A DNA stretch of 64,000 nucleotides from Candidatus Kaiserbacteria bacterium (GTDB taxonomy: Bacteria; Patescibacteriota; Minisyncoccia; Phycocordibacterales; UBA918), in assembly GCA_016699245.1 (NCBI GenBank), contig CP064968.1, positions 155,386-219,385 on the forward strand. The letters are read 5' to 3'. The position numbers were made by a program, and so were the translations under genes. The notes beneath the pieces were generated by a model. The model made no database searches, was not told the origin of the DNA, and was given only the letters and a program-made list of their open reading frames with translations. This document shows positions 1-64,000 of this stretch, one piece after another. The stretch's first letter is position 1; each line of letters begins with the position of its first letter.

Positions 1-226
1 GAACCCCGTGGACTACTACAGCCCCGCGCAATCATAGAGACACTCAATCTCCGCATCCCACAATTCAGAGAAACAGCAAAGCACGGCAACTTCGGCAATG
101 GGTTAACCAGGGATGTATAGGGATTAGCGACAAATATTTGTATAAGTACAAAACCCGCCCGCGCTGCGCGCAGGCCGTGTCTCTGTACACATATAGACAA
201 GGGAAGCCCGTTCGCGTTAGCAACAG

Positions 227-1630
227 GTGTATACTTATGGTATGAAAAATATGATACACACCTGTGAGAGCAGGGAAGTGCTGAAGAAACTATCACAAAC
301 TATTAGCGATACTTTTTTATCATTTGAGGTACCTATAGAGATTATAGATGTTACCGAAGGACTTCGCTTCTATCACTTTAAAATTAAAACACGTGAGCCT
401 GTGCGCATGCGCGCAATAAAGGCATTTGAAGATGATTTACGCTATGCGCTTGGTATCAGCACACTCGAAATAGAAGCTCCTCTAAAGGATGAACCGTTTG
501 TAGGTATCACCATTGTAAAAAAACAAGAACCGCTATCATTGGACTGGAACGCTGTAGTACAGGAACCAGAGTTTACAGAAAATGACGACCTTGTGATACC
601 ACTCGGCAAAACAGAATTTAATGAGAGTATGTACATCGACGTGCGGAGAATGCCACACCTTCTCATCGGAGGAGCAACAGGCTCAGGGAAGAGCACGTTA
701 TTGCATTCCATTATTAACTCACTCATCACAAAACATACTCCTGACAGACTGCGACTGATACTGGTCGATATAAAACGTGTTGAGTTACCTCTGTATATCG
801 GTCTACCGCACCTACTCACACCAACTATAACCGATGTAAAAAAGGTAATGATTGCTTTGAAGTGGTGTGTTAAGGAAATGGAACGACGTATAGATATTTT
901 GATGGAGTTCAAAGTACAAAATATTTCGTATTACCACGAAAAAGTAGTAGGAAACAAAAAGTACGCAAAGCAAGATATTGAAACAATGCCATACATTGTC
1001 GTCGTGATTGATGAACTTGCCGATTTAATGGCTGCATACCCAAAGGAATTTGAAGCATGTATTTTGCGTTTGCTCCAAAAGTGCAGGATAGTAGGCATTC
1101 ACCTCATTATTTCAACACAACGCCCTTCGGTGAAGGTGATTACTGGTCTTATGAAGGTAAATATATCGAGCAGAATTGCTTTGCAGGTCACCTCATATAC
1201 AGATTCTCGCACCATACTCGATCAAAGTGGTGCAGAAACATTGCTTGGCAGTGGTGATATGCTCATGCTCAGCGATGGCTCCCCATGGCCCACACGACTG
1301 CAAGGATACTTCATAAGTGATGAGCAGATAACCAAGAATGTACAAAAAATTTGCAAACTGGATGCAACTGATGCAGTCTCTGAAGAGAGTGAGTCTATTC
1401 AGACTCCAGCAATTAATGTATTTAAAGAAGATGACGAAGATGAAGACGACCTCTACGAAGAGGCAAAAGCATGCGCGATTGAGGAAGGGAAAATCTCAAC
1501 TTCATTCTTGCAACGAAAATTACGAATCGGATACGGTCGCTCAGCACACCTCATAGACATGCTCGAAAAGCGGGGTATCATCGGTCCTGCTGATGGGAGC
1601 AAACCCCGTGAAGTAATTCTTCCAGAATAA
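227..1630 (+). CDS. ftsK: FtsK/SpoIIIE-family DNA translocase (motor plus gamma winged-helix domain)
   Basis: Walker A GGATGSGKST; ISTQRPS motor motif; C-terminal gamma-like FLQRKLRIGYGRSAHLIDMLEKRGIIGP. No N-terminal TM domain. Confidence 0.8.
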   Translation: MYTYGMKNMIHTCESREVLKKLSQTISDTFLSFEVPIEIIDVTEGLRFYHFKIKTREPVRMRAIKAFEDDLRYALGISTLEIEAPLKDEPFVGITIVKKQEPLSLDWNAVVQEPEFTENDDLVIPLGKTEFNESMYIDVRRMPHLLIGGATGSGKSTLLHSIINSLITKHTPDRLRLILVDIKRVELPLYIGLPHLLTPTITDVKKVMIALKWCVKEMERRIDILMEFKVQNISYYHEKVVGNKKYAKQDIETMPYIVVVIDELADLMAAYPKEFEACILRLLQKCRIVGIHLIISTQRPSVKVITGLMKVNISSRIALQVTSYTDSRTILDQSGAETLLGSGDMLMLSDGSPWPTRLQGYFISDEQITKNVQKICKLDATDAVSEESESIQTPAINVFKEDDEDEDDLYEEAKACAIEEGKISTSFLQRKLRIGYGRSAHLIDMLEKRGIIGPADGSKPREVILPE

Positions 1631-1726
1631 AATATTTTAACTCCTCGCATCACATTTCTTGAAGGAAAAGGTTCTGATGTCGACAGCAGAACACTCAGTG
1701 ATATTCTGAAAAAATGAACATGGTAT

Positions 1727-2434
1727 GTGATAAAATATTTGAGTATGGAAATTCCCCAAAATATTCTCAATAAATTTTTGGTTAGACCAGACTATTTGGA
1801 GTGGATTGAAGCCCAGCAGTCAATTTATGTATATTTTGACTTTACTAATATGCTCCATTGGCAGGATAGACTAGGTTGGAAATTTCGTTTTGAGGACTTA
1901 ATGACACAACTTCTTTCATACCCAAATATAAAAGAAGTAAAACTATACTATGGCGAGAATCCACGCGATGAACTTAATTCTAAAGCTTTTCATTCTCGGT
2001 TGCGCAAAACAGGCGCTATTGTTCGCAGTAAACCAATGAAGTTTATACAGAGACACATACATGAAGGGCTATTCTTTCAACGCAATACATTAGCAACCTT
2101 TGATGAAACCATTTCAGCGAGTATTGTCACAGTTGTAGAGCAATTAAAGGAATCAGGATTGGTTATTGAAGAACCAAAATGTAATTTCGATGTTGAAATG
2201 ACGATGGATTTACTTGATGATACCGAAAAATTTACAACAGTTCTCCTTTTTTCTGGTGACTCTGATATGTATGCCCCATTAGAGCGTCTAAAAATTAAGG
2301 GTAAGGCGATTGGTGTTGTTGGTGTTCGTGGTCATGTTTCGACCGAATTACACGAAGTTAAAGATAAATATATTGACTTCGGAAAGTTTTATACAGGCAA
2401 GCGCAACTATAAAAGCGAAAATCCCGCCAATTAA
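1727..2434 (+). CDS. NYN-domain (LabA-like) protein
   Basis: Acidic motifs (FDVEMTMDLLDD, FSGDSDM) consistent with NYN/LabA nuclease fold. Weak call. Confidence 0.4.
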   Translation: MIKYLSMEIPQNILNKFLVRPDYLEWIEAQQSIYVYFDFTNMLHWQDRLGWKFRFEDLMTQLLSYPNIKEVKLYYGENPRDELNSKAFHSRLRKTGAIVRSKPMKFIQRHIHEGLFFQRNTLATFDETISASIVTVVEQLKESGLVIEEPKCNFDVEMTMDLLDDTEKFTTVLLFSGDSDMYAPLERLKIKGKAIGVVGVRGHVSTELHEVKDKYIDFGKFYTGKRNYKSENPAN

Positions 2435-3083
2435 AGCGGGACCGCAAAATTAGTAGAATTGCTTCTACGTTTTAGATTATACAGTATTTATAGCAAATAA
2501 CAATAGTTATCAACACTTATGAAAAGTACTCTCGTATAACAAAAAATCCCTCATTGAGAGGGGTTCTTTGGTATGCCTGGCTTCAGCTTACAGAATCTGA
2601 TGGCTGAACGGGGCTTTCGCCCACAGGCACTATCTAAATATACACCGAATTTCACTGATTGTCGCATAATTATAATGAATTACGAAATCCCTTCTCAAAA
2701 TTTGTAACTATCTCATATGGGGACTGTGGCGAATTGTGCTCGTCACCATTGGTGCAATTTTCTTTTTTGAGCATGGTTTTGGCCAGAGCTATATTTTGAA
2801 TCAGAAAATCTTTTCACAGATATATGGATTTCCACATATGCATTCGTCGTGTTTTACGGCCTTGCGCTATGGCACGTCGTCTCCGAAGGTGAACGTGACG
2901 TGTCTCTTTGGGTAAAGATAAAACAAGGGATTGTAATTTCATTCAACAAAATGCTCTTTGCATTTCTCGTATTCACCATATACATCATGGTAATGGCCGC
3001 TGCGAGTGAAGGGGTGTAGCAGTATGAGATAATAGTTACACAAGCGACATACGTTCAAAAGAGTTTTAAATATTTATGTATTT

Positions 3084-3929
3084 ATGAAAAAAGAATCAAA
3101 AAATAAAGCAATTGCAATTTTTGAAGGCAGTCACATTCGACGTCATTGGGACGACGAAAAAGAACTTTGGTATTTTGCTATTATGGATATTATCCAAGTA
3201 TTAGCACAAACTGACAGACCACGAAAATACTGGAATGATTTGAAAACTAAACTTAAGAAAGAGGGAAGTGAGGTGTCCGAAAAAATCGGACAACTGAAAA
3301 TGCAGGCTAGTGACGGCAAGTTTTATCTTACTGATGTCGCTGATACAGAGGTGTTACTCCGCCTCATCCAATCCATTCCATCCCCAAACGCTGAGCCATT
3401 CAAGCTTTGGCTTGCGCGTGTGGGCTACGAGCGCCTCGAAGAGACTGCCGACCCAGAATTGGCCATTCAACGCTCTCTTAAGACATATTTGCAAAAGGGA
3501 TACAGCAAAGACTGGATTAACCAACGACTGAAGAGTATCGAAATCCGAAAGACGCTCACTGATGAATGGGAAAAGCGAGGTGCAAAAGAAGGTCTAGAGT
3601 TTGCCATCCTCACAAACGAAATTACCAAGGCATGGACTGGCATGACGACCAAAGAATACAAAAATTTAAAAGGACTAAAAAAAGAAAATCTGCGTGACAA
3701 CATGACCAACCTTGAATTGGTGCTCAACATGCTCGCAGAGACGGCAACAACAGAAATCTCAGAAAAACGTGAGCCAAAAACGCTGGACGAAAATAAGATT
3801 GTTGCTCGTGAAGGCGGAAGTATTGCAGGTAATGCGCGCAAAGACATTGAGGCAAAAACAGGAAAGAAAGTAATCACAAAGAAAAACGCAAAAGTGCTCC
3901 TTGCAAAAAATATTAAGAAAATTAAATAG
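3084..3929 (+). CDS. DNA-damage-inducible protein D (DinD)-like, Bro-N/KilA-N N-terminus
   Basis: C-terminal KGLKKENLRDNMTNLELVLNMLAETATTEISEKRE parallels E. coli DinD KGLKKNQKILDHMGSTELAANLFRATQTEEKLKRDG. N-terminal Bro-N-like region. Confidence 0.65.
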   Translation: MKKESKNKAIAIFEGSHIRRHWDDEKELWYFAIMDIIQVLAQTDRPRKYWNDLKTKLKKEGSEVSEKIGQLKMQASDGKFYLTDVADTEVLLRLIQSIPSPNAEPFKLWLARVGYERLEETADPELAIQRSLKTYLQKGYSKDWINQRLKSIEIRKTLTDEWEKRGAKEGLEFAILTNEITKAWTGMTTKEYKNLKGLKKENLRDNMTNLELVLNMLAETATTEISEKREPKTLDENKIVAREGGSIAGNARKDIEAKTGKKVITKKNAKVLLAKNIKKIK

Positions 3930-4066
3930 CAGTTACAAAGGTCAGACCTCGCCGGCATCTTCTACGGCATCGACTCTGTACCAAAAGGCTGGTATGAAGC
4001 TGTAGTGAGAATAGGGGAGATAGAGGAATTGTGTGTTTAGTTGAATAGATGCTACGCTACTACTAT

Positions 4067-4933
4067 ATGAAAACTCAAATCATACAGGTCGTTAAATTTG
4101 TTGGAGCAGTAGTCCTGGTAGCAATTTTGATTCCTACTATTTTTTATGTTTCTCTTCTATTGTGGGGAGATTGGCATGATGAATGGAGCGGATACAACGC
4201 AGGATGGTATATAAGTGATGGTCAATGCAATATTGCGGTGATTCCGATTGATGGAGAAATCACTACGTTTCCATATGAACTTGGAGGCGAGGAAGAGGGT
4301 GACCCTCCATCACTCTCTACAAGTATGACCGACACACTTTCGCTCCTCAATACTGCCGAAAATTATGACCCCAACATTCAGGGAATCCTCATGCTCATCG
4401 ACTCAGGAGGAGGCTCACCATCAGCATCGAAGATGATTGCTGATGAGTTGAAGGGAAGTACACTTCCTGTCGCGGCCTTTATTCTCGACTATGCAGCTTC
4501 CGGTGGCTACTACGTAGCCACCGGCGCCGACACCATCATCGCCAATCCATTTTCCGACGTGGGCTCCATTGGCATCACCATGTCATATCTCGACTACTCA
4601 AAGCAAAATGCTGAGCAGGGGCTCGAGTACGTTTCACTCTCCTCTGGCAAATTCAAGGATTCAGGCACGCCAGACAGGGCGCTCACCGCAGAAGAGCGCG
4701 CACTCTTTGAGCGCGACTTAAAGATTTACCACGACACCTTTGTAAAAGAAGTGGCACAGAATCGTAATCTCCCTGTAGAAGACGTAGCAAAACTAGCCGA
4801 CGGCTCCACCCTCCCCGCACCACTAGCATTAGAAGCCAAACTCATCGATCAAATAGGAGGGAAGGAAGATGCTCGCGCGTGGTTTGCAGAGCAATTGGGG
4901 ATGAATGTGGAGGATGTGGTGTTATGTCAGTAA
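4067..4933 (+). CDS. sppA: S49 peptidase, SppA-like (36K type), N-terminal TM anchor
   Basis: ILMLIDSGGGSPSAS and catalytic region DYAASGGYYVATGAD; TM helix at N-terminus. Start moved to MKTQ. Confidence 0.65.
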   Translation: MKTQIIQVVKFVGAVVLVAILIPTIFYVSLLLWGDWHDEWSGYNAGWYISDGQCNIAVIPIDGEITTFPYELGGEEEGDPPSLSTSMTDTLSLLNTAENYDPNIQGILMLIDSGGGSPSASKMIADELKGSTLPVAAFILDYAASGGYYVATGADTIIANPFSDVGSIGITMSYLDYSKQNAEQGLEYVSLSSGKFKDSGTPDRALTAEERALFERDLKIYHDTFVKEVAQNRNLPVEDVAKLADGSTLPAPLALEAKLIDQIGGKEDARAWFAEQLGMNVEDVVLCQ

Positions 4934-5004
4934 GACTTTCTTTTAAAAATGACATATTTTCAAGAATAATTGAGTAAAGTGAGTTGAGATGATAGTGTTA
5001 TATT

Positions 5005-5352
5005 ATGACTAATTCAGACAGACTTGAGAATTTAACAGAAAGAATAATTCAATTTCGTGACGACCGAGATTGGAAGCAATTTCACGACCCAAAGAATCTT
5101 GCCATTTCTCTACAGTTAGAGGCCTCAGAGGTTTTAGAGCTTTTTCAGTGGACGAAAGATAATGAGATAAAGAACGGAAAAGAAGAAGAAATTGCAGACG
5201 AACTCAGTGATGTCTTTTACTGGGTCATTATGCTTGCACATTACTACAAAATTGACCTCATTGGTGCTTTGGAAAAGAAAATGTATAAAAATGAAGTAAA
5301 GTATCCAGTAGAAAAAGCTAAAGGAAAGGCCGACAAGTATACCGAACTCTAA
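5005..5352 (+). CDS. MazG-like nucleotide pyrophosphohydrolase
   Basis: RDWKQFHDPKNLAISLQLEASEVLELFQW matches the MazG/NTP-PPase fold. Stop lies 1 nt before the next ATG, so operonic. Confidence 0.6.
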   Translation: MTNSDRLENLTERIIQFRDDRDWKQFHDPKNLAISLQLEASEVLELFQWTKDNEIKNGKEEEIADELSDVFYWVIMLAHYYKIDLIGALEKKMYKNEVKYPVEKAKGKADKYTEL

Positions 5353-5353
5353 T

Positions 5354-7663
5354 ATGATTGTTTATCAATCAACGAAACTGGGGTTTTTAAAAGATGCTTC
5401 AAATGGAATTGAAGATATTGTTAGGTCTCGAGTAAAGGAAAAACTTAATATTGATATTCAAGTTGGAAGTAGCGAGTACAACTCATGGAAAAATTCCCTT
5501 GGCGATGCAATGTATAAAGTAATGCAGACAGATAAGATCCCAGATGATTCCGGCATAGCTATCGAATATTCAATACCTCGAGCAAAAAATCGCATCGATT
5601 TTATTATTACAGGTGAAGATGATGAAGGAAAAGAAAAAATAATTATCATAGAACTTAAACAGTGGACTGATATAGAAAAGACAGACAAAGATGGTGTCGT
5701 CTTGACTCGTTTCAAAAGTGGTCCGAGCGAAGAACCGCATCCTTCATATCAAGCCTGGTCATACTCAGCTCTTCTTTATGGATTCAATGCAACAGTATAC
5801 GAAGAAAAAATTAGCCTAGAGCCTTGCGCATACCTACATAATCATATTGATAGTGATGTTATTTTAAGCCCATTTTATCAAGAGTATTTGGATAAAGCCC
5901 CAGCATTTTGTAAAGGTGACAAAGAAAAACTTCAAGATTTTATCGCTAAATTTGTAAAGCATGGTGAAAAGAAAAATACACTTTATAGAATAGATAATGG
6001 AGAAATTCGCCCATCAAAAAATCTTGCTGACAGTCTTACCTCAATGCTAAAAGGTAATCAAGAATTTGTTTTGATAGATGAACAAAAAGTTGTATACGAA
6101 ACTGCTCTATCTCTTACGAAAAAATCATCAAAACAAAATAAAAATGTATTAATTATCGAAGGTGGCCCAGGTACAGGTAAATCAGTTGTAGCCATAAATC
6201 TTTTAGTTGCAATTACTAAACTTGGACTGAATACACAGTATGTAACAAAGAATGCTGCGCCACGGGGAGTGTTTGAAGCAAAACTTACGGGCACATTTAA
6301 GAAATCAGAAATATCAAATTTTTTTACAGGATCCGGTTCCTTTGTTGGAGAAAAGGAAAATATTTTTGATGCTCTAATTGTAGACGAAGCTCATAGACTT
6401 AATAAAAAGTCTGGGATGTTTAAGAATTTAGGCGAAAACCAAATAAAAGAAATTATTGATTCTGCAAAATGCTCAATATTTTTTATTGATGAGGATCAAA
6501 AAGTGACGTGGCATGATATAGGTAAAAAAGAAGAAATTGAAAAATGGGCTGATAAAATCCATGCTAAAGTTTGTAACCTTAAGCTCGAATCGCAATTTCG
6601 GTGCAATGGTTCCGATGGCTACTTATCGTGGCTCGATAATATTCTCGGTATTAAAGATACTGCCAATACCACACTGGATGGTATAGAGTACGATTTTAGG
6701 GTTATAGACTCGCCTAACGAGCTGAGAGATTTAATTTTTGAAAAAAATAAGATAAATAATAAGGCTCGACTCGTAGCAGGATATTGTTGGGATTGGGTCA
6801 GTAAAAAAGACAAGCGTTTAAATGACATTCTTATTCCAGAGCATGATTTTGGTATGCAGTGGAACCTTGCGAGTGATGGAAACGTATGGATTATATCGCC
6901 AAAGTCTGTAAATGAAATTGGTTGTATCCACACATGCCAAGGCCTAGAAGTTGATTATGTTGGAGTTATTGTGGGTAGAGATTTTGTTATAAGAAACGGT
7001 AAAGTAATCACTAATCCTCATGAACGTGCAAAAACTGACGCCTCATTGAAGGGATATAAAAAAGAATTAAAAGAAAGACCAGAAGTTACAGCCGAAAAGG
7101 CTATGTCGATAATTAAAAATACTTATCGAACCCTTATGACACGCGGAATGAAAGGGTGCTATGTATATTTTGTAGACAAAGAAACTGAAAAATACTTTAA
7201 AGACAGAATGAACCTTTCAACACTTACTAAAAAGCCAGTATCAGAAAGTATTATTTCTCCATATGTAGAGGAAATGGTTCTAGTTCCACTCGTTGGATCT
7301 GCGCCTTGTGGTGAGCCACTTTTCGGTGAATCAAATATTGAAGACGTGATACAGGTTGAAAAAAGAAAAATCAGACCCGGCTCAAAATATTTCATTGTCC
7401 GTGCCTCTGGTGATTCAATGAATAAGGCTGGTATAAATGACAACGACCTCGTATTGTGTCGTTTTGCAGAGAAGGCAGAAACTGGTGACAGAGTAGTCGC
7501 GCTACTTGGTGGTGAATATGTGACTATAAAATACTATGATAAAAAAGATGGTCGTCGAATTCTGCTTCCAAAAAGTACAAACAGCACTCACCAACCAATA
7601 ACTCCTGAGGAAGGAGACGTGGTGCAGGGTATTGTTCAAGAAATTTTGCCTAATCCTGAGTAA
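5354..7663 (+). CDS. Multidomain protein: N-terminal PD-(D/E)xK nuclease-like, DUF2075/Schlafen-like P-loop ATPase, C-terminal LexA-type S24 autopeptidase domain
   Basis: N-terminus RIDFIITGED...IIIELKQW (D..ExK). Walker A GGPGTGKS, Walker B IVDEAHRL (DUF2075 pattern). C-terminus PLVGSAPCGEPLFG...ASGDSMNKAGI...VTIKYY parallels LexA PLVGRVAAGEPL...GMSM...VTVKRL (scissile C-G, Ser/Lys dyad). Confidence 0.6.
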   Translation: MIVYQSTKLGFLKDASNGIEDIVRSRVKEKLNIDIQVGSSEYNSWKNSLGDAMYKVMQTDKIPDDSGIAIEYSIPRAKNRIDFIITGEDDEGKEKIIIIELKQWTDIEKTDKDGVVLTRFKSGPSEEPHPSYQAWSYSALLYGFNATVYEEKISLEPCAYLHNHIDSDVILSPFYQEYLDKAPAFCKGDKEKLQDFIAKFVKHGEKKNTLYRIDNGEIRPSKNLADSLTSMLKGNQEFVLIDEQKVVYETALSLTKKSSKQNKNVLIIEGGPGTGKSVVAINLLVAITKLGLNTQYVTKNAAPRGVFEAKLTGTFKKSEISNFFTGSGSFVGEKENIFDALIVDEAHRLNKKSGMFKNLGENQIKEIIDSAKCSIFFIDEDQKVTWHDIGKKEEIEKWADKIHAKVCNLKLESQFRCNGSDGYLSWLDNILGIKDTANTTLDGIEYDFRVIDSPNELRDLIFEKNKINNKARLVAGYCWDWVSKKDKRLNDILIPEHDFGMQWNLASDGNVWIISPKSVNEIGCIHTCQGLEVDYVGVIVGRDFVIRNGKVITNPHERAKTDASLKGYKKELKERPEVTAEKAMSIIKNTYRTLMTRGMKGCYVYFVDKETEKYFKDRMNLSTLTKKPVSESIISPYVEEMVLVPLVGSAPCGEPLFGESNIEDVIQVEKRKIRPGSKYFIVRASGDSMNKAGINDNDLVLCRFAEKAETGDRVVALLGGEYVTIKYYDKKDGRRILLPKSTNSTHQPITPEEGDVVQGIVQEILPNPE

Positions 7664-7782
7664 AAAATGGAAGAGAAGCGGTGGTGTAGTGAAATGGGGA
7701 TAAGTACGTTTTAATTTCAGAAAAATAAGGTCAGCCACAATTTTTTATTGGTAATAACTTATGATTCTGATTTTAATGGTGG

Positions 7783-8128
7783 TCCGGTGGCAGGAGGATT
7801 CTTCCATTACATGGACCGTTTAGGTCGTATGACAATTTCTTCCTCTGGTCGAAATTGTCGACGACCTTTTCGAATCCTGACGAAAGCAATTTTGTATTGC
7901 TTTCTCCACTGGAGCTTGTTAGCAAAAATCCCCAAAGAGGGGATTTTTGCTAACAAGCTCCAGTGGCAGGAATTTCTCCATCGACTAATTTTCTAACGAA
8001 AATTGTCTGGGCACCGACTCACTGTTGCAAAGCAACATGCTCCGTCGTTCGAATCCTGACGAAATGTGCGCAGGCACATTTCTCCACCTCCGCAAATTAA
8101 AATAACCCCATGAGGGGTTATTTTAATT
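7783..8128. repeat. Two degenerate tandem units (~173-175 bp) carrying tRNA-Asn 3'-end-like motifs and terminator-like hairpins
   Basis: tccggtggcagga at 7783-7795 and tccagtggcagga at 7958-7971 versus the tRNA 3' end at 8131-8144. Shared ttcgaatcctgacgaaa+hairpin+ttctcca blocks. A-run/stem/T-run hairpins at 7924-7949 and 8099-8127. Confidence 0.6.
8099..8127. terminator. Bidirectional intrinsic terminator hairpin after tRNA-Asn
   Basis: aaaataacccc-atga-ggggttatttt: stem with flanking A/T runs. Confidence 0.6.
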
Positions 8129-8130
8129 TG

Positions 8131-8461
8131 CTCCGGTGGCAGGATTCGAACCTGCGGCCAATTGATTACACGTGTCCTACTATTTCTAGTGGGGGTGGAC
8201 TATATCATCATCCTTTCAAAACTGAATAGGATGCAAGGCGCTTCGACCCATTTCTGGGGCTACTCCCGTTAGGGATAGTCTCTGAACCTTCAATGATGTT
8301 TTCACATCAAAGCTTGGCTGCTGATTGCCCACAACATTACTTGCTAGGGTTTCCAGACAATTCACCTTGTTTTCGACCTACTTCTCAGTAGGAAGCTGCA
8401 TTTTGAAACTCGATTGAGTTCGTGTTTACAGTCAACTGCTCTACCGCTGAGCTACACCGGA
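8131..8461 (-). tRNA. tRNA-Asn(GUU) interrupted by a group I intron between anticodon positions 35 and 36
   Basis: Exons (8461-8428 and 8168-8131) join to UCCGGUGUAGCUCAGCGGUAGAGCAGUUGACUGU|UAAUCAAUUGGCCGCAGGUUCGAAUCCUGCCACCGGAG. Cloverleaf with U1-A72, loop CUGUUAA, T-arm GGUUCGAAUCC. CCA not encoded. Confidence 0.75.
8169..8427 (-). ncRNA. Group I intron (259 nt) within tRNA-Asn
   Basis: Core elements on minus strand: P AATTGTCTGGAAA, Q AATCAGCAGCCAAGC, R GTTCAGAGACTA, S GATGATATAGTCC. IGS GCAG can pair with exon CUGU; intron ends in G (CACGTG|TAAT). Confidence 0.7.
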
Positions 8462-8850
8462 ATGTGTATTTTTTCTGTGTACTTCATTGATAGTGTGGAA
8501 GCAATCTCTTGGGGAGCAGTTGACTGACAGTCAACTTTCTTACAGAAACTGTTCAGGTTGTATGATAATTTTCGTAAACTCAAATTATCGACAACCTCTT
8601 GCGAAGTGACTTTGTGTCACTTCTCACTCTACCGCTGAGCTACACCGGAATGTGTAGTCTATTCCATTATAGCCATTGTTAGCGTGAAACTTCTGTATTG
8701 GGAGCAGTTGACTGACAGTCAACCTCCTTAACAGGAGCTGTTTAGGTTGTATGATATTTTCTTTCGAAAATCTCGACAACCTCTTGCGAAGTGACTTTGT
8801 GTCACTTCTCACTCCACCGCTGAACTATACTGGAATGTGTACTTTGTCTC
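8462..8850. repeat. Tandem repeats (~185-188 bp, 2 units plus stub) each carrying a copy of the tRNA-Asn 5' end
   Basis: Units start at 8462, 8650 and 8835 (aatgtgta...). Each contains ctctaccgctgagctacaccgg (rev-comp of tRNA 5' 22 nt; third copy degenerate) and the palindrome gttgactgtcagtcaac related to tRNA GCAGTTGACTGT. Confidence 0.65.
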
Positions 8851-8988
8851 TCTATTAGGGACAGACAGCATTGTACAGAAAAATGGCGAGTCTGCAAATG
8901 GATAGCGAGGAATATGGGGTGGGAGGGGGGTAGGGCGGTATTGGTGATATACTCAGGTATTATGCGCTATGCATTTAGTCACTAGTAT

Positions 8989-9210
8989 ATGTACATACGT
9001 GTTCATGCGATTCCTAACGCAAAGAAAGAGAAGGTGATACGTGAAGACGAGACCACTTTTACTATTTCCGTAAAGGAGCCCGCAACACAAAATCTCGCCA
9101 ACAAGCGGATTCGGGAAGTTTTGGCTCAGGAATTAGGTGTTTCTCCTACGCACGTGCGCCTACTGACGGGACACCAAAATAGGAGTAAAATGTATAGTGT
9201 AGAGATGTAG
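8989..9210 (+). CDS. DUF167/YggU-family small protein
   Basis: Pattern VHAIPNAKKEKV...ISVKEPATQNLANKRIREVLAQELGV resembles UPF0235/YggU. Confidence 0.5.
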   Translation: MYIRVHAIPNAKKEKVIREDETTFTISVKEPATQNLANKRIREVLAQELGVSPTHVRLLTGHQNRSKMYSVEM

Positions 9211-9234
9211 GTATCAGTTTAATCAAACAAACAT

Positions 9235-9600
9235 ATGACGTTTCCTCACATCAATGTAAAAGCAACTAACTACACTGTCACGCCCAAGTTAGAAACATTG
9301 CTTGATCAGAAGTTTATGCCACTCGGCAAATTACTCGATGATAGAAATGAAGTACTCTGTGAAGTTGAACTCGAGAAAGTCGCCGAACATCAATCAGGGA
9401 AAATTTATCGTGCAGAAGTCAATCTTACGGTAAATGGAAAGTTGTTTCGAACCGAAGCAACTGAAGAAGAAATGGAACAAGCTATCGACAGCGCACGGAA
9501 CGATTTGAAAGCTGAGTTGCAGCGTGCGAACGGTCGTCGCCACAGTCTCGTGCGCAAAGGAGGGCAGATGCTTAAGGATATGATTCGTTCCGGAAAATAG
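9235..9600 (+). CDS. hpf: Ribosome hibernation promoting factor (HPF/RaiA family)
   Basis: HPF-like beta-alpha-beta-beta-beta-alpha N-terminus (INVKATNYTVTPKLETLLDQK...EVNLTVNGKLFRTEATEE). Confidence 0.75.
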   Translation: MTFPHINVKATNYTVTPKLETLLDQKFMPLGKLLDDRNEVLCEVELEKVAEHQSGKIYRAEVNLTVNGKLFRTEATEEEMEQAIDSARNDLKAELQRANGRRHSLVRKGGQMLKDMIRSGK

Positions 9601-9616
9601 GGAATAGTGATGTAAC

Positions 9617-9651
9617 TAAAAACAGTAGGTCAGAAAGACCTACTGTTTTTA
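9617..9651. terminator. Intrinsic terminator after hpf; also downstream of convergent fmt
   Basis: aaaaacagtaggtc-agaaa-gacctactgttttt. Confidence 0.65.
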
Positions 9652-9652
9652 G

Positions 9653-10507
9653 TTATTGTATGAAAGTCTCGTACGACATTTCTTTTTTTCCTTCGGGGAT
9701 GACGCGGAGAATTTTGAGGGAGCCGTCTTCGGCAAGTTTTGCATCTACTATTTTTATACGCATGCGCACGCCATTTTTCTCAGTGAAAAAGAATGTGCCA
9801 GGCCAGCCATCGAATGCACAGATTTTAAGGAAGTTTTGATAGTGGTCACCCTTGAGTGAAATCTCGCCCATCTCTTTTGTAATCTTTGTACAAAATGTTG
9901 CTTTGGTGTGGTCTTGCTCTGTGGGTGTTATCTCACCTCGTAGCCACTTCGGAATTACTTCTGCTAAAAGTGTGCCACCTTGATGTGCCATAATTTCATC
10001 GAGTTCGAGACCAGGGATAGGCCATGCTGGAGTAGGTGTTTTGATTTGCGCCACAATAGGTCCATGATCCATTTCTGCATCCATGTGCATAATGGTGACA
10101 CCAGTTTCGCGTATGTCTCCGAGAATCGCACTTCTGATAGGGCTTGCACCGCGAAGTAGGGGAAGGAGTGAGGGATGCACATTGAGTGTCTTGTGTGTGG
10201 GGAGATTGATGAGCCACTCGGGGAGAATCTTGCCGTAGGCCACCACCACAAATAAATCCCATGATGCTTCGGTGAGTGTGTGGAGATCGTCAGGATTCTT
10301 GAGTGATGTGGGTTGGAATACGGGAATGCCATGTGCCTTGCCCCAGGTAGCCACGGGTGGTTGGGTCATGATTTGTTTTCGCCCAACGGGTGCATCGGGG
10401 TTCGTGACGATGAGACTTGGTACAATTCCTGCCTTCTCAAGTTCTTCAAGTACCCACACCGCAATCTGTGGTGTGCCGAAGAACGCAATGCGTGGGGGAG
10501 TGCTCAT
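9653..10507 (-). CDS. fmt: Methionyl-tRNA formyltransferase
   Basis: IAFFGTPQIAVWVLEEL, HPSLLPLLRGASPI and the Fmt C-terminal domain. Start set at MSTPP (ATG 10507), immediately after def stop. The track ORF extends further upstream. Confidence 0.85.
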   Translation of the reverse strand: MSTPPRIAFFGTPQIAVWVLEELEKAGIVPSLIVTNPDAPVGRKQIMTQPPVATWGKAHGIPVFQPTSLKNPDDLHTLTEASWDLFVVVAYGKILPEWLINLPTHKTLNVHPSLLPLLRGASPIRSAILGDIRETGVTIMHMDAEMDHGPIVAQIKTPTPAWPIPGLELDEIMAHQGGTLLAEVIPKWLRGEITPTEQDHTKATFCTKITKEMGEISLKGDHYQNFLKICAFDGWPGTFFFTEKNGVRMRIKIVDAKLAEDGSLKILRVIPEGKKEMSYETFIQ

Positions 10508-10508
10508 A

Positions 10509-11045
10509 TTATTTTGCTTCGTGGAGTTGCTTGGCTTCTTCATCATCTTTGTGCCAGACACGCTCTGCTTTGTCGATGAAGAGAATGCCGTCGAGGTGGT
10601 CGACTTCATGTTGAAAAATTTGTGCAAGAAGTCCGCTCGCACCTCGCTCGAATTCCTTACCTTTTTCATCATAGGCGCGAATGGTGGCGTGGGTAGAGCG
10701 TCGCACCGCACCGTAGTTTTCACCCACTGAGAGACATCCCTCGCCCACAAGTTTTGAACGCTTTGATATTTTCACTATACGCGGATTAATAGCAATGATT
10801 TCAGGGAGAAGGCCCTTTTCTTCCTTTAGGGTGCTTGTGTTGTGCACAATAAAGATGCGAAGTGGTACGCCAACTTGTGGTGCCGCAATAGCGACACCAT
10901 TAAAACCATTGATGTTGTATGCATCAAGCGCGGTGCGCATATCCTTCAAAATCTTCTGAATCTTTGGCGAGGTGATTTCCTCTACGGGAACCTCATCAGC
11001 AATATCATGAAGTGCGGGATGGTTTTGTGCGACTAATTTAGACAT
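10509..11045 (-). CDS. def: Peptide deformylase
   Basis: GVGIAAPQVG-like (GVAIAAPQVG), EGCLS, QHEVDHLDG metal-binding motifs. Confidence 0.9.
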   Translation of the reverse strand: MSKLVAQNHPALHDIADEVPVEEITSPKIQKILKDMRTALDAYNINGFNGVAIAAPQVGVPLRIFIVHNTSTLKEEKGLLPEIIAINPRIVKISKRSKLVGEGCLSVGENYGAVRRSTHATIRAYDEKGKEFERGASGLLAQIFQHEVDHLDGILFIDKAERVWHKDDEEAKQLHEAK

Positions 11046-11112
11046 ACGTTTTGCTACTATAGCGCAGAATTGATAGAAAATAAATATTACCGCAATGCAA
11101 GCCCATACAACA

Positions 11113-11154
11113 CGCTTACCGTATACGTAACAGGTGTTACGTATACGGTAAGCG
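11113..11154. promoter_or_regulatory. Perfect 20-bp inverted repeat (cgcttaccgtatacgtaaca-gg-tgttacgtatacggtaagcg) upstream of the def-fmt operon
   Basis: Seen directly in sequence, about 70 bp upstream of def ATG on the minus strand. Candidate operator or strong hairpin. Confidence 0.4.
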
Positions 11155-11183
11155 TGAGTGACTTACGATGTCCGACCATATTA

Positions 11184-11218
11184 TAAAAAAAGATGCCCAG
11201 CGTATAATTGCTGGGCAT
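11184..11218 (-). terminator. Intrinsic terminator downstream of priA/small ORF
   Basis: On minus strand: atgcccagcaattatacgctgggcat followed by a T7 run. Confidence 0.65.
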
Positions 11219-11237
11219 GTGTGCGTTGCGTAGCGGG

Positions 11238-11516
11238 TCACCTTGGATACCGTTTAAACATCTCTTCGGCTTCTTCTCGTGAGGAGAAGTATCCAGTAAA
11301 TTTCCCATCGTGATCAGTACCTGTGCGCCATTTTCCGTTCTTGTGAAGATACAGGTAGGACTTATTTTTGTCTCCTGCACTGCGGGAGACGTACCAACCG
11401 TATTTGTTTTCGCAGATCTCAATTTTTTCCACTTTCTGTTTCCTTTCTATGGACTGTTGGCAATTAACGACAAAAAAGATTATACCACATAGATAAATAT
11501 AGTCAATCTTACACAA
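11238..11516 (-). CDS. Hypothetical small protein, weak
   Basis: ORF only. Overlaps priA stop by 8 nt. No recognisable motif. Confidence 0.2.
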   Translation of the reverse strand: MCKIDYIYLCGIIFFVVNCQQSIERKQKVEKIEICENKYGWYVSRSAGDKNKSYLYLHKNGKWRTGTDHDGKFTGYFSSREEAEEMFKRYPR

Positions 11517-13401
11517 TCCGGTCGGGGTTGATGACGATACGGACGGAGGGGGGGAGGGAGCGAAGTAATGCGCTTAATTTTTGGTTGGGCCATTCGTTAC
11601 TCGGGATGCGCATGAGCCCGTACATTATAGGTGCTTCTTTGGTGGAGGTGGGGCTTTGGTAGACGGAAAGTTTGTAGTCCTTGAGGATTGCGGTTATGTC
11701 TTCTTCGAGTTTTTTGGTCACAAGCGGTGAGCCCTGCCAGGTAAGGTGCACAAAGGTGGCGTAGGGTGGATATGCAAATGATTTCCGAAGTGCAAGCTCC
11801 TCGGTATAAAAATTCTCCACATACCCATGGCGTGCAAAGGTGAGTGTGGGTGCCTCGGGAGCGCGCGTCTGAATAAATACTTTACCCTTTGTGCTTTCGC
11901 GAAGACGGAGGAGGAGGGCGAGATTTTCTTCTTCGAGACGCCAGGTGGGTGTTGCAAGGAGTGCGTCCATGTTGACCACGACCGAGAGGTCGACAGGCAG
12001 AGTGAGATAGGGAAGTGTCATGTGTGTTCCAAGCAGAATCACCCCTTTGCCAGAGTAGAAGGTATCACGAAGAAACAGCGCTTTTTTATAAGTCTTTGCG
12101 GTGATGTGGTCAAAGAGAATGACCGGGATGGTGGGAAATTGTTTATGCAGTTCGTCATATACCTGCTGGATGCCGATGCCGCGCTCGCGAAGGCGCCACG
12201 ACCCGCATGCGGTACAGGTCTCGCTCGCGCGCACGCGCTCGCCCGAAGCACTACACACAAACCAGCGTTCCTCGACGCCACCTTTCATGGTACGAATGAG
12301 TGAGTACGGCGCGCCACTTTCTTTTGAGCGAAAGATGTACCCACAATCAATACACGACACCACCGGTGCGAGCCCACGACGAGCCGCAAAGAGAAACATA
12401 CGCCCCTTTTTCTTGCGGACCTCTTTAATAGCCTGCACCACTTCTGGTGAAAAAAGTGCAAAGGATGCTGCAAGAGCATCTTCCTTTGGTGAAGTATCTA
12501 TTACCTCAAGTGTGCCAGGAAGTTCTATGCGCTTCGGTGTTTCACCCAAGGTTGCATAGTGTTCATCCCGTCGTAGTGACTCTTCTTCGGCACGTGGCAA
12601 GATATCAGCAAAGAGCAGGGTGCGACCCGTGTGGCGCGCATGGATGCGGAGTACGTCGCGGTAGTCGAGATAGGGACGCGTCAATTCTTTGTAGTACGGT
12701 GAGCGCGCATGTTCGATAATGACGGTGGTAATGTCGTGTCGCTCTATGAGTGCATAGGTAGGTGTGGTGATAATGAGTTTTGCTTTGCTAAAATCCTCAA
12801 GACGCGCAAACCCTTTTTTGATTTCTGATTTTGTACATGCGGTAGTGAGGAGGATGATGCGGTCGGTGATACCATTTTGTAATTCAGTACATACCTCAGT
12901 TGCTTCTATCGATGATGGCACGACAATCAAGACTGAGCCACTGTGTGCAAAAGTCTCACGCACAAGTGAACGATACGCCAAATAGCGGTCGCTCTTTTTT
13001 GCTTCTAGTACTTGAGGCACGTGTGTCTCCTCGGGGGTCACATGATGTGTGTGGGGAATCTCGATTTCACCATTCCTAATTTCGGGAGGCAGGAGTGCAT
13101 AAAGCACAGCACCAACGGAAGACGCATACTGAAGACTGAGTGCCTCTGCTGTTTTAACATATGCGTCTCCGAGGGAATGAAGTGTTTTCTGTGGTGGAAG
13201 TTTGCGCAGTGAAAAGGTGGCAGCACGGAGCGCGGTTTTTGTGGTGCTTACCTCATGCACTTCAGTAACGAGTCCAAGTGCAGATGAGTTACGCACAGGG
13301 ATAGTGACAATACTTCCGGGTGCATACGAAATACTCGAAAAGTAGGAGAGAGAATCGATGGTGACACCGCGACGCAAAGGGACAACAGTAATTACGAACA
13401 T
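11509..13401 (-). CDS. priA: Primosomal protein N' (PriA helicase)
   Basis: Cys-rich zinc-binding insertion (CIDCGYIF...CTACGSWRLRERGIG), helicase motifs. Conserved priA-def-fmt arrangement. Confidence 0.85.
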   Translation of the reverse strand: MFVITVVPLRRGVTIDSLSYFSSISYAPGSIVTIPVRNSSALGLVTEVHEVSTTKTALRAATFSLRKLPPQKTLHSLGDAYVKTAEALSLQYASSVGAVLYALLPPEIRNGEIEIPHTHHVTPEETHVPQVLEAKKSDRYLAYRSLVRETFAHSGSVLIVVPSSIEATEVCTELQNGITDRIILLTTACTKSEIKKGFARLEDFSKAKLIITTPTYALIERHDITTVIIEHARSPYYKELTRPYLDYRDVLRIHARHTGRTLLFADILPRAEEESLRRDEHYATLGETPKRIELPGTLEVIDTSPKEDALAASFALFSPEVVQAIKEVRKKKGRMFLFAARRGLAPVVSCIDCGYIFRSKESGAPYSLIRTMKGGVEERWFVCSASGERVRASETCTACGSWRLRERGIGIQQVYDELHKQFPTIPVILFDHITAKTYKKALFLRDTFYSGKGVILLGTHMTLPYLTLPVDLSVVVNMDALLATPTWRLEEENLALLLRLRESTKGKVFIQTRAPEAPTLTFARHGYVENFYTEELALRKSFAYPPYATFVHLTWQGSPLVTKKLEEDITAILKDYKLSVYQSPTSTKEAPIMYGLMRIPSNEWPNQKLSALLRSLPPSVRIVINPDRIV

Positions 13402-13477
13402 TCTCGGTATTCTAGCAAATACACAGTGGTTTCAAAGGAAAACCCCCCGCGCGAGCAGGGGGTTGTATCATTGTCGA

Positions 13478-14980
13478 TTAAAATTCGTCGAGATACTGCA
13501 CATCGGCGCCCAGAGAGGTGAGGCGCTCAACAAGGTTTTCGTATCCGCGATTGATACTGTATATGTTGCGTAAGACGGAATGACCTTTCGCACCAAGCAT
13601 CGCGATGAGGAGAATGGTAGCAGGACGAAGTGCGGGTGGACAGATGAGTTCGTTTGGTCTTAAGGTGCGAGGTCCGGTGATGTAGATGCGGTGCGGGTCG
13701 GCAAGCACGGTGTCGGCACCGAGTTTATCGAGTTCGGTAAAGTAGAGTGCGCGTTTTTCGTATACCCAGTCATGAATAAGTGTTTGTCCCTCTGCTTGTG
13801 TTGCGATTACTGCAAAGAAGGGAAGGTTGTCGATATTGAGTCCAGGGTAGACAGAAGGGTGAATTTTTTCATGAAGTGCAACGAGTTTGGAGGGTTTGGT
13901 AGTGATATCGACGAGTTTCGTTACCCCGTTATGAGAGAAGTATGTTTTTGACTTTGTGAATTTGAATCCCATCTTTTCAAGTTTAAGAAGTTCAATCTCA
14001 AGAAACTCAATGGGGCATCTCTCAATTTTGATACTCGAGTTGGTCACAATAGCGGTCGCGAGGAAAAACATGGTGTCAGTAGGGTCCTCAGAAAGTGTGT
14101 ACTCAATATCCATGTTGAGTTTGGTAATGCCGTGGACGGTAAGTGTGGTTGTGCCCACACCTTCAATGACGACACCACATGCTTGGAAGAACGTGCACAT
14201 CTCCTGTACCTGATAGTTTGCTGAGGCGTATTTAATAACGGTTGTACTTGGTGTGAGGGCTGCTGCCATAATGGCGTTTTCCGTTACCGTATCACCTGAC
14301 TCATAGAGGATGATTTCTGTGGGTTTTTTTGGAGTTACCGATACTTTGAAATCAGTGGCAGTAGTCTCAATGTCGACACCAAAATGTTCAAGCGCGTAGA
14401 AATGTGGACGCACGGTACGACTGCCAAGTTTGCATCCCCCCGATTGTGGAAGTGAAAATGAATGGAGTGTGTGGATGAGGGGTCCAATAAACATCACAAT
14501 ACTGCGTGTCTTGCGTGCTGCCTCGATATCAATTTTCTTCAGTGCAAATACTTTTGGTGGGGTAAGTGTCACATCACTGCCATGCCACTCCACACGCATA
14601 CCGATACTCTGCAGTACTTCGATGATGCGATGCACTTCTTCAATACGGGGTACGTGGCGAAGTGTTGTCTTACCCTTATTCATGAGTGATGCACAGAGAA
14701 GTCCTACCGCACCGTTTTTAGACGTTGAGGTCACCACGGTACCGCGGAGTTTTTTACCACCTTCTATCGCGAGATTCATAGAGCCAGGGGAGAGGGTAAC
14801 AAGATTTTTCTTAAGCGCACGACCAATTTTTTTGAGCATATCAGCGCTCACGTTTTGATTACCACTTTCTATGCGAGCAATAGCGCTCTGTGTCGTCTTG
14901 AGGAGTTTTGCAAGTTCGCCCTGGGTCATACCCCTCGTCTCGCGGAGATCTGCTATTTGCTGTCCTATGTGTGTATACAT
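13478..14980 (-). CDS. murA: UDP-N-acetylglucosamine 1-carboxyvinyltransferase fused to an N-terminal XRE-type HTH domain
   Basis: Residues ~70-500 MurA (TSKNGAVGLLCASL, LPQSGGCKLGSRTV, INRGYENLVERLTSLGA). Residues 1-65 HTH_XRE-like (IADLRETRGMTQGELAKLLKTTQSAIARIESGNQNVSADMLKKIGRAL). Confidence 0.8.
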   Translation of the reverse strand: MYTHIGQQIADLRETRGMTQGELAKLLKTTQSAIARIESGNQNVSADMLKKIGRALKKNLVTLSPGSMNLAIEGGKKLRGTVVTSTSKNGAVGLLCASLMNKGKTTLRHVPRIEEVHRIIEVLQSIGMRVEWHGSDVTLTPPKVFALKKIDIEAARKTRSIVMFIGPLIHTLHSFSLPQSGGCKLGSRTVRPHFYALEHFGVDIETTATDFKVSVTPKKPTEIILYESGDTVTENAIMAAALTPSTTVIKYASANYQVQEMCTFFQACGVVIEGVGTTTLTVHGITKLNMDIEYTLSEDPTDTMFFLATAIVTNSSIKIERCPIEFLEIELLKLEKMGFKFTKSKTYFSHNGVTKLVDITTKPSKLVALHEKIHPSVYPGLNIDNLPFFAVIATQAEGQTLIHDWVYEKRALYFTELDKLGADTVLADPHRIYITGPRTLRPNELICPPALRPATILLIAMLGAKGHSVLRNIYSINRGYENLVERLTSLGADVQYLDEF

Positions 14981-15134
14981 ACGTGCCGTGCTAATTCAAT
15001 AATTTGATAAGTATAGCATCTATGCTATATGACGGAAGTAGGAGCGGGAATTCCAATATGTGGATAATCCGACTCGTATGCATTTTGTGATGGATTCGAC
15101 TTACCGTGAAAAACCCCTATAATGGGGATATCGT

Positions 15135-16148
15135 ATGGCTTACAGTTTTACTCCGAAGGTGGGAATCGACCTTGGTACGACGAACGTACTCGTGTTCGTC
15201 GAAGGAAAGGGAATTCTACTCAATGAACCCTCGGTTGTGGCGGTCTCGGGGCTCAATGAGATTCTTGCCGTGGGAAGCGAGGCAAAGCGCATGATTGGCC
15301 GTACTCCCGATACCATACGTGCGTACCGCCCAATGAAGGACGGAGTCATTGCTGACTACCGCGTGACCGAGGCTATGCTCCGCTACTTTTTGAAGAAAGC
15401 ACTCGGTAGTTTTAATATTTTTAAACCAGACGTACTTGTGTCAGTACCTGCAGGAGTTTCTTCTACAGAAAAGCGTGCCGTGATTGAGGCTACCCTGAAA
15501 GCAGGCGCACGTAATGTGTATGTGGTGAAGGAGCCCATTCTTGCAGCGATTGGTGCAAAGGTTCCTATCTATGAGCCACAAGGGCATATGATTGTTGATA
15601 TAGGTGGCGGCACCATTGACGTGGCAGTTATTTCTCTTGGCGGCATTGTGTCGTCGAACTCAGTGAAGTGCGCGGGTAATAAAATAGACGCTGCCATCAT
15701 TGATCACGTGAAGAAGACGCACAATCTTGCGATTGGTGACAAGACTGCAGAGGATATTAAAATTGGTGTTGGTTCAGCCTTGCCACTTGAGGAAGAACTC
15801 AGTATGAATGTGAGTGGGCGTGATTTACTCACGGGGCTTCCACGCACTGCAGAAGTAAAAACAAATGAAATCGTGCGTGCTATTTCCCGCGAGTTGCGAG
15901 AAATGATAAAAGCAATCAAGGACGTGTTTCAGGATACCCCACCGGAACTCGCTTCAGATATTATCGATCATGGCATTATCATGACGGGTGGTACGTCACA
16001 GTTGCGCAATTTTCCTGAACTCGTAAAACGCCGTACGGGAGTCACCGCAGCACTCGCCGACCAAGCACTTTTTTGCGTTGCAAAGGGAACCGGTGAAGCA
16101 CTCCAGCATCTTGATATCTACAAACGCACCATTCTCGCGAAGCGATAA
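15135..16148 (+). CDS. mreB: Rod shape-determining protein MreB (copy 1)
   Basis: GIDLGTTNVLVFV, actin-fold phosphate motifs DIGGGTID. Confidence 0.9.
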   Translation: MAYSFTPKVGIDLGTTNVLVFVEGKGILLNEPSVVAVSGLNEILAVGSEAKRMIGRTPDTIRAYRPMKDGVIADYRVTEAMLRYFLKKALGSFNIFKPDVLVSVPAGVSSTEKRAVIEATLKAGARNVYVVKEPILAAIGAKVPIYEPQGHMIVDIGGGTIDVAVISLGGIVSSNSVKCAGNKIDAAIIDHVKKTHNLAIGDKTAEDIKIGVGSALPLEEELSMNVSGRDLLTGLPRTAEVKTNEIVRAISRELREMIKAIKDVFQDTPPELASDIIDHGIIMTGGTSQLRNFPELVKRRTGVTAALADQALFCVAKGTGEALQHLDIYKRTILAKR

Positions 16149-16269
16149 CATCTATATACGTTTATATTGATGAATAACTTCACGAGTGGGTCTCTTCGCC
16201 ATTATTGACTTACATTGATATCCATAGTATAATAATAGCGTTATATTTTAGTTTTTTACGGAGGCTCAA

Positions 16270-16539
16270 ATGCTTGGATTCGTGTACTCCCGTCGGGAGT
16301 TTGAAAAAGGTGCACCAGTAAAGTTCGAACGGTACGGTGTTCTCCTAACAGGAAGGGTGTTGGAGCAAAATGGCGAACGTGTCAGGATTGCACTTACTAA
16401 ACCTGTCATTGTGGTCACCAAAACCATCAAGAAAAAATGGTTTGGGCGTATTGAAGAATTGAGTCAAGTGTCAAAATTGGTCTCTGAGATTGAACTTGCG
16501 TCGCACTATGTGTATTCGATTGACGAAGCACATTTGTAA
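16270..16539 (+). CDS. Hypothetical protein
   Basis: ORF only. Confidence 0.3.
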   Translation: MLGFVYSRREFEKGAPVKFERYGVLLTGRVLEQNGERVRIALTKPVIVVTKTIKKKWFGRIEELSQVSKLVSEIELASHYVYSIDEAHL

Positions 16540-16586
16540 TATTAAGAAAGTCTCAGAGCCATCATGGCATCGTGTGAAATTACACG

Positions 16587-17711
16587 GTGCCATTTTATTT
16601 TCCCCTCCTTGTTACTTACGATACGCCTATGGCGCGGTATGATACTGGTATGGAAATACCACAGCAGAAATTTAAAACCCCTGAGGAGGAGATTGCTTTT
16701 TTACGTGGAGAGATGGCACGGCGTGAGCAGGAGGTCCTCTCTCGTAATAGAGAGATGGATGCCGCCGACCGTGACAGTGTGGGAAAGGAGGTTATTCGTG
16801 AGTACGCTGAGCATGATCCCGTCATGGTTCTTGAAAAGAAGCATCAACTTACGCCGCTGGCTGTTGCCGAATCTCATGGGCATGTGGAAATTGCACCTCA
16901 TAAAGTGGAGGAGATAATCCACATAGCGTATGAAAAGGGTATTAGGAACGCGATGTCGGTCCTCGAGCGTATGAACGACCCGTTTCTCGCTGATGAAGTC
17001 CATCGCGAACTCGCGCGACTTATTAGGAATGAAACGCAGGTCGCTGACCTTAAAGAAAGTATGCCGCTCTGGAAAGTGCTCAACATGTCACTTTTTGAGA
17101 TATCTCTTCCACATCAACCCGATGAGTCCAAGCAAGATAATATCAAAGCCATCTTTTCAGCAATGGAGCAATTTTATTCCGGCATGCAGACCATTTCGGC
17201 ACGCAAGAGCCATTTGTGTTACACGCTTGAAATCGCTGTCTCTGATAAAAGTGACGATATTATTTTCTATGTTGCTGTCCCTACTGAGTTTGAAAATCTG
17301 TTTGAAAAACATTCACTTTCGCTTTTCCCACATGCGGTCCTCCGTGCCCAGCAAAACGATTACAATATTTTTGTGGATGGTGGTGTAAGTATGGTGTCTG
17401 TCCTTGAACTTAAAAAACATCCCATCTATCCACTCAAGCTCCATGAGACTTTCGAGAAGGATCCACTCAATGTTATTTTGAATGCATTTTCAAAAATTGA
17501 ACGCAATGGCGGTGGTGCAGCAATTCAGATAGTAGTCGGCAATAGCGCTGATGAATACCATGACGAATATAGCAGTATTGTGAAACGTATGGAGAAAGGT
17601 GAAAAAGCAGAAGTATCGATTCGTAAAAGCAGTTTTGGCGGTCAACTTTTTGAACTGGTGAAAGACATGGCGGTAGACCAAAAAAAGAAAGATGACCCCA
17701 ACCAATGCTGA
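16587..17711 (+). CDS. Hypothetical protein, translationally coupled to downstream TraG/VirD4-like ATPase
   Basis: ORF overlaps next gene by 20 nt. No recognised domain. True start may be at an internal Met. Confidence 0.4.
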   Translation: MPFYFPLLVTYDTPMARYDTGMEIPQQKFKTPEEEIAFLRGEMARREQEVLSRNREMDAADRDSVGKEVIREYAEHDPVMVLEKKHQLTPLAVAESHGHVEIAPHKVEEIIHIAYEKGIRNAMSVLERMNDPFLADEVHRELARLIRNETQVADLKESMPLWKVLNMSLFEISLPHQPDESKQDNIKAIFSAMEQFYSGMQTISARKSHLCYTLEIAVSDKSDDIIFYVAVPTEFENLFEKHSLSLFPHAVLRAQQNDYNIFVDGGVSMVSVLELKKHPIYPLKLHETFEKDPLNVILNAFSKIERNGGGAAIQIVVGNSADEYHDEYSSIVKRMEKGEKAEVSIRKSSFGGQLFELVKDMAVDQKKKDDPNQC

Positions 17712-19377
17712 TAATAAAGTAGACACTGAAAAGATTGAAATTTTTGGAAAGAAGATTCAATCACCCGTGGTAGAAACCAACATTCGCCTTGCGGTGTCTG
17801 CGGAAACCCAACCCCGTGCACAGCAAATACTTACCGAGCTAGAGTCCTGCTTCAATCAGTTTCAGGATATGAAAGGGAATCAGTGTTCTTTCAGACGTTT
17901 TTCCGGAGGGAAGCAGCAGAAGATTTTACGTGATTTTTCGTTTCGTGAGTTTGATTCTTCGTTTGCGGTGCCACTCTCACTCACCGAACTTTCGACTCTC
18001 ATACACTTTCCTGCAGAGGGTATTGAGTCGACACCACAATTCAAACAGTCACGTGCGAAGGGAGTCTCAGCACCACTTAATCTTCCAAAACACGGTACAC
18101 TCCTTGGTGCGAACGAGTATCGAAATGTGACCACAAACGTATACCTTACGCCCGAGGATAGATTGCGTCATTTCTATGTCATTGGTCAGACTGGTGCTGG
18201 GAAATCTACACTCATAAAGAATATGATTGTGCAGGATATTCAGGATGGAGCAGGTGTGTGTTTTATTGACCCACACGGTACGGATATTATGGATGTGGTC
18301 GCTGGAATACCTCCTGAGCGTCTTGATGATGTGATCTACTTTGATCCAGCAAATCTTGAAACATCAATCGGGCTCAATATGCTTGAATTTGATGAGAACA
18401 AGCCTGAGCAGAAGACTTTTATTGTGAACGAGTTGCTTTCGATATTCCAGAAACTCTACGGAGCAAACCCTGAAGCACTTGGTCCTATGTTTGAGCAGTA
18501 CTTCCGTAACTCCACATTGCTCGTTATGGAAGATCCCGCATCGGGGAGCACGCTCCTCGACATCTCGCGCGTTATGGTTGACCCCGTATTCCGCGCACGC
18601 AAACTTGCTAAGGCAACAAACCCTGTGGTGAAACAATTCTGGGAAAAGATTGCAACGAAGGCCGGTGGTGAGCAGTCGCTTGAAAACTTTGTACCGTATA
18701 TTACCTCAAAGATTGACCCACTCACCGCCAACGACTACATTCGTCCTATTATCGGCCAGCAAAAATCTTCATTCAACTTCCGTGACATCATGGATACAAA
18801 GAAGATACTCCTTGTTAATCTTTCAAAGGGACGTCTCGGTGAATTGAATGCAAGCCTCATCGGTATGGTCATTGTGGGCAAGATACTCATGGCAGCATTG
18901 TCACGTGTGGATGACCCCACAAAGGGTTTCCCACCGTTCTATCTGTATATAGATGAATTCCAAAACATCACTACTGATTCTATATCAGCGATTCTGTCTG
19001 AGGCGCGTAAGTATAAGCTTGGACTTATGATTGCAAACCAATATATTGCACAGATAGATGAAAAAATTCGTGATGCTATTTTCGGTAACGTTGGCTCCAT
19101 GGCAGTCTTCCGTGTGGGTACCGAGGATGCCACATTCCTAGAGAAGCAATTTGCACCAACATTTCTCACGTCGGACCTCATGAATATCGAAAACCGAAAT
19201 GCCTATGTACGTATTCTTGCGGACGGCACACCCACTCAGCCGTTCAATATTCATACCATGAAACCAAATGACCCTAATCCCGAGTATGCAAAACAACTCA
19301 TTGAATACTCAACACTCAAGTACGGTACACCACGACTACAGGTAGATGCGGTAATACGTGCCCGATATCTTGCATAG
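17692..19377 (+). CDS. TraG/TraD/VirD4-family (type IV coupling protein-like) P-loop ATPase, soluble
   Basis: Walker A VIGQTGAGKST followed by FIDPHG; Walker B YLYIDEFQN. TrwB/VirD4-like layout but no N-terminal TM segment. Confidence 0.55.
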   Translation: MTPTNADNKVDTEKIEIFGKKIQSPVVETNIRLAVSAETQPRAQQILTELESCFNQFQDMKGNQCSFRRFSGGKQQKILRDFSFREFDSSFAVPLSLTELSTLIHFPAEGIESTPQFKQSRAKGVSAPLNLPKHGTLLGANEYRNVTTNVYLTPEDRLRHFYVIGQTGAGKSTLIKNMIVQDIQDGAGVCFIDPHGTDIMDVVAGIPPERLDDVIYFDPANLETSIGLNMLEFDENKPEQKTFIVNELLSIFQKLYGANPEALGPMFEQYFRNSTLLVMEDPASGSTLLDISRVMVDPVFRARKLAKATNPVVKQFWEKIATKAGGEQSLENFVPYITSKIDPLTANDYIRPIIGQQKSSFNFRDIMDTKKILLVNLSKGRLGELNASLIGMVIVGKILMAALSRVDDPTKGFPPFYLYIDEFQNITTDSISAILSEARKYKLGLMIANQYIAQIDEKIRDAIFGNVGSMAVFRVGTEDATFLEKQFAPTFLTSDLMNIENRNAYVRILADGTPTQPFNIHTMKPNDPNPEYAKQLIEYSTLKYGTPRLQVDAVIRARYLA

Positions 19378-19433
19378 TTATCAACGGTCGCGTGCGCTAG
19401 AGATTTCAATGCAATGGTACAATAATCATTAAT

Positions 19434-21347
19434 ATGGGAGGTAATAGTACTTTACAGAGTGCTGTGTTGTCTGATAATGGGGGAACACAGAAAAAATTTG
19501 ACCTTAAGAGTTGGCAGGGTCTTACTGAGCTCCTCAAAGCAGGGAAAAACGCGCTTAAACCCGAAGTGTATGCTGAGTTTCGAAATCTTGTGCTGGAATA
19601 CGCTCAGCATGGGGGAGATGCTGAATACAAAAAACGCATTGACGACGTCGTGGCGACTTTCAGTAACCCTGTGGCGGTACCTCCAAAGACGATTCCCACG
19701 GAAAGTATAAAAGATATAGCACCTGAGCCTAAGCCCGCGCTCCATTCCCGTCGTGTCGCCCCACGCTTTGGCGGTGCTTCGACAACCCCACCGTCACGTA
19801 CTGTGGATGTCGGTAGTGTTACTCCTTTGTCGATTCTTCCACAAGAATCTGTGCTCGCGGAAATACCTCAAGCACCACAACCTGTTAAAGAGCCTGAAGT
19901 TACAAAGCCAGCACAATCAGTTTCAGTACCTGTTTCTGAGCCCGTGGCAATAGTTCCTGAATCAGTAGTTCCCCCCGATGCTCCTCCTGTTTTAGTTTCT
20001 TTGCCACCAACTCTAGAAACAGTCGTAGAACCCACACCCCTAGTTCCTGAGCCTGTTTCTACAGAGATTTCTCAACCACCGAAACAAGTAATTCAATCAG
20101 AGTCTGAGCAACCTCAGGAGACTAAGGATTCTTTTATGAGTATGGAGGAGTATAAGGAACGTGTCGCAGAGATTAAGCGTGCAGTCAATACGCATTTTGG
20201 AAATCCTGTAGCACTTATGGCGGTGCCAAACAACCTCGGAAAGATATACATGACTGCGCTCCTCGCTGCACTCAAGGCTTCCTCTCCAGGTAGTCCGGTA
20301 AGTGTAGATAGTGCAATACTAGAACTCGAACTCGCCTATAATCAATTGATTGAAGGCAATAAGGCCTCATCTTCTGCGGTACCCAGAAACACAGAGCAGG
20401 TCCCTCCATCTACTGCCGTACCCACCCTCGTTCCCGAAGCAGTAACGCCCGAAATAGTTTCTGAACCAAAAACTACACCTGAACTTGTTTCTACACCAGT
20501 ACCTTTGGAATCTGTTGCCGAGACACTTGCAACGCTTGTGCCTCCGACAGAACCTGTTCCGCTCACAGAATCAGAGATTGGTATCTCTTTGCCAGAGAAA
20601 TCTTTGTCACCAATACTGAATACGCATTTGGAAAACGACCCGGAGCGTATGAGTATTCTCGAGCGCATTGAATCAGAACAAGGTCTTCCAAGCTTACAAG
20701 AGCATACAGAAGCATCACGTTCTGAAGAAATGCACTCCGCGTTTGAAAAAACAGATAGCACTATTTCTGCGGTTGTTGGTTCGGTACACAAAACACTCAA
20801 TCCACTTCCCGATACAATCTCTGGTTTTGTAACTGATGGCATTAGTGATTATGAAAAGTGGGCTGCTACTGCAGAATCAGCGTCTCCTATCACTTTAACT
20901 ACTCTCGAATCAGAAGATCCTATCGCCATTCGGGAAAATAAAATGACCAAGAAAAATATTGTCGAAAAGAACGATACTGAAACACTTGTACATGAAGGAA
21001 TCAACACCGATGACGTTGTCATAAAACAGACAGAACTTTTTTCGTCTCAGATTACAAAAACACTCGATAAAATGCTTCATGATTGGAATGTGTTTGCGGG
21101 GAGTGGATTTTTTGGTATTGGTCCTGGAGGTATTGAGCATCCCCTTTTCAAAAGGTTGGGAGTCTTGAGCATGGGCGAAGTGTTGGCAGGGCGCTTTGAC
21201 GAGGCTGATCCTAAAATTGTCAAAGCCATTAAGCAATATGTCGATGCATGGCATCATGAGCAGGGAATCATTTTTACGCAAAACGAAACTTTTGAACACT
21301 ATCTTCGCCGTGTGGTACAGAAGATTTCTAAGAGACAAGGCGGTTAA
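19434..21347 (+). CDS. Large Pro/Val/Glu/Ser-rich low-complexity protein (637 aa)
   Basis: Repetitive PEP/VPE/PVS-rich stretches; conserved-looking C-terminal 150 aa. No enzyme motifs. Confidence 0.45.
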   Translation: MGGNSTLQSAVLSDNGGTQKKFDLKSWQGLTELLKAGKNALKPEVYAEFRNLVLEYAQHGGDAEYKKRIDDVVATFSNPVAVPPKTIPTESIKDIAPEPKPALHSRRVAPRFGGASTTPPSRTVDVGSVTPLSILPQESVLAEIPQAPQPVKEPEVTKPAQSVSVPVSEPVAIVPESVVPPDAPPVLVSLPPTLETVVEPTPLVPEPVSTEISQPPKQVIQSESEQPQETKDSFMSMEEYKERVAEIKRAVNTHFGNPVALMAVPNNLGKIYMTALLAALKASSPGSPVSVDSAILELELAYNQLIEGNKASSSAVPRNTEQVPPSTAVPTLVPEAVTPEIVSEPKTTPELVSTPVPLESVAETLATLVPPTEPVPLTESEIGISLPEKSLSPILNTHLENDPERMSILERIESEQGLPSLQEHTEASRSEEMHSAFEKTDSTISAVVGSVHKTLNPLPDTISGFVTDGISDYEKWAATAESASPITLTTLESEDPIAIRENKMTKKNIVEKNDTETLVHEGINTDDVVIKQTELFSSQITKTLDKMLHDWNVFAGSGFFGIGPGGIEHPLFKRLGVLSMGEVLAGRFDEADPKIVKAIKQYVDAWHHEQGIIFTQNETFEHYLRRVVQKISKRQGG

Positions 21348-21368
21348 AATGATGCATACTGCATAGAT

Positions 21369-21962
21369 ATGCATCATGCAAATGCACTTATAGGGAGTCG
21401 TACGTGGGCGTATGCGTATGGAGGGTTCAACACAACAGGAGAAAATCCCGATGTCTCTCTCCGCGAGTTTGACCGGATGGCGATTGCTGATGTACGTTCA
21501 CTTATTCATGATGCAATGCTTCGGCCAGTACAAGATGATGTTCGTGTATTTGTCATTGCAGCAGATTCCATTCTTGGTGAAGCCCAAAATGCACTTTTGA
21601 AACTTTTTGAAGAACCAAACGCTCATACGTGCTTCTACCTCATCATTCCACGTGAGGACATGCTCTTACCCACACTGCGCTCTCGACTTTCTATTATGGC
21701 TGTTGAAGATTCTGTTACTACGCATACTTCATTCATCGCATTTCAAAAGTTGGGATACAGCGAAAGACTTTTACTTATCACAAAAAAGCTAAATACCGAA
21801 GATAATGCATTTTTTGCTGAAATTGCAGCAGGATTTGCGGAGTACGCGCACACGAGAAGAAACGCAGCACTTATACAAGATTCACTCATGCTCGCCACGT
21901 ATTTGCCCATGCCGGGAAGTTCCAAAAAGATGCTCTTTGAACACATCGCACTTACCCTTTGA
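21369..21962 (+). CDS. holB: DNA polymerase III delta-prime (HolB)-like, short
   Basis: NALLKLFEEPNAHTCFYLI and LPTLRSRL match delta-prime sensor motifs. N-terminal P-loop degenerate. Confidence 0.45.
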   Translation: MHHANALIGSRTWAYAYGGFNTTGENPDVSLREFDRMAIADVRSLIHDAMLRPVQDDVRVFVIAADSILGEAQNALLKLFEEPNAHTCFYLIIPREDMLLPTLRSRLSIMAVEDSVTTHTSFIAFQKLGYSERLLLITKKLNTEDNAFFAEIAAGFAEYAHTRRNAALIQDSLMLATYLPMPGSSKKMLFEHIALTL

Positions 21963-21995
21963 AGAAGTACAAGAGTACGTTAAAATAGCAACACT

Positions 21996-22547
21996 ATGTC
22001 ATACAACACAAAACAATTTACTGAACGTGCAGAAGATGTCGTCAAATGGCTTGAACGAGAGTTTTCGAGTATTCGTACCGGGCGTGCCACACCGACACTT
22101 CTTGACCTCGTCTTAGTGGAGTCATATGGTGCGCGCGTACCACTCCAGCAGGTGGGTTCCGTAAATACCGAAGATGCACGCACTCTCCGTGTGTCTATCT
22201 GGGACAAGAGCGTTATAAAGAGCGTTGAGAAGGCTATCGTCGATGCAGATCTCGGCGTGTCTGTGGTGACTGATGGTTCAGGTATCCGCGTCATTTTCCC
22301 CGAGCTTACGAGTGAGCGCAGAGTACAACTTCTTAAAATCGCTAAGGCAAAGCTCGAAGAAGCACGCGTCTCACTTCGTGGTGCGCGCGACGAGACCATA
22401 AAGGAAATTGATAAACTCGAAAAAGCAGGTGAGATGAGTCAGGATGAAAAATTTAATGCAAAAGAAGACATTCAAAAACACATTGACACTTTTAATAATA
22501 AGCTCGCCACCTTGATGGATTTAAAGGAGGCTGAAATCAACATATAA
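21996..22547 (+). CDS. frr: Ribosome recycling factor
   Basis: Full-length Frr-like sequence (SIRTGRATPTLLD, VSLRGARDE). Confidence 0.9.
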   Translation: MSYNTKQFTERAEDVVKWLEREFSSIRTGRATPTLLDLVLVESYGARVPLQQVGSVNTEDARTLRVSIWDKSVIKSVEKAIVDADLGVSVVTDGSGIRVIFPELTSERRVQLLKIAKAKLEEARVSLRGARDETIKEIDKLEKAGEMSQDEKFNAKEDIQKHIDTFNNKLATLMDLKEAEINI

Positions 22548-23644
22548 TGTCAATCCTCATATTTTTAGTTGTTCTTTTTGTACTTGTCTTGGTACATGAA
22601 TTAGGACATTTTGCAGTGGCAAAGTGGACGGGGATGCGCGTGGATGAATTTGGTATCGGGTTCCCTCCAAAACTTTTTGGTATTCGTCGAGGTGAGACGG
22701 AGTACACGTTTAATCTATTTCCGATAGGGGGATTTGTAAAAATCTATGGTGAGGATGCTCTCCTTGAAGGGGAGGCAACTCACCCCGACGCGAATTCACG
22801 CTCATTTATGTCAAAGGGGAAGTGGGCACAAGCGACAGTACTTGTTGCAGGTATCACCATGAACATTCTTTTTGCATGGTTTCTCATCACGCTTGCTTTT
22901 AGTATGGGTGTAAAAAGTTCGGTCTCTGAGGAAGACGCGACCGCTACTGCTGTACTCGCTATTACACAAGTACTCCCCGATGGTCCTGCTGCTGAGGCAG
23001 CGCTTACTCCAGGAGCAGTCATTCGTGAGGTACAGGCGGGGGATGACACACTCACGACACTTACCCCTACAGCATTTAGTGATTTCATCGCGAAGCACCA
23101 AGATGTACCGGTCACGATTGCGTATATGCTCGAAGGAGAAATGCGTGCAGTGCAGGTGACACCAACGACAGGTGTTATTGAAGGTTCCTCACGGCCAGCT
23201 ATTGGTGTCGCACTTACTCTTGTGGATACGGTCTCACGCTCACTTGGTGAATCTATTGTTGATTCATCAGTATTTGTCGTGACGGCGATTCGAGATATTA
23301 CGGTAGGTATTTGGACACTTCTTGCAGACACAGTGCGTATGCAGGCCGATTTTTCGCAAGTGGCGGGGCCGGTGGGTATTGTGGGTCTTGTGGACGAAGC
23401 ATCCTCGTACGGCATTACTTCACTCCTTATGTTTACTGCATTTATCTCACTTAACCTTGCGGTCATTAATATTTTGCCGTTTCCTGCGCTTGACGGAGGC
23501 AGACTTCTCTTTGTGATTATCGAGGCAGTGAAGGGAACACCGATTAAGGCACAATATGTAGCAGTTTTGAACACTGTGGGATTTTTCCTTCTTATTCTCC
23601 TTATGGTTCTCGTAACATGGAATGATATTGCAAAATTGCTGTAG
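22547..23644 (+). CDS. rseP: Site-2 protease RseP (M50 zinc metalloprotease)
   Basis: HELGHF motif in TM1, PDZ-like middle, LNxxP...DGG C-terminal motif. Start overlaps frr stop (TAATG). Confidence 0.85.
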   Translation: MSILIFLVVLFVLVLVHELGHFAVAKWTGMRVDEFGIGFPPKLFGIRRGETEYTFNLFPIGGFVKIYGEDALLEGEATHPDANSRSFMSKGKWAQATVLVAGITMNILFAWFLITLAFSMGVKSSVSEEDATATAVLAITQVLPDGPAAEAALTPGAVIREVQAGDDTLTTLTPTAFSDFIAKHQDVPVTIAYMLEGEMRAVQVTPTTGVIEGSSRPAIGVALTLVDTVSRSLGESIVDSSVFVVTAIRDITVGIWTLLADTVRMQADFSQVAGPVGIVGLVDEASSYGITSLLMFTAFISLNLAVINILPFPALDGGRLLFVIIEAVKGTPIKAQYVAVLNTVGFFLLILLMVLVTWNDIAKLL

Positions 23645-23699
23645 ATAGGCCAGAAAAACACAAATGTTGTTCGTACACTGTACGGAATCCTTAAATATT

Positions 23700-23728
23700 T
23701 TGACCGCACTCTCATTTAAGGTACAATA
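23700..23728 (+). promoter_or_regulatory. Sigma70-like promoter for proS (TTGACC-N16/17-TACAAT)
   Basis: TTGACC at 23700-23705; TACAAT at 23722-23727. Confidence 0.45.
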
Positions 23729-23801
23729 GAAAAAACACGTACACACGGGCTTTTTTGTTGGTACAGTGTTCATTAGTATTGTATTTGCACATATTCATAT
23801 T

Positions 23802-25064
23802 ATGAAACAGTCTAGACTTTTCACCCGCACACGAAAGGAAGTACCCGCAGACGAAACCGCAAAAAATGCGCAACTCCTCATTCGTGCTGGGTATGTGCAT
23901 AAAGAAATGGCTGGTGTGTACTCCTATCTTCCTCTTGGGCTTCGTGTGCTTGAGAATATTAAAAGCATCATTCGTGAAGAGATGAATCATGAAGGGGGGC
24001 AAGAAATGGTGATGACTGCTCTTCAAGAAAAAGAAATCTGGGAAAAGACTGATAGATGGGATGATGCAAAAGTGGATATTTGGTTTAAGAGTGCACTTAA
24101 GAATGGTACTGAAGTTGGGCTTGGTATTACCCATGAAGAGCCGATTACACGCATCATGACCTCATACATCTCATCATATAGAGATCTTCCTCGTGCTGCA
24201 TATCAATTCCAGAACAAATTTCGCAATGAGACCCGTGCAAAAAGCGGTATCATGCGTGGAAAAGAGTTTTTGATGAAAGACCTGTACGATTTTTCTCGTG
24301 ATGCAGGTGAACATGAAGAATTTTATAGTCGTATGCGCGCAGCATACATCCGGGTGTTCGAGCGGCTTGGTCTCGGCGAGATTACCTATCCGACGTTTGC
24401 ATCGGGGGGTATCTTTAGTGAGTTTTCTGAAGAGTTTCAGACGGTTTCGGATGCGGGAGAAGATATTATTTATGTTGATGAGGAACGCCACATTGCACTT
24501 AATAAAGAAGTGTATACCGACGAGGTGATTACAAAACTGGGTCTCGACAAGAGTACTCTCGTCGAGAAGAAATCTATCGAGGTAGGAAATATTTTCCATC
24601 TTGGTACCAAATTTTCTGAGCCTCTTGGCCTTTACTACACCGATGAAGAGGGAAATAAAAAGCCAGTGTACATGGGCTGCTATGGCATGGGTCCTACACG
24701 TATCATGGGTACTATTGTTGAGACGCTTTCAGATGCAAAAGGTATTGTATGGCCAGAGAGTGTGGCACCATTTCAAATACACCTCATTGAACTTTCAGGT
24801 GGTGATACTGAACTCAAAGACGAAGCTGATGGGCTCTATAACACTCTTAAGGAGGGTGGTGTCGAGGTGCTCTACGATGACCGCGATGCACGTGCAGGAG
24901 AGAAGTTTAATGACAGTGACCTGCTTGGCATGCCGTACCGTGTCGTGGTAAGTAAGAAAACAAAAGAAGAAGGGAAGTACGAAGTGGTCGAACGTGCGAC
25001 CAGTAATGTACTCTTCATGACTGAGGAAGAACTCTTCCAAAAGTTCCTTAATACGACTGCATAA
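23802..25064 (+). CDS. proS: Prolyl-tRNA synthetase
   Basis: Class II aaRS motifs, HKEMAGVYSYLPLG, anticodon-binding C-terminus. Start at MKQS. Confidence 0.85.
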   Translation: MKQSRLFTRTRKEVPADETAKNAQLLIRAGYVHKEMAGVYSYLPLGLRVLENIKSIIREEMNHEGGQEMVMTALQEKEIWEKTDRWDDAKVDIWFKSALKNGTEVGLGITHEEPITRIMTSYISSYRDLPRAAYQFQNKFRNETRAKSGIMRGKEFLMKDLYDFSRDAGEHEEFYSRMRAAYIRVFERLGLGEITYPTFASGGIFSEFSEEFQTVSDAGEDIIYVDEERHIALNKEVYTDEVITKLGLDKSTLVEKKSIEVGNIFHLGTKFSEPLGLYYTDEEGNKKPVYMGCYGMGPTRIMGTIVETLSDAKGIVWPESVAPFQIHLIELSGGDTELKDEADGLYNTLKEGGVEVLYDDRDARAGEKFNDSDLLGMPYRVVVSKKTKEEGKYEVVERATSNVLFMTEEELFQKFLNTTA

Positions 25065-26137
25065 TGAAAGGGATTACGTCATACATCGATTCATTTCTCA
25101 ACTCACTGTCTACGGACATTGGGATTGACTTGGGTACCGCAAACACACTTGTCTATATAAAAGGCAAGGGAATTGTGCTTAATGAACCCACGATTGTAGC
25201 ACTCAATAAAAAGACCGGACAGCTTGTTGCTATTGGTAATGAGGCGAAGACAATGCTCGGCCGTACGCCTTCACATATCGAAGTAGTACGCCCACTCGTG
25301 CACGGAGTTATCTCTGACTTTGAAGTAACGGAGGAGATGCTCGCGTATCTTATTGCAAAAGTGCGTGTCGGGACAAAGACCTTTGTTGCGCCACGGGTAC
25401 TCATTGGTGTGCCGTCGGGCATCACCTCGGTAGAGATGCGCGCGGCACGCGACGCGGCGCGCAATGCGGGTGCACGCGATGTGTTTCTTATTGAAGAACC
25501 CATCGTTGCGGCGATTGGTTCGAAACTTCCTATTCACAAAGCACAGGGGAGTATGATTATTGATATTGGTGGTGGTACCACTGATATTGCAGTCATCTCT
25601 CTCAACGGTATTGTGACCGCCAAAAACCTTCGTGTCGCCGGAGACCAGTTGAACAACGATATCATGGCATATATTCGAGACCAATTTAAAGTACTCGTTG
25701 GCGATAAAACCGCCGAAGACACAAAAATCGCCCTTGCGTCGGTAGAGGAAGAGGGGGAATCAAAAGAAATAGTGGTGCGTGGGCGTGATGTGGTGACTGG
25801 CCTCCCACGCGAGGTAATCATTACCGACAGCGATATTCGCCAAGCAATAGGCAATTCAGTAAATGCAATTGTGGAGGCCTCACGTGACGTCATAGAACTC
25901 ACACCCCCCGAGGTGCTTGCCGACGTTATGCAGCGCGGCATCAGTCTTGCAGGAGGGGGAGCACTCATTCCTGGAGTAGCACGACTCCTCGAAAATGTAC
26001 TTAAGGTGCCCGTAGTAATTGTACCCGACCCGCTTCGTGCGGTAGTTCGTGGCATCGGCACGGTACTTGAAGATTTTGAACACTATGAAGAACTTCTCAG
26101 TGAAAACGAAGGAGAACTTTCACCGCAACTCTCGTGA
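25064..26137 (+). CDS. mreB: Rod shape-determining protein MreB (copy 2, in mreBCD-mrdA operon)
   Basis: IGIDLGTANTLVYI, DIGGGTTD. Confidence 0.85.
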   Translation: MKGITSYIDSFLNSLSTDIGIDLGTANTLVYIKGKGIVLNEPTIVALNKKTGQLVAIGNEAKTMLGRTPSHIEVVRPLVHGVISDFEVTEEMLAYLIAKVRVGTKTFVAPRVLIGVPSGITSVEMRAARDAARNAGARDVFLIEEPIVAAIGSKLPIHKAQGSMIIDIGGGTTDIAVISLNGIVTAKNLRVAGDQLNNDIMAYIRDQFKVLVGDKTAEDTKIALASVEEEGESKEIVVRGRDVVTGLPREVIITDSDIRQAIGNSVNAIVEASRDVIELTPPEVLADVMQRGISLAGGGALIPGVARLLENVLKVPVVIVPDPLRAVVRGIGTVLEDFEHYEELLSENEGELSPQLS

Positions 26138-26147
26138 GTCATCGCGT

Positions 26148-27035
26148 GTGAAGTATGTGGTGTGGATTGTTGCTGCACTGTGTATTTTAATGCTGGGAAA
26201 GGGGATAGTGAGTACCGTGTCTTCATGGGTTCCAAATGCACTCTATACGGTACGACATTACATGCAAACGTCTGTTTCTACCGTCCCTGTATTTATCCGA
26301 AGTCGAATGGAGTTGCTCAGTCATACCCAGGAACTCGAGCAAGAGTTAGCATCCAGTCAAGGTATTGCTGCAACTCTTGCCTATATAACTGCGGAAAATA
26401 CGGAATTGCGCAATTTGCTCAGTGCCTCATCTTCGCCGCAGATAGTGGCAGGAGTACTCGCACGCCCGCCATACACGCCATATGACACCATGGTGCTCGA
26501 CAAGGGTAGTGATGACGGCATTGTGGAATATGCCCCTGTGTATCACGGAAAGGGTATTGCGCTTGGCTATGTGCATGCGATATTTCCCCATATGTCATAC
26601 GTCACTCTCTTTTCATCACCCGGCGTAGAATCCACCGTATATATTTTTGGGGCGAATCTTTTTACCACTGCCTATGGTGAAGGAGGGGGTGTCGTGCATC
26701 TGAGTGTCCCACAAGGAATTCCCCTCACCAAAGGTGATGCAGTGGTGCTTCCATCGCTCCATACCGGTACGCTCGGCACCGTAGATGAAATTCAGTCTAT
26801 TGCTACCGAGCCGGAACAACATGCGTATGTGACGCTTGGTGTACCGCTCCAGTCGATTCGCATCGTGAGTGTAGGGACAGTGCCGGTGAATGCGATTTCG
26901 TTTGACGAGGCACGTACCCGGGTAGAGGCAGAGGAGCAGAAGCGTTTTATGATTTCCGTTCCTGAAGACGAACGAGTGCGTTTGAGTGCCACTTCCACGC
27001 TCATAAGTACAACCACTGCCACGACAACACCATGA
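26148..27035 (+). CDS. mreC: Rod shape-determining protein MreC
   Basis: TM anchor, coiled coil (ELEQELASSQ...ENTELRNLL), beta-barrel domain VLARPPYTPYDTMVLDKGSDDG. GTG start just after mreB stop; ATG at 26190 also possible. Confidence 0.65.
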   Translation: MKYVVWIVAALCILMLGKGIVSTVSSWVPNALYTVRHYMQTSVSTVPVFIRSRMELLSHTQELEQELASSQGIAATLAYITAENTELRNLLSASSSPQIVAGVLARPPYTPYDTMVLDKGSDDGIVEYAPVYHGKGIALGYVHAIFPHMSYVTLFSSPGVESTVYIFGANLFTTAYGEGGGVVHLSVPQGIPLTKGDAVVLPSLHTGTLGTVDEIQSIATEPEQHAYVTLGVPLQSIRIVSVGTVPVNAISFDEARTRVEAEEQKRFMISVPEDERVRLSATSTLISTTTATTTP

Positions 27036-27286
27036 TGTATTTTCGTATCATTAGTTTTATATGTGTACTACTTGCAGCACTTTTCTTTCCTGTGTGGGTG
27101 TTTGCGTGTCTTGCACCACTCTACGCATTTGTCTTTGCGCCGTATGAAATACTTGTTCTTGGAGTGTGTATTGACGCCCAGTTTGGTGATACTGCACGTG
27201 GGGTGTGGTTTATATACACAGGTATTGCAGCGCTCGCGATGCTTTCCGTCATGGCTGTGCGCCCGCTTTTACGTTTTTATACATAA
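27032..27286 (+). CDS. mreD: Small polytopic membrane protein, putative MreD
   Basis: Position between mreC and PBP2; two or three TM helices. No sequence signature. Confidence 0.35.
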   Translation: MMYFRIISFICVLLAALFFPVWVFACLAPLYAFVFAPYEILVLGVCIDAQFGDTARGVWFIYTGIAALAMLSVMAVRPLLRFYT

Positions 27287-27288
27287 CT

Positions 27289-28974
27289 ATGCGATTTTTT
27301 AGAAAAAAGAAAAAACCTGAAATCTCGTTTGATGAGATTTTACTCGATGCATCTAATCTTCCGTCCTTTAATACAGGGCGTATGGAGGGACGTATCGAGT
27401 TGCCACTCAGTCGCAAAAGTATGTATGGCGTTGGCGTTATCTTTGGCTGTATCATGCTCGCCTTTCTGGGACAACTTTTTAAACTCCAAATTATTCAAGG
27501 CTCAGAACTTGCAGAAAAAAGTGAACACAACCGCACTGAGACAGGGGTGGTCGTAGCAGAGAGAGGTATTGTATATGACCGCTATGGTGAACTCGTTGCA
27601 TGGAATGAAATTGATACCACCGAGCAATATGATTTCCCCGTGCGTGCATACACCGATAGGCGCGGTTTTGGACAACTCATTGGCTACGTGAGTTACCCAC
27701 AAAAAGACAAGTCGGGATTCTATTTTCGTACTGACTACATTGGACGTAATGGTATCGAGGAAACGTATGAAGAAACTCTCCATGGAGAAAATGGTGAGCA
27801 ATTGGTGGAAGTGAATGTGTATGGTGACGTGATTGCAGAAAACGTCGTAGATGCTGCAACTCCAGGAGGGGAAATTCATCTTTCACTTGACGCAGCACTC
27901 TCCGAAGTGATGTACGACCTTATTGCCACCACCACAGAGAAGAATGGTTTTCGTAGCGGTGCAGCGGCGATGATTGATGTGAATACTGGTGAAATAGTAG
28001 CGCTCACAAGTTTCCCTTCGTATGACCCTGAAGTGCTCGCAGATGGGGACGACGTTGACCTTATTCAGTCGTACAACGACGACCCTCGTTTTCCATTTCT
28101 CAATAAGGTTGTGGGAGGTGTGTATACACCAGGCTCTATTGTCAAACCATTTGTAGCGTATGGAGCACTCGCAGAAAATATTATTAGTCCTACCAAAGTG
28201 ATTGTAAGTACCGGTGCAATTACTATCCCTAATCCGTATGACCCGAGTAATCCTGCAGTCTTTCGCGACTGGCGTTCGACTCTCGGCGCGATGACTATTC
28301 GTGATGCTATTGCGTACTCTTCAAACGTGTTTCTGATGACTATTGGGGGAGGGTACGGTGATCAAAAAGGTTTAGGTATTACACGTCTCAATAAATATTT
28401 CCGTCTCTTTGGACTCGGTACAACGACGGGTATTGCACTTTCGGGTGAGCAGAAAGGTCTCGTGCCTACGCCTGAATGGAAGCAGGAAGTATTCAAAGAC
28501 GATTGGCGTTTGGGAGATACGTACCTCACTGCTATTGGACAGTTTGGATTTCAGACTACACCACTCCAGATGCTCCGTGCGTATGCGGCACTCGCAAATG
28601 GCGGAACATTAGTGACACCGCATCTCATATTAGGAGAAGTGGGGGTAAAGAAAGATATTGGACTTATTCCTGAAGATTTGAAAGTTGTGCGAGAGGGTAT
28701 GCGTGGGACGGTGATTCAAGTAGGCGGTACCGCACGTGCACTTGAACGTACTGATGTGGAGATTGCCGCAAAATCAGGTACTGCAGAACTCGGTACCACC
28801 AAAGCCACGGTGAACTCATGGATTGCAGGTTACTTCCCGTATAAAAAGCCAAAATATGCATTTATTCTTTTTATGGAGAATGGTCCAAGGAGTAACACAG
28901 TGGGTGCGGGTTCGGTGATGGGTAAAGTATTTGATTGGATTGCGATAAATCGCCCTGAATACTTAGAGGAATAG
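27289..28974 (+). CDS. mrdA: Penicillin-binding protein 2 (elongasome transpeptidase)
   Basis: TM anchor plus transpeptidase motifs (SIVKP SxxK, SSN, KSGTA). Follows mreBCD. Confidence 0.8.
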   Translation: MRFFRKKKKPEISFDEILLDASNLPSFNTGRMEGRIELPLSRKSMYGVGVIFGCIMLAFLGQLFKLQIIQGSELAEKSEHNRTETGVVVAERGIVYDRYGELVAWNEIDTTEQYDFPVRAYTDRRGFGQLIGYVSYPQKDKSGFYFRTDYIGRNGIEETYEETLHGENGEQLVEVNVYGDVIAENVVDAATPGGEIHLSLDAALSEVMYDLIATTTEKNGFRSGAAAMIDVNTGEIVALTSFPSYDPEVLADGDDVDLIQSYNDDPRFPFLNKVVGGVYTPGSIVKPFVAYGALAENIISPTKVIVSTGAITIPNPYDPSNPAVFRDWRSTLGAMTIRDAIAYSSNVFLMTIGGGYGDQKGLGITRLNKYFRLFGLGTTTGIALSGEQKGLVPTPEWKQEVFKDDWRLGDTYLTAIGQFGFQTTPLQMLRAYAALANGGTLVTPHLILGEVGVKKDIGLIPEDLKVVREGMRGTVIQVGGTARALERTDVEIAAKSGTAELGTTKATVNSWIAGYFPYKKPKYAFILFMENGPRSNTVGAGSVMGKVFDWIAINRPEYLEE

Positions 28975-29082
28975 GTACATAAAGGAAAAATTATTATTAG
29001 TCAAGGAACAATGATTTTTCCCCACGTTGACTTCAATGGTGGTCTACGTATAATTGACTCACTAACTTATTTACACATACAT

Positions 29083-29556
29083 ATGAATGAACCACACGAC
29101 TCGTTTTTAACACAAGAAAAGTTTGAGGAACTTAAGAAAGAACTCGATCACCTCAAAACGGTTCGTCGTAAGGAAGTGGCAGAGTCACTCGAGTACGCAC
29201 GTAGTTTGGGAGACATTTCAGAAAATGCTGAGTATCAGGAAGCGCGTGATATGCAAGCAGCTATCGAGGAGCGTATTCAATATCTCGAGAAGGTCATCAA
29301 AGAAGCAAAGATTGTCGCAAGTAGCAACAAGGGGGATGTGGTCGGACTCGGCTCTGAGGTAACCATTCAAAAGGGTACTGACGCAGAACATCGTACCTAC
29401 ACCATAGTGGGCTCAGAGGAAGCAAACATTCATGAACATAAACTTTCATACCTTTCACCACTCGGTGAAGCGCTCATGGGTAAGGCAAAGAGTGATTCAT
29501 TTACCTTCGAAACCCCTGGAGGGAAGCAGACGTATACCGTACTTAAAGTGGCTTAG
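29083..29556 (+). CDS. greA: Transcription elongation factor GreA
   Basis: LTQEKFEELKKELDHLKTVRR coiled coil; GDISENAEY acidic tip; FKBP-like C-terminus. Confidence 0.85.
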   Translation: MNEPHDSFLTQEKFEELKKELDHLKTVRRKEVAESLEYARSLGDISENAEYQEARDMQAAIEERIQYLEKVIKEAKIVASSNKGDVVGLGSEVTIQKGTDAEHRTYTIVGSEEANIHEHKLSYLSPLGEALMGKAKSDSFTFETPGGKQTYTVLKVA

Positions 29557-29591
29557 TTGACTAAGTAACCATACGTTTATGTTTCTGTAGG

Positions 29592-29634
29592 AAAACCCCG
29601 TGACGTGCTCCGCAAGTCACGGGGTTTTCATTTT
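29592..29634 (+). terminator. Intrinsic terminator after greA
   Basis: aaaaccccgtgac-gtgctccgcaa-gtcacggggtttt. Confidence 0.7.
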
Positions 29635-29662
29635 GTCCATTCGACGCTACTATAGACCCATT

Positions 29663-31120
29663 ATGTCAGCGATAGATGAAATACGAGGGGAGCGTTTGAA
29701 GAAGTTAGCAATACTTACGGAGAAGGGTATTAATCCCTATCCAGCGACCACGAAGCGCACTCACCGGGTGGAAGATATTTTGTCTTCCTTTGATACGTTG
29801 GTATCAGACGGCACTTTCGTCACCATTGCCGGAAGACTCATGATTGTGCGGGGGCAGGGGGCTATTCTCTTTGCAGATATTTTTGATAACGGTGTGAAGT
29901 TTCAGGCGGTCTTTAAAAGTAATGTGATACAGGAGGAGTCATTTACACTTTTTAAAGAAGTCATCGACAATGGTGACTTCATCGAGATGACCGGAACTAT
30001 TTTTGCAACTGACAAAGGTCAGAAGTCTATACTCGTGACTGAGTGGGGTATGCTTGCAAAAAGCCTTCTGCCACTTCCTGATAAATATCATGGACTCCAA
30101 GACGAGGAAGAACGTTTTAGAAAGCGCTATCTCGACATCTTGAGTAATCCAGAACTGCGTGCACTCTTTCATCGTAAAGAACGATTCTGGGATGTGACTC
30201 GTACCTTTATGAAAGCACGAGGCTTTGCTGAAGTAGAAACTCCTACACTTGAGGTGACGACTGGTGGTGCCGAGGCACGCCCATTCCGCACCCATCATAA
30301 CGACTTCGACCTCGATGTATTTCTCCGTATTTCAGTTGGTGAACTGTGGCAGAAGCGTCTCCTTGCTGCTGGTTACGACAAGACCTTTGAGATTGGTCGC
30401 GTGTACCGCAACGAGGGCACAAGCCACAACCATCTTCAGGAGTTTACCAACATGGAAAGTTACCAAGCCTTCGCGAACTACGAAGAGGGAATGGCGATGG
30501 TGCAAGATTTGTATCGTACCATTGCTCATGAAGTGTATGGTAAGACTGAGTTTACATACGGTGCGCACACCTTTGATTTTGTACATGAGTGGCCGCGTAT
30601 TCGCTATGCCGAGGAAATAGAGCGTCAGACAGGACTTCATCCCGTACATGCAGATGAGACAGCAATAAAAGCAAAACTTCAAGAACTTGGTGTGCAGTAT
30701 GAAGGCGACACCAAAGAGCGTCTTATGGATACCTTATGGAAGTATTGCCGTAAGAATATTACGGGACCCGCGTTCCTCATTGATCATCCGAAACTCGTCT
30801 CACCACTTGCAAAAGAAAATGAAGGAGGAGAGAGTGTCCAGCGTTTCCAGCCTATCATTGCAGGTACCGAAGTAGGGAATGGATATTCAGAACTCAACAA
30901 CCCTCTTGAGCAAAAAGCACGCTTTGATGTACAGCAGGCACTGCTCCAAGGAGGAGATGAGGAAGCGATGATGCCTGATGATGAATTTGTCGAGATGCTC
31001 GAACATGGTATGCCTCCCGCATGTGGCTTCGGCTTTGGCGAGCGCCTCTTTGCCATCCTCGAAAACAAACCCCTCCGTGACGTCCAATTTTTCCCACTCA
31101 TGAGACCGAAAGAATACTAA
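29663..31120 (+). CDS. lysS: Lysyl-tRNA synthetase (class II)
   Basis: OB-fold N-terminus, class II motifs (FRNEG, GxGxGxDR-like GFGFGERL). Confidence 0.9.
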   Translation: MSAIDEIRGERLKKLAILTEKGINPYPATTKRTHRVEDILSSFDTLVSDGTFVTIAGRLMIVRGQGAILFADIFDNGVKFQAVFKSNVIQEESFTLFKEVIDNGDFIEMTGTIFATDKGQKSILVTEWGMLAKSLLPLPDKYHGLQDEEERFRKRYLDILSNPELRALFHRKERFWDVTRTFMKARGFAEVETPTLEVTTGGAEARPFRTHHNDFDLDVFLRISVGELWQKRLLAAGYDKTFEIGRVYRNEGTSHNHLQEFTNMESYQAFANYEEGMAMVQDLYRTIAHEVYGKTEFTYGAHTFDFVHEWPRIRYAEEIERQTGLHPVHADETAIKAKLQELGVQYEGDTKERLMDTLWKYCRKNITGPAFLIDHPKLVSPLAKENEGGESVQRFQPIIAGTEVGNGYSELNNPLEQKARFDVQQALLQGGDEEAMMPDDEFVEMLEHGMPPACGFGFGERLFAILENKPLRDVQFFPLMRPKEY

Positions 31121-31128
31121 TCAAGTAC

Positions 31129-31256
31129 ACAGACACAGTACTGCTATAAGGGTACGAAAACACAAAACGTGAGTCGCATGCGACTCACGTTTTGTGTTTT
31201 CTGAAGTTCTCGCGCTGTGTGCGCTCGAAACCCCCTTATAGCAGTACTGTGTCTGT
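31129..31256. terminator. Composite palindrome: 24-bp outer inverted repeats enclosing an A-run/stem/T-run terminator hairpin
   Basis: Outer acagacacagtactgctataaggg and cccttatagcagtactgtgtctgt. Inner aaaacacaaaacgtgagtcgc-atg-gcgactcacgttttgtgtttt (31157-31201). Confidence 0.55.
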
Positions 31257-31373
31257 TCGTATCAATTAACAAGCGTCCTTGTCGAAGCATTACGTTTTTA
31301 GAGCAGCCTACGAAACTCGTTGAGACCAACGTTTTCAAATGCCTTGCGGAGCCCACACAGGGCGAGCGGAGCA

Positions 31374-31417
31374 AAAAGCAAAACGTCGCACCCAAAGGGT
31401 GCGACGTTTTGCTTTTA
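31374..31417. terminator. Second bidirectional terminator-like hairpin
   Basis: aaaagcaaaacgtcgcaccc-aaa-gggtgcgacgttttgctttt. Confidence 0.55.
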
Positions 31418-31593
31418 TGCGTGCATTTTAAAATGTTGGTCGAGAAAGAGTTAAGTTCCCTTATAAGTTATGCACAGATTTGTGTGGGGGTGTGGTAGAC
31501 GGTGGGGCAGAGTGGTATATAATGTACATGTGGTGGGAGATAGTGGTAGACTATGAAAATAGTTTAACAGTATTGAGTTCATCAATCATTCAC

Positions 31594-32028
31594 ATGCTGA
31601 TTGGAGAGTACACACACAATATCGATGCCAAGAAACGGCTGTCCTTACCTTCTAAGTGGAGGAAGGAACTTGGTAAGAAACTGGTGGTTACTCGTGGACT
31701 TGATAACTGTCTCTTTGTTTATCCCTTGAAAGAGTGGGAGAAAATTACCGAGAAAATCGGTAGACTCCCGCTCGGACAGGCGGATACAAGAGGGTTCAAT
31801 CGATTTTTCCTTTCGGGGGCAGTCGAAGTGGAGGTAGATACTGTAGGACGAATTCTCGTTCCTGATTTCTTAAAGGTGTTCGCTGGATTGACCACAAAGG
31901 TCGTCCTTGCGGGTATCCATGATCGTGTAGAAATGTGGGATGAGAATCGGTGGAGTGAGTACAAGAAGCGCATTGAAGAGCAGGCTGATGCTCTCGCTGA
32001 AAAACTTGGCGAGATTGGAGTTCTCTAG
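31594..32028 (+). CDS. mraZ: Transcriptional regulator MraZ
   Basis: Duplicated DxxxR-type MraZ halves (GEYTHNIDAKKRLSLP; VEVDTVGRILVP). Confidence 0.85.
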   Translation: MLIGEYTHNIDAKKRLSLPSKWRKELGKKLVVTRGLDNCLFVYPLKEWEKITEKIGRLPLGQADTRGFNRFFLSGAVEVEVDTVGRILVPDFLKVFAGLTTKVVLAGIHDRVEMWDENRWSEYKKRIEEQADALAEKLGEIGVL

Positions 32029-32050
32029 GAGCCTCTAAGTTACATGATAT

Positions 32051-32953
32051 ATGCAATCTCACAAAACTGTACTTACAGACGAGGCGGTAGACGCACTCGC
32101 GATCAATGATTCTTCTGTGGTTGTTGATGCAACGCTGGGCTCTTCGGGCCATGCAAAGCGCATCATCGAAACACTCGGCTCACGCGGAGTGTTTGTCGGG
32201 ATAGATGCCGATGTGACTGCGATTACAAAGGGCACCGAGGTGCTCAGAGGAAGCGCATGCACACTGCATCTTTGTAACGGAAACTTTAGAACGATTGACT
32301 CAATTTTAGAACAACTTCATATAGAGCATGCTGATGCAATTCTTGCCGACCTTGGTTGGCGGATGGAACAGTTTAGTGGCAACGGGAAAGGATTCTCCTT
32401 TCAAGTGGACGAGCCACTCCTCATGACGTTTGGTGACCCAAAAGACTATGTCTTTACGGCACGCGACATCGTGAATGAGTGGGACGAAGAAAATCTCATC
32501 AATATCCTTCGTGGATACGGTGAAGAACGCTTTGCGGGACGCATCGCACGACACATAGTCGAGGCGCGCGCAGAGAAACCGATAGAAACCACCTTTGAAC
32601 TTGTTGCCATTATTGAGTCTGCAGTGCCCGCTTTCTACAAGCGCGCCCGCATCCACTGTGCTACCCGCACTTTCCAAGCACTCCGCATCACCGTGAACGA
32701 CGAGTTTCTTGCACTTGAAGACTTTATCAAGAAGTCAGTTGCACTCCTCTCGCCACACGGACGACTCGCGGTCATTACCTTCCATAGTATTGAAGACCGC
32801 ATTGTTAAGCATCTCTTTAAAAACCTTGCACACGATCATATTGGTATCGTGCATACCAAAAAACCTATTATTGCATCCCCTGAAGAATTACAAGAAAATC
32901 CCCGCGCACGCAGCGCCAAATTACGTATTTTTGAGAAACATGAGGAAGTATAA
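32051..32953 (+). CDS. rsmH: 16S rRNA m4C1402 methyltransferase RsmH (MraW)
   Basis: SAM-binding VDATLGSSGHA; conserved RsmH C-terminus (TFHSIEDRIVK, RARSAKLR). Confidence 0.85.
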   Translation: MQSHKTVLTDEAVDALAINDSSVVVDATLGSSGHAKRIIETLGSRGVFVGIDADVTAITKGTEVLRGSACTLHLCNGNFRTIDSILEQLHIEHADAILADLGWRMEQFSGNGKGFSFQVDEPLLMTFGDPKDYVFTARDIVNEWDEENLINILRGYGEERFAGRIARHIVEARAEKPIETTFELVAIIESAVPAFYKRARIHCATRTFQALRITVNDEFLALEDFIKKSVALLSPHGRLAVITFHSIEDRIVKHLFKNLAHDHIGIVHTKKPIIASPEELQENPRARSAKLRIFEKHEEV

Positions 32954-33254
32954 AACCACAACAGCACACAAAGACGAGTCACGGCTCTTTTACCTTGCGC
33001 TGTCGTGTTTTGTGATGGTACTCTTTTTATACATGTATTTCGTTAGTTCCTCTGTCCTTAATGTGGTTATGCGGAAAGAAGTAGATACGCGCATTGCCGA
33101 GGTGGGAACAGTTATTGGTGATCTCGAATCAACATATATTGAAATGCAACATGATGTGAGTAGTGACATCGCGACCCATCGGGGCTTTGTCATGGCGGAA
33201 AAAAAGATTTTTATAGACAGAACAACAGACACTCTTTCGTTATTACAAAACTAG
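32940..33254 (+). CDS. ftsL: FtsL-like small bitopic cell-division protein
   Basis: Position between rsmH and ftsI; single TM plus coiled-coil-like segment. Overlaps rsmH stop by 14 nt. Confidence 0.4.
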   Translation: MRKYKTTTAHKDESRLFYLALSCFVMVLFLYMYFVSSSVLNVVMRKEVDTRIAEVGTVIGDLESTYIEMQHDVSSDIATHRGFVMAEKKIFIDRTTDTLSLLQN

Positions 33255-33263
33255 TATTGAAAC

Positions 33264-34970
33264 ATGAGGCGTGACGCAGTAACCAGAATACGCATCATTA
33301 CCGGAGTAGTGCTCGCACTTATGTGCGTGCTTATTGGACGTCTTTATTTTATACAGGTAATGCATGGGGATGAGTACCGTGCTTCGGGAGAAAGCCAGTA
33401 TGTGCATACAGTACGAGAACTATACAATCGTGGGAGTGTGTATTTCACGACAAAAGACGGTGAAAAAGTTTCTGCAGCTACAATTAAAACAGGGTTTCTC
33501 CTTGCAATTGATCCAAGTAAAGTAATTGATGCAGAGCAAACGTATGGTGCGCTTGCGGGGGTGATTCCTCTTGATCACGACATGTTTATTGAACGTGCCA
33601 GTCGAAAAGATAAAACATATCAAGAGATAGAGAGACAAATCGAAAATGATGATGCTGAAAAAATTGAAGCACTTACTCTTTCGGGGGTAAAACTGTATCG
33701 GAATCAATGGCGCTACTATCCAGGGAAATCGCTTGCAGCACGCACGATAGGCTTCATTGGGTACGATGGTGATGCGCTCGTAGGGAAGTATGGCCTTGAA
33801 CGCTACTACAACGACACACTCATACGCGATACCAACCATTTGAGTGTCAATTTTTTTGCTGAACTATTTAGCAACCTAGGTACTCTCGTCTTTGATGCAT
33901 CTGACAAAACTGAAGGGGATGTGGTCACCACTATTGAGCCAACTGTTGCCCGTACTCTCGACAGGGTGCTCGAAGATGCACAGAAGCGTTGGAGTAGTAG
34001 CGTGACAGGCGGTATCATCATCAATCCTAAAAATGGTGAAATAATTGCGCTTAATGTCGTGCCTTCATATGATCTGAATAATCGAGGTGATATTGATATA
34101 GCATCTTTCCAAAATCCACTCATTGAAAGTGTGTACGAAATGGGTTCAATCATCAAGCCGCTCACGATGGCTGCAGGACTTGACGCAGGAGTGATAACTC
34201 CGAATAGTACCTATTATGATTCAGGGTGTATTATTCTTAGTGAAAAGAAAATCTGTAACTACGATGGTCGCGCGCGAGGGACAGTTGGAGTGCAGGAAAT
34301 ATTGAGTCAGTCTCTCAATACGGGTGTAGCGCACGTTGCATCACTTCTTGGAAGAGAACGTTTCCGAGATTATTTCTATGGACTCAAACTTGGGTCAGAG
34401 ACGGGAATTGATTTACCGAGTGAAGGGCGTGGATTGGTAAAAAACCTTGAGGAGAATCGTGAGTTGGAATTTGCAAATGCATCATTCGGGCAAGGTATTG
34501 CACTCACGCCTATTGCCACCGTGCGTGCACTTTCAACACTTGCGAATGGTGGCATGCTCATTACTCCACATTTGGTGAAGCGTGTAGAATTTAAAGATGG
34601 CACGTCACATGATGTAGGGTATGCCGAAGGTGAGCGTGTCTTCTCCGAAAAGACGAGCGAAGACATCACTCGCATGCTCGTGACCGTAGTCGATAAAGCG
34701 CTTAAGGGAGGAAAGGCAAAAAATGAATATTACACCATAGCCGCCAAAACGGGTACTGCGCAGATTCCTGATCCCACAGGCGGGTACTACGACGATCGTT
34801 ATTTACACTCATTTTTCGGCTATTTCCCCGCGTATGACCCCCAATTCCTTATTTTCCTGTATACTGTGGAGCCGAAGGGGGTAGAATATGCATCTGAAAC
34901 ATTGACTGATCCCTTCATTGAGTTGGTTCAATTTCTCATTAATTATTATGCACTACCCCCTGATCGTTAA
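33264..34970 (+). CDS. ftsI: Penicillin-binding protein, FtsI/PBP3-like transpeptidase
   Basis: TM anchor, dimerisation domain, transpeptidase motifs (GSIIKP SxxK, SLN, KTGTA). Confidence 0.8.
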   Translation: MRRDAVTRIRIITGVVLALMCVLIGRLYFIQVMHGDEYRASGESQYVHTVRELYNRGSVYFTTKDGEKVSAATIKTGFLLAIDPSKVIDAEQTYGALAGVIPLDHDMFIERASRKDKTYQEIERQIENDDAEKIEALTLSGVKLYRNQWRYYPGKSLAARTIGFIGYDGDALVGKYGLERYYNDTLIRDTNHLSVNFFAELFSNLGTLVFDASDKTEGDVVTTIEPTVARTLDRVLEDAQKRWSSSVTGGIIINPKNGEIIALNVVPSYDLNNRGDIDIASFQNPLIESVYEMGSIIKPLTMAAGLDAGVITPNSTYYDSGCIILSEKKICNYDGRARGTVGVQEILSQSLNTGVAHVASLLGRERFRDYFYGLKLGSETGIDLPSEGRGLVKNLEENRELEFANASFGQGIALTPIATVRALSTLANGGMLITPHLVKRVEFKDGTSHDVGYAEGERVFSEKTSEDITRMLVTVVDKALKGGKAKNEYYTIAAKTGTAQIPDPTGGYYDDRYLHSFFGYFPAYDPQFLIFLYTVEPKGVEYASETLTDPFIELVQFLINYYALPPDR

Positions 34971-34994
34971 TCTGCATTCATAAGATAATCCTGT

Positions 34995-36287
34995 ATGAAA
35001 GAAATATTTAAGAATATTGTTGTTGCTATTCTTACGTTTGAAGCAAAGATGCTTTTACGTCGCACACGTCCGCAAATTATTGCGGTGACGGGAAGTGTAG
35101 GAAAGACTTCTATTAAAGATGCTATCTACGAGGTCTTTAAAGGGAAAATCCATGTGCGCAAAAGTGAAAAGAGTTTTAATTCAGGAATTGGTGTACCTCT
35201 CTCTGTGCTTGGTCTCCCGAACGCATGGAATAATCCATTTAAATGGCTTAAAAATATTATTGATGGTGCACTGATTGCGATGCACCCCGGAGAATATCCA
35301 AAGTTACTCATTCTTGAAATGGGTGTCGACAGACCGGGTGACATGGACAAACTCACTGCATGGATTCGCCCTGATGTGGTGGTGCTTACACGCTTGCCGA
35401 ATGTGCCTGTTCACGTAGAGTTTTTTGAATCACCTGAAGCTGTCATACGTGAAAAAAAGAAACTTGTGGATGCGCTTAAGCCCGATGGTGTCCTTGTCTA
35501 TAATCAAGATGATGAAAAGATTGTAGAGATTGTTCAAGGAGTTTTTCAGCGCTCGATAGGATATAGCCGCTACTCACTCTCACCCTTTACTGCCTCTGGA
35601 GATAGAGTGATATATGAAAATGGAAAAGCTGTTGGTTTTGAATTTTTGCTCACCCATATGGATACTGCGGTCCTTATGCGTGCAAACGGCTCACTTGGAG
35701 TACAGCATGCATACAATTACGCTGCAGCCACGGCTGTAGCTTCTGTATTTAGTATTAGTGTCGATGATGCAGCAATCGCGCTCAGTACATACACGCCCCC
35801 TCCCGGACGTATGCGTCTTATCCCTGGTATCAAGGATTCACTCATTATTGATGACACCTATAATTCCTCACCAACGGCAAGTGAACGCTCCCTTATCACT
35901 TTGGGTGAGTTGAAGGGTGTGAAGCGCCGTATCGCTGTTATGGGTGACATGATGGAACTGGGGCAGTTTTCTATTCGAGAGCATGAGCGTATTGGGCATC
36001 TTGTGCCACAGAACGCACAGATTTTGGTCACAATCGGAGTGCGCTCTCGTGGAATATCAAAGGGAGCTGTTGAGGCAGGAATGGACCCAAAAAATATTTT
36101 TGAATTTGATGATGCACTTCGTGCAGGGAAGGACTTGCAGAACTTTATTAAAGCGGGTGATGCAATTTTAGTAAAAGGCTCTCAATCTATTCGCGCGGAA
36201 CGCTTTGTAGAGGAACTCATGGCCGAGCCAGAAAAAGCAGGAGAAATGCTCGTCCGTCAGGACGCCATGTGGAAAACAATTAAATAA
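34995..36287 (+). CDS. murF: UDP-MurNAc-pentapeptide synthetase MurF
   Basis: AVTGSVGKTS P-loop, MurF signature SFNSGIGVPLSVLGL, IDDTYNSSP. Confidence 0.7.
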   Translation: MKEIFKNIVVAILTFEAKMLLRRTRPQIIAVTGSVGKTSIKDAIYEVFKGKIHVRKSEKSFNSGIGVPLSVLGLPNAWNNPFKWLKNIIDGALIAMHPGEYPKLLILEMGVDRPGDMDKLTAWIRPDVVVLTRLPNVPVHVEFFESPEAVIREKKKLVDALKPDGVLVYNQDDEKIVEIVQGVFQRSIGYSRYSLSPFTASGDRVIYENGKAVGFEFLLTHMDTAVLMRANGSLGVQHAYNYAAATAVASVFSISVDDAAIALSTYTPPPGRMRLIPGIKDSLIIDDTYNSSPTASERSLITLGELKGVKRRIAVMGDMMELGQFSIREHERIGHLVPQNAQILVTIGVRSRGISKGAVEAGMDPKNIFEFDDALRAGKDLQNFIKAGDAILVKGSQSIRAERFVEELMAEPEKAGEMLVRQDAMWKTIK

Positions 36288-36290
36288 TAC

Positions 36291-36316
36291 ATTGCCGACA
36301 TCGTAAGTCGGCAATG
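36291..36316. repeat. Hairpin family member 1 (attgccgac-atcgtaa-gtcggcaat)
   Basis: Same loop as the hairpin at 36964 with compensatory stem changes. Confidence 0.5.
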
Positions 36317-36337
36317 TATGGAAACAGACATAATAAA

Positions 36338-36370
36338 AGGCCTGAAGTGTGCACGCACACTTCAGGCCTT
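36338..36370. terminator. Hairpin terminator between convergent murF and 36389-36829 gene
   Basis: ggcctgaagtgtgc-acgc-acacttcaggcc. Confidence 0.55.
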
Positions 36371-36388
36371 TGTTGAGGTCGGGTCCTC

Positions 36389-36829
36389 TTACTTGGGACA
36401 GGCCCACTTACCAGCACCCATCGACTTGACGGACTTGCCCTTTGAGAAACAGCGACTCACAGTGGCGTAATTTTTGCTTTCGCTATTCACAACGTCGCGC
36501 GTAATTCGTGCCACACTGGACAGAGATTTCTTCTCGGTATATTCCTCCAGTGTGAAGTGTGTGGAATAATGGATATACTCTTCGTCCAATCCAGTTAATC
36601 CCATTGACCTTCCACTAAGGAGGAGGACATCGCCGTTAGTCGTTATCGCATAGTCCCCAGGCCGTGCTTGTTTTAGTTTTTCGATGATAACGGATTCGAT
36701 AGGCTTCTGCATATCCTCGGGTACACTCGGCAAACTGTAGCCATAGATTATGCAGACCAAGACGACCAATAGGTAAGTAAAAACCCCAGGCTCCCAATTT
36801 TTCTTTTCAACAGCAACATCGTGACTCAC
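36389..36829 (-). CDS. Hypothetical membrane-anchored protein
   Basis: N-terminal TM helix; no motif. Confidence 0.35.
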   Translation of the reverse strand: MSHDVAVEKKNWEPGVFTYLLVVLVCIIYGYSLPSVPEDMQKPIESVIIEKLKQARPGDYAITTNGDVLLLSGRSMGLTGLDEEYIHYSTHFTLEEYTEKKSLSSVARITRDVVNSESKNYATVSRCFSKGKSVKSMGAGKWACPK

Positions 36830-36963
36830 TTTAGATCTCCTTGATATTGATTACTCAAAACAGGCGAAATCGCCTAGAACATTACCTTGAATGTTATACT
36901 ACTAGTATCACGAAGCGTCAAGTCACGTATTTAAGCCATATACTATCCAATCGTGTGTTTCTA

Positions 36964-36996
36964 TGGTCGACATCGTAAGTCGACCATGTTTTTTTC
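36964..36996. repeat. Hairpin family member 2 (atggtcgac-atcgtaa-gtcgaccat) plus T-run
   Basis: Loop identical to the 36291 hairpin; T8 run on plus strand. Confidence 0.5.
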
Positions 36997-36997
36997 G

Positions 36998-37810
36998 TTA
37001 GTATGGTTTTTCTCCTTCTATATTTCCGGGGGGGTCGTATCTACATATCCAAAGGTCTGTTTGTGTATTGTCATTGTGTCTATCAAAGCAGGTATTTACA
37101 CTACAGCCTACTTGCGTGGTGTCTGCCCAGACTATCTGCGTATAGTGACCACAATCCTCGCCACGGCGACAGGTATTTTTTTTATAATTATAAAAACGAA
37201 TTTCATCCGCCCACCAGGTGACCGCCTCTTCGGGAGTGCTAATGAGGCTGCTATTATCGCTATCCGTTATCCATTGCCAGTAGAGGTTTTCACCATAGGA
37301 TGTGTTGGGGTCGTGATAGAAATCACATTCGTTTTTTGTAAGTATTTTGCCCCATTCTCGTGCACTTTCTGCGAGGGTGTTTGACCATGTGAGAGGGGTG
37401 AGGCCATGCTCTTCGCGCACTTCATTGTGTGCATGAAGCATGACTGATGCATCAAAGCCCACTGCACTCTGTTGCTCTACTTCAGGCGCAGGTATTACAC
37501 GTACTATGGAATCGACTTGGGGTGGGGAAGTAGTCCTCACTCTTCTTTCCACGGGTGCCTTGGAGATGGTTTCCAGTCTTTCTTCGGTACTTGTCGCTAT
37601 CTGTGCTACTTCTCCTGGGGTATATACAGGTACCTGCGGCGTGGTGTACGCTACCTGAGTCTCGGGTGTGCTTGTGGACACAGGAGCATTCACGATAGAT
37701 TTATTTATTATATTTTCTCGTGCAATGAAAAGGAGAGCACACACGAGTGAAAGCACAGCGAGAAGTACAATCGTCGTGAGCGTCCGTACCGTCTGGCGTG
37801 AGTAGTACAT
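36998..37810 (-). CDS. CAP/SCP/PR-1 domain secreted protein
   Basis: GHYTQIVW CAP signature, HNEVREEHG, conserved Cys pattern. N-terminal TM/signal and Pro-rich linker. Confidence 0.7.
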   Translation of the reverse strand: MYYSRQTVRTLTTIVLLAVLSLVCALLFIARENIINKSIVNAPVSTSTPETQVAYTTPQVPVYTPGEVAQIATSTEERLETISKAPVERRVRTTSPPQVDSIVRVIPAPEVEQQSAVGFDASVMLHAHNEVREEHGLTPLTWSNTLAESAREWGKILTKNECDFYHDPNTSYGENLYWQWITDSDNSSLISTPEEAVTWWADEIRFYNYKKNTCRRGEDCGHYTQIVWADTTQVGCSVNTCFDRHNDNTQTDLWICRYDPPGNIEGEKPY

Positions 37811-37873
37811 GCTTTTCTATTATACTACGATTTTACGTGTGTAGTGAAAACGCATATCATGAGTATATACATC

Positions 37874-38437
37874 CTAGATTACGATGTCCCCTATATTGCT
37901 CCCAAGTAAGTGATAGTCTTTTACCACTTCCCACCGTCTATCATTACGCTTGAGGAGAGTAATAGTATCGAAAGAGCAGGTGTATGAGGGCGCATTACCT
38001 TTTGAAAGCTTTTCAACTATTTCTGTGGTTTGTTCAGCATCTTTAGGATAAGCAAGTGACGCATGAAACTTTGTATCATTTTCATGGATTTTAAATTCAA
38101 TCCAAGGGAGTTCCTTCAGTTTTTCTTTGAAGTCTTCAACAGCAGTCACTATTTCACTCGGTGCAGCCACATTCATATACACGACACGGTCATCAAAATT
38201 ACCAAAACCAGAGAGTGTGTACTCCACAGGACTGTATGTATCCACAAAGCGTGCAATAAGGCGTTCAACATCAAAAAGGTCTGTACTGAGCGCCTCAAAG
38301 GGTGCTTTGATGGTGAGATGGGGGTCGATACTCGCGGTCACAGGTCGAAGGTGGTAGTGGTGTGCTAAGGCACGGCTCAAGTCCTCATGGTACTTTCGTG
38401 CATCCCCTTTAATCATGTGTGCAATCATGTATCGCAT
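37874..38437 (-). CDS. 2H phosphoesterase (LigT/2'-5' RNA ligase-like)
   Basis: Two H-x-T/S-x motifs (HLTIKAPF and FHASLAY), typical spacing. Confidence 0.6.
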   Translation of the reverse strand: MRYMIAHMIKGDARKYHEDLSRALAHHYHLRPVTASIDPHLTIKAPFEALSTDLFDVERLIARFVDTYSPVEYTLSGFGNFDDRVVYMNVAAPSEIVTAVEDFKEKLKELPWIEFKIHENDTKFHASLAYPKDAEQTTEIVEKLSKGNAPSYTCSFDTITLLKRNDRRWEVVKDYHLLGSNIGDIVI

Positions 38438-38627
38438 ATCTGTGTACTATAGCACCCCTCATTAATTTTTAAAATTTTTGACCCAAAATACACCTAAAAA
38501 ACATGATTATTGTCTTTTAATTAAAAGAGTTGTATTATCCGAACGCATCATTAACCAAGAGGAGAGAGAAATGTATATACATCAAACGAAAGATGAGTTG
38601 CGTCAGTTATTTGAAGAAGCACAGCTG

Positions 38628-38780
38628 GGAATGGACCCGGAAACCGGGGAAAAAGGGGGGCTCCCATGAAAGGCCCCCCGGGCGGAAAATACCCCCGAAA
38701 TTCGCACCACGCCGAACCTCGGCCCCCCACCCAGAATGGGTCCCCAACCCCCGAGTCTTTCCCGGGGCCTCTTTTATGAA
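38628..38780. other. Anomalous G/C-homopolymer-rich segment, possible assembly or sequencing artefact
   Basis: Runs of gggggg/cccccc interspersed with aaa, e.g. ccggggaaaaaggggggctcccatgaaaggccccccgggcgg, in an otherwise AT-rich genome. Confidence 0.4.
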
Positions 38781-39169
38781 ACGGCTGGTATAGTCTAAAG
38801 GTGAATAGTCATTCCTAAGGTTCCCATTCTCTGGAAGGAGTCTCTCATGCGTATCACTATAATGAGCCATAGTCCCACAGTGTCATTTCTCAAATTGTAT
38901 TCGGCAGCGAATCGTTCTAAAATGACCTCTCTCATTTTATCACTCCTGCTGTTTGGTATTGGGTGCGTTGTTTTCACTCACTGAGTGGTATTTTTGGCAC
39001 ACCACTTGCTCTGTGTTGTTTTATCGCAGCACTATGCGTATTTCTCTTAGTCCCAAAATTGTTTTTTAGTAAGGGGAAGGAAAGAAGTACTCACCGTATT
39101 CAATGAAACGCGTATTCTCAAACCACGAGAAAAACACACTTTTGCAGATTCCCGACAAATGCGCACCTG

Positions 39170-39529
39170 GTGCCACTTCGGGGTTTATGTCATGTAGAGT
39201 TTGAACTTGCGCATATTGAAAGGTTTCCTATTTTGGAAATATTCATTCGAGAATTGAACTTTTCATCACCCGGGAATAAAAAACTGCTCTTTTCATTGAA
39301 GTTTGATTGGGACATAGATACTGCTCGACCACTCATGGTTGGCCAGTCCCCCTTGAACAATCGTGCCTTAAACGCAATCAAATCAAATAGTCTTCCCGAA
39401 GAAATCTGTGAGTATGTCGAAGAAATCATCTTTGCCAAAGTGCGCAATCTTGCTGATGACCAAAGTGAGACAGCGCCCGATTTTTTCGGACATTATTTTT
39501 GCGCATGTAGTGGAAACCTTGGCAGGTGA
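39170..39529 (+). CDS. Hypothetical protein, weak
   Basis: ORF only. Confidence 0.2.
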   Translation: MPLRGLCHVEFELAHIERFPILEIFIRELNFSSPGNKKLLFSLKFDWDIDTARPLMVGQSPLNNRALNAIKSNSLPEEICEYVEEIIFAKVRNLADDQSETAPDFFGHYFCACSGNLGR

Positions 39530-39766
39530 GCAGAGTTCTGATAAGACTTCGTTCATCAGCATTACGGTTTCCAGTCTCAAAGCAGCCCTACAGGTTGGGG
39601 ATGAAAAACCGTTTCTCATCTAACCCAAGTTTCACCTTTACAGATCCTCGCTTATGGCGAGGGTTCTTTTATGATTTTTTTTTGTGGTCAAGGCCCTGCA
39701 GCGTGGACTTTTTTCTTTGTCCTGTGGTAGTTTATTAGAGGAAATTGTATCAATTGAAACCGCACC

Positions 39767-40141
39767 TTGAGAGTATCAAGCAAGGTAATTCATTCATTTT
39801 TGACAGGAGTAAGGACTGAAATGAAACAGGAATTTTTCGACGTCTGTCCGGAAGCAAAAGTGTTTAGGTACCAGGTTTTCTTAGACTCTTTTATTCTCGC
39901 CATTCTCGTTGTTGTTTTGTGGGCTTATGGTGGTCGTGATGAGTTTGGACTTGTGATGCTCATTGCTTTCTGCGGGTATCTCATAGTGTCTCTGTCTTTC
40001 CATTCATTGTTTTTCAAAATCGTTGGCAAAGACAATATGATTACTGTGCTCGATGAAAAGATAATGCTTATGCCTGGTGAATCGGTGCGTACGTTACGGT
40101 ATCCTCGAGTCGTACACACAATTCCTCTCAAGGGGAATTAG
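39767..40141 (+). CDS. Hypothetical membrane protein
   Basis: Two predicted TM helices. Confidence 0.3.
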   Translation: MRVSSKVIHSFLTGVRTEMKQEFFDVCPEAKVFRYQVFLDSFILAILVVVLWAYGGRDEFGLVMLIAFCGYLIVSLSFHSLFFKIVGKDNMITVLDEKIMLMPGESVRTLRYPRVVHTIPLKGN

Positions 40142-40425
40142 CCATCGACTTTAACATTGGAAACCTCAAGGCATTTCATGACTTGGAAGAATTCCTGGTC
40201 GATTGTGATGTGCCAGATTTAGAGGCAAAAGCATTTCGTGTAGTTGCTGCACTGACATGGGGATACCCACTGGGGATATGGGTTCGTACAAACAATGTAC
40301 TTCTGCATGACCAATTGCTGTTTGTATTGGCAGATGACATTCGGCGGAGGACTGCTGATGTCATGAAGTTCATCAGCGATTCACATTTTCCATGCTATCC
40401 TCCCATGCTTCAGACTTTTTTAATT

Positions 40426-42184
40426 CTAGGGGAACCCTAGGGAGCAACTATAATTCCCCTAGGGAACCCTAGGAGCAAGACAACTCCACCAACGAAGCGC
40501 TGCGTGATCCGGTGCTCGCGGCGCGACTTCTGGATCCAGCGCGCCTGAATATCTTGCTCTGTCTTCCTTGCACATGTGTACGATTCTCACAGAAGCTCAT
40601 GGTCTCAAAATTATCGACCCGTACATCATTTCGGTCGGGGTCCTGGCGAATACTGGGTGGAACATTGCAAGATCGAAGATGGTCTTGCCATGCGCGTCTC
40701 CTCAGTATAGGAGGTATCGACGATGCACCATCAAAGTGAATATGGTGTAACGAGTTGGTTGGTGTGACATTGGTACCACACGACTGGGGCAATGGTACGT
40801 CTGATTGGTGTTCAAGAAGGTGCTCATTCTGGTATCGGTAAAGGACCCGATCCGTATGACCTACTCGGTCGCAGTGGCAAAAGCTGATGGAACCGTCTGG
40901 CAATACACGTCCACTTCCAGGGAACTTCTACACACTCGTGCAAATGCCGGACAGAGTGTGGTTCTCGCAATACCACAAGAAGGGTGGGGCAATGGACAGT
41001 GGCGAACCGGAGTATCTCGTGACCTCGATCAAGCAATCAGCGAGCCGGTGCGGTTTACACCCTGTTCCACCTACTACGGCTTCTTCAAGTATGAGAAAAA
41101 GAGAGGTTCGTGCGGTGGTGCCGCGAGTAGCAAACGCATTCGTGCTCGTCGGAGATCCAACGAATATCTGGAAGAATGGCAACCACGCAACAGACTTGCA
41201 CTCCGTCCAACCGTATCGTGTCGAAATAGACCATACCTACGTCTCATGAAGCAAAACAAGCTCAAAGCGACTGAGCTGATGTTGCAGATAATGCAGGCAT
41301 AATAGTCACCGCGAGCACTTGCCCGCGTTTCTCATACCGAAAGGTGGGAACGTGGGTTTTAAACAGGTACCAGACCCAACGTTATGGTTGTATCAGAGAG
41401 TGTGACAATATTCCAAAGACAACATGTGTTGCTGGCATCAAAGTACATCTTTTCCAGAGGCCCCTGCCTATGGTAGAGGTAAAATAGTAAGAGGCTCTCT
41501 TTGTTGAAATTTTTATAAAACAGAGCCGAGGGAAATGGATTTCCAAGGGACTCTGATAGGGACTGTCTCGTCTCGCTTAGGCGGCGGCCAACTGACAGCC
41601 GAACTTCCGGTGAACTAAGCATCTCGCAGGACCTCTAGCGGGAAGTCATACGACTGGGCGGTCAGGAAACCATACGAATCAAAACCTTCAGTAAGCGCAG
41701 CCATTATCCCCGCCATGCCTTCGTTGCTGTCTCTGGGTTTGCTCGAGGTCGTAGAATTCCTTTGCGAACGGCACAATCGTCGCGATGAAAAAACATGTAC
41801 TCTTCCTTCTTGAGTTCGAGAATCGAGTCGCCACGCTTAACGGTGATCTGGAACATGCGATGGATTTCATCCTCGTCTTCGGACGCTTCCGTGCTGTCGA
41901 GGCTGGTGGATCGGAAGTGCGAACACCAACTCCAGTAGAGCTTGGTGTCGCCGATCTTAACCCAGCCCTCATAGTCGGTGCCATCGCGAATCTGTTTTAT
42001 ACATTATGACCAAAACTTTCTCGTCGTCATACCGTAATCTCCTTTTTGATTGTGAAATGTGCTTGTTTTGGGCAGTAACTCAAAAACCAAGTCAAAAATA
42101 TCTTAGTACATAAAAATGTTCTGCTCCAACAATTTAAATTTCTAGCAAAATTTCTCTGGACCCTAGGGGACTGACCTAGGGGAA
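40426..42184. mobile_element. GC-rich ~1.7-kb block without intact ORFs, flanked by CCTAGG-containing repeats; putative decayed insertion
   Basis: Left ctaggggaaccctaggg...cccctagggaaccctagg (40426-40473); right ggaccctaggggactgacctagggg (42159-42184). Interior markedly GC-richer. Only short overlapping ORFs on both strands, no recognisable domains. Confidence 0.4.
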
Positions 42185-42353
42185 TGTTCACGACTTCTTT
42201 TCTTCCGTTGCTGTTTTCCTTTGTGTTAAAATATCAATTGATTACTTTTCGCGATGAAACAACTCAGGCAAAAATTAACGTGACCCTGTGAGGTAACAAT
42301 CGAGCCATTGGGGACTCATGTAATATAAAATGATAAGAAACGGCGTACATATC

Positions 42354-43193
42354 ATGAGTAAAGCAATCATCATTATACTTCTCGTTGTCATACTTGGTTT
42401 TATTGGGGTGTTTTATTACTATCCACCTCAAGAAGTCGTACTGGTTGAACCTGTTCTGTGTACCACCGAGGCGAAAATTTGCCCCGACGGTTCGTCTGTT
42501 GTACGCACTGGTCCCTCATGCGAGTTTGCAGAGTGCCCAGCTCCCGTTCCTGTTGTGGAGGTAAAAGAAGAAGGGAAGGTCGCACTCAATCAAAAGATTT
42601 TAAATAATGGAATATTTGTCACACCACTTGAAGTCACTGCAGACAGTCGATGTCCCTCTGACGTGATGTGCGTATGGGCAGGTGAAATTTCTCTAAAGAC
42701 ACGCCTTGAAAAGGGAACAACAACTGCGGATGTAGTATTCAAGCAACAGTCGGCAGTTGTCTTTGAGGGATACTCCATCACGCTTACTGACGTAATCCCC
42801 GAAAACAAATCAACAACAACCCTGAATAAAGCAGATTACCGATTTACATTCACGATGACACCACTAGCGCAATTGATGGTAGGAAGCGTCTCAGGGCGAG
42901 TGACACTGAGTCCTATCTGCCCTGTAGAGCGTGTCCCACAAGAACCGCAGTGTTCACCAAAACCGTATGCAACCACCATTGAGATTAGTGAAGTGGGGAA
43001 GAGTGTGGTTATGAAGACCGTACAGAGTGACAATATGGGAGCATTCAAGATAGATCTTCCGGTGGGTACCTACGTGCTCCACGCACTCACCGTAAATAAC
43101 GCCCCAATGCCCTCGTGTGCGCCCGTGAACGTTACCGTTAAATCAGGTCAGGCAAGTACACAGGACATCTCCTGTGATACAGGGATTCGGTAA
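42354..43193 (+). CDS. Hypothetical secreted/membrane-anchored protein
   Basis: N-terminal TM/signal (IIIILLVVILGFIGVFYYY); Cys-containing extracytoplasmic domain. No motif. Confidence 0.45.
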   Translation: MSKAIIIILLVVILGFIGVFYYYPPQEVVLVEPVLCTTEAKICPDGSSVVRTGPSCEFAECPAPVPVVEVKEEGKVALNQKILNNGIFVTPLEVTADSRCPSDVMCVWAGEISLKTRLEKGTTTADVVFKQQSAVVFEGYSITLTDVIPENKSTTTLNKADYRFTFTMTPLAQLMVGSVSGRVTLSPICPVERVPQEPQCSPKPYATTIEISEVGKSVVMKTVQSDNMGAFKIDLPVGTYVLHALTVNNAPMPSCAPVNVTVKSGQASTQDISCDTGIR

Positions 43194-43269
43194 GGGTTCA
43201 AGATATATTAATTCCCGAGGTCGGACCTCGGGAATGAGAGTATTTTCAAATTCTGATATCTGTGTTGAT

Positions 43270-43512
43270 TTAAAAGTTTCTGTATGTTTGTTCACTTCGA
43301 CGACTAATCTCGAGGACTTCAATGTTTTTTCCCATGTCGAGAAAAATAATTCGGATGCTCCCATATCGTGCCCGGTATATGTCTCTGTATCCAGACAGTT
43401 TTTTAATATCGAGATCTGTAGTATCTCGACTCAGGATTTGCTGAAGAATTTTTTCTACTGCGGCAAACTCCTTGTCGCTGAGCCTTTTAAGAAATTTTTG
43501 ATTTCTGTCCAT
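43270..43512 (-). CDS. Type II toxin, RelE/ParE family
   Basis: C-terminal GYRDIYRARYGSIRIIFLDMGKNIEVLEISRR fits the RelE/ParE pattern. Overlaps upstream antitoxin by 26 nt. Confidence 0.7.
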   Translation of the reverse strand: MDRNQKFLKRLSDKEFAAVEKILQQILSRDTTDLDIKKLSGYRDIYRARYGSIRIIFLDMGKNIEVLEISRRSEQTYRNF

Positions 43513-43753
43513 GCATTTTTTTCATTGAGGCAAGTAGTTGTTCTACGGGTACCCCATGTCCAGTTTCTTTCGTAAAATCAACGACTGTTTCCCACCCGTC
43601 TTCATCTGCATCTACGGGAGTAATTTTAAAAAGTGGAGTAGAACGACGAAAAACGGTGATCGACTCACCCTTGCTGACGCGTGTAATATACGCATCCATA
43701 TTCTCACGGAGTTCTTTAAGTCCAACGGTCGTTTTTTTAATTTTTGTGCTCAT
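43487..43753 (-). CDS. Type II antitoxin, Phd/YefM family
   Basis: N-terminal TVGLKELRENMDAYITRVSKGESITVFRRSTP matches YefM/Phd. Immediately upstream of toxin. Confidence 0.7.
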   Translation of the reverse strand: MSTKIKKTTVGLKELRENMDAYITRVSKGESITVFRRSTPLFKITPVDADEDGWETVVDFTKETGHGVPVEQLLASMKKMHGQKSKIS

Positions 43754-43755
43754 TC

Positions 43756-43790
43756 AATAAGTTTAACTTAAGTTTAACTTAAGTCAAGAT
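43756..43790 (-). promoter_or_regulatory. Direct-repeat operator/promoter region of the phd-parE-like operon
   Basis: aagtttaacttaagtttaacttaag tandem 11-bp repeats right upstream of antitoxin start. Confidence 0.45.
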
Positions 43791-44157
43791 ACAAGGAGTA
43801 CGGTACCCTCATTGTACTAAAGAAAATAAAAAAGTGGACAGGGAAACGAGGCTAAAAGGGAGGCGTGTGATGATAGAGGTACATGAGTTACATTCTATGA
43901 TTTAAAGAAAGTGAGGGGGGACAGGGACAATAAACTTTAATATTTCATGGTGTAATTTGTGATCACAAGTTGCTAAGTATATTTGGTCATGCGGAATGCA
44001 TTGTGGTCACAAGTTACTAACTATAATTGTTCGCTCTGCTCCAATTCTAGTAAGTACTTTTCGACCTCGGCTCGCGGTTCGTCGCCCTAGGAAGGGGCGA
44101 CTCATATCGCTCCGCCCTCACAGTTGGCCCGTACACAAAGCAGTTTGTGTACTAAAA

Positions 44158-44204
44158 CAAAAGAGTCGTTGTCTTTCAACAAGACAACGACTCTTTTGTT
44201 TTGC
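44158..44204. terminator. Hairpin terminator
   Basis: aaaagagtcgttgtctt-tcaaca-agacaacgactcttttgtttt. Confidence 0.55.
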
Positions 44205-44208
44205 CAAC

Positions 44209-44226
44209 TGTGACCCTACCGGGAAA
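44209..44226. repeat. Partial copy of tRNA-Glu 3' end (tgaccctaccgggaa)
   Basis: 15/15 identity to 44407-44421 (tRNA-Glu 3' acceptor/T-stem), then divergence. A further T-arm-like remnant ggtcttcgattcccgga lies at ~44297. Confidence 0.55.
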
Positions 44227-44406
44227 TTCGAAGCCTACTGCTTCAGTACACCTTGTCAGTATTTTGTTTCCTTTCAGTCACAAAATACTAGGCAAGGTCT
44301 TCGATTCCCGGACGAAGAGTCTCTCAGACTCTTCTTAGGGTCATGGGAAGTTTAACAAAGAAAAATCCCTTATGAATAAGGGATTTTTCTTTAAAAACTT
44401 CTACCA

Positions 44407-44478
44407 TGACCCTACCGGGAATCGAACCCGGATTTCTTGGATGAGAACCAAGTGTCCTAACCGTTAGACGATAGGGCC
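44407..44478 (-). tRNA. tRNA-Glu(CUC)
   Basis: Minus strand GGCCCUAUCGUCUAACGGUUAGGACACUUGGUUCUCAUCCAAGAAAUCCGGGUUCGAUUCCCGGUAGGGUCA. Good cloverleaf; anticodon loop UUCUCAU; CCA not encoded. Confidence 0.75.
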
Positions 44479-44593
44479 GAATGTACGTTTTGCATCATTG
44501 TAGTTTAAATCTGGCCGCCTGCGTCACTTTTGCTTCTGGGTAGAAGAAAAAGTGACAGACTCAGAAATTATAGTCGCTTGCGCTCTTTAATTT

Positions 44594-44612
44594 CTGGCCA
44601 CCGTTAGACGAT
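44594..44612. repeat. Partial copy of tRNA-Glu 5' region (accgttagacgatagggcc)
   Basis: 19/19 identity to 44460-44478. Confidence 0.55.
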
Positions 44613-44736
44613 AGGGCCAGACTGTCTGTGAAGACAGAATTGGTGAGTAAAACACATGCCAGCGTTTTCTCAATTCAAATGCTGATTACTCAGCAAAAGT
44701 AGTTATACCAGATTTTTATATTTTAATAAAGCGCTT

Positions 44737-44772
44737 ACATAGGCCTTGCCTATGGTGAAATGCCTGTGTAGA
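44737..44772. repeat. Left copy of 36-bp direct repeat flanking dinJ-yafQ (acataggccttgcctatggtgaaatgcctgtgtaga)
   Basis: Near-identical copy at 45437-45473. Contains palindrome cataggc-ctt-gcctatg. Confidence 0.6.
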
Positions 44773-44814
44773 AACTAGGGAACAGGGAACATTACAGGTA
44801 ATTTCTTATGTACG

Positions 44815-44852
44815 TACATTGTGTTGACAATGTAAGTACATACGATTAAACT
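44815..44852 (+). promoter_or_regulatory. Promoter (TTGACA-N17-TAAACT) with overlapping 8-bp inverted-repeat operator for dinJ-yafQ; probably leaderless
   Basis: TTGACA 44824-44829, TAAACT 44847-44852. IR tacattgt/acaatgta spans the -35. ATG at 44859 lies only 6 nt after the -10. Confidence 0.5.
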
Positions 44853-44858
44853 ATATGC

Positions 44859-45125
44859 ATGACTACATTAAGCATACGTATTGAAGAAAAGACAAAGAAA
44901 GAAGCGGCAAAGACACTTGCTGCGCTTGGACTTGATATGTCGAGTGCAGTAAAGATGTTTCTCCATCAGGTGGTAATAGAGCAGGGAATTCCTTTTAAAC
45001 CTACACGCACACCTCGTGAAATTGTAGATGAATATGACAAGGAGGTGGCATGGGCAAAGAAGCATGGGAAACGATACTCGAACGCGAGTGAGATGTTTGC
45101 GGATATTATGAAAGAGAAGGACTAG
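44859..45125 (+). CDS. dinJ: Type II antitoxin, DinJ/RelB family
   Basis: RHH-like N-terminus; pattern IRIEEKTKKEAAKTLAALGLDMSSAVKMFLHQVV matches DinJ. Confidence 0.7.
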   Translation: MTTLSIRIEEKTKKEAAKTLAALGLDMSSAVKMFLHQVVIEQGIPFKPTRTPREIVDEYDKEVAWAKKHGKRYSNASEMFADIMKEKD

Positions 45126-45127
45126 GT

Positions 45128-45415
45128 ATGTATCAGATTGTCTACGCAAAGAGATTTGAGAAGTCTTTGGCAAGATTAATCAAAGGAGGACTAAAGAAGT
45201 CAGTACAAAAAGAAATAATTGAAACAATTGATTTAATAGCGAGCGGTTCACCGTTACCTCCTTCATACAGAGACCATCAACTTCATGGTGTGTACGCAGA
45301 GTATCGCGAATGCCATGTACAGGGAGACCTTCTCTTGATGTATCAGATTTCCAATAAAGAACTTGTGCTTTTTATGGTGAATGTCGGTTCACACAATGAT
45401 TTGTTCAATCAGTGA
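45128..45415 (+). CDS. yafQ: Type II toxin, YafQ/RelE family
   Basis: DHQLHGVYAEYRECHVQGDLLLMYQISNKELVLFMVNVGSHNDLF matches YafQ. 2-nt gap after dinJ. Confidence 0.7.
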   Translation: MYQIVYAKRFEKSLARLIKGGLKKSVQKEIIETIDLIASGSPLPPSYRDHQLHGVYAEYRECHVQGDLLLMYQISNKELVLFMVNVGSHNDLFNQ

Positions 45416-45436
45416 GAGTACTTTCTAGTGGTGCAT

Positions 45437-45473
45437 ACATAGGCCTTGCCTATGGAGAAATTGCCTATGTAGA
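45437..45473. repeat. Right copy of 36-bp direct repeat flanking dinJ-yafQ
   Basis: acataggccttgcctatggagaaattgcctatgtaga. Confidence 0.6.
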
Positions 45474-45482
45474 TATAAACTC

Positions 45483-46103
45483 TTATAGCGAATTGTTGAA
45501 TACAATTGTATCTAGCATTGACTGGATATCAGAGTCAGTGACTTGTTGGCGACCACTACAAAATACTCCTTGAGTATGTATCACGAGGTATCCTGTGTCA
45601 TAAGGTTTTACATAATAAGTTGACGGATTTGAGACTACAGGATATTTCAAAATGAACTTATTAAGAGTTGTGTTTCCAACAACTACTGAGCCTAGGTCAG
45701 TATAGGTAATTTGTTTTGCATCAGGTTTTTGTAGATTTGCACTGCTATTGTTTAATTGCAAAAGAAATTCTTGAGTATCATATACAGAATTATCATGTTC
45801 CCCATAAAGGAAGTATTGCAACTCAATAAAAGTACTATTTACATCTTCAAATTCGCTACAATATTCGCTTTTTATTGAAGATACATTGTGAATGTCATTG
45901 CTATGTACTTTGTAGTATCGCGGAATAGACATTGTCACAAGTGGTTCGGAATCACTAGGACTTCGATAAAGTTCTACTTTATGAGGTATGTCAAAAACAA
46001 TTGGGACTCCAATTGTAAAGACAAAACAAATTAATAGGAGTAACACAATGCCTGAAACGATTCCAATACGATGCCAAATCAAATATGATTTATCTTTAGA
46101 CAT
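45483..46103 (-). CDS. Hypothetical membrane-anchored protein
   Basis: TM helix near N-terminus. Start set to MSKDK; the track ORF extends to 46163. Confidence 0.35.
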   Translation of the reverse strand: MSKDKSYLIWHRIGIVSGIVLLLLICFVFTIGVPIVFDIPHKVELYRSPSDSEPLVTMSIPRYYKVHSNDIHNVSSIKSEYCSEFEDVNSTFIELQYFLYGEHDNSVYDTQEFLLQLNNSSANLQKPDAKQITYTDLGSVVVGNTTLNKFILKYPVVSNPSTYYVKPYDTGYLVIHTQGVFCSGRQQVTDSDIQSMLDTIVFNNSL

Positions 46104-46245
46104 AGACAATAATGTTAAGTATACATATCTTTCGAAAGATATAAAATAAGTACACAGGAACAATATATTCCTAAATTCATTGCTGTCTCAGTCCGACTTT
46201 TGGTAATTATGAAATTGATATCTGTGAAGATGGTATACTACTCTC

Positions 46246-47928
46246 ATGATACAGGCGCAGACACTGGAAATACTGAAGACGGGGGCGAATGCTTTTCTTA
46301 CGGGGGAGCCGGGGTCGGGGAAGACGTATGTGCTCAATCGGTATATTGATTGGCTCACAGCATGCGACATACCGGTGGCTATTACAGCCTCCACGGGGAT
46401 TGCAGCGACACACATTGGCGGTACCACGATACACTCGTGGGCGGGTATTGGTGCGCGCGACACGCTCACGCAGTACGACCTCGACAACATCATGGGGAAT
46501 GAAAAGACCGTGCGCCGTGTGAAAAAAGCACGCGTGCTCATTATTGATGAAATCTCGATGCTCGATGGGCGTGTGCTCGATATGGTGGAGACGGTGTGTC
46601 GCACGGTGAAGCAATCGGGAGAATCTTTTGGGGGGATGCAGGTAGTACTTGTGGGAGACTTTTTTCAGTTGCCACCTATTGCAGGGAGAGGGGAGATGTC
46701 GCGCTTTGCCTTTGAGTCGCGCGCGTGGGAGAGTGCAAAATTCCTCACGTGCTACCTCACCGAGCAGCACCGCCAGGAGGATGAACTCCTCTTAGGGCTT
46801 CTCAATTCTATTCGCAAAAATGATGTGGACGAGAGTCACTACACGCTCCTCAGTGAGCAAACAGATGTAGGCTACACCGATATCGAACCGACGAAACTCT
46901 ATACGCACAACAGTGATGTCGACAGTATGAATACTTCGCGCCTTAAAGAACTCAATGCCGCGAGTGTCCATTTTAAGATGGATACAAAGGGGAATAAATA
47001 TGTCGTGGAGACGTTGGTAAAAAACTGCCTCTCACCTGAGACGCTCGAACTGAGGAAGGAGGCGATGGTGATGTGCACGAAAAACAACTTTGAAGTGGGG
47101 TATGTAAACGGAACGTTGGGGCGGGTGGTGGACTTTGATAGGGAAGACGGATTCCCCGTGATTGAAACGAGTGATGGGAGAAGTATTAAAATCGCTCCGC
47201 AATCATGGTCGGTCATAGAGGATGGGAAAGTGAAGGGAGAAATCACGCAGGTGCCGCTACGCCTCGCGTGGGCTATTACCGTGCATAAGAGCCAAGGGAT
47301 GTCACTTGATGCTGCAGAAATAGACCTCAGAAATGCCTTTACCTACGGCCAAGGATACGTCGCACTCTCCCGCGTACGCTCTCTTACCGGAATGAAAATA
47401 ATCGGCCTCAATTCACAAGCGCTCCTTGTGGACCCGCGTGTGGTACACAAGGATGAGCACTTCCGCGAGGAGTCGGATGATGCGGAGTTTGTGTTTGCCG
47501 AAATGGAAAGTGAAGAAGTGACCACGATGCAGAAAAACTTTGTAAATGCCTCGGGTGGTAAGTGGGCAGAAAAGGTGGAGGGAAGGGTAAAGCATGCGGG
47601 TGTGCCGGTACGCGAAAATACGTATGCGGTCACCAAAGAACTTGTGGAAAAATGTATGAGCGCACACGATATTGCAAAGACGCGTGGCATGGCACTTTCG
47701 ACCATCTGGTCGCATATTGAAAAACTTGCAGAGGATAAGGAGATAGGAAAGAAGCATATTGAAAATCTTATTCCTTCGGATGCTGTTTGGACTGCTGCGT
47801 ACCCCCATATATCCAAAGCATTTGAAAAGCATGGCACGGAGAAATTAAAGCCAGTCTTTGAAGAACTTGATGAGGCGTATGACTACGACCTCATTCGCCT
47901 CGGAAGACTTTTGTATACGATTAAATAA
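46246..47928 (+). CDS. Pif1/RecD-like SF1 DNA helicase with C-terminal helix-turn-helix domain
   Basis: Walker A GEPGSGKTY, DEISML, VLVGDFFQLPP, SF1 motifs V/VI (ITVHKSQGMSLD, SRVRSLTG). Confidence 0.75.
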   Translation: MIQAQTLEILKTGANAFLTGEPGSGKTYVLNRYIDWLTACDIPVAITASTGIAATHIGGTTIHSWAGIGARDTLTQYDLDNIMGNEKTVRRVKKARVLIIDEISMLDGRVLDMVETVCRTVKQSGESFGGMQVVLVGDFFQLPPIAGRGEMSRFAFESRAWESAKFLTCYLTEQHRQEDELLLGLLNSIRKNDVDESHYTLLSEQTDVGYTDIEPTKLYTHNSDVDSMNTSRLKELNAASVHFKMDTKGNKYVVETLVKNCLSPETLELRKEAMVMCTKNNFEVGYVNGTLGRVVDFDREDGFPVIETSDGRSIKIAPQSWSVIEDGKVKGEITQVPLRLAWAITVHKSQGMSLDAAEIDLRNAFTYGQGYVALSRVRSLTGMKIIGLNSQALLVDPRVVHKDEHFREESDDAEFVFAEMESEEVTTMQKNFVNASGGKWAEKVEGRVKHAGVPVRENTYAVTKELVEKCMSAHDIAKTRGMALSTIWSHIEKLAEDKEIGKKHIENLIPSDAVWTAAYPHISKAFEKHGTEKLKPVFEELDEAYDYDLIRLGRLLYTIK

Positions 47929-47929
47929 T

Positions 47930-48343
47930 ATGCGTGGTGTTGGTGTGTGGTTTGGGATACGAAGAGTGAAAAGGACCCGGCGCCGCAGGCGCCAGGGGAG
48001 TGCTGCGCACTACCTCTCGCACAAGGAGCGTGCTCGTGCATTCGCGCATGAGCGTCTCGAGTACTGGAGTACTCACTATGGATGCTCGTATGGCCGAGTC
48101 GCGATACGCGACCAAAGGACGCGCTGGGGGAGTTGCTCAAGCAAGCAAAATCTCAATTTTAATTACCGCATTGTCTTTCTTCCGCCACATCTTGCGGACT
48201 ACATTATCGTGCACGAGTTGTGCCACCTTCTCGAGCTTAATCACGGGCCACAATTTTGGGCGCATGTCGCGCGCGCATGCCCCGAGTATGTGTCTCATGT
48301 GAATGAACTGCGTGCATGCGATATGCATACACTTGGTACGTAG
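47930..48343 (+). CDS. DUF45/YgjP-like zinc metallohydrolase (HExxH)
   Basis: WGSCSS...IIVHELCHLLELNHGPQFW. Confidence 0.6.
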   Translation: MRGVGVWFGIRRVKRTRRRRRQGSAAHYLSHKERARAFAHERLEYWSTHYGCSYGRVAIRDQRTRWGSCSSKQNLNFNYRIVFLPPHLADYIIVHELCHLLELNHGPQFWAHVARACPEYVSHVNELRACDMHTLGT

Positions 48344-48387
48344 GATGACTTTGTATCAGAGTGATTAGGGATGGTATACTGGGGATT

Positions 48388-49623
48388 ATGAAAATATTTG
48401 GATCATTTTTTGGACTTGCACTTTTTGCACTCAGCGCATTTTTTAGCCCTGTTTTTGCTGCGGGTGACGACGTCACCATCTTCTTTTTTGGTCGCGACGA
48501 CTGTGCCCATTGTGCGGAAGAAAAGGCATTTTTGGCTGAGTACTTGCCTACGGTAGAAGGAGTGACGTATGAATACTTTAATGTCACGGAGGATGATGCG
48601 GCTAAAGACTTGTATGAAAAGGTGCTTGCGAAGCACGAGCTTTCTCATGTGACACCGGTCACGGTGATTGGTGATGTGGTATTTCAGGGGTATGACACGG
48701 ATGAAATCACGGGTACCTTTATCAAGGATGCGGTAGAGCGCGCGCGAGCGGGCGATATTCGCACGATTGAGGACCATCTTGCGCGCGCGCCAAAGCAAGC
48801 AGATAGTTTCAAAGGTGCGGGCTGTGATGAAAATGGTACTGAGTGTGGCACGCTCACCAACCCCAATATGTACATGTTTAATCTGCCCATCATTGGTGTG
48901 GTAGATTTTAAATCCTTTTCACTCATCTCACTTGCAGCTGTACTCGGTACTATCGACGGTTTCAATCCCTGTGCGATGTGGGTGCTTATAACCTTCCTCG
49001 TTCTTCTTACGCAGGTGGGGGACAAAAAGAAGATGATGTTGGTCGCAGGACTTTTCATTGTCGCGGAGGCCGTTATGTACAATCTCATCCTCAATGTGTG
49101 GTTTACTACATGGGACTTTGTAGGGCTTGATAGTATTGTGACGCCACTTGTCGGAATACTTGCTCTCTTTGGCGGTGCGTTCTTCCTCTATCGTTGGAAG
49201 AAAAATCGTTTCAAGCCACTCATCTGTGATGTTTCTGATCTTGAGACACAGGGGAAGACGATTGCCCGTATTCAAAAGATTATCGAGCAACCGACTACCA
49301 TTGTTACGGTACTAGCCGTAATCGCGATTGCGTTTTCGGTCAATATTATTGAGTTTGCGTGCTCCATTGGTATTCCACAGGCATTCACCAAGATTCTCGA
49401 GCTCAACGATCTTTCCTTCGCGTCACAACAGTTCTATATTCTTATCTACACACTCGGCTACATGGTGGACGACCTCATTGTCTTTGGTCTCGCTATTTGG
49501 GGCTTCTCGCGCCTTGAATCACATGGGCATAAGTATGCACAACTCTCGCTTCTCATTGGTGGATTCCTCATGCTTATCTTGGGTGCGATACTTATTATCA
49601 ATCCAAATATCTTTGTCCTATAG
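48388..49623 (+). CDS. Thioredoxin/glutaredoxin-like CxxC domain fused to a DsbD/CcdA-type multi-TM thiol-disulfide transporter
   Basis: CAHC motif near N-terminus; FNPCAMWVL TM Cys motif; 6-8 TM helices. Confidence 0.55.
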   Translation: MKIFGSFFGLALFALSAFFSPVFAAGDDVTIFFFGRDDCAHCAEEKAFLAEYLPTVEGVTYEYFNVTEDDAAKDLYEKVLAKHELSHVTPVTVIGDVVFQGYDTDEITGTFIKDAVERARAGDIRTIEDHLARAPKQADSFKGAGCDENGTECGTLTNPNMYMFNLPIIGVVDFKSFSLISLAAVLGTIDGFNPCAMWVLITFLVLLTQVGDKKKMMLVAGLFIVAEAVMYNLILNVWFTTWDFVGLDSIVTPLVGILALFGGAFFLYRWKKNRFKPLICDVSDLETQGKTIARIQKIIEQPTTIVTVLAVIAIAFSVNIIEFACSIGIPQAFTKILELNDLSFASQQFYILIYTLGYMVDDLIVFGLAIWGFSRLESHGHKYAQLSLLIGGFLMLILGAILIINPNIFVL

Positions 49624-49752
49624 GACGGGCTTATAGTTTAGTACTGTGACAGAGTACAGTAAGAACCCCTCCAACTTTCGAAGGAAAGTTGGAGGGGTTC
49701 TTTTCGTGTTGTGAAAGTAGTGACTCCATGAACTTTCTGATACTATGCCTCT

Positions 49753-50415
49753 ATGAATCTTCCCGCAGATATTATTCTCATCGATAAGCCGCTCGGCATT
49801 ACGTCCTTTGATGTTATTCGTCGGCTACGGAGGGAACTTGGCATCCGCAAAATGGGGCATGCAGGAACCCTCGACCCGCTTGCCACAGGGCTCATGATAA
49901 TTGGGATAGAAAGTGGTACGAAGAAACTGAGTGAGTATTTAAAACTTGATAAAGAATATATAACAGAGGTGCGCATTGGTGAGCGGAGGAGCACAGGCGA
50001 CTTAGAGGGGGTAATTATTGAATCATGTGATGTGCCTGTACTTCAAGAGTCTGTGGTACGGGAAGTGCTTCACACAATGCAAGGAGAAATCTCGCTCCCC
50101 GTCTCAGCGTACTCAGCAATTAAAAAAGATGGTGTTCCGATGTATAAGCGTGCGCGCAAGGCTGAAAAGGCCGGTGAGACTATAGAGGACGTACCTGCGC
50201 GTACAATGCGTGTCGATGAAGTAGAATTGCTTTCGCTTACGTGTAGTGAAGGGAAGTGTGTGGCGACTATTCGCTTTGCGGTGGGAAGCGGTACCTACAT
50301 TCGCTCGCTCGGAGAAGAGTTAGGAAAGCGTCTTGGCTATCCTGCAACACTCCAAAGTCTTCGACGAACACGGATTGGAACATATAGCGTTTCAGATGCA
50401 CGGAAACTTAGTTAA
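49753..50415 (+). CDS. truB: tRNA pseudouridine(55) synthase TruB
   Basis: ILIDKPLGITSFDVIRRLRR, HAGTLDPLATG catalytic Asp motif. Confidence 0.85.
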   Translation: MNLPADIILIDKPLGITSFDVIRRLRRELGIRKMGHAGTLDPLATGLMIIGIESGTKKLSEYLKLDKEYITEVRIGERRSTGDLEGVIIESCDVPVLQESVVREVLHTMQGEISLPVSAYSAIKKDGVPMYKRARKAEKAGETIEDVPARTMRVDEVELLSLTCSEGKCVATIRFAVGSGTYIRSLGEELGKRLGYPATLQSLRRTRIGTYSVSDARKLS

Positions 50416-50426
50416 ACTGAGATATG

Positions 50427-50460
50427 AAAAGGGCGCTCAAATTTCGAGCGCCCTGTTTTG
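50427..50460 (+). terminator. Intrinsic terminator after truB
   Basis: aaaagggcgctc-aaattt-cgagcgccctgtttt. Confidence 0.65.
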
Positions 50461-50475
50461 TCACTGAAGAACTTT

Positions 50476-50907
50476 TTATTCGAGAATCTTTTGCTGAATT
50501 TCACGGAGGTTTGAAAGATCGAGCGGAAATGATCGCTCTGCAACACGTTTTCCGAGATGTTGCAAAAGTAACATTCGGTTCAGTGTGTCCTGCTCGGCGA
50601 ATGGATTCACTGGTATGGTTATGATGATGGAATGTGAGTCCCCGTCATACCAGGCCATGAGTACATTAGCGAGTGCGGAAACTTCGCTACTATTTCTGAT
50701 GGTTTCTAATTCCACTTCGATTTTCTCTTCAGCATTTATGCTCGGCAGAAGAATTGTCGGAATGGTGAGACTTACATTTGCTTCACCCGCTTTCACAACA
50801 GCCAGTATTACTCTGGGCATATCTTGGACTGACATTTGGTTTCCCCTTATAAAAATGAACTTACGATAGTGCAATAATATAGTACATACAAATTTGAGGT
50901 ATGTCAA
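50476..50907 (-). CDS. Hypothetical protein
   Basis: ORF only. Confidence 0.3.
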   Translation of the reverse strand: MTYLKFVCTILLHYRKFIFIRGNQMSVQDMPRVILAVVKAGEANVSLTIPTILLPSINAEEKIEVELETIRNSSEVSALANVLMAWYDGDSHSIIITIPVNPFAEQDTLNRMLLLQHLGKRVAERSFPLDLSNLREIQQKILE

Positions 50908-50916
50908 TATACTGAT

Positions 50917-50943
50917 GGCCCGAAACGCGAAGCGTTTCGGGCC
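50917..50943. terminator. Perfect palindromic hairpin
   Basis: ggcccgaaacgc-gaa-gcgtttcgggcc. Confidence 0.5.
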
Positions 50944-50957
50944 ATTCTTCGGGTCAT

Positions 50958-51275
50958 TTATGAACGGTCACGTTTCGGCATACTATACACCATCGCTGTT
51001 TCGTGACGCCATGCATCCGCCCATTCTCTGCGGGAGAGGATGACCCTTGGAGTCGTGGCAGGTTTCACTTCAGGGACATGCACCTTCTTGGTGTTGATTT
51101 CCTTTTTTGCAAGGCGAGTAAGTTCACCGCGAAGGTATTCTCTTCGTCCATTCTCGGACACATGCTTTAAAACTTCCCTTACCGAACGAGGAATGGCAGC
51201 AATATCACCATTTGCGAGTTCGATTACTCTTTTTAGCTTTTGCTGACCGTCTTGGTCAAGGTTCCGTACACTCAT
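50958..51275 (-). CDS. Hypothetical protein
   Basis: ORF only. Start set to an internal Met; the track ORF extends to 51338. Confidence 0.3.
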   Translation of the reverse strand: MSVRNLDQDGQQKLKRVIELANGDIAAIPRSVREVLKHVSENGRREYLRGELTRLAKKEINTKKVHVPEVKPATTPRVILSRREWADAWRHETAMVYSMPKRDRS

Positions 51276-51426
51276 TTGTGACCTCCAAAGAACGTTTATA
51301 TCAAAGAAGATTATACAACACATATTTAATACATGCAAGCATTAAAAACCCTGAAATTTAATGGTATTTCAGGGTCTCTATTCTTTGTATGTGGTGAATA
51401 GTATAGGTTAGCAACGATTCAATCTG

Positions 51427-51882
51427 TTATGAAAGCAATTCCTCCACCACTGCTTTTACATCTCCTCCATCAGCCTTGCCTTGAAGTTCTTTCATAAGTG
51501 AGCCAATAAGCATACCCATTTTTGATTTGTCTGGAGCACCCAACTCAGCAATCTTTGTCGCTACAATAGGTCTAATTTCCTCACGGGACATCATTTGGGG
51601 AAGATATGACTCCAGTACCACAAGTTCTTCACGTTCTACCACAGCGAGGTCCTCGCGTCCTCCTGCCTCAAATTGCGTAATAGATTCTTTACGCTGCTTT
51701 GCAAGGCGCTTAATAACTGAAAGTACGCCAGCATCGTCGAGCGGAGTCTGCGGTGTGCGGCCCGTGGACACCAGCTCATTGGTAAAGGCAGTGAGCATAC
51801 TGCGCACCGTGCGGAGTTTCACCGCGTCATGTGCCTTCATTGCTTCCTTCAATTCTTCTCTAATTTGTGTGTGTAAATCCAT
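51427..51882 (-). CDS. GatB/YqeY-domain protein
   Basis: Two-helical-bundle pattern (LKEAMKAHD...ESYLPQMMSREEI...) typical of YqeY. Confidence 0.7.
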   Translation of the reverse strand: MDLHTQIREELKEAMKAHDAVKLRTVRSMLTAFTNELVSTGRTPQTPLDDAGVLSVIKRLAKQRKESITQFEAGGREDLAVVEREELVVLESYLPQMMSREEIRPIVATKIAELGAPDKSKMGMLIGSLMKELQGKADGGDVKAVVEELLS

Positions 51883-52012
51883 AATCCATTTAACTTAATG
51901 CTTCTATCCTACCACAAATCACACCATACAAAGGGCCACCCTTCGCAATTGTGCGAAGGGTGGCCCTTTGTATAATCTTTGTATGGTTTTGGGGCGTGGT
52001 AGAATAGCGATT

Positions 52013-53107
52013 ATGGAAACGTTTCAATTGCTTATTGTGGTTTTGCTCATCGCGGTTATTGGTATTTTGGTGTATGTATTTTTTATAAAAAAGGAAGAGG
52101 AAAAGGAGGATACGTCCTCTGATGGACTCCTCATGCTCCAGCAGCAACTAGCAGAACTCACACGCACCATGAATGAGCGCATGGGTGAAAGTAATAAAGT
52201 AATGCAAGAAGGAGCACGGGCACAATTTCGTGAGAGTCGTGAACTCATTCAAGAAATCAACAGGGAAGTGAATGAGCAATTGCGTAATGTGGTGAAAGGG
52301 GTGACCGAAGTTTCGGAATCCTCAAAGCAAGTCTTTACCATCGCTGATCAACTCCAAAACCTCGAAAAGATTCTCACACACCAAAAACAACGGGGAAACC
52401 TCGGTGAAGCGTCACTCCAACTTGCGCTCGAAAATATACTCCCCGCTAGCGTATACGAACTCCAGTATTGTTTTCCAGGAGGGGAGGCAGTGGATGCTGT
52501 TGTTAAAACTAAAGACGGTTTGATTCCCGTGGATGCAAAGTTTTCACTCGACAACTATCGCCGGCTCGTTGATGAAACGAATGCTGAGAAAAAGGAGGAA
52601 CTTGAGAAAGAATTTAAAAACGATTTGAAGAAGCGCATTGATGAAACGGCGAAGTATATTCGTCCCAAGGACGGGACACTCCCGTTTGCTTTTATGTATA
52701 TTCCTGCAGAGGCAATCTACTATGACCTTCTCGTAAATGAGGTGGGCTCAATAAAGGTAAATACGCGCTCGCTCATTGACTACGCATACAAGGATAAGAA
52801 TGTAATCATCGTGTCACCAACGACGTTTGCTGCATACTTGCAGTCAGTCCTTTATGGTTTCCGTGCGTTTAAGATTGAAGAGTCTGCAAAACAGATAGGG
52901 AAGCATGTCGAGGGGCTTTCACGACACCTGAAGGCGTATGACGACTATTTCAAAAAAGTAGGTACATCACTCGGTACCACCGTGAGTCACTACAATGCTG
53001 CACAAAAAGAGTTTGGAAAAGTCGATAAAGATGTTGCCAAGATTACGGACGGTAGTATCGATTTTGAGTCTATCGCACTCGAAAAACCACAGCAATTGGT
53101 AGAGTAA
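52013..53107 (+). CDS. rmuC: DNA recombination protein RmuC
   Basis: N-terminal TM, long coiled coil, nuclease-like core (GEAVDAVVKTKDGLIPVDAKFSLDNY). Confidence 0.8.
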   Translation: METFQLLIVVLLIAVIGILVYVFFIKKEEEKEDTSSDGLLMLQQQLAELTRTMNERMGESNKVMQEGARAQFRESRELIQEINREVNEQLRNVVKGVTEVSESSKQVFTIADQLQNLEKILTHQKQRGNLGEASLQLALENILPASVYELQYCFPGGEAVDAVVKTKDGLIPVDAKFSLDNYRRLVDETNAEKKEELEKEFKNDLKKRIDETAKYIRPKDGTLPFAFMYIPAEAIYYDLLVNEVGSIKVNTRSLIDYAYKDKNVIIVSPTTFAAYLQSVLYGFRAFKIEESAKQIGKHVEGLSRHLKAYDDYFKKVGTSLGTTVSHYNAAQKEFGKVDKDVAKITDGSIDFESIALEKPQQLVE

Positions 53108-53181
53108 GAGATGTGAAGATACCATGAAATAAAAATAGGCACGGAACAAAGTCCGTGCCATTTTTGAAGATATCTGATGCA

Positions 53182-53547
53182 TCACATAAGCAATCTATTC
53201 TTTTTTGTGACAGATGTTTCTTTTGGCTTTATCATGAAGACGCTGAGTTTTGAATCGTCTGGCCCCGCGAGAACGAAGATGTACTCATCCTTGCATAAAA
53301 ACATGATGACAATTTCTGCCGATTTTGATTCATGTAACTCATTCTTCTCATTCAACTTGTTTATCAGAAGACTTTTACTTTCGACAAGAACAGTACTGAG
53401 CGACGCATGGTCTTTGCAGTACTCTTGTCCTGTCGTTACGAACCGGTTTTTGTCACCTTTGACGGTGGATGCTTGGGAGGGGTCGGTGTAATACACGTAG
53501 CCCATAACGAAAAGTATGGCAAATGCAACACTGATGATCAGTTTCAT
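53182..53547 (-). CDS. Hypothetical secreted protein with signal peptide
   Basis: MKLIISVAFAILFVMG signal-like N-terminus. Confidence 0.35.
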   Translation of the reverse strand: MKLIISVAFAILFVMGYVYYTDPSQASTVKGDKNRFVTTGQEYCKDHASLSTVLVESKSLLINKLNEKNELHESKSAEIVIMFLCKDEYIFVLAGPDDSKLSVFMIKPKETSVTKKNRLLM

Positions 53548-53703
53548 TTGAACCTCCGGATATGTGAAAGAACAAGTGGAATTATGACACACATTCTAAT
53601 AATTGCAAAGTTATAAAGAATTCTGTGTTCTATGCATTAAGAGCTGTATGTACGGCTGGGGAGTTGCATATTTTTGTGTTTTCTTGTAGAATCACCCCCA
53701 CAT

Positions 53704-54051
53704 ATGGCAAAGAAGGAAACAACAAAAGAAATACAGAGCGAATTCGCGGTTATTGAGACAGGCGGGAAGCAGTACCTCGTATCAGTCGGGGATGTGCTCC
53801 TTGTTGAACTTCTTGGCGAGCACAAAGAAGGAGATGCAATTGAATTTGATAAAGTACTTATGGTAGACAATGGTTCAGATACGACTATTGGTGAACCATA
53901 CATTAAGGGCGCAGCCGTAAAGGCAACTTTCCAAGGCGAAAAGAAAGGTGACAAGATTCACATCGTTCGCTACAAGGCAAAGAGCAACCGCGACCGCCGA
54001 ATTGGCCACCGCCAAAAGTACGCACAGGTAAAGATTGAAGCCCTCAAATAA
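53704..54051 (+). CDS. rplU: 50S ribosomal protein L21
   Basis: FAVIETGGKQYLVSVGD, HIVRYKAKSNRDRRIGHRQKY. Confidence 0.85.
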   Translation: MAKKETTKEIQSEFAVIETGGKQYLVSVGDVLLVELLGEHKEGDAIEFDKVLMVDNGSDTTIGEPYIKGAAVKATFQGEKKGDKIHIVRYKAKSNRDRRIGHRQKYAQVKIEALK

Positions 54052-54060
54052 ATTTGAAAT

Positions 54061-54094
54061 AAAAGCCCCGCGCCACAAGCGCGGGGCTTTTTTG
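54061..54094 (+). terminator. Intrinsic terminator after rplU
   Basis: aaaagccccgcgc-cacaa-gcgcggggcttttttg. Confidence 0.7.
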
Positions 54095-54123
54095 AATTAT
54101 TCCAGCCATAAATACACATTAAA

Positions 54124-54329
54124 TGGGGTTCTTTACTAGTATGTCGCACTCTGCGACATAAAATATGCATCGGCGGTGGCCGATTCTTCTGCTAGCAAAG
54201 AACCCTGGTCCCACCTTTGGTGGGGTTCTTTACTAGTATGTCGCACTCTGCGACATAAAATATGCATCGGCGGTGGCCGATTCTTCTGCTAGCAAAGAAC
54301 CCTGGTCCCACCTTTGGTGGGGTTCTTTA
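54124..54329. repeat. Perfect 97-bp tandem repeat (2.1 copies) encoding a three-hairpin structured element
   Basis: Units start at 54124, 54221 and 54318. Hairpins: tatgtcgca-ctc-tgcgacata; atcggc-ggtg-gccgat; long stem ctagcaaagaaccc/gggttctttactag. Confidence 0.7.
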
Positions 54330-54362
54330 CAAATATTATATACCATGTCATAATAATGTTGC

Positions 54363-54704
54363 TTGATCTTTACAACTGTAGTACCCACTCAACTGAAAGG
54401 AAATAGTATGGAACTTGGAATGTTTTCGGTATCAGGTCACGTCGTGCTCTACGCCTGTTGTTTCATCATGGCAATGGCCATCCTCTATGCATGTGAGACA
54501 TTGCCTCACTGCGTTTCTCCGCGATTATTGAGTCCACACTCGAAGGGTAACTCGTTTGTGGTAGGAACAGCGATGTTTCTCATGTACTTTGGCTTTTTTG
54601 GAATCGTCACTTTGATGATTCCAGCAGTGTCTCATGATCTCTCAATGGCGTTCGCCATCGCTGGGGGCTTTCTCAGTTTTTGTACCTCTGAGAAGTATAA
54701 GTAA
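54363..54704 (+). CDS. Hypothetical small membrane protein
   Basis: Three predicted TM helices. Confidence 0.3.
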   Translation: MIFTTVVPTQLKGNSMELGMFSVSGHVVLYACCFIMAMAILYACETLPHCVSPRLLSPHSKGNSFVVGTAMFLMYFGFFGIVTLMIPAVSHDLSMAFAIAGGFLSFCTSEKYK

Positions 54705-54718
54705 CCACTGCAGTTCTT

Positions 54719-54756
54719 AGAACCCCGTCGGCTTTTGCCACGGGGTTTGTTTTATT
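54719..54756. terminator. Bidirectional intrinsic terminator between convergent genes
   Basis: gaaccccgtcggc-tttt-gccacggggtttgtttt. Confidence 0.65.
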
Positions 54757-54788
54757 TATGGTTTCTAGTTTTAAGTTTTAGAAAAGTC

Positions 54789-55403
54789 CTAACTTCTATT
54801 TTTGAGTGCGTTTTTAATAGTTTCGGGGTCTGCATACTCAAGTTCTGAACCCGTTGAGAGTCCACGGCCGAGATGGGTGACTCTGATATTGTGCTCGTCG
54901 ATAAGTGAACGTAACAGTGTTTCTACATATCTTCCGGTGTTTTCGCCATCGGGGTTTATAGCAAAAGCAAGAATTATTTCTTTGAGACCGAGTGGTGCGC
55001 GCGTTTCTACAATGTGCTTCAACATACCGCCTCGCAATTTCTTAACATCCTGTGTATCGAGAAGGGGAACAGTACCACCGAGTACTAAATAAAGTCCATC
55101 ATACATGCCACTGCGCTCTATCGCGTCGATATCGGTATCGCGCTCAACGACCGTAAGTTTACTCTTGTCACGGTGCGCACTATGACAAATACTACACGTC
55201 TGATCGGTACTTTGAAGTGTATGAAAGCGCGCACATGAAGGGCAGGAGATGACGTGGGTGCGAATAGTGCGGATGAGTTCAGAAAGTTCTGCAACATCAG
55301 CAGGAGGAAGCGTGAGTAAATGAAATGCAAAACGTTTTGCTTGGCGCGAGCCAATGCCAGGAAAATGCTCAAAATGTTTGATGAGTTTGTCGAATGTAGT
55401 CAT
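54789..55403 (-). CDS. recR: Recombination protein RecR
   Basis: HhH N-terminus (LIKHFEHFPGIGSRQAKRFAFHLL), C4 zinc finger (CPSC...CSIC), Toprim. Confidence 0.9.
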   Translation of the reverse strand: MTTFDKLIKHFEHFPGIGSRQAKRFAFHLLTLPPADVAELSELIRTIRTHVISCPSCARFHTLQSTDQTCSICHSAHRDKSKLTVVERDTDIDAIERSGMYDGLYLVLGGTVPLLDTQDVKKLRGGMLKHIVETRAPLGLKEIILAFAINPDGENTGRYVETLLRSLIDEHNIRVTHLGRGLSTGSELEYADPETIKNALKNRS

Positions 55404-55406
55404 GAA

Positions 55407-56807
55407 TTAGAAGTCGTCGCGGTCTGCGCCTACGGTGTGGTGTGTATCAAGATTGATAAAGCGAACGTGCTTATCGTCGAAGTAGAGTTCAGTTTTGCCA
55501 ACGGGCCCATTACGATGCTTCTCAATGAGAATTTCAGCGATGTTGGGGCGATCAGATTCCTTGTTAATTTTGTCTTCACGATGAATAAACATCACCACGT
55601 CGGCGTCCTGTTCTATCGAGCCAGAATCACGAAGGTCGGAGAGTCGTGGTTTGCCACCACGCTGCTCAACGGCACGCGATAACTGTGAAAGAGCAATGAC
55701 AGGAACATCGAGTTCACGCGCGAGAATTTTTAATGAGCGTGAAATCTCGGTCACTTGCTGCACCATAGAATCGCTCGCTTTTGAACTCGTCGGGCTCATT
55801 AATTGGAGATAGTCTACAATGAGTAAGTCAAGGCCGTGCTCGTTTTTAAGACGGCGTGCTGATGAGCGCATTTTGAGAATATTATTTCCTGGCTGGTCGT
55901 CGATATGAATTGGTGCTTCTGAGAGACGTGCCATTGCGGCTTGCACTGCTTCAAATTCACTATCGGAACGTAATTTACCCGTGCGAAGTTTCCAAGAGTC
56001 AACCCCTGCTTCTGCCGCGAGCATACGGTCGACTAACTGTTGATCGCTCATCTCAAGAGAGAAGATACCGACTGAGGCACGGTGGATACACGCAGCATTA
56101 CGTGCAATGTCGAGCGCAAGCGTTGTCTTTCCCATTGAAGGTCGTGCAGCAAGAATGATAAGGTCTGACTTTTGAAGTCCTGCAAGAAGATTGTCGAGGC
56201 CGGAAAAACCGGTAGGAATACCGCGGTGGGTTTCTTCTGACGAATTGAGGCTTTCAAAACGGTCCCATGCTTCGGTGAGGGAACTCCCAATCGGGGTAAA
56301 TTTTTGCGTGGTTGGAGCATTGGTTACTTGGTAGATGCGCTTTTCGGCACCATCCATAGCTTCGTCGATATTTTCGGGGTCAGAGTAGCCTATTTCTGCA
56401 ATTTCATCCGCAGCATTAATCAGGCCGCGAAGGATTGCTTTGTTTTGGACAAGTTCTGCATAGTAGAGTGCGTTACCTGCAGCAGGAACTGATTCTACAA
56501 GTTCGGTGATGTATGCAGCACCGCCCGTACGCTCAAGGAGGCTACGAGACTTTAGTTTGGTGGTAATCGAAAGAATATCGATAGGGTCACCATGCATGAA
56601 GGTGTCGAGAATAGCACGGAAGATTTCACGATGCTTGTCTGCGTAGAAGGACTCAGGATACACGGTCACCGAGACATCGTGCATCACTTCAGATTTTAAA
56701 ATGATAGCACCGAGGAGCGCCCTTTCGGCTTCAAGGTTTTGGGGAGGCATACGAAGAAGCCTACTTTTGGTGCCATGTGGCCGTGTGTCTTCTCGGGTAT
56801 CTTCCAT
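55407..56807 (-). CDS. dnaB: Replicative DNA helicase DnaB
   Basis: N-terminal primase-interaction domain (AERALLGAIIL), Walker A ARPSMGKT, Walker B LLIVDYLQLM, RecA-like motifs. Confidence 0.9.
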   Translation of the reverse strand: MEDTREDTRPHGTKSRLLRMPPQNLEAERALLGAIILKSEVMHDVSVTVYPESFYADKHREIFRAILDTFMHGDPIDILSITTKLKSRSLLERTGGAAYITELVESVPAAGNALYYAELVQNKAILRGLINAADEIAEIGYSDPENIDEAMDGAEKRIYQVTNAPTTQKFTPIGSSLTEAWDRFESLNSSEETHRGIPTGFSGLDNLLAGLQKSDLIILAARPSMGKTTLALDIARNAACIHRASVGIFSLEMSDQQLVDRMLAAEAGVDSWKLRTGKLRSDSEFEAVQAAMARLSEAPIHIDDQPGNNILKMRSSARRLKNEHGLDLLIVDYLQLMSPTSSKASDSMVQQVTEISRSLKILARELDVPVIALSQLSRAVEQRGGKPRLSDLRDSGSIEQDADVVMFIHREDKINKESDRPNIAEILIEKHRNGPVGKTELYFDDKHVRFINLDTHHTVGADRDDF

Positions 56808-56894
56808 AGTGGGAGCATTGTATCACGAAGAATTGTTCTCAGGTAAAAAAGGGGATAGTGGGGATTTTGGGGATAAGGGATTATGATTCGTTAC

Positions 56895-58352
56895 TCAACA
56901 TTTTGATATCTTTTGACCCTGGGGACTATCCTCTATGGTATAACCCTTAAGATTGATTGCTTGGCGGAGAAGGTCGGCCTCGCTCCAATTAAGAGTTGCG
57001 CGAGCAATTTCGCGTTTATCGAGTAGTTCTTGGATATCTTCGGGGACTTCTTCACGAGCAACTATTCCTAGTTCGCGTACAATGTCGCTTGCATCGTCAG
57101 AGAGCCCAATATCGAGTACTGCATCAATTGCCTTGAGTGTAGCGACTTTATCGGGATTCGTAAGCGACGGGTCTTTGATTATTTCCCACATAAGGGCGAT
57201 TGCTCTTGGTGTGTCGAGGTCGTCATTAATGGCTTCGTGAAAGCGTGCACGGTAGGATTCACTTACCGTGCCGGAGATATTTTTGCTTTCTTCAAAGATA
57301 AAGCGACGTAAGCGGAAAAGCGCTTGTTTTGTTGCATCGAGTGCTTCGAAGGTGAAGTTCATAGCAGTGCGATAGTGTCCCGTGAGGAGCCAATAGCGGT
57401 ATACAAGGGGTGTATACCCACGGTCGACAAGTCCTGAAAGGCGAATACCATTACCGAGAGATTTTGCTATTTTTGTATCATTGATTTTAAGATGTGCATT
57501 GTGAAGCCAGTAGGCAACATACGGTTTGCCGGTTACCGATTCCGCCTGCGCAATTTCACCATTATGGTGTGTATACATGAGGTCTTCGCCACCTGTATGG
57601 ATGTCTACTTGTTTGCCCAACGTACTAAAAATCATAGCAGTACATTCTATATGCCAACCGGGGAAACCCTTACCCCAAGTGCTTTCCCATCCGAGTAATC
57701 CCTTTTTCCATAGTGCAAAATCAGCAGGATGCCGTTTCTCAGAATTGACTGCTACGCGAGAGCCACTTTGTAAATCGTTAAGATTTATTTTTCCAAGGAC
57801 ACCGTACTTGGGGAATTTAGTAATATCAAAATATACACCATCAGAAGTTTCGTACGCATAGCCTTTTTCGTAGAGGGTTCGAATAAGTCGAATCTGTTCA
57901 CTGACGTAGTCACTCGCAGGAGTGTACTTGGTGGGGCGCAGGTTGCGAAAAGCATCATTGTCATCCTTGAAGGACTGCATATAGGTATCAGCCACCTCAC
58001 GCATTGCGGTAAGTGAGATAGGTTTACCCTCACGCTTTAAGGCCTTCATCATTTTATCTTCGCCCGCATCGGCGTCGTCGGTGAGGTGACCAAAGTCAGT
58101 AAAGTTAATGACATTTTTAACTTTGTAGCCATTGTATATGCACACACGCTTGATGAGGTCAGTAAGTAAAAACGAGCGTAAATTGCCAATATGGATATGA
58201 TCGTAGACCGTCGGTCCACATGAATACATGGTCACGATGCCGGGCTTCAAGGGGATGAATACTTCCTTTGTCCTGGTGGCAGAATTATAGAAATAGAGGG
58301 GAGGATGTGGTTCCTGAACGTGTGAAGAAGAAAGAAAATCGAAAAAACCCAT
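56895..58352 (-). CDS. cysS: Cysteinyl-tRNA synthetase
   Basis: HIGN (HIHIGN), KIAKSLGN (KMSKS variant), CysRS zinc-binding region. Confidence 0.85.
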   Translation of the reverse strand: MGFFDFLSSSHVQEPHPPLYFYNSATRTKEVFIPLKPGIVTMYSCGPTVYDHIHIGNLRSFLLTDLIKRVCIYNGYKVKNVINFTDFGHLTDDADAGEDKMMKALKREGKPISLTAMREVADTYMQSFKDDNDAFRNLRPTKYTPASDYVSEQIRLIRTLYEKGYAYETSDGVYFDITKFPKYGVLGKINLNDLQSGSRVAVNSEKRHPADFALWKKGLLGWESTWGKGFPGWHIECTAMIFSTLGKQVDIHTGGEDLMYTHHNGEIAQAESVTGKPYVAYWLHNAHLKINDTKIAKSLGNGIRLSGLVDRGYTPLVYRYWLLTGHYRTAMNFTFEALDATKQALFRLRRFIFEESKNISGTVSESYRARFHEAINDDLDTPRAIALMWEIIKDPSLTNPDKVATLKAIDAVLDIGLSDDASDIVRELGIVAREEVPEDIQELLDKREIARATLNWSEADLLRQAINLKGYTIEDSPQGQKISKC

Positions 58353-58407
58353 ATATTAAAAAATTATGAATACGCACAGTGTAGCAAAAACTTACACACC
58401 CTGCATG

Positions 58408-59319
58408 CTACATCCAGCCATTGCGCTTGAAGAAAGTAAAGAAGCCAATAGTAACAGAAACCATAATACCCACAATAATCCAAAAATCATGCTCTTGACC
58501 AATAATAGGTGCAGAAACTACATTCATACCAAACATCGAACTAAATAGTGCTAAAGGGAAGGTAACAAAGGCCATAATACTCAGTTTCTTGATGATTTCA
58601 TTTTGTTTTGTGGTAAGCATGGCGCTGTTGGTTTCACGTAGTGCGGAGAGAGTTTCATACTGAGTATTTACTTTATGCTTTAAAAGTTTGTACTGATTAT
58701 GAATAGCACGCATTTCTCTTACAAATTGCTCGCCGTATATATCCTCAATATGTTGCGATAAATCCTCAAGCACATCCTCATGACCACGAATGATGTGACG
58801 AAACGCAATAAGTTGTTTACTAATCGAAGAAATTTCATATACCATACGTTTTTCGTTATTTTTGAAAATTTCTGATTCAATTTCAGAAAGTTTTGACTCA
58901 ATGTACTCTAGTTTAGAATGTGCAGTGTCATACAGGTTACTAAAAAGCGACACAAAAAGGTGCACACCTGTTAAGCCTCGTTGATTTTTGCGGAGGGTCG
59001 TTGCCACTTCAAATTGGCGTTTGTAGCGATCAATACCTTCCATTTCTTCATATTGTACGGTGAGTAAATTACCCTTAGAAATAAGAAACTTCACTTCAAA
59101 CTGATGTTCAACATCAAGGTTTTTGATAGTAGGGAAGTCAAGCGTGACTTTAATGGTGTTTTCGGCACGTTGGACAGTATTTTTTGGCACTACGGCAGTG
59201 AGGTCGGTCATGAGGGTTGGAGGAATGTCCGTATCACGGAGTACTTTTTGCACTTCTTCAGCAGAAGGGTTTTTGAGATTTACCCAGAGGAGTTTCCCTT
59301 GTCTAAAACGTTCAATCAT
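58408..59319 (-). CDS. corA: CorA-family Mg2+/Co2+ transporter
   Basis: Two C-terminal TM helices with GMN motif (FGMNV). Confidence 0.7.
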   Translation of the reverse strand: MIERFRQGKLLWVNLKNPSAEEVQKVLRDTDIPPTLMTDLTAVVPKNTVQRAENTIKVTLDFPTIKNLDVEHQFEVKFLISKGNLLTVQYEEMEGIDRYKRQFEVATTLRKNQRGLTGVHLFVSLFSNLYDTAHSKLEYIESKLSEIESEIFKNNEKRMVYEISSISKQLIAFRHIIRGHEDVLEDLSQHIEDIYGEQFVREMRAIHNQYKLLKHKVNTQYETLSALRETNSAMLTTKQNEIIKKLSIMAFVTFPLALFSSMFGMNVVSAPIIGQEHDFWIIVGIMVSVTIGFFTFFKRNGWM

Positions 59320-59396
59320 AGTGTAATGTTACCATACCAACACTAATACCAATCTCTCTGTTTTGTATAAGTGGGGAAGAATGCGATAATATAAAA

Positions 59397-60680
59397 ATGA
59401 TACACAATGAAGAGCAGAACGACTCCACGATGAGTGGAGTACATGAAGACGACTCGAGTGGGAAACGCACTCAGCCCCTTTTGGGTATTGGGCTTGCAGT
59501 ACTGCTAGCAACGGCAACTTTTTTTTCAGGTCTCCATCTTGGCAATGACACGCAACTCGAAGCCAATCTTTTTTCATTCCTTAGAAGTAACGAAACAAAA
59601 GCAGATGACTCTATTGATCTTTCTGAATTTTGGGACGTATGGGATTTGCTTGACAAAAAGTTCGTCACATCGGCCACTACCACTCCTATTTCTGATGCAG
59701 AAAAAATTCAAGGTGCGATAGAAGGTCTTGTGCGGTCTTACGGGGATCCCTACACTATGTATTTCCCGCCTGAAGATGCTGCGATGTTTAAAGAAGACAT
59801 CAGTGGCAATTTTAGTGGAGTAGGTATGGAAGTGGGAATGCGTGAGGATGTTATTACGGTGATTTCACCACTTCCTGATAGTCCCGCAGAAAAAGCTGGG
59901 CTTATGGCGGGCGATGCTATTGTGCGCATCAATGATGAATCAACCGAAGGGATTGGTGTTGATGAGGCCGTTCAGCGCATTCGTGGTGAAAAAGGAACAG
60001 AGGTTACATTTTCTATTTTCCGTAAGGGAGAAGAAGAGTTTCGTGAAATTACCGTTGTGCGGGATACGATAACTATTCCCACAAGCAAAACCGAAGTGCG
60101 TGGAGACGTGTTCGTTATCACACTCTACAGCTTCAATGCAATTTCAGAACTCGAAATGCAAAAGGCCCTTCGGGAGTATGTAAGGAGTGATACTAAAAAA
60201 TTGGTGCTCGATCTTCGTGGTAATCCAGGAGGATATCTACAAAGCGCAGTGTCGATTGGAAGTTTTTTCCTCCCAGTAGGAAAGCCAATTGTTCGAGAAA
60301 GTTTTAGTGGAGACGTCAAAGAAGAAGTGTATCGTAGCACTGGACGTGAACTCGGTGCACATGCACCGGAGAAAATGGTAGTACTCATTGACGGTGGTTC
60401 GGCATCAGCATCAGAGATTCTTGCGGGAGCACTCGAGGAGCATGGTGTAGCGACACTTGTGGGCGCACAGTCCTTTGGTAAGGGTTCAGTACAGGAATTG
60501 GTGCCACTTGATGACGGTTCGTCTCTCAAGGTGACGGTAGCACGCTGGCTTACACCAAATGGTGTTTCAATTTCCGAAGGGGGGCTCACTCCAAATATTG
60601 TTGTAGAGCGTACCGCCGAAGACCGCGCAGCAGAAAAGGATCCACAAATGGACGCTGCGCTTGAATTTCTTGCAAAATAA
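59397..60680 (+). CDS. ctpA: Carboxy-terminal processing protease (S41, PDZ-containing)
   Basis: PDZ (PDSPAEKAGLMAGDAIVRIN); S41 motifs LDLRGNPGG and GASASASEIL with catalytic Lys region. Confidence 0.8.
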   Translation: MIHNEEQNDSTMSGVHEDDSSGKRTQPLLGIGLAVLLATATFFSGLHLGNDTQLEANLFSFLRSNETKADDSIDLSEFWDVWDLLDKKFVTSATTTPISDAEKIQGAIEGLVRSYGDPYTMYFPPEDAAMFKEDISGNFSGVGMEVGMREDVITVISPLPDSPAEKAGLMAGDAIVRINDESTEGIGVDEAVQRIRGEKGTEVTFSIFRKGEEEFREITVVRDTITIPTSKTEVRGDVFVITLYSFNAISELEMQKALREYVRSDTKKLVLDLRGNPGGYLQSAVSIGSFFLPVGKPIVRESFSGDVKEEVYRSTGRELGAHAPEKMVVLIDGGSASASEILAGALEEHGVATLVGAQSFGKGSVQELVPLDDGSSLKVTVARWLTPNGVSISEGGLTPNIVVERTAEDRAAEKDPQMDAALEFLAK

Positions 60681-60779
60681 GTACCACTTTCACACACTAG
60701 TCTAGTGTGTGCTCTTCACAAAATCTGCTATGATGTGACGCATTATAGGGTAATTAACTGACCATTACACTAATACGAT

Positions 60780-61223
60780 ATGAAGGTAATTCTCATTAAA
60801 GACGTAGCGCGCCTCGGCCGAAAATCTGAAGTAAAGGATGTACCGGATGGACACGCGCTCAATTTTCTCATTCCAAAAAAATTGGCTATTATTGCTACAC
60901 CTGAGCAGCTGCGCCGTGTCTCTGAGGTGGTACGACAGCAAGACTCACAACAGGAGGCTCTTTTTGAGGCGTTCAAAGCTGCATGTGCAAAGCTTGCTGA
61001 AAAACAAATTCCCTACACGGTAGAGGCCAACGAAAAAGGACATTTGTTCAAAGGTATTAGTGTCGATGACATCCTTGCTCACCTAGAAGCAACGGAGAGT
61101 ATTGTGCTATCGAAACAAAGTATGCACCTCGCACATCCGATTAAGGAACTAGGTGTGCATCAGATTCCGTTATCCTTTTCTGGTATTTCGGGGGTCTGTA
61201 CGTTAGTGGTAGTGAAAAAGTAA
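60780..61223 (+). CDS. rplI: 50S ribosomal protein L9
   Basis: MKVILIKDVARLGRKSEVKDVPDGHALNFLIPKKLA. Confidence 0.85.
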   Translation: MKVILIKDVARLGRKSEVKDVPDGHALNFLIPKKLAIIATPEQLRRVSEVVRQQDSQQEALFEAFKAACAKLAEKQIPYTVEANEKGHLFKGISVDDILAHLEATESIVLSKQSMHLAHPIKELGVHQIPLSFSGISGVCTLVVVKK

Positions 61224-61224
61224 T

Positions 61225-61926
61225 ATGGCAAGTATTAAGCAAATAGCGTTCGTCCTTGGAATTTCTCTCGTACTCGTGGCAATTATTGGCTGGTGGGTGG
61301 ACAAAAATAATGAAAAACCAGCACTACTTCTTGACACTGAAACACAACTTGCAGGGCCACTGACACCAGAGGAATTAGTTATAAATAACCCAGACATAAC
61401 AAACACTATGAATCGAGTCGCAGTATTCAGCACCAACAAAGGAACAATCGAGATAGAACTTTTTGAAGATAAGATGCCTATCACCACCGGGAATTTTATT
61501 AAACTTGCTCTGGAGAACTTCTATGATGGAATTAAGTTCCATCGTGTCATTGATGGATTCATGATTCAGGCAGGAGACCCAAATACCAAGGGCAATGACA
61601 TCCTTTCATACGGCTCTGGTGGTCCTGGATATACAGTACAAGATGAGTTTGTAGAAGATTCACTTTTGAGTAACGTACGTGGCACTATTGCAATGGCAAA
61701 CACAGGACAGCCAAACTCAGGTGGAAGCCAATTCTTTATCAATACCGTTGATAACACGGGTCTTGATTTCAACAAGGAGCCATTCTCTTCAAAGCACCCA
61801 GTTTTCGGACGTGTAATCAAGGGACTCGATATCGTGGATGCAATTTCAAAAGTTGAGGTAGGGCAACGTGATTTGCCGGTAGAGCCAGTTGTGATTGAAT
61901 CTATAGATATTAAGGCAGGGGAGTAG
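61225..61926 (+). CDS. ppiB: Cyclophilin-type peptidyl-prolyl cis-trans isomerase with N-terminal membrane anchor
   Basis: FHRVIDGFMIQAGDP, GTIAMANTGQPNSGGSQFFI. Confidence 0.85.
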   Translation: MASIKQIAFVLGISLVLVAIIGWWVDKNNEKPALLLDTETQLAGPLTPEELVINNPDITNTMNRVAVFSTNKGTIEIELFEDKMPITTGNFIKLALENFYDGIKFHRVIDGFMIQAGDPNTKGNDILSYGSGGPGYTVQDEFVEDSLLSNVRGTIAMANTGQPNSGGSQFFINTVDNTGLDFNKEPFSSKHPVFGRVIKGLDIVDAISKVEVGQRDLPVEPVVIESIDIKAGE

Positions 61927-61934
61927 TAGAGAGA

Positions 61935-61976
61935 AAAAGAAAACGCCTGGAGATTACTCCAGGCGTTTTCTTTTTC
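61935..61976. terminator. Bidirectional intrinsic terminator between ppiB and rpmA
   Basis: aaaagaaaacgcctggag-atta-ctccaggcgttttctttttc. Confidence 0.7.
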
Positions 61977-61983
61977 TAGTTGT

Positions 61984-62265
61984 TTAGGTTGTAGCAATGA
62001 TTGCAACGCGCTTCTTTGAAACGACGCGACCATCAAACTTTACTTTGCGCATGTTTCCAAAAGAAACTTTGCCCGCTTTCCCTGCGTAGAGTGTATGGTC
62101 CTTTCCGACACGCACATTCTTACCTGCTTCAATCTTTGTACCGCGCTGACGCACGAGTACTTCTCCAAGTTTCACTGCCTGTCCATCACCACGCTTTACA
62201 CCGAGGTACTGCGCATTTGAGTCAGTCAGGTTTTTGGCGGTTCCGCCAGCCTTTTTCGTTGCCAT
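61984..62265 (-). CDS. rpmA: 50S ribosomal protein L27
   Basis: [36 protein letters not shown]. Confidence 0.85.
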
Positions 62266-62288
62266 AGTACTATTTTATCTAAAATGCA

Positions 62289-62726
62289 ATGCGGAAGTAC
62301 CCGCACTCGTCATGTATAATAATGGGCATGAGTATACAAGAATTATCACGAAAATTCAAGGGCTTGTACTCAAATCCTGAATATCTTCTTCTAATCCTCA
62401 TAATTACAGTTTCATTCGTATCATTTTACCTCGGGCGTGTTTCTGTAGGGAACGGGCACAGTGAGGCAACTCGTATACCGATACAAGCAACAATAATTGA
62501 ATCAAATACTCTTCAAAATCATGATATTACAAGCACCACAACTCCTCTCGTTGAGGAAAAAGTAGTGAAAGAGACATACGTGGCATCTAAAAGTGGTACA
62601 AAATACCATCTCCCCTGGTGTCCTGGAGCAAAGCAAATTAAGGATGAAAACAAAGTGTGGTTTGCAACGAAAACAGATGCAGAAAAGGCGGGGTATACAC
62701 CCGCCGCAAACTGCAAAGGAATTTGA
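62289..62726 (+). CDS. Hypothetical membrane-anchored protein with C-terminal Cys-containing domain
   Basis: TM helix; C-terminal YHLPWCPGAKQIKDENKVWFATKTDAEKAGYTPAANCKG. Confidence 0.35.
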   Translation: MRKYPHSSCIIMGMSIQELSRKFKGLYSNPEYLLLILIITVSFVSFYLGRVSVGNGHSEATRIPIQATIIESNTLQNHDITSTTTPLVEEKVVKETYVASKSGTKYHLPWCPGAKQIKDENKVWFATKTDAEKAGYTPAANCKGI

Positions 62727-62920
62727 GTCCATCCACTAACCCCATCTACTTCGTGGCCGGAACGTACAGAGCGTAGCGACAATACGTTCCGAGTCTGTCG
62801 CTTTTTCTTCCCCACGGAAGAAAAAGCGACGAGTGAGTCGTTCAGACATTCATCGTACGCCATGTACGCTTCATGTCTTCACTCCTCGATGCCTCGTATC
62901 TGGGGTCATTGGATGGACTC
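62725..62920. repeat. ~196-bp element bounded by imperfect 19-bp inverted repeats with internal hairpins (MITE-like or structured RNA)
   Basis: gagtccatccactaacccc versus ggggtcattggatggactc. Internal hairpins ggaacgta...tacgttcc and gtcgctttttcttcc-ccac-ggaagaaaaagcgac. Confidence 0.45.
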
Positions 62921-62953
62921 AAAGATAATCTAAGAAGAAGTGTGCAAAGGAAT

Positions 62954-63337
62954 TTAATCGAAATACCCGGCGAGGTGTTGTTTTACTCGCTTTAGTATTT
63001 CTTCAAGACTTGTATTTGACTTAATAATGTAATCGTCTGAATGAAGACTTACACCGTGCGCAATATTGGTTGCGTCATCAGCATTAGTGAGAAGGATTAC
63101 CTGTATATCTTTACCCCACGATGTTTTTTTGAGTGCCCCCAACATCTCATGCCCACCCATTTTTGGCATCTGAATATCGAGAAGTATGAGATTAGGCTTC
63201 TCCGCTTCTGCAATAAGCAGACCCTCAATACCATCTTTTGCTTCAAGTGCCTTGTAACCCGCACTCAGAAGTGCAGTGTGTAATGCTTCACGAAGTGCTT
63301 CGTCGTCATCGACAACAAGTATTTTATATTGTGCCAT
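62954..63337 (-). CDS. Single-domain response regulator (CheY-like receiver)
   Basis: ILVVDDDE, phospho-acceptor LILLDIQMP, conserved T/K region. Confidence 0.7.
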   Translation of the reverse strand: MAQYKILVVDDDEALREALHTALLSAGYKALEAKDGIEGLLIAEAEKPNLILLDIQMPKMGGHEMLGALKKTSWGKDIQVILLTNADDATNIAHGVSLHSDDYIIKSNTSLEEILKRVKQHLAGYFD

Positions 63338-63400
63338 ACCTTATAAGTATACCACTCCTGGACGAAGCCGATGCGAGATATTATGATAGGCACCCTAACC

Positions 63401-64000
63401 ATGAAAAATATACTTATTTTGCAGTTCAGGAAGCATACTGAGCACATCGTTGATGAGGTGAGGATATATACTCGTGCATTTCAGCACCTTCCCGTTACGC
63501 TTACATTTAGAAGTGCGTTTCATGATGGACTCGATTTGAAAAGTCCTGATTTACTGTGTGTGGAAGTTGATGCAATCATTCTAGGTGGTTCCGGGGATTT
63601 ATTTTTTGACGGAGGACTCGATGCAGCACACGAGGCGGTTGCTTGTTCATGTAATTTTGCACGCACGCATGCTCCGCTCTTTGACTATATAACTCAGACA
63701 AACATGCCCCTTCTTGGTATTTGTTTTGGGCATCAGATATTCGCGCATTTTGCAGGTGTGCGTGTGCACAATGATTTGTCCCAAGCAAAAATGGGCTCAC
63801 ATACCATTATGCTCACTGATGAGGGAAGGAATGACCCCCTCTTTGCAGGACTTCCTCCATCATTTGCGGTGCAGTATGGACACAAGGACTCGCTCTCTGA
63901 GATGCCATTACACGCGACACTCCTTGCTTCTGGCAAGCAGTGCAAGTACAGTGCTCTGCGACTCGGGCCAAAGCGCTATAGTCTTCAGTTTCATCCCGAA
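63401..64000 (+). CDS. Class I glutamine amidotransferase-like protein (partial, runs off window end)
   Basis: Nucleophile elbow GICFGHQ and QFHPE His/Glu motif. No stop before window end. Confidence 0.55.
   Translation, partial: MKNILILQFRKHTEHIVDEVRIYTRAFQHLPVTLTFRSAFHDGLDLKSPDLLCVEVDAIILGGSGDLFFDGGLDAAHEAVACSCNFARTHAPLFDYITQTNMPLLGICFGHQIFAHFAGVRVHNDLSQAKMGSHTIMLTDEGRNDPLFAGLPPSFAVQYGHKDSLSEMPLHATLLASGKQCKYSALRLGPKRYSLQFHPE

Follow-up and report, generated by a model that had tools for sequence, protein, structure and literature searches.

The Nhi protein, which Bari reportedly described in 2022, is said to act against phage. Nhi and the Nhi-like proteins are single polypeptides encoded in defense islands, in which an N-terminal nuclease is joined to a DUF2075 (PF09848) SF1 helicase (Millman 2022). 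A need to restrain a nuclease of this kind is known from Type I restriction, where restriction alleviation following DNA damage through the removal of HsdR by ClpXP is established (PMC4231737, PMC11109961). LexA, in turn, sits in the groove of the RecA filament, spanning three protomers, and receives RecA F203 in a pocket formed by V79, V82, F111, L113, V146 and V153 (10.1101/2023.10.30.564768). RecA use is not universal among LexA-like proteins, IrvR being one exception (PMC7101444). Here we describe a protein in which elements of these systems are fused in one chain.

The window, by which we mean the whole 64-kb stretch of DNA analyzed, carries on its forward strand a 769-aa ORF (5354-7663, stop codon 7661-7663) whose product is identical to a protein annotated as from Candidatus Kaiserbacteria bacterium (P0001). 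Pfam profiles, phmmer matches to the PDB and motif inspection agree on the three-domain architecture proposed in the initial annotation, and all of the motifs quoted there were found, as were the ORFs at the positions given. The restriction-endonuclease-fold N-domain (PD-(D/E)xK-like; residues 1 to ~235, 5354-6058) contains the putative catalytic residues E71 (5564-5566), D82 (5597-5599) and E100-L-K102 (5651-5659), the last two forming the IDF...ELK motif. It is followed by a DUF2075/Schlafen group III SF1-type helicase core (residues 263-608, 6140-7177; PF09848, SLFN-g3_helicase/DUF2075, E=2.7e-104) with Walker A GGPGTGKS (residues 270-277, 6161-6184) and Walker B IVDEAHR (residues 342-348, 6377-6397) motifs and a likeness to SF1 enzymes of the Dda/RecD2/Pif1 type. 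An S24 (LexA/UmuD-type) autopeptidase domain ends the chain (residues 645-769, 7286-7660; PF00717 Peptidase_S24, residues 645-753, E=1.5e-19 and 70 bits, the cut-off being 23.3), and is separated from the helicase core by a linker of low confidence in the structure model (residues 621-644, 7214-7285; pLDDT below 50 over residues 621-638). The fusion is genuine, and neither a frameshift nor an assembly artefact, because dozens of independent homologues on separate contigs keep it as a single ORF. The best explanation of the sequence is an enzyme of Nhi-like architecture, PD-(D/E)xK nuclease plus DUF2075 SF1 helicase, to which a LexA-derived S24 module appears to have been added in the window copy.

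Residues 639-751 align with residues 71-179 of E. coli LexA (phmmer against the PDB, 4e-11), placing the predicted scissile bond at Cys652-Gly653 (7307-7312), equivalent to LexA Ala84-Gly85, and the catalytic dyad at Ser688 (7415-7417; LexA S119) and Lys726 (7529-7531; LexA K156), with all codons verified. The cleavage site and dyad are intact, as first claimed, and are kept across homologues. Among 81 close homologues the C/A-G bond, Ser and Lys are near-invariant and the adjacent columns variable; in 51 tails from different phyla the bond, Ser and Lys are retained in 50-51 (the A/C-G pair itself in 50), and within the window subtype both the scissile Cys and the Gly are present in 66/66 tails. 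Judged by its sequence, the S24 module is complete and under selection. Its nearest non-fusion relatives are genuine LexA repressors (47-52% identity). The 769-aa protein itself is no repressor, since the TIGR00498 lexA model, whose cut-off is 110.95, scored 72.5 and matched at positions 79-197 alone.

The equivalents of the RecA-binding pocket in the 769-aa protein are V647, A650, F680, V682, V715 and V723, and all six positions are hydrophobic in 66/66 tails of the window subtype; in tail types 2 and 4 the pocket is remodeled, with V153 replaced by Y/F and L113 by A/S/T. These alignments make it quite probable that the tail would cleave itself at C652-G653. By analogy, RecA* is also favored as the trigger, with a smaller measure of assurance, and the proposal of RecA*-triggered self-cleavage may be regarded as well-founded. 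As recA was not found within the 64-kb window, the presence of RecA in the source genome is taken from general knowledge of Patescibacteria.

The fusion is not the local curiosity it had been taken for, but belongs to a large family that extends across many phyla. Among 302 full-length members, which are the best matches to the window query and not an unbiased sample, 160 are tail-less, 138 (~46%) carry an S24 tail and 4 carry some other tail. The S24 tails divide into at least three subtypes. Identity to relatives with a different tail falls off sharply from about residue 606, such that the window protein and one relative (P0084) are ~80% identical up to that point and unrelated after it. Furthermore, cores that are 70-80% identical bear tails with as little as 16% identity, and the closest tail-less core is 87% identical. 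From these comparisons the tail is an optional, exchangeable module, and cores that are nearly identical have traded one tail for another.

The 769-aa ORF begins 1 nt after the stop codon of a gene for a 115-aa MazG-like, all-alpha NTP pyrophosphatase of the DCTPP1/RS21-C6 type (5005-5352, forward strand), which matches PF12643 (57.6 bits; cut-off 27) and, in the PDB, 4qgp (3e-21) and mouse/human dCTP pyrophosphatase 1 (7e-19). The operonic partnership originally suggested from this small gap holds in the wider family, the MazG-like gene adjoining the DUF2075 gene in ~70 of 85 loci (38/48 tailed, 31/37 tail-less) and overlapping it by 4 nt in 21 of them, with the metal ligands E39/E42/E45 and E66/D69 kept in 72 loci. 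The DCTPP1-like gene is the true conserved partner, and the best explanation is that its product serves as a core co-factor of tailed and tail-less versions alike. The protein probably hydrolyzes dCTP or 5-modified dCTP, which would either deplete the pool or exclude phage-modified nucleotides.

An unexpected finding was that full-length Type I HsdR subunits, encoded in hsdM-hsdS-hsdR operons, end in the S24 tail subtype common to many DUF2075 proteins. As the best explanation overall we tentatively propose a mobile cassette whose S24-tailed nuclease-helicase is subject to a damage-triggered safety-off. In this model, the tail would hold the enzyme together as a LexA-like dimer. RecA-ssDNA filaments, formed when host DNA is damaged or on intermediates of phage replication or recombination, would engage the tail through insertion of RecA Phe203 into the conserved pocket, the Ser688/Lys726 dyad would cleave the Cys652-Gly653 bond, and the ~75-kDa nuclease-helicase would part irreversibly from the ~13-kDa tail. 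Cleavage would uncouple or remove the nuclease at a time when repair intermediates abound in the host's own DNA, amounting to a hard-wired restriction alleviation. The presence of the tail on HsdR, an enzyme known to need switching off after damage, argues for this direction, as does the C-terminus -[FIVAL]AA that cleavage of type-4 tails would expose in 62/62 cases, a degron-like ending which we take to resemble the ssrA LAA tag and the LexA VAA ClpX signal. By analogy, the S24 tail may act through ClpXP. The degron argument does not apply to the window copy, because cleavage there would expose -APC, not -AA, and switching off requires something more, namely that the product is degraded or that a dimer it depends on is lost, because in both the DUF2075 and the HsdR family the cleaved product resembles the natural tail-less, presumably active enzymes. 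If cleavage does take place, we lean slightly and with reserve towards the safety-off, leaving activation as a possible but slightly less favored outcome and recruitment, or some other effect, as a more doubtful one.

The initial annotation had proposed the opposite direction, with the tail as a lock and RecA*-stimulated cleavage, in the course of DNA damage or phage replication, freeing an active nuclease-helicase. Such a protein would be an SOS-gated or abortive-infection effector following the logic of UmuD to UmuD'. The tail evidence behind this reading is identical to that behind our own. Moreover, the Cys-Gly bond is of the UmuD type, for which cleavage is activating, and the freed fragment would equal the natural, presumably active tail-less enzymes. 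However, the core has no obvious need of a lock, because tail-less relatives (core up to 87% identical) are about as common and keep the same partner. A lock on HsdR would turn restriction on just when unmodified host sites appear, the reverse of known restriction alleviation, and the full-length structure model (pTM 0.51, linker disordered) gives no sign of the tail occluding the active site. On balance, activation of this kind appears unlikely.

A further possibility is that the tail is a targeting or oligomerization device, docking the enzyme in the RecA-ssDNA filament groove or dimerizing it as in LexA, with cleavage incidental or a release timer. The enzyme would then work on RecA-coated DNA, stripping filaments or degrading phage recombination-dependent replication intermediates. 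The docking of LexA across three RecA protomers (10.1101/2023.10.30.564768), the conserved pocket and the Dda/RecD2/Pif1-like helicase core are all consistent with this. It would also suit a selectable binding function that the same core has acquired different S24 modules repeatedly and independently. Nevertheless, the scissile bond and Ser/Lys dyad are almost invariant in at least 137 tails, which is unexpected if catalysis is dispensable, and one decayed tail (locus L029) displays what lost constraint looks like; we consider a mainly targeting or oligomerizing role improbable.

The preferred model, a mobile cassette with a damage-triggered safety-off, also draws on the genomic setting. The cassette has a GC content of 0.36, compared with 0.446 for the window. 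In the 71 nt that precede the MazG-like gene lies a sigma-70-like sequence (TTTAAA-17-AATAAT, 4942-4970, forward strand; a weak 9/12 match in a consensus scan), which is a candidate for the cassette promoter and is without conservation in five other loci. LexA-box-like palindromes were found upstream of neither 3084 nor 5005. The SppA gene (4049-4933), previously noted ahead of the module, is no part of it, being undetected in 85 related loci (0/85; phmmer, E<=1e-3) and having a GC content of 0.48 against 0.36 for the cassette. The ORF at 3084-3929 had been called a DinD homologue, an identity we reject, with 27 bits against the cut-off of 242 for the NCBIfam DinD model; it encodes a Bro-N / PADLOC PDC-S13 (candidate) protein and, found near the cassette in only 4/85 loci, is an occasional island neighbor. 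Downstream, the reported intron-bearing tRNA was confirmed: the minus strand at 8130-8461 encodes tRNA-Asn(GTT), interrupted by a group I intron of 259 nt.

Across related loci the closest neighbor genes span 138 different Pfam families, most frequently HNH_2, RhuM, Fic, AbiEi, NERD, Bro-N and C5-MTase; Mrr, HNH_2 and GmrSD lie close by in one locus (L093), and a Hymenobacter plasmid copy adjoins an R-M system. The setting is variable and rich in defense and mobile-element genes, as had been anticipated, and 5005-7663 is best explained as a horizontally mobile two-gene cassette of defense-island type. Context and architecture together make an anti-phage or anti-MGE role likely. A DNA-repair or replication-stress module, combining DCTPP1-like dNTP-pool sanitation and the processing of damaged forks with the S24 tail as a post-translational SOS tie, would suit the house-cleaning DCTPP1 relatives (as the PDB entries are named), the S24 family's place at the core of SOS signaling and the several loci amid housekeeping genes. 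It would also suit another CPR genome, in which a stand-alone S24 protein (86% identity to the window tail) is encoded close to a Y-family polymerase. Such a module is made improbable by the patchy, cross-phylum distribution (reaching 44-67% identity) with plasmid-borne and archaeal copies and one in a phage record, the low cassette GC, insertion points that differ between loci (one in a ribosomal-protein cluster), the enrichment of R-M, Abi, RhuM and Type IV restriction genes among the neighbors, and an architecture that is the same as that of the validated defense proteins Nhi and Nhi-like.

The similarity to Nhi is partial (46.8 bits across 153/470 HMM positions), and the PADLOC matches to Nhi, AbiO and PDC-S41 are all weak and partial, the Nhi and AbiO models matching the helicase region. 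Term searches of the Nhi-like papers (Millman 2022; nuclease-NTPase preprint) gave no mention of an S24 tail or of a MazG-like partner, and no published description of a DUF2075-S24 or HsdR-S24 fusion was found in the literature searched, in keeping with the original statement that no characterized defense or SOS system with this fusion was known. Human SLFN11 and the other group III Schlafens differ from the 769-aa protein, whose N-terminal nuclease is of the restriction-endonuclease type and not of the Schlafen/AlbA_2 tRNase fold. Papers on bacterial Schlafen defense deal with the AlbA_2 nuclease, and the one that was searched leaves LexA, S24 and MazG unmentioned. The 115-aa partner aligns with DCTPP1/RS21-C6 over its full length (E=7e-19), its EXXE...EXXD metal ligands preserved, but it belongs to bacteria or mobile elements and its gene is tied to that of a nuclease-helicase in one operon. 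Restriction alleviation shares with our model a PD-(D/E)xK, ATP-motor restriction enzyme that needs restraint when host DNA is damaged (PMC4231737, PMC11109961), although in E. coli the restraint comes from ClpXP, which acts in trans on stalled complexes and without an S24 domain; a built-in self-cleaving tail is not known to have been described. Unlike LexA, UmuD or lambda cI, in which the S24 logic is familiar, the cargo here is a 650-aa nuclease-helicase and not an HTH DNA-binding domain, an architecture which suggests that DNA-damage signaling through RecA directly controls a defense-type nuclease.

The initial annotation read three domains in the 769-aa protein, a PD-(D/E)xK-like nuclease, a DUF2075 ATPase and a LexA-type autopeptidase, and all three are borne out. 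The helicase core matches PF09848 (DUF2075/Schlafen group III helicase) over its full length (349.7 bits, model positions 1-354 of 354) and has an SF1 fold of the Dda/RecD2/Pif1/Upf1-like kind, with intact Walker A and B motifs (GGPGTGKS and DEAHR) that are invariant in 69 homologues. The N-terminal domain matched no Pfam family and no PDB profile by sequence, so that structure prediction was needed; the predicted structure shows the restriction-endonuclease-like alpha/beta fold and the D...(D/E)xK motif of the PD-(D/E)xK group. The genes of the locus were likewise returned by the ORF list exactly as first annotated: a Bro-N protein (3084-3929, +), an SppA (4049-4933), a MazG-like protein of 115 aa (5005-5352, +) and the 769-aa ORF (5354-7663, +), which begins 1 nt past the MazG-like stop. 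Public data include an identical protein, annotated as ‘DUF2075 domain-containing protein’ and encoded on a 1.05-Mb contig that is assigned to a Candidatus Kaiserbacteria bacterium (Patescibacteria/CPR).

The C-terminal tail has every sequence and structure feature of an S24 peptidase that we examined. Peptidase_S24 (PF00717) covers residues 645-753 with 70 bits, and a phmmer search against the PDB aligns residues 639-751 with residues 71-179 of E. coli LexA. In this alignment, with codons verified, C652-G653 corresponds to A84-G85, S688 to S119 and K726 to K156. The tail thus contains the beta-fold catalytic core, the Ser nucleophile and Lys general base (S688/K726) and, in the strand-loop that precedes this core, the Ala/Cys-Gly scissile bond. 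These residues are also conserved, as expected of the intact autopeptidase that had been claimed. Across 81 close homologues with a tail, the residue before the predicted cut is C in 77 and A in 4, and the next is Gly in 79 of 81, with Ser in 80 of 81 and Lys in 79 of 79, and the columns flanking the catalytic and scissile residues vary freely. When tails from across the phyla were aligned with LexA and UmuD, A/C-G was found in 50 of 51, Ser in 51 of 51 and Lys in 50 of 51; one of these tails, at locus L029, is visibly decayed. A gene-fusion accident or decayed lexA remnant is rejected in view of the conservation of the catalytic residues in more than 130 tails.

The 769-aa protein is not itself a LexA repressor, as it has no HTH domain, scores below the cut-off of the NCBIfam lexA model TIGR00498 (72.5 bits vs 110.95; model positions 79-197 only, the C-terminal domain), and has a nuclease and helicase for its N-terminal 640 residues. 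The closest non-fusion relatives of its tail are genuine LexA repressors (LexA_DNA_bind plus S24) with 47-52% identity. A stand-alone 126-aa S24 protein in another CPR genome (L089:5001-5381) is 86% identical to the tail; it has no helicase nearby and a Y-family polymerase gene (IMS domains) 3 kb downstream, looks like a UmuD-type protein, and may have given rise to the tail or descended from it. Stand-alone S24 proteins were considered as separate subunits and rejected: judging by the lengths of their contigs as a group, those from short contigs are probably fragments truncated at a contig end, and of those inspected one was this UmuD-like gene near the Y-family polymerase and one a tail severed by an IS21 insertion. 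In the severed locus, in a 4.16-Mb genome (L093:1403-6636), IS21 (rve and IstB genes) lies between a 624-aa helicase core and the S24 tail, left as an orphan 211-aa ORF in an island where the Type IV restriction genes Mrr, HNH_2 and GmrSD are present as well.

The fusion belongs to a large, cross-phylum family and is not a local oddity. A word-indexed search with the 769-aa protein gave at least 8000 matches, and an exhaustive search of 50%-identity representatives retrieved 9265 proteins with E<=1e-3, of which 764 reached E<=1e-30. Scanning GTDB species genomes returned 80 loci (44-67% identity) spanning Gamma- and Betaproteobacteria, Bacteroidota, Verrucomicrobiota, Nitrospira, Desulfobacterota, Peregrinibacteria and Saccharibacteria, with cultured strains among them (Phocaeicola barnesiae DSM 18169, Polaromonas aquatica, Variovorax ginsengisoli, Geomesophilobacter sediminis, Thioalkalivibrio and Halomonas). 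Plasmids carry copies too, both bacterial (Hymenobacter, Marivirga and Halomonas) and archaeal (Methanosphaera and Halalkalicoccus). One phage record, Microcystis phage Mwe-JY31 (L094; PP438423.1, 3843-5705), holds a tail-less member with 60% identity; this 22-kb record is deposited as a phage genome with all genes annotated as hypothetical, and a 109-aa gene stands immediately upstream, at the usual place of the MazG-like partner.

The tail is a frequent but optional part of this family: 302 sampled full-length members comprise 160 with no tail, 138 (about 46%) with an S24 tail and 4 with another tail. Proteins of about 800 aa from outside the CPR, taken as candidates for carrying a different domain, proved on LexA/UmuD alignment and HMM analysis to have divergent S24 tails; a single-sequence phmmer search with the CPR tail had missed every non-CPR tail. 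The S24 subtypes include type 7, the LexA-like type of the window protein, found in CPR (PLVGSAPC/GEP, the slash marking the predicted cleavage point), type 2 (LPLYSxxAAC/G) and type 4 (DLKxAA/GxFSD). Cores that are 70-80% identical carry tails down to 16% identical, and the window protein and its relative P0084 are about 80% identical up to residue 606, beyond which only motifs are shared. Among tail-less cores, the nearest shares 87% identity with the window protein. Such swaps between similar cores, together with tail-less relatives as close as this, show that the tail has been gained, lost and replaced repeatedly, which in turn argues for a selectable, self-contained tail function. Tandem arrangements were also seen, with an 800-aa tailed paralogue followed by a 658-aa tail-less one at the locus of P0090, and two tail-less DUF2075 genes adjoining an R-M system on a Hymenobacter plasmid (L095:6001-9987).

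The same tail is found on a second kind of enzyme. Among the matches to a type-4 tail were fragments that bear the Type I HsdR C-terminal domain as well, and a metagenome scan with this tail gave 80 loci, about 52 of them on DUF2075 cores and at least 10 on full-length HsdR subunits of 1004-1218 aa (HSDR_N, SWI2_SNF2, T1R_D3 and T1RH-like_C domains plus S24). Examples lie at L097:5118-8771, L096:4023-7340 and L101:2649-6275, among loci L096-L149, and the first belongs to an operon of the form hsdM-hsdS-(Schlafen AlbA_2)-hsdR::S24. The segment preceding the cleavage point is common to both cargoes (LPFRRLxPEExxPYENxVPLYDLKxAA/G), and cleavage would leave each of the 62 type-4 sequences with a new C-terminus of -[FIVAL]AA. 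A plasmid search with the type-4 tail found a single record, a DUF2075 fusion. The implication is that S24 tails may serve as a regulatory module common to restriction-type motor nucleases.

The MazG-like gene, named from the start as an operon partner, proved to be a recurrent one. On six unrelated contigs a 115-aa MazG-like gene stands immediately upstream, whether the helicase is tailed or not, and all other neighbours differ. In a broader set of 85 distinct loci (L001-L088 minus three duplicates) it is adjacent in about 70, upstream in about 64 and downstream in 6, beside 38 of 48 tailed and 31 of 37 tail-less genes, and the two genes overlap by 4 nt in 21 loci and are 2-3 nt apart in 15. 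The protein matches PF12643 (57.6 bits vs a cut-off of 27) and, in the PDB, dCTP pyrophosphatase 1 (DCTPP1/RS21-C6; E=7e-19) and the pyrophosphatase 4qgp (E=3e-21), and its EXXE...EXXD metal-binding residues (E39, E42, E45, E66 and D69) are at least 96% conserved in 72 loci. The similarity to DCTPP1 suggests that it most plausibly hydrolyses dCTP or 5-modified dCTP, an activity that could deplete the pool or deny a modified nucleotide to phage. A fixed DCTPP1-like partner raises the matter of nucleotide-pool manipulation in defence. The Type IV restriction genes often present nearby would fit a link to modified DNA but fall short of showing one.

The other two proposed partners fared less well. 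SppA was detected beside the cassette in none of the 85 distinct loci (phmmer, E<=1e-3) and its GC content is 0.48 vs 0.36 for the cassette, so we no longer count it as part of the module. The gene at 3084-3929, initially taken for a DinD homologue, scores 27.2 bits against the DinD model NF008573 (cut-off 242), aligning over the C-terminal third only; it is instead a Bro-N protein that matches the PADLOC phage-defence candidate PDC-S13 over its full length (4e-131) and also belongs to PHROG 15286, of unknown function. At 4 of the 85 loci (L001, L009, L025 and L057) a Bro-N/PDC-S13 relative lies close to the cassette, too few for a conserved module partner. Further upstream, a gene at 1727-2434 (+; GC 0.36) encodes a predicted NYN RNase with weak PADLOC matches to NYN and HEC-09; a weak NYN relative is also present 3 kb upstream of the cassette at locus L005.

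Homologues do sit in variable, defence-type surroundings. The two nearest neighbours at each locus amount to 149 proteins in 138 different Pfam families, most commonly HNH_2 (8), RhuM (5), Fic (4), AbiEi (3), NERD (3) and Bro-N (3), with C5 methylase, PLD and RadC. Individual loci have Mrr, HNH_2 and GmrSD (L093), SocA/Panacea, Fic/RhuM or Hypoth_Ymh neighbours, and the Hymenobacter plasmid copy has an R-M system and a second DUF2075 gene nearby. Such neighbours, together with the low GC content, point to a mobile cassette of the defence-island type. At L008:6315-9860 the MazG-like and DUF2075 genes lie directly after the ribosomal protein L2 gene (S10-type cluster) and before pheS/pheT, an unusual position for an accessory cassette. 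Downstream of the window cassette, a tRNA-Asn(GTT) at 8130-8461 (-) is split by a 259-nt group I intron (Rfam RF00028, 83.5 bits). Within its flanks (7750-8900) the 5′-half sequence is present in three copies (8439, 8627 and 8812) and the 3′-end sequence in three (7780, 7956 and 8129), both with 173-188-nt spacing, and there are perfect 26-28-nt hairpins at 7906-7966 and 8084-8139. No copy of the tRNA-Asn 3′ end lies farther off in the window, where it could serve as the distal att repeat delimiting an island.

Transcriptional SOS control of the locus, for which upstream LexA-box-like palindromes had been proposed as a check, is unsupported. Neither GAAC-N4-GTTC nor CTGT-N8-ACAG has a site at up to one mismatch between 2012 and 9610, window-wide counts are below shuffled expectation, and no conserved operator emerged when the 126 nt preceding the MazG-like gene were aligned across six loci. 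Patescibacteria reportedly have a damage-inducible LexA network; within the 64-kb window, E. coli RecA and LexA queries match nothing but the fusion's own tail.

Control may instead be exerted on the protein itself. From the established behaviour of S24 proteins we infer that RecA-ssDNA filaments would stimulate intramolecular cleavage at C652-G653, parting the nuclease-helicase, residues 1-652 of about 75 kDa, from its tail, residues 653-769 of about 13 kDa. In the cryo-EM structure of LexA on the RecA filament, RecA Phe203 enters a pocket formed by V79, V82, F111, L113, V146 and V153, stabilising the cleavable state (10.1101/2023.10.30.564768). The equivalent residues in the window protein are V647, A650, F680, V682, V715 and V723, and in the window's subtype all six positions are hydrophobic, and the F111 position is conserved, in 66 of 66 tails. 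This conserved pocket is the best computational support available for a response of the window's subtype to RecA filaments. In types 2 and 4 the pocket is remodelled (V153 to Y/F, L113 to A/S/T), and the support that it lends is correspondingly weaker.

The direction of such a switch is harder to judge, and we lean slightly towards one in which cleavage would remove or uncouple the nuclease, providing a built-in restriction alleviation. Many tail-less enzymes share the MazG-like partner, which suggests that the core is tolerated without a lock, and cargo, cleavage site and dimerisation core follow one another as they do in LexA and cI, proteins whose cargo is inactivated by cleavage. The C-terminal ends of the ssrA and LexA-VAA type are ClpX motifs, and type-4 tails would expose an end of this kind. 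Moreover, an HsdR activated by damage would be self-destructive, whereas alleviation of restriction after damage is a documented need, which E. coli meets through ClpXP (PMC4231737, PMC11109961). The window gene fits this inactivating direction less well, as its new C-terminus would be -APC and truncation alone offers no obvious inactivation. Conversely, it is possible that cleavage switches the nuclease on, as initially proposed; the scissile Cys-Gly bond is UmuD-like and the released fragment would equal the natural tail-less enzymes. In a third reading, the tail would bring the enzyme to RecA filaments.

We advance tentatively, and with rather more doubt than confidence, the broader hypothesis that LexA-type S24 tails are a horizontally exchangeable cassette for sensing RecA filaments, repeatedly added to ATP-driven restriction-type nucleases (DUF2075 nuclease-helicases and HsdR). 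Such tails would couple nuclease immunity to the damage signal directly, post-translationally and irreversibly, with the -AA ends exposing a ClpXP degron as built-in alleviation. If this holds, it would amount to a new principle in the regulation of prokaryotic immunity, with enzymes joining repressors and polymerase subunits as S24 substrates for the first time. Should the tail respond to RecA filaments, the nuclease would receive a transcription-independent, one-shot signal of damage to the cell's own DNA or of phage replication. This bears on how immune nucleases avoid autoimmunity during repair, the restriction-alleviation problem, which to our knowledge has so far been explained only via ClpXP acting in trans. 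Orthologues in cultured hosts (P. aquatica, V. ginsengisoli, P. barnesiae and G. sediminis) make the hypothesis readily testable, and the products expected from cleavage are unambiguous.

Repressors (LexA and phage cI) and UmuD are the textbook cases of S24 self-cleavage; in the present proteins this chemistry appears to be wired to the ends of large DNA-cutting motor enzymes. A full-text literature search found no description of a DUF2075-S24 or HsdR-S24 fusion, although both domains are already labelled automatically in some records, for example as JGI ‘DUF2075 family protein/phage repressor protein C with HTH and peptidase S24 domain’. SLFN11 ties a homologous helicase to replication stress, and the present proteins may offer a bacterial parallel. 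The recent bacterial Schlafen defence systems differ in using an AlbA_2 nuclease and not the DUF2075 helicase family, and the searched terms LexA, S24 and MazG gave no hits in one paper on them. The closest known kind is Nhi/Nhi-like, which as defined by Millman 2022 has nuclease and DUF2075 in one protein, as does the 769-aa protein. Its match to the PADLOC Nhi HMM is weak and partial (4e-13, 46.8 bits, residues 236-418 only), and those to AbiO (2.6e-12) and PDC-S41 (8e-17) are also partial. Term searches of the Nhi-like papers (Millman 2022 and a nuclease-NTPase preprint) brought up neither an S24 tail nor a MazG partner. Judged by its domains, the feature is a Nhi-like nuclease-helicase with a LexA-type, predicted self-cleaving regulatory tail.

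Follow-up and report, generated by a model that had tools for sequence, protein, structure and literature searches.

To our knowledge, RtT (RF00391; gene rttR) is known only for tRNA-Tyr of enterobacteria, and we know of no mechanism yet for the 178-bp tyrT repeats and RtT RNA, which were described between 1978 and 1991. The E. coli tyrT/tyrV units (RF00391) follow one another with a 178-bp period, end in the 3' end of tRNA-Tyr and start with its complement plus UGAGAA. They score 133-137 bits with RF00391, whose gathering score is 45 bits. Stress and stringent-response phenotypes have been reported in connection with them. According to the citing text in PMC3318445, one E. coli unit was reported to yield a stable rtT RNA (Bosl & Kersten 1991).

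Here, we analysed the window, a stretch of 64,000 nucleotides from Candidatus Kaiserbacteria in which tRNA-Asn is surrounded by a 'halo' of copies of its own ends. We put a probability of about 0.5 on the reading that these copies are the closing arms of uncatalogued, widespread folded RNA-like modules beside Patescibacteria tRNA genes. On this reading, the halo is a set of tRNA-flanking structured RNAs that belong to one modular family and resemble E. coli RtT in design.

Organization of the units around tRNA-Asn and tRNA-Glu

The array runs U3-U2-tRNA(intron)-D1-D2 on the minus strand (Table 1). It sits between convergent genes, and D2 borders on a block of low GC content (1727-7663) whose genes are of defence or mobile type. 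Pfam searches of the eight flanking ORFs returned FtsK, NYN, Bro-N, S49, MazG-like, Schlafen helicase-S24, DUF167 and HPF. Motif TTTTCTGTACAAT of the promoter-like site was found again, by sequence comparison, upstream of the tRNA-Asn arrays in L004 and L017. Strict promoter and terminator scans of the window yielded little, which counts against the structured-RNA reading.

Table 1 Coordinates of the tRNA genes and flanking features in the window.
Feature	Position	Strand	Remarks
Promoter-like site (TTTGCA, 17 nt, TACAAT)	8870-8898	minus	Upstream of entire array; consensus match only
Upstream unit U3	8650-8834	minus	Repeat families D1-D4, inverted repeat I8; R1 match; alignment A4
Upstream unit U2	8462-8649	minus	Repeat families D1, D2, inverted repeat I7; R1 match; alignment A4
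tRNA-Asn(GUU)	8461-8131	minus	Exons joined, called tRNA-Asn(gtt) by ARAGORN
tRNA-Asn 5' exon (nt 1-35)	8428-8461	minus	Last letters ...CUGU
Group I intron (259 nt)	8169-8427	minus	Final G; anticodon-loop position 35/36; RF00028
tRNA-Asn 3' exon (nt 36-73)	8131-8168	minus	Discriminator G = 8131
Spacer hairpin 1	8094-8130	minus	A-run, GC stem, T-run; inverted repeat I2
Downstream unit D1 (core class B)	7957-8093	minus	I9, D6, D8; R1 match; 5-sequence consensus
Spacer hairpin 2	7916-7956	minus	Inverted repeat I1
Downstream unit D2 (core class A)	7781-7915	minus	R1 match; alignments A1/A2
tRNA-Glu(CUC)	44407-44478	minus	
Upstream unit of tRNA-Glu	44479-44618	minus	Exact copy of tRNA-Glu nt 1-19, then two hairpins
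Downstream unit of tRNA-Glu, D(Glu) (core class A)	44211-44345	minus	R1 match, 106.1 bits

On the downstream side, two units copy the last ~20 nt of tRNA-Asn, as had been predicted from the letters of the window. The 16-mer TGCTCCGGTGGCAGGA, which is the plus-strand reading of the tRNA-Asn 3' end at 8129-8144 (repeat family D5), has copies at 7956-7971 (81%) and 7780-7795 (94%), with spacings of 173 and 176 nt. Chance short matches, named beforehand as a possible undoing of the pattern, do not explain it: the 15-mer of the tRNA-Asn 3' end has four matches with ≤3 mismatches in the window versus 0.79 expected, and three of the four, each with ≤1 mismatch, are located at the tRNA-Asn array. The other match (at 1852, with 2 mismatches) falls inside the NYN gene.

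From 5' to 3', D1 is built of the 5' arm GCGGAGGUGG, GAGAA, hairpin 1, UUCGU, CAGGAUUCGAAC (8058-8047, the complement of the T loop/T stem), the core CGACGGAGC-hairpin-GAGUCGGUGCCCAGAC-hairpin-GUCGAUGGAG and the 3' arm AAUUCCUGCCACUGGAGC. D2 starts with the 5' arm GCUCCAGUGG, AGAAA, hairpin 1, UUCGU and CAGGAUUCGAA (7879-7869), and continues with hairpin 2, AAACGG, hairpin 3 (GUA tip) and GAAUCCUCCUGCCACCGGACC. The T loop/T stem has a perfect 12-nt reverse complement in the downstream units (I9, D8). The covariance model R1 matched D2 with 115.7 bits (7781-7914, E 7.5e-31) and D1 with 39.2 bits.

Behind both tRNA-Asn and D1 stands a long inverted repeat that includes an A-run and a T-run. The repeat behind the tRNA (I2; 26 nt, 88%, arms 8084-8109/8114-8139) is composed of the tRNA acceptor 3' strand, spacer hairpin 1 and the D1 5' arm, and the one behind D1 (I1; 28 nt, 100%, arms 7906-7933/7939-7966) of the D1 3' arm, spacer hairpin 2 and the D2 5' arm. 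The A-run/hairpin/T-run arrangement of the original prediction is thus present at both places; the strict terminator scan calls neither I1 nor I2. Should the spacer hairpins terminate transcription efficiently, only read-through would yield the downstream units, a point against the structured-RNA reading.

The copies of the tRNA 5' end expected on the upstream side were also found. CTCTACCGCTGAGCTACACCGGAATGTGTA (repeat family D1) occurs at 8439 in the tRNA itself and again at 8627 and 8812 (spacings 188 and 185 nt). U2 holds an exact copy (8656-8627) of tRNA-Asn nt 1-23 together with the 7 nt preceding the tRNA, and U3, which had been regarded as a stub, proves to be a complete third unit in degenerate form, its copy of nt 1-23 (8834-8812) being degenerate as well. 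The tRNA copy of U3 is followed by UGAGAA, hairpin 1, GCAAG, a long hairpin 2, AACAG, hairpin 3 (GUA tip) and finally a palindrome resembling an anticodon arm (pseudo-anticodon arm, 8723-8706). The core of U2 is the same, and the two units are 81-92% identical. The palindrome GTTGACTGACAGTCAAC stands at 8519-8536 and 8706-8723, in agreement with the prediction that both upstream units carry one, and shows a 13-nt perfect inverted match to tRNA-Asn positions 22-34 (inverted repeats I7, I8); in U2 (8536-8519), the match is formed by its 3' half plus TGCTC. R1 matched U2 at 8521-8634 (43.2 bits) and U3 at 8709-8819 (40.9 bits). Upstream units are composed of the promoter-proximal nt 1-23 of the tRNA, an armless form of the core and a decayed, 'perfected' anticodon arm. 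They are homologous to the downstream units in their non-tRNA interior (39-nt family D3; covariance-model matches), and U2, U3 and D1, with R1 scores of 39-43 bits, are divergent relatives. An arrangement in which an outer tRNA is split by an inner tRNA (U3 with D2, U2 with D1) was considered and rejected, since upstream and downstream units are unequal in number elsewhere (0 and 3 in L017; 1 and 0 in L004).

Repeated rounds of integration and excision, the leading idea of the original prediction, would make the copies attL/attR scars of tRNA-targeting elements. This explanation is essentially refuted. Direct repeats of the tRNA 3' end on the 3' side are its classic signature, and the low-GC block next to D2 would suit it as well, but the ~175-nt spacing of the 3' copies leaves no room for an element, and none of the eight flanking ORFs was identified by Pfam as an integrase, recombinase or transposase. 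The far border of the low-GC block has no 3'-end copy at ≤1 mismatch, and the units showed no similarity to phage or plasmid records. Moreover, units also lie between tRNAs in operons, and their interior has a conserved fold. Nor do tRNA-targeting integrases leave copies of the 5' end on the 5' side. The reservation already attached to the prediction, namely that the locus does not match a single integrase att duplication, was borne out: in place of a kb-sized element with only the 3' part copied on the 3' side, the spacings measure 173-188 nt, and the 5' side carries 5' copies.

ARAGORN misses the unspliced tRNA-Asn gene, and annotation misses the tRNA, because a 259-nt group I intron interrupts it (Rfam RF00028, 83.5 bits, E 9e-20); the joined exons fold as tRNA-Asn(GUU). 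L017 and L007 have an intron at the identical tRNA-Asn site. Patescibacteria tRNA-Asn/Asp genes have a published class of group I introns at position 35/36 (Nakagawa et al., mSystems 2026, PMC13011429, a study that used 95 complete Patescibacteria genomes), with which the window intron shares the site, the U before the 5' splice site, the terminal G and a gene overlooked by annotation tools, and on sequence grounds it is a member of the 35/36 tRNA-Asn class. The flanking units, of which PMC13011429 makes no mention, are separate features and are equally common beside intron-less tRNA-Asn genes. Intron homing had also been proposed as their origin and is not supported, because relatives without the intron (L001, L011, L024, L062 and others) carry the same units at their flanks. 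Derivation of the core from the group I intron was rejected too: its segments TCGAAG(C)GCCTTG / CAAGGTG(A)A(T)TG resemble class-A junctions, with a rough E of about 0.3 and no R1 match.

At 44.4 kb, tRNA-Glu has one upstream and one downstream unit, so the similar pattern predicted there holds. Its nt 1-19 are copied exactly at 44618-44600, 140 nt upstream, and the last 15 nt, again exactly, at 44225-44211, 182 nt downstream. In D(Glu), CCGGGAAUCGAA is a 12/12 complement of the Glu T loop/T stem. D2 and D(Glu) both combine an R1 match with a 3' arm that corresponds to the 3' end of the neighbouring tRNA, and both lie downstream of it on the same strand. We also asked whether the loop of hairpin 1 acts as a codon or 'specifier' matching the cognate tRNA; GAG is present in the Glu unit and AAU/AAC in some Asn units, but the pattern proved inconsistent across units.

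Design, spread and covariation of the units

Downstream units are ~135-140 nt long and hold a conserved non-tRNA core inside a clamp. The 3' arm of the clamp copies the T loop, T-stem 3' strand, acceptor 3' strand and discriminator of the neighbouring tRNA, and the 5' arm is the complement of the 3' arm, interrupted by the variable hairpin 1. The class A core is predicted to form a three-way junction made of UUCGAAG, hairpin 2, RUACNG, hairpin 3 (GUA tip) and GAAU, and the class B core is modelled as a different multi-helix core. A hammerhead or other small ribozyme was rejected for the class-A junction, as strand order and lengths misfit the hammerhead and no Rfam ribozyme matched. No Rfam family matched the units, searches at the gathering score and at E up to 10 returning only sub-threshold miRNA-type hairpin matches; the family is absent from Rfam, and no description of it was found in the literature searched.

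This design was present at more than 120 metagenome loci, several of them from the Hainich wells, behind tRNAs that represent at least 26 different anticodons; it matched the local tRNA in every case and often lay within tRNA operons; units beside other tRNAs in related genomes, which the original prediction had suggested looking for, are thus common. A unit was present behind 17 of 32 uninterrupted tRNA-Asn genes from different Paceibacteria species. Because about half of the tRNA-Asn loci are without a unit, the units are dispensable, which counts against the structured-RNA reading.

The predicted fold is accompanied by strong covariation. Among nine class A units, 27 of the 32 predicted pairs showed compensatory changes. 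Across 118 units, 93.9% of cells were paired, compared with 29-50% in slid controls, and double-change cells numbered 912 versus 260 in shuffles. For class B, with only 5 sequences, compensatory change was seen in 24 of 44 pairs. On the tRNA-sense strand, G-U/U-G pairs (103) exceeded A-C/C-A pairs (61), a moderate excess in an alignment fitted to the sense-strand model. As to position, 81 of 122 units had a same-strand tRNA ≤300 nt upstream and 5 an opposite-strand one, and inside tRNA operons units had tRNA-like placement with spacers of 6-30 nt (L241, L270, L219, L254).

One might regard the units simply as decayed tandem duplicates (pseudogenes) of the tRNA gene, without further significance, and tandem duplication and decay had been put forward in the original prediction as well. 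Part of it stands: a tRNA origin is clear for the arms and for the pseudo-anticodon arm, U2 and U3 arose by local tandem duplication together with promoter-proximal sequence, and R1 gives weak matches on real tRNAs (L065, L011). Nevertheless, the interior is not tRNA-like; it covaries and is conserved between units of unrelated tRNAs, and with E values allowed up to 10, no unit matched the Rfam tRNA model (RF00005). Decay would have to produce one and the same architecture at least 26 times, once for each tRNA species. The shared non-tRNA cores contradict this explanation, which we regard as very improbable.

The arms are specific to their own tRNA. The 3' arm had 0-1 mismatch of 14 to it in 39 of 72 units, other tRNAs never having fewer than 3, and the antisense T segment had 0-1 mismatch of 12 in 52 of 72; swapped controls gave 0 matches. 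In 11 cases versus 1, the 5' arm was closer to the 3' arm of the preceding element than to its own 3' arm, a comparison that used the acceptor arm only and is indifferent to the one-base offset of ARAGORN ends. The perfect 28-nt I1 of the window is an instance. Such tracking of preceding 3' arms by 5' arms suggests a process at the level of DNA, not selection for pairing within the molecule, and counts against the structured-RNA reading. This tracking would also be expected if the elements acted only at the level of DNA or transcription, as bidirectional terminator/insulator palindromes grown by template switching from the tRNA terminator, their 'cores' being conserved only because hairpins self-perfect. 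The long perfect inverted repeats centred on the spacer hairpins (I1, I2), the pseudo-anticodon arms 'perfected' into palindromes (8519-8536; L065, L078) and the location of the array between convergent genes fit such an origin. We consider it improbable, however, because hairpin perfection cannot explain single-stranded junctions (UCGAAGACCUU, AAGGUGUACUG) and a GUA tip that are invariant across more than 100 copies. The changes seen are compensatory, not perfecting, orientation is fixed relative to the tRNA, and units occur between tRNAs in operons, where termination would harm.

In the upstream unit, hairpin 2 differs between the window and L011 at 2 of ~52 nt (in alignment A4, U2 hairpin 2 is nearly identical to that of the L011 unit), although the two share 57% identity in Fmt protein; hairpin 1, in contrast, has been fully replaced with pairing kept. 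This conservation of hairpin 2 speaks for long-term retention. L001, the closest relative of the window, differs from it by mosaic replacement of hp1/hp3.

The cores might alternatively be selfish non-autonomous insertion modules (MITE-like or intron-like) that colonise tRNA genes or their copies, with the T loop as the insertion site in downstream units and the D-arm/anticodon-stem junction in upstream units. Duplicated target sequence would then account for the tRNA-end copies, and the fold would serve the module's own propagation (as ssDNA or RNA) rather than the host. Several observations are consistent with this: T-loop halves (UUCGAA ... GAAU) bracket every core in a way that resembles T-loop insertion; in L246, an armless module sits within the loop of a different unit's hairpin 2, and hairpin 1 contains a further insertion; in L278, tandem cores are joined only by a minimal GAAUC-UUCG-GAUUC hairpin; identical tRNA-Trp genes have differing unit sets; and half of the tRNA-Asn loci are empty. 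Core subtypes are common to different tRNAs (the Glu unit of the window has its hairpin-2 loop in common with the Asn unit of L062, and the Trp unit of L301 is similar to D2), and units of one contig have contig-specific hairpin-2 features in common. Yet near-identical dispersed copies were not seen. Units of one contig behind different tRNAs are 48-69% identical, like units compared between contigs (mean 58%), whereas identities of 89-92% are confined to adjacent duplicates. Among the eight flanking ORFs, Pfam recognised no transposase, recombinase or reverse transcriptase. Pattern matches in viral sequences numbered at least 120, and none of the 80 viral loci screened with R1 was a unit; blastn matched phages in the intron core only and plasmids not at all. 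The 5' arm and hairpin 1 are, moreover, a constant designed feature and not target sequence, and the units persist across many families under strong genome streamlining. Insertion modules of this kind are the main rival reading, possible if doubtful.

Proposed working and significance

The units are most likely co-transcribed, tRNA-scaffolded structured RNAs. We observed their architecture, family membership, covariation, tRNA-specific arms and same-strand operon position, and we propose the following working. The whole array U3-U2-tRNA(intron)-D1-D2 would be transcribed along with the tRNA, and each downstream unit would fold into a coaxial helix of the acceptor/T type whose 3' end is a genuine tRNA-type one, so that tRNA end-processing enzymes would cleave at its borders and set free stable small RNAs. 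The actual job would fall to their conserved cores, which would probably bind a protein or another RNA. Arms and tRNA together may act as closely spaced inverted and direct repeats, at which replication template switching (quasipalindrome correction or gene conversion) would homogenise the arms to the neighbouring tRNA. Long-term retention of the units in very compact genomes counts for the structured-RNA reading, while the nesting in L246, the unit sets of tRNA-Trp and the hp1/hp3 mosaic of L001 count against it and fit a mobile element equally.

A bolder and, in our view, unlikely extension is an ancient 'shadow' RNA system in Patescibacteria, vestigial in enterobacteria via RtT, in which any tRNA could carry a companion RNA whose arms copy the acceptor/T helix of the cognate tRNA and whose activity is supplied by interchangeable cores. 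If so, shadow RNAs would have a tRNA-species-specific function, for example as a decoy or competitor for enzymes, toxins and nucleases that read the acceptor-T helix, or as a sensor of cognate tRNA maturation, and cores spread between tRNA loci by T-loop insertion would be a new protein-less mobile RNA module.

For annotation, copies of tRNA ends beside tRNA genes in Patescibacteria should not be taken as prophage or island borders. The units form a large, well-supported structured non-coding family (more than 120 metagenome loci, at least two core classes and strong covariation). Their place in tRNA operons of genomes otherwise stripped to essentials argues that these elements do something.

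Comparison with known systems

Like integrase att duplications, the units directly repeat a tRNA 3' segment (T loop to discriminator) downstream of an intact tRNA. They differ in having a folded interior with neither an integrase nor an element between the repeats, and in the inverted copies, the 5'-end copies upstream and the units inside tRNA operons. In tRNA mimics (the tRNA-like domain of tmRNA, mascRNA and the engineered 'tRNA scaffold'), an acceptor/T-type coaxial helix likewise brackets a foreign structured insert, and use of tRNA-end processing may by analogy be presumed for the units. However, they have no T loop or D arm, their arms copy the adjacent tRNA rather than a generic fold, no Rfam match to tmRNA or tRNA was obtained, and cloverleaf homology is confined to the arms. 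Palindromic miniature repeats (Rickettsia palindromic elements, Correia/ERIC-type MITEs) are similarly small, protein-less, strongly folding, nesting-tolerant and located at gene ends, but they have near-identical dispersed copies with target-site duplications, in place of which the units have fixed orientation and inverted-repeat arms customised to each tRNA.

RtT is the closest known system, and the match to it is architectural. With E values allowed up to 10, RF00391 found nothing at 7600-9000 or 43900-44900, while the three best R1 matches in the E. coli locus are RtT units, on the right strand and weak (10.4 bits, E about 0.01). The window units lie outside a tyrT/tyrV operon, in a Paceibacteria-type host and beside tRNAs Asn and Glu, and at least 26 tRNA species carry units in Patescibacteria. 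Patescibacteria cores are different and of several classes, hairpin 1 splits the 5' arm, which extends over the entire acceptor strand, and the upstream units that bear tRNA 5' ends have no RtT counterpart. In both systems, nevertheless, units recur every ~175-178 bp on the same strand, directly downstream of a tRNA or between the tRNAs of an operon. Each opens with a complement to the T-stem/acceptor 3' strand and then (U)GAGAA, each ends in a copy of the last ~19-20 nt of the neighbouring tRNA, and the arms close a structured interior. This design links the units to the E. coli 178-bp tyrT repeats and RtT RNA, and the broad comparative set with its tRNA-specific arms and exchangeable cores makes the RtT question testable in terms of which parts are constrained, how the units are processed and what binds the cores.

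Copies of tRNA ends around tRNA-Asn

The original prediction that copies of the ends of tRNA-Asn lie on both sides of the gene is confirmed and considerably extended here. Two further copies of the 3' end follow the gene at spacings of 173 and 176 nt, and two of the 5' end, with the 7 preceding bases, lie before it at spacings of 188 and 185 nt. A 15-mer of the 3' end (≤3 mismatches) occurred four times in the window against 0.79 expected, and three of the four (≤1 mismatch) lie at the Asn array. The similar pattern proposed for tRNA-Glu at 44.4 kb was also present: 182 nt downstream, 15 nt of its 3' end recur exactly, and 140 nt upstream there is a 19-nt copy of its 5' end. A small ORF (44860-45100, −) immediately upstream of this array resembles RelB/DinJ-type antitoxins by eye only.

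The copies belong to larger units. Both downstream units (D1 and D2) contain CAGGATTCGAA(C), which is exactly the T loop and T-stem 3' strand in reverse complement (inverted repeat I9, repeat family D8). At its 5' end each unit supplies the second arm of a 26-28-nt inverted repeat (I1, I2) that includes the spacer hairpin and the acceptor 3' strand before it. D2 shares a homologous non-tRNA interior with the upstream units, U2 and U3 (repeat family D3).

Features of the tRNA-Asn locus in window coordinates
Feature	Position	Strand	Remark
Promoter-like site	8898-8870	−	consensus-type match, heads the Asn array
Upstream unit U3	8834-8650	−	
Upstream unit U2	8649-8462	−	
tRNA-Asn 5' exon	8461-8428	−	ends in U
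Intron	8427-8169	−	ends in G; splits tRNA-Asn at anticodon position 35/36
tRNA-Asn 3' exon	8168-8131	−	
Hairpin		−	between 3' exon and D1
Downstream unit D1	8093-7957	−	
Second hairpin		−	between D1 and D2
Downstream unit D2	7915-7781	−	

The insertion is a group I intron (Rfam RF00028, 8431-8176, 83.5 bits, E 9e-20), and tRNA-Asn(GUU) was called once the exons were joined; because the gene is split, ARAGORN reported tRNA-Glu as the sole tRNA of the window. A recent paper described this 35/36 intron class in Patescibacteria and demonstrated its self-splicing (2026, PMC13011429); the flanking repeats go unmentioned there. Intron homing had been suggested as a source of the repeats. Two related loci (L017 and L007) have an intron at the same tRNA-Asn site and carry units; intron-less relatives carry them too, and among 32 uninterrupted tRNA-Asn loci 17 have a unit. 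The intron thus has no bearing on the tRNA-end copies, and the homing reading is not supported. The unit model gave no match to the intron. The intron P3 strands UCGAAGCGCCUUG / CAAGGUGAAUUG (8235-8250 and 8366-8380, −) resemble the invariant junctions UCGAAGACCUUG / CAAGGUGUACUG of one core type, class A, a likeness that could be chance (rough estimate, E about 0.3).

Repeated integrase-driven integration and excision had also been proposed. Pfam searches of the eight ORFs around the array found no integrase, recombinase or transposase, and this reading is likewise not supported. A low-GC block (1727-7663; 0.37-0.41 versus 0.44-0.49 elsewhere), ending about 120 nt from D2, encodes NYN, Bro-N, S49 peptidase and MazG-like proteins and a fusion of a Schlafen-type helicase with an S24 peptidase. 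The block resembles a defence or mobile island; it contains no integrase, and its far border has no convincing tRNA-end repeat. Elsewhere, just past a terminator, lies an intergenic, perfect 97-bp tandem repeat (54124-54330, 2.1 copies, 100% identity) with internal inverted repeats gggttctttactag / ctagcaaagaaccc.

A family of units with a conserved fold

Eighty loci were retrieved via the Fmt gene adjoining the array, nearly all of them carrying the label Patescibacteria or that of one of its candidate phyla (e.g., Kaiserbacteria and Paceibacterota), and many keep tRNA-Asn downstream of fmt. Among 40 tRNAs in these loci, 12 were followed at 140-210 nt by a copy of their own 3' end, 10 had an antisense T segment and 7 a 5'-end copy upstream, while swapped controls gave 0 matches. 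The arms vary with the local tRNA (TCCTCGG/CCGGGGA in L019 and L024, TCCGCGA/TCGCGGA in L062), and units also occur at tRNA-Pro (L029) and tRNA-Arg (L069). In metagenomes, a pattern of two invariant junctions (TCGAAGACCTT, N30-60, AAGGTGTACTG) matched at least 120 loci. Among the matches listed, 82 of 122 units had, no more than 700 nt upstream, a tRNA on the same strand; the distance was mostly 50-92 nt, and at least 26 different anticodons were represented. Only five of these units had an opposite-strand tRNA upstream. The 3' arm equalled the last 14 nt of its own tRNA in 39 of 72 cases (0-1 mismatch) and never came below 3 mismatches to other tRNAs; the antisense T segment had 0-1 mismatch in 52 of 72. 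The units are thus a family and not a local accident.

Nine aligned class-A units share a fold running from an acceptor-like arm through GAGAA, hairpin 1, UUCGU, a T-like stem around GAAG, hairpin 2, RUACNG and hairpin 3 (GUA tip) to GAAU and the T-stem and acceptor 3' strands. RNAalifold found compensatory changes in 27 of its 32 predicted pairs. The covariance model built on this class (R1) had D2 (115.7 bits) and the unit downstream of tRNA-Glu (106.1 bits) among its best matches, with U2, U3 and D1 at 39-43 bits; 27 of 31 R1 matches were on the fmt strand, which is the tRNA-Asn strand (+ in fetched loci, − in the window). Across 118 aligned units among the matches listed, 93.9% of cells were paired, against 29-50% for shifted pairings, and double-change cells numbered 912 versus 260±13 in shuffles. 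On the tRNA-sense strand, G-U pairs outnumbered A-C (103 versus 61). D1 represents a second class, class B (core CGNCGGAG, hairpin, GAGNCGGUGCCCAGAC, hairpin, GUCGAGGGAG), five members of which show compensatory changes in 24 of 44 pairs. In Yonathbacteria-type loci the arms are arranged in a third way that lacks hairpin 1.

U2 and U3 contain, successively, promoter-proximal bases, tRNA nt 1-23, UGAGAA, hairpin 1, GCAAG, hairpin 2, AACAG, hairpin 3 and a decayed anticodon arm. Orthologues occur in L011 and L004; between the window and L011 (Fmt 57% identical), hairpin 2 with its loop GAGUUUAC differs at 2 of about 52 nt, and hairpin 1 is wholly replaced with pairing retained. Copies of the 5' end with differing interiors also precede Gln, Trp, Leu, Lys and Glu tRNAs.

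Operon context, arm matching and possible mobility

Units sit within tRNA operons, where the spacers measure 6-30 nt (e.g., Lys, unit, Leu in L270; Cys, Leu, Lys, unit, Leu, class-B unit, Leu in L241). Consecutive cores are separated by full hairpin linkers in the window and L246, and by a mere GAAUC-UUCG-GAUUC mini-hairpin in L278. Two to three cores follow one tRNA in L017 (12370-12715), L278 (6289-6489) and L301 (reverse strand, downstream of tRNA-Trp 1509-1580), and some of the cores adjoin with neither acceptor arms nor spacer hairpins between them; the distal units of these arrays have T-stem variants no longer matching the present tRNA. Identical tRNA-Trp genes differ in their unit sets. 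In the closest relative (L001, 16491-16743; Fmt 86% identical), an uninterrupted tRNA-Asn has one downstream unit that matches D2 in hairpin 2 and differs entirely in hairpins 1 and 3, so units evolve as mosaics.

Where the 3' arm has drifted, the 5' arm tracks the 3' arm of the preceding element (11 cases versus 1); in the window, the 5' arm of D2 complements the 3' arm of D1 perfectly. From this tracking, and from the upstream units with their "perfected" pseudo-anticodon palindromes, we infer template switching between close inverted repeats, which would keep arms matched to the tRNA without a sequence-specific reader. Our best reading, with a probability of about 0.5, is that the units are co-transcribed, tRNA-scaffolded structured RNAs of RtT type and that homogenisation keeps their arms like the tRNA next to them.

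A selfish module targeting tRNA T loops is the serious rival, albeit one we regard as less likely, and the two readings are compatible. The clearest hint that cores can move is a metagenome contig (L246, Ga0209591_10057034, 2650-3060) in which an armless core (GAAAA, hairpin 1, GCAAG, hairpin 2, GGACCG, hairpin 3) is nested in another unit, within the loop of hairpin 2, and hairpin 1 holds a second insertion. On the other hand, the units showed no phage or plasmid similarity (phage matches were confined to the intron core), and the pattern scan placed none in viral loci among 80 listed. Units behind different tRNAs of one contig were 48-69% alike, no more than between contigs (mean 58%), and thus give no sign of a recent burst. 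Units of a contig nonetheless have hairpin-2 features in common that are specific to it.

Comparison with E. coli RtT

The original work on the E. coli tyrT repeats, or RtT, reportedly dates from 1978-1991. In E. coli K-12, four Rfam RtT units (133-137 bits), repeated with a period of 178 bp, lie between tyrT and tyrV and beyond tyrV. Each starts with GGGGAAGGAU, the complement of the tRNA-Tyr 3' end, followed by GAGAA, and ends with AAUCCUUCCCCCACCACCA, the tRNA-Tyr 3' end. The RttR small RNA is one annotated RtT unit; published work describes it as processed from the tyrT operon, with a putative role in stress or the stringent response. No Rfam family matched the units described here. R1 ranked three RtT units top in the E. 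coli locus but at only about 10 bits, and RF00391 had no match in the window; the window-type units and RtT thus correspond in design rather than in family membership and are possibly distant homologues.

Follow-up and report, generated by a model that had tools for sequence, protein, structure and literature searches.

A group I intron at position 35/36 of a Candidatus Kaiserbacteria tRNA-Asn(GUU) gene, and the tRNA-derived structured units that flank it

Group I introns of bacterial tRNA genes have classically been described in cyanobacterial tRNA-Leu(UAA) at position 34/35, in tRNA-fMet at 33/34, and in tRNA-Arg(CCU) and Azoarcus tRNA-Ile at 36/37 (PMC13011429). A different set was reported by Nakagawa, Amikura, Omae and Suzuki (mSystems 2026; PMC13011429; preprint 10.1101/2025.07.03.662931), who described group I introns at 35/36 in tRNA-Asn/Asp genes of Patescibacteria. 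Whereas the classical introns belong mostly to subgroup IC (81% of all bacterial tRNA introns) and occupy other positions of the loop, those of the Patescibacteria are nearly all of subgroup IA, and their hosts at 35/36 are tRNA-Asn(GUU), Asp(GUC) or Tyr(GUA) (PMC13011429). In 95 complete Patescibacteria genomes, 22 intron-containing tRNAs were found, 15 of them tRNA-Asn(GUU) interrupted at 35/36, and four of the tRNA-Asn introns carry HNH genes (PMC13011429). Two examples self-splice in vitro, with junctions sequenced and an omega-G mutant as control; for one of them, the tRNA-Asn intron of GCA_016700035.1, splicing is GTP-dependent, the sequenced junction lies at 35/36 and the omega-G-to-C control is splicing-dead (PMC13011429).

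The locus analyzed here lies within a 64,000-nucleotide stretch of assembly GCA_016699245.1, referred to as the window. Table 1 of the survey lists this assembly with Asn (GUU) at 35/36, and Table S3 assigns to it (Paceibacteria) a minus-strand gene at 163516-163846 with an intron at 163554-163812, Asn (GTT) 35/36 (PMC13011429). Window positions 8131-8461 are identical to the Table S3 sequence at 331 of 331 nucleotides, with the same exon/intron boundaries, so the finding corresponds to the published gene; with this single anchor, the window lies at an offset of about 155,385 in that genome. By this match the split gene itself is already published, and its novelty is nil. The earlier note on this DNA had considered an Asn(GUU) host at 35/36 unusual; this does not hold, as it is the commonest tRNA intron described in Patescibacteria (15/22; PMC13011429). 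The gene is composed as follows:

Positions 8428..8461 (8461-8428), minus strand, 34 nt: tRNA-Asn exon 1, TCCGGTGTAGCTCAGCGGTAGAGCAGTTGACTGT, tRNA positions 1-35, ending CUGU.
Positions 8427-8169, minus strand, 259 nt: group I intron, with no ORF and with a terminal G.
Positions 8131..8168 (8168-8131), minus strand, 38 nt: tRNA-Asn exon 2, TAATCAATTGGCCGCAGGTTCGAATCCTGCCACCGGAG, tRNA positions 36-73, starting UAA.

U35 is the last nucleotide of exon 1, directly 5′ of the splice site, and CCA is not encoded in exon 2. When the exons are joined, a canonical cloverleaf of 72 nt is obtained, which ARAGORN identifies as tRNA-Asn(gtt) and draws with a U1-A72 pair, discriminator G73, the anticodon loop CUGUUAA and the anticodon GUU. 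Both U1-A72 and G73 are features of tRNA-Asn. When introns are allowed, ARAGORN reports the gene directly from the raw DNA as tRNA-Asn (gtt) i(35,259). The split gene is missed by the default mode of ARAGORN and by the Rfam tRNA model, both of which show only tRNA-Glu(CUC) at 44407-44478 in the window. An uninterrupted tRNA-Asn in the closest relative (locus L001) shares 98.6% identity with the joined exons of the window, and that of locus L011 shares 94.4%; these intron-less genes set the junction at 35/36 and rule out a tRNA-Thr reading, to which we return below.

Exons at 8461-8428 and 8168-8131 of the minus strand, as proposed in the earlier note, are exact to the base both in the sequence and in the ARAGORN output. 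The canonical tRNA-Asn(GUU) with loop CUGUUAA and U1-A72 that was expected upon joining is borne out by the ARAGORN cloverleaf, the 259-nt insertion between positions 35 and 36 by the i(35,259) call together with the match to the intron-less orthologues, and a tRNA search with intron detection, of the kind the note had suggested, finds the gene through the ARAGORN intron option. Taking into account the ten related loci with the same split and the near-identical uninterrupted gene of L001, the split-gene observation is confirmed and lies far beyond chance.

The Rfam scan proposed together with the claim of a group I intron supports that claim: RF00028 (Intron_gpI) matches positions 8431-8176 of the minus strand over the full model (1-253), with 83.5 bits (E = 9e-20; curated gathering score 50). 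Each feature named in the note, from the P, Q, R and S elements to the guide GCAG and the terminal G, was located at the place given for it. Numbering intron base i as window coordinate 8428 - i, the anatomy of the intron is:

Positions 8428-8431 with 8396-8399, minus strand: P1, exon CUGU with guide GCAG, 4 bp including a U35-G wobble.
Positions 8406-8427, minus strand, 22 nt: small hairpin filling the P1 loop, AAACACGA...TCGAGTTT.
Positions 8395..8399, minus strand: internal guide GCAG(C), invariant as GCAGC in 11/11 homologous introns.
Positions 8377-8392, minus strand: P2 hairpin, CCUACU GAGA AGUAGG, from the MFE fold and the sequence.
Positions 8363-8369 with 8234-8240, minus strand: P3, CAAGGUG with CGCCUUG, seven pairs in RNAalifold.
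Positions 8318-8360, minus strand: P4-P5 domain, with P element AAUUGUCUGGAAA, the P5 hairpin and Q element AAUCAGCAGCC (RF00028, RNAalifold).
Positions 8288-8312, minus strand: P6 hairpin (RF00028 match).
Positions 8276-8287, minus strand: R element GUUCAGAGACUA, J6/7 plus the 5′ strand of P7, invariant or nearly so in ten homologues.
Positions 8245-8275, minus strand: P7.1 (UCCC UAAC GGGA) and P7.2 (GCCCCA GAAA UGGGUC), from the MFE fold; P7.2 covaries.
Positions 8209-8233, minus strand: P8 hairpin (RF00028, RNAalifold).
Positions 8197-8206, minus strand: S element GAUAUAGUCC, the 3′ strand of P7, invariant in ten homologues.
Positions 8176-8193, minus strand: P9 hairpin with a GAAA loop (RF00028 match).
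Position 8169, minus strand: terminal G (omega-G); all 11 introns end in G.

An unconstrained MFE fold yields P2, P3, P4, P5, P6, P7.1, P7.2, P8 and P9, with P7.1 and P7.2 sitting between the 5′ strand of P7 and the 3′ strand of P3. Two features speak less clearly for splicing of this copy: P1 has only 4 bp, and inspection of the sequence reveals no convincing complementarity between the bases 5′ of GCAG and the UAAUCA of exon 2 that could form P10, a pairing that many group I introns do without. The P7.1 and P7.2 hairpins, together with the general statement of Nakagawa et al. on these introns, suggest an IA-like subgroup, and its site at 35/36 in a tRNA-Asn(GUU) of a Patescibacteria host fits the window intron into the Patescibacteria 35/36 group. 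It resembles the GCA_016700035.1 intron in its tRNA-Asn host, 35/36 site, CUGU/GCAG P1, core elements and lack of an ORF. The two differ in that GCA_016700035.1 belongs to another Patescibacteria class (Saccharimonadia), its intron measures 234 nt versus 259 nt, 173 aligned positions are identical between them, and its P1 loop is short whereas that of the window intron holds an extra hairpin.

The closest relatives of the neighbouring fmt gene all come from Patescibacteria MAGs labelled Kaiserbacteria, Paceibacterota and similar, L001 being the best with 86% identity, and in about 45 of the 80 fmt loci a tRNA-Asn is located a few kb downstream of fmt. Ten further loci (L007, L010, L017, L031, L032, L041, L050, L061, L067 and L077) have the same split site, and in all ten exon 1 ends with CTGT, the intron ends with G and exon 2 starts with TAA. 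With the window included, CTGT is present in 11/11 exons and GCAGC in 11/11 introns; the internal guide proposed earlier is hence strictly conserved, and its pairing with CUGU, being itself invariant, gives no covariation evidence.

In the alignment of ten cores, GCAGC and the R and S elements are likewise invariant. RNAalifold predicts for the ten homologues 38 pairs, 15 of which show compensatory changes, in P3, P4, P5, P7.2 and P8. One P3 pair alternates between G-C and A-U in 4/10 sequences, and in P7.2 both sides have changed in 3-7 of 10 sequences per pair, while P7 is invariant across homologues and hence uninformative on covariation.

Four of the homologous introns (L010, L031, L032 and L050) carry within the P1 loop an ORF of ~115-124 aa encoding an HNH homing endonuclease, which is placed between the 5′ splice site and the guide and whose 3′ end overlaps the guide and P2; in the L067 intron, the longest ORF is on the opposite strand. 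These HNH-encoding tRNA-Asn introns, and the four published ones, are like the window intron in site and core, and unlike it in having an HNH ORF (~115 aa) in the P1 loop where the window copy has 28 nt and no homing endonuclease. By this comparison the window intron is derived from relatives with an HNH endonuclease in the P1 loop. Given such an ancestry and the loss of the endonuclease, it is probably no longer mobile.

Four tRNA-derived structured units flank the split tRNA-Asn on the same strand, two upstream and two downstream. A covariance model built for these units (R1) was scanned over the window and the 80 fmt loci, in which it found 25 unit copies. The features around the split gene, and a further unit elsewhere in the window, are:

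Positions 8898-8870, minus strand: promoter-like site TTTGCA-17-TACAAT, conserved.
Positions 8701..8834, minus strand: second 5′-type unit, tRNA leader, with direct repeats D1 and D2 and inverted repeat I8 (R1 scan).
Positions 8513..8649, minus strand: 5′-type unit, tRNA leader, with D1, D2 and inverted repeat I7 (R1 scan).
Positions 8084..8139, minus strand: terminator-like hairpin, inverted repeat I2, 26 nt, 88% complementary.
Positions 7957..8093, minus strand: 3′-type unit with a variant module, ending …TTCCTGCCACTGGAGC (a copy of the tRNA 3′ half), a weak R1 match (24 bits).
Positions 7780..7914, minus strand: 3′-type unit with the canonical module, ending …CCTGCCACCGGACCA (R1 75.6 bits; nhmmer E = 4e-19).
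Positions 44347-44211: 3′-type unit after tRNA-Glu(CUC), elsewhere in the window.

The TTTTCTGTACAATG motif of the promoter-like site recurs in L001, L005 and L007. The 5′-type unit at 8513..8649 is made up, in this order, of tRNA-Asn positions 1-24, hairpin A, a B/C module, positions 27-35 and an antisense copy running from position 34 back to 22, its sense part stopping exactly at the intron site. Downstream of the gene, the rising arm of the hairpin at 8084..8139 takes in the 3′ strand of the tRNA acceptor; this hairpin is the start of the first downstream unit and not a part of the intron. A simple terminator scan returned no terminator in 7650-9000, since the U tract lies inside long stems. 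The unit at 7957..8093 is 88% identical to a unit of L007, and the anti-acceptor of the following unit (7914-7780) is perfect against the CCACTGGAG that ends the previous unit, and not against the real tRNA (inverted repeat I1). At the other tRNA gene of the window, a copy of the first 19 nt of tRNA-Glu(CUC) is found upstream of that tRNA, at 44618-44594. The region beyond the unit array is low in GC and variable. An exact-protein look-up of the HPF protein of the window found no record. Among the relatives that lack a unit, three arrangements occur: some have a simple terminator, L065 and L078 have the 3′ half copied in inverted orientation, and L047 has a displaced 3′ half that begins at the anticodon loop. 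Other partial tRNA-Asn copies occur in relatives in direct and in inverted orientation.

The 3′-type unit has a defined architecture. It begins with the tRNA 3′ end and trailer, a loop, an anti-trailer plus anti-acceptor, GAG, hairpin A and CGU; there follow the antisense of the T-loop and of the T-stem 3′ strand, GAAR, a long hairpin B and N-N-A-C; it is completed by hairpin C with loop N-GUA-R, GAA and a sense copy of tRNA positions ~58-73. In 15 unit copies taken from fmt loci, RNAalifold gives 19 pairs, 15 of them with compensatory changes.

A pattern scan of metagenome contigs produced matches in at least 120 contigs. Among the matches listed, 98 of 123 are preceded on the same strand by a tRNA no more than 400 nt away, the usual distance being 50-100 nt, and the tRNAs upstream of units cover at least 28 anticodons and 18 amino acids. 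R1 recognizes, among the metagenome matches listed, 149 unit copies in 100 loci. A tRNA precedes 98 of them, and 15 follow another unit in tandem; 5 lie upstream of a tRNA, 6 are at the edge of a contig, and the other 25 have no tRNA nearby. The pattern also gave 12 matches in viral contigs; 0 were confirmed by the covariance model and 0 were near a tRNA, and these are chance matches.

When 136 distinct copies are aligned, 93.8% of the cells pair, versus 66% in shuffles, with 635 double changes versus 194, and all 19 pairs covary (0.617, versus 0.06-0.14 in slid controls), in an alignment that was fitted to the R1 model and leans towards the structure. When the tRNA 3′ half is folded together with the sequence that follows it, the three-way junction is obtained again in nearly all of 40 examples. 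The units are also matched to the tRNA next to them. The reverse complement of the anti-T segment agrees with the resident tRNA at 6.85 of 8 positions, compared with 4.77 for other isoacceptors, and the distal copy matches tRNA positions 60-73 at 83%, compared with 47% in controls. At positions that distinguish the resident tRNA from the distal copy, the antisense tracks the resident 3′ half, by 18 versus 2 in the T part and by 32 versus 5 in the acceptor part.

The units are absent from the text of Nakagawa et al. (PMC13011429), and we found no description of the family in the literature or in Rfam 15. An Rfam 15 search of 7650-9000 (E <= 10) returned, beyond the intron, only sub-threshold miRNA-type matches to the long hairpins. 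We tentatively propose, at a little under even confidence, that the units represent an undescribed tRNA-linked structured RNA family of Patescibacteria, whose sense-antisense-sense triad may be a switch on tRNA maturation or, alternatively, a small non-autonomous element that inserts in the T-loop.

As a switch, the real 3′ half, the antisense and the decoy would pair in two exclusive ways. The B/C junction, closed by the antisense-decoy helix in the manner of a riboswitch aptamer, would decide whether the antisense stays locked or invades the real tRNA, and the outcome would control the maturation of read-through tRNA precursors, the unit being a switch or an insulator. Attenuators and riboswitch expression platforms likewise contain real, antisense and decoy segments in two exclusive pairings; they sequester a terminator or a ribosome-binding site, whereas the units would sequester the tRNA's own 3′ half. 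As an element, the unit would insert in the T-loop, supply a replacement 3′ half of its own together with a terminator and an antisense, and displace the old 3′ half downstream. Such insertion would explain the tandem units, their co-adaptation to the 3′ half just upstream and the decay of the distal copy. It does not explain the structural conservation of the B/C stems, unless the structure serves mobility. The partial tRNA repeats of integrative elements are comparable in that direct repeats of the tRNA 3′ end lie beside a variable region; they differ from the units, which lack an integrase, enclose a conserved and covarying three-way junction and have no match in Rfam 15.

The tandem arrangement, in which each unit is co-adapted to the adjacent upstream 3′ half while the distal copy decays, would also be expected if the flanking units were inert scars, that is, tRNA halves that mobile DNA, inserting repeatedly, or the damage done by homing endonucleases had displaced, and that are devoid of any role at the RNA level. 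The other partial tRNA-Asn copies of the relatives, direct and inverted, and the low-GC variable region beyond the array point in the same direction. We nevertheless consider this explanation of the units doubtful, as stems B and C, like the closing helix, covary strongly over the 136 copies in the alignment described above, the orientation of the units always matches that of the tRNA, and no recurrent mobility gene is found nearby among the matches listed: when the ORFs within 2.5 kb of the 149 units were clustered, the clusters were of housekeeping genes, and no integrase, transposase or reverse transcriptase recurred.

Several further candidates for the units were rejected. Split or trans-spliced tRNA halves of the Nanoarchaeum type do not agree with 5′- and 3′-type units that share one internal module and can be found singly in relatives, and a split group I intron does not agree with units without core elements. 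The GAAR and GUAC strands of the B/C junction resemble part of the core of a hammerhead or other small ribozyme, but there is no CUGAUGA and no Rfam ribozyme match. A T-box-like specifier in the NAC of the junction was discarded as it does not follow tRNA identity, and mimicry of a TGT substrate by UGU loops as it is GUA, rather than UGU, that is invariant in the loop. Finally, GGATTCGAA is not a sense T-arm; the non-palindromic T-loops of L007, L062 and the window tRNA-Glu identify it as antisense.

With respect to the gene that the units flank, the minus strand at 8131-8461 is almost certainly a tRNA-Asn(GUU) gene split at 35/36 by a 259-nt IA-like group I intron without a homing endonuclease. 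In the transcript, the intron would fold into a catalytic core of P3-P9 plus the P7.1 and P7.2 hairpins, and the guide GCAG would pair with the last four exon bases, CUGU, forming P1 with the U35-G wobble at the splice site. Free guanosine would then attack after U35, and the freed exon 1 would attack after the terminal G (8169) and join exon 2, restoring the loop CUGUUAA. That the window copy splices we infer from its homologue, to which the in vitro splicing at 35/36 belongs.

For GCA_016699245.1, the tRNA-Asn counts of Table S2 are 1 by tRNAscan-SE, 2 by ARAGORN and 1 by tFind (PMC13011429). From these counts there seems to be a second, intron-less tRNA-Asn elsewhere in the genome, outside the window. 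Selection on the split copy could consequently be relaxed, which softens the argument that it needs to splice. This second gene, the lost homing endonuclease and the partial tRNA-Asn copies surrounding the locus are what would be expected of a decaying, non-functional copy whose intron no longer splices, the cell relying on the intron-less tRNA-Asn. Such decay is very improbable in view of the state of the gene. Its exons give a perfect cloverleaf, all conserved core positions of the ten-sequence alignment are retained in its intron, which is 92% identical to the L031 core with differences that fall in loops or are compensated, and it occupies the position downstream of fmt that is conserved, with a tRNA-Asn, in most relatives. 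The earlier note had reasoned that an intact tRNA-Asn elsewhere would make this a pseudogene; the second copy is implied by Table S2, but the pseudogene does not follow from it, because exons and intron core are intact and conserved.

Even less credible is the reading as tRNA-Thr(UGU), in which both intron boundaries move 2 nt in the 5′ direction, to 33/34: this shift also leaves U before the intron and G at its end (…GACU/GUAAAC … CACG/UGUAAUC), and ARAGORN calls L007, L032, L041, L050 and L077 Thr(tgt) at 33/34, but the guide GCAG pairs with CUGU rather than GACU, the uninterrupted tRNA-Asn genes of L001 and L011, which read CTGTTAATCAAT, are reproduced by no join other than 35/36, and U1-A72 and G73 speak for tRNA-Asn. 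Against the Thr(UGU) call of tFind for the window gene stands the sequenced spliced product of the homologue, joined at 35/36 (PMC13011429).

For the tRNA-Asn(GUU) gene, the analysis confirms a published result and adds little to it. The 2026 survey made 35/36 group I introns a hallmark of the tRNA-Asn/Asp genes of Patescibacteria (PMC13011429), and the fact that standard tRNA finders overlook such genes bears on estimates of genome completeness. The unit family is the lead worth following, being widespread and strongly covarying, associated with many tRNA specificities and containing the tRNA 3′ half copied both ways. Should the units be mobile DNA, they would represent a new tRNA-targeting element; should they act on RNA, they would represent a new form of control or insulation of tRNA maturation, in organisms that have very few regulators.

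The intron-containing tRNA-Asn(GUU) gene of the window is followed by two copies of a unit that we term 3'-type, and units of this type also lie directly downstream of tRNA-Asn in related loci, from Patescibacteria metagenome-assembled genomes and designated here by L-numbers.

3'-type units after tRNA-Asn
Window 7780-7914 and 7957-8093, minus strand: two units
L001 16610-16745: one unit
L011 12930-13060: one unit
L017 12390-12725: three units in tandem
L024 12440-12575: one unit

Each unit carries an antisense copy, split by a hairpin, of the 3' strands of the tRNA acceptor and T-arm, continues with a three-way junction that shows covariation (stems B and C, with a GUA loop) and ends with the tRNA 3' half in sense orientation. 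No counterpart of this family was found in Rfam 15 or in the literature. Among metagenome contigs, the tRNAs located upstream of 3'-type units represent at least 28 anticodons.

A second version of the unit was found at window 7957-8093 (minus strand) and at L007 4290-4415, and is possibly also present downstream of tRNA-Asn in L025 and L080. Its internal module differs (TTCGAAC-GACGGAGC-hairpin … CCCAGACAATTTTC-GTTA-GAAAATT), and it is detected only weakly by R1, the covariance model built from the tRNA-flanking copies.

Two long hairpins resembling intrinsic terminators were also identified.

Window 7906-7966: long hairpin, 28 bp, perfect
Window 8084-8139: long hairpin, 26 bp at 88%

The stem of each also takes in acceptor 3' strand sequence from the tRNA or tRNA-like end before it, and a GGA/GGA internal loop is kept in the 8084-8139 hairpin and in its L011 counterpart.

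Other partial copies of tRNA-Asn were observed in further relatives. L047 carries a direct copy that starts at the anticodon loop and continues through the 3' end (approximately 11870-11960). L065 and L078 have the 3' half in inverted orientation, directly after the terminator just past tRNA-Asn and devoid of hairpin A and of the B/C module.

The 3'-type units have a mirror counterpart in the leader of the tRNA, the 5'-type units.

5'-type units and promoter-like site
Window 8513-8649 and 8701-8834, minus strand: both in the leader of tRNA-Asn
L011 12634-12775; L007 3740-3880; L005 12320 to contig end: units in relatives
Window 8870-8898, minus strand: promoter-like site (TTTGCA-17-TACAAT) ahead of the entire tRNA array

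In each 5'-type unit, tRNA positions 1-24 are followed by the A/B/C module common to both types, by positions 27-35 and by an antisense stretch running from position 34 back to 22. The copy of positions 27-35 ends in CUGU, precisely where the intron is inserted in the gene. Leader copies also precede tRNA-Ser(CGA) in two further loci, L141 and L176. The TTTTCTGTACAATG motif of the promoter-like site is conserved at the same position in L001, L005 and L007 and is almost conserved in L017. Such conservation suggests that the leader units and tRNA-Asn share a single transcript.

The sole other tRNA of the window, tRNA-Glu(CUC) (44407-44478), is flanked in a similar manner.

Window 44211-44347, minus strand: 3'-type unit after tRNA-Glu(CUC), 81 bits with R1
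Window 44594-44618, minus strand: copy of the first 19 nt of tRNA-Glu(CUC), preceding that tRNA

The 3'-type unit at this site is adapted to the T-arm and acceptor of tRNA-Glu.

Past the tRNA array lies a run of low-GC genes.

Window 1727-7663, plus strand: gene run of 37-41% GC

It encodes an NYN nuclease, a Bro-N protein, an S49 peptidase, a MazG-like protein and a 769-aa protein in which a Schlafen-group-3/DUF2075 helicase is fused to an S24 (LexA-like) peptidase. This run, in which no integrase was seen, resembles a variable or defence-type region adjoining the tRNA.

Related tRNA-Asn introns of 560-716 nt were found in five loci.

L031 20254-20814
L010 12609-13186
L032 2449-3038
L050 3327-4042
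L067 1592-2154

In L010, L031, L032 and L050 the P1 loop holds an HNH homing-endonuclease ORF, the last codons of which overlap P2 and the internal guide (ACGCAGCTTCC). The longest ORF detected in the L067 intron lies on the opposite strand. Additional long hairpins are present in P6 and P7.2 of the L050 intron.

For GCA_016699245.1, tRNAscan-SE counts one tRNA-Asn and ARAGORN two (Table S2, PMC13011429). Taking into account these counts, the genome seems to have an intron-less tRNA-Asn, outside the window, besides the intron-containing one, a combination that is rare within a single genome (PMC13011429).
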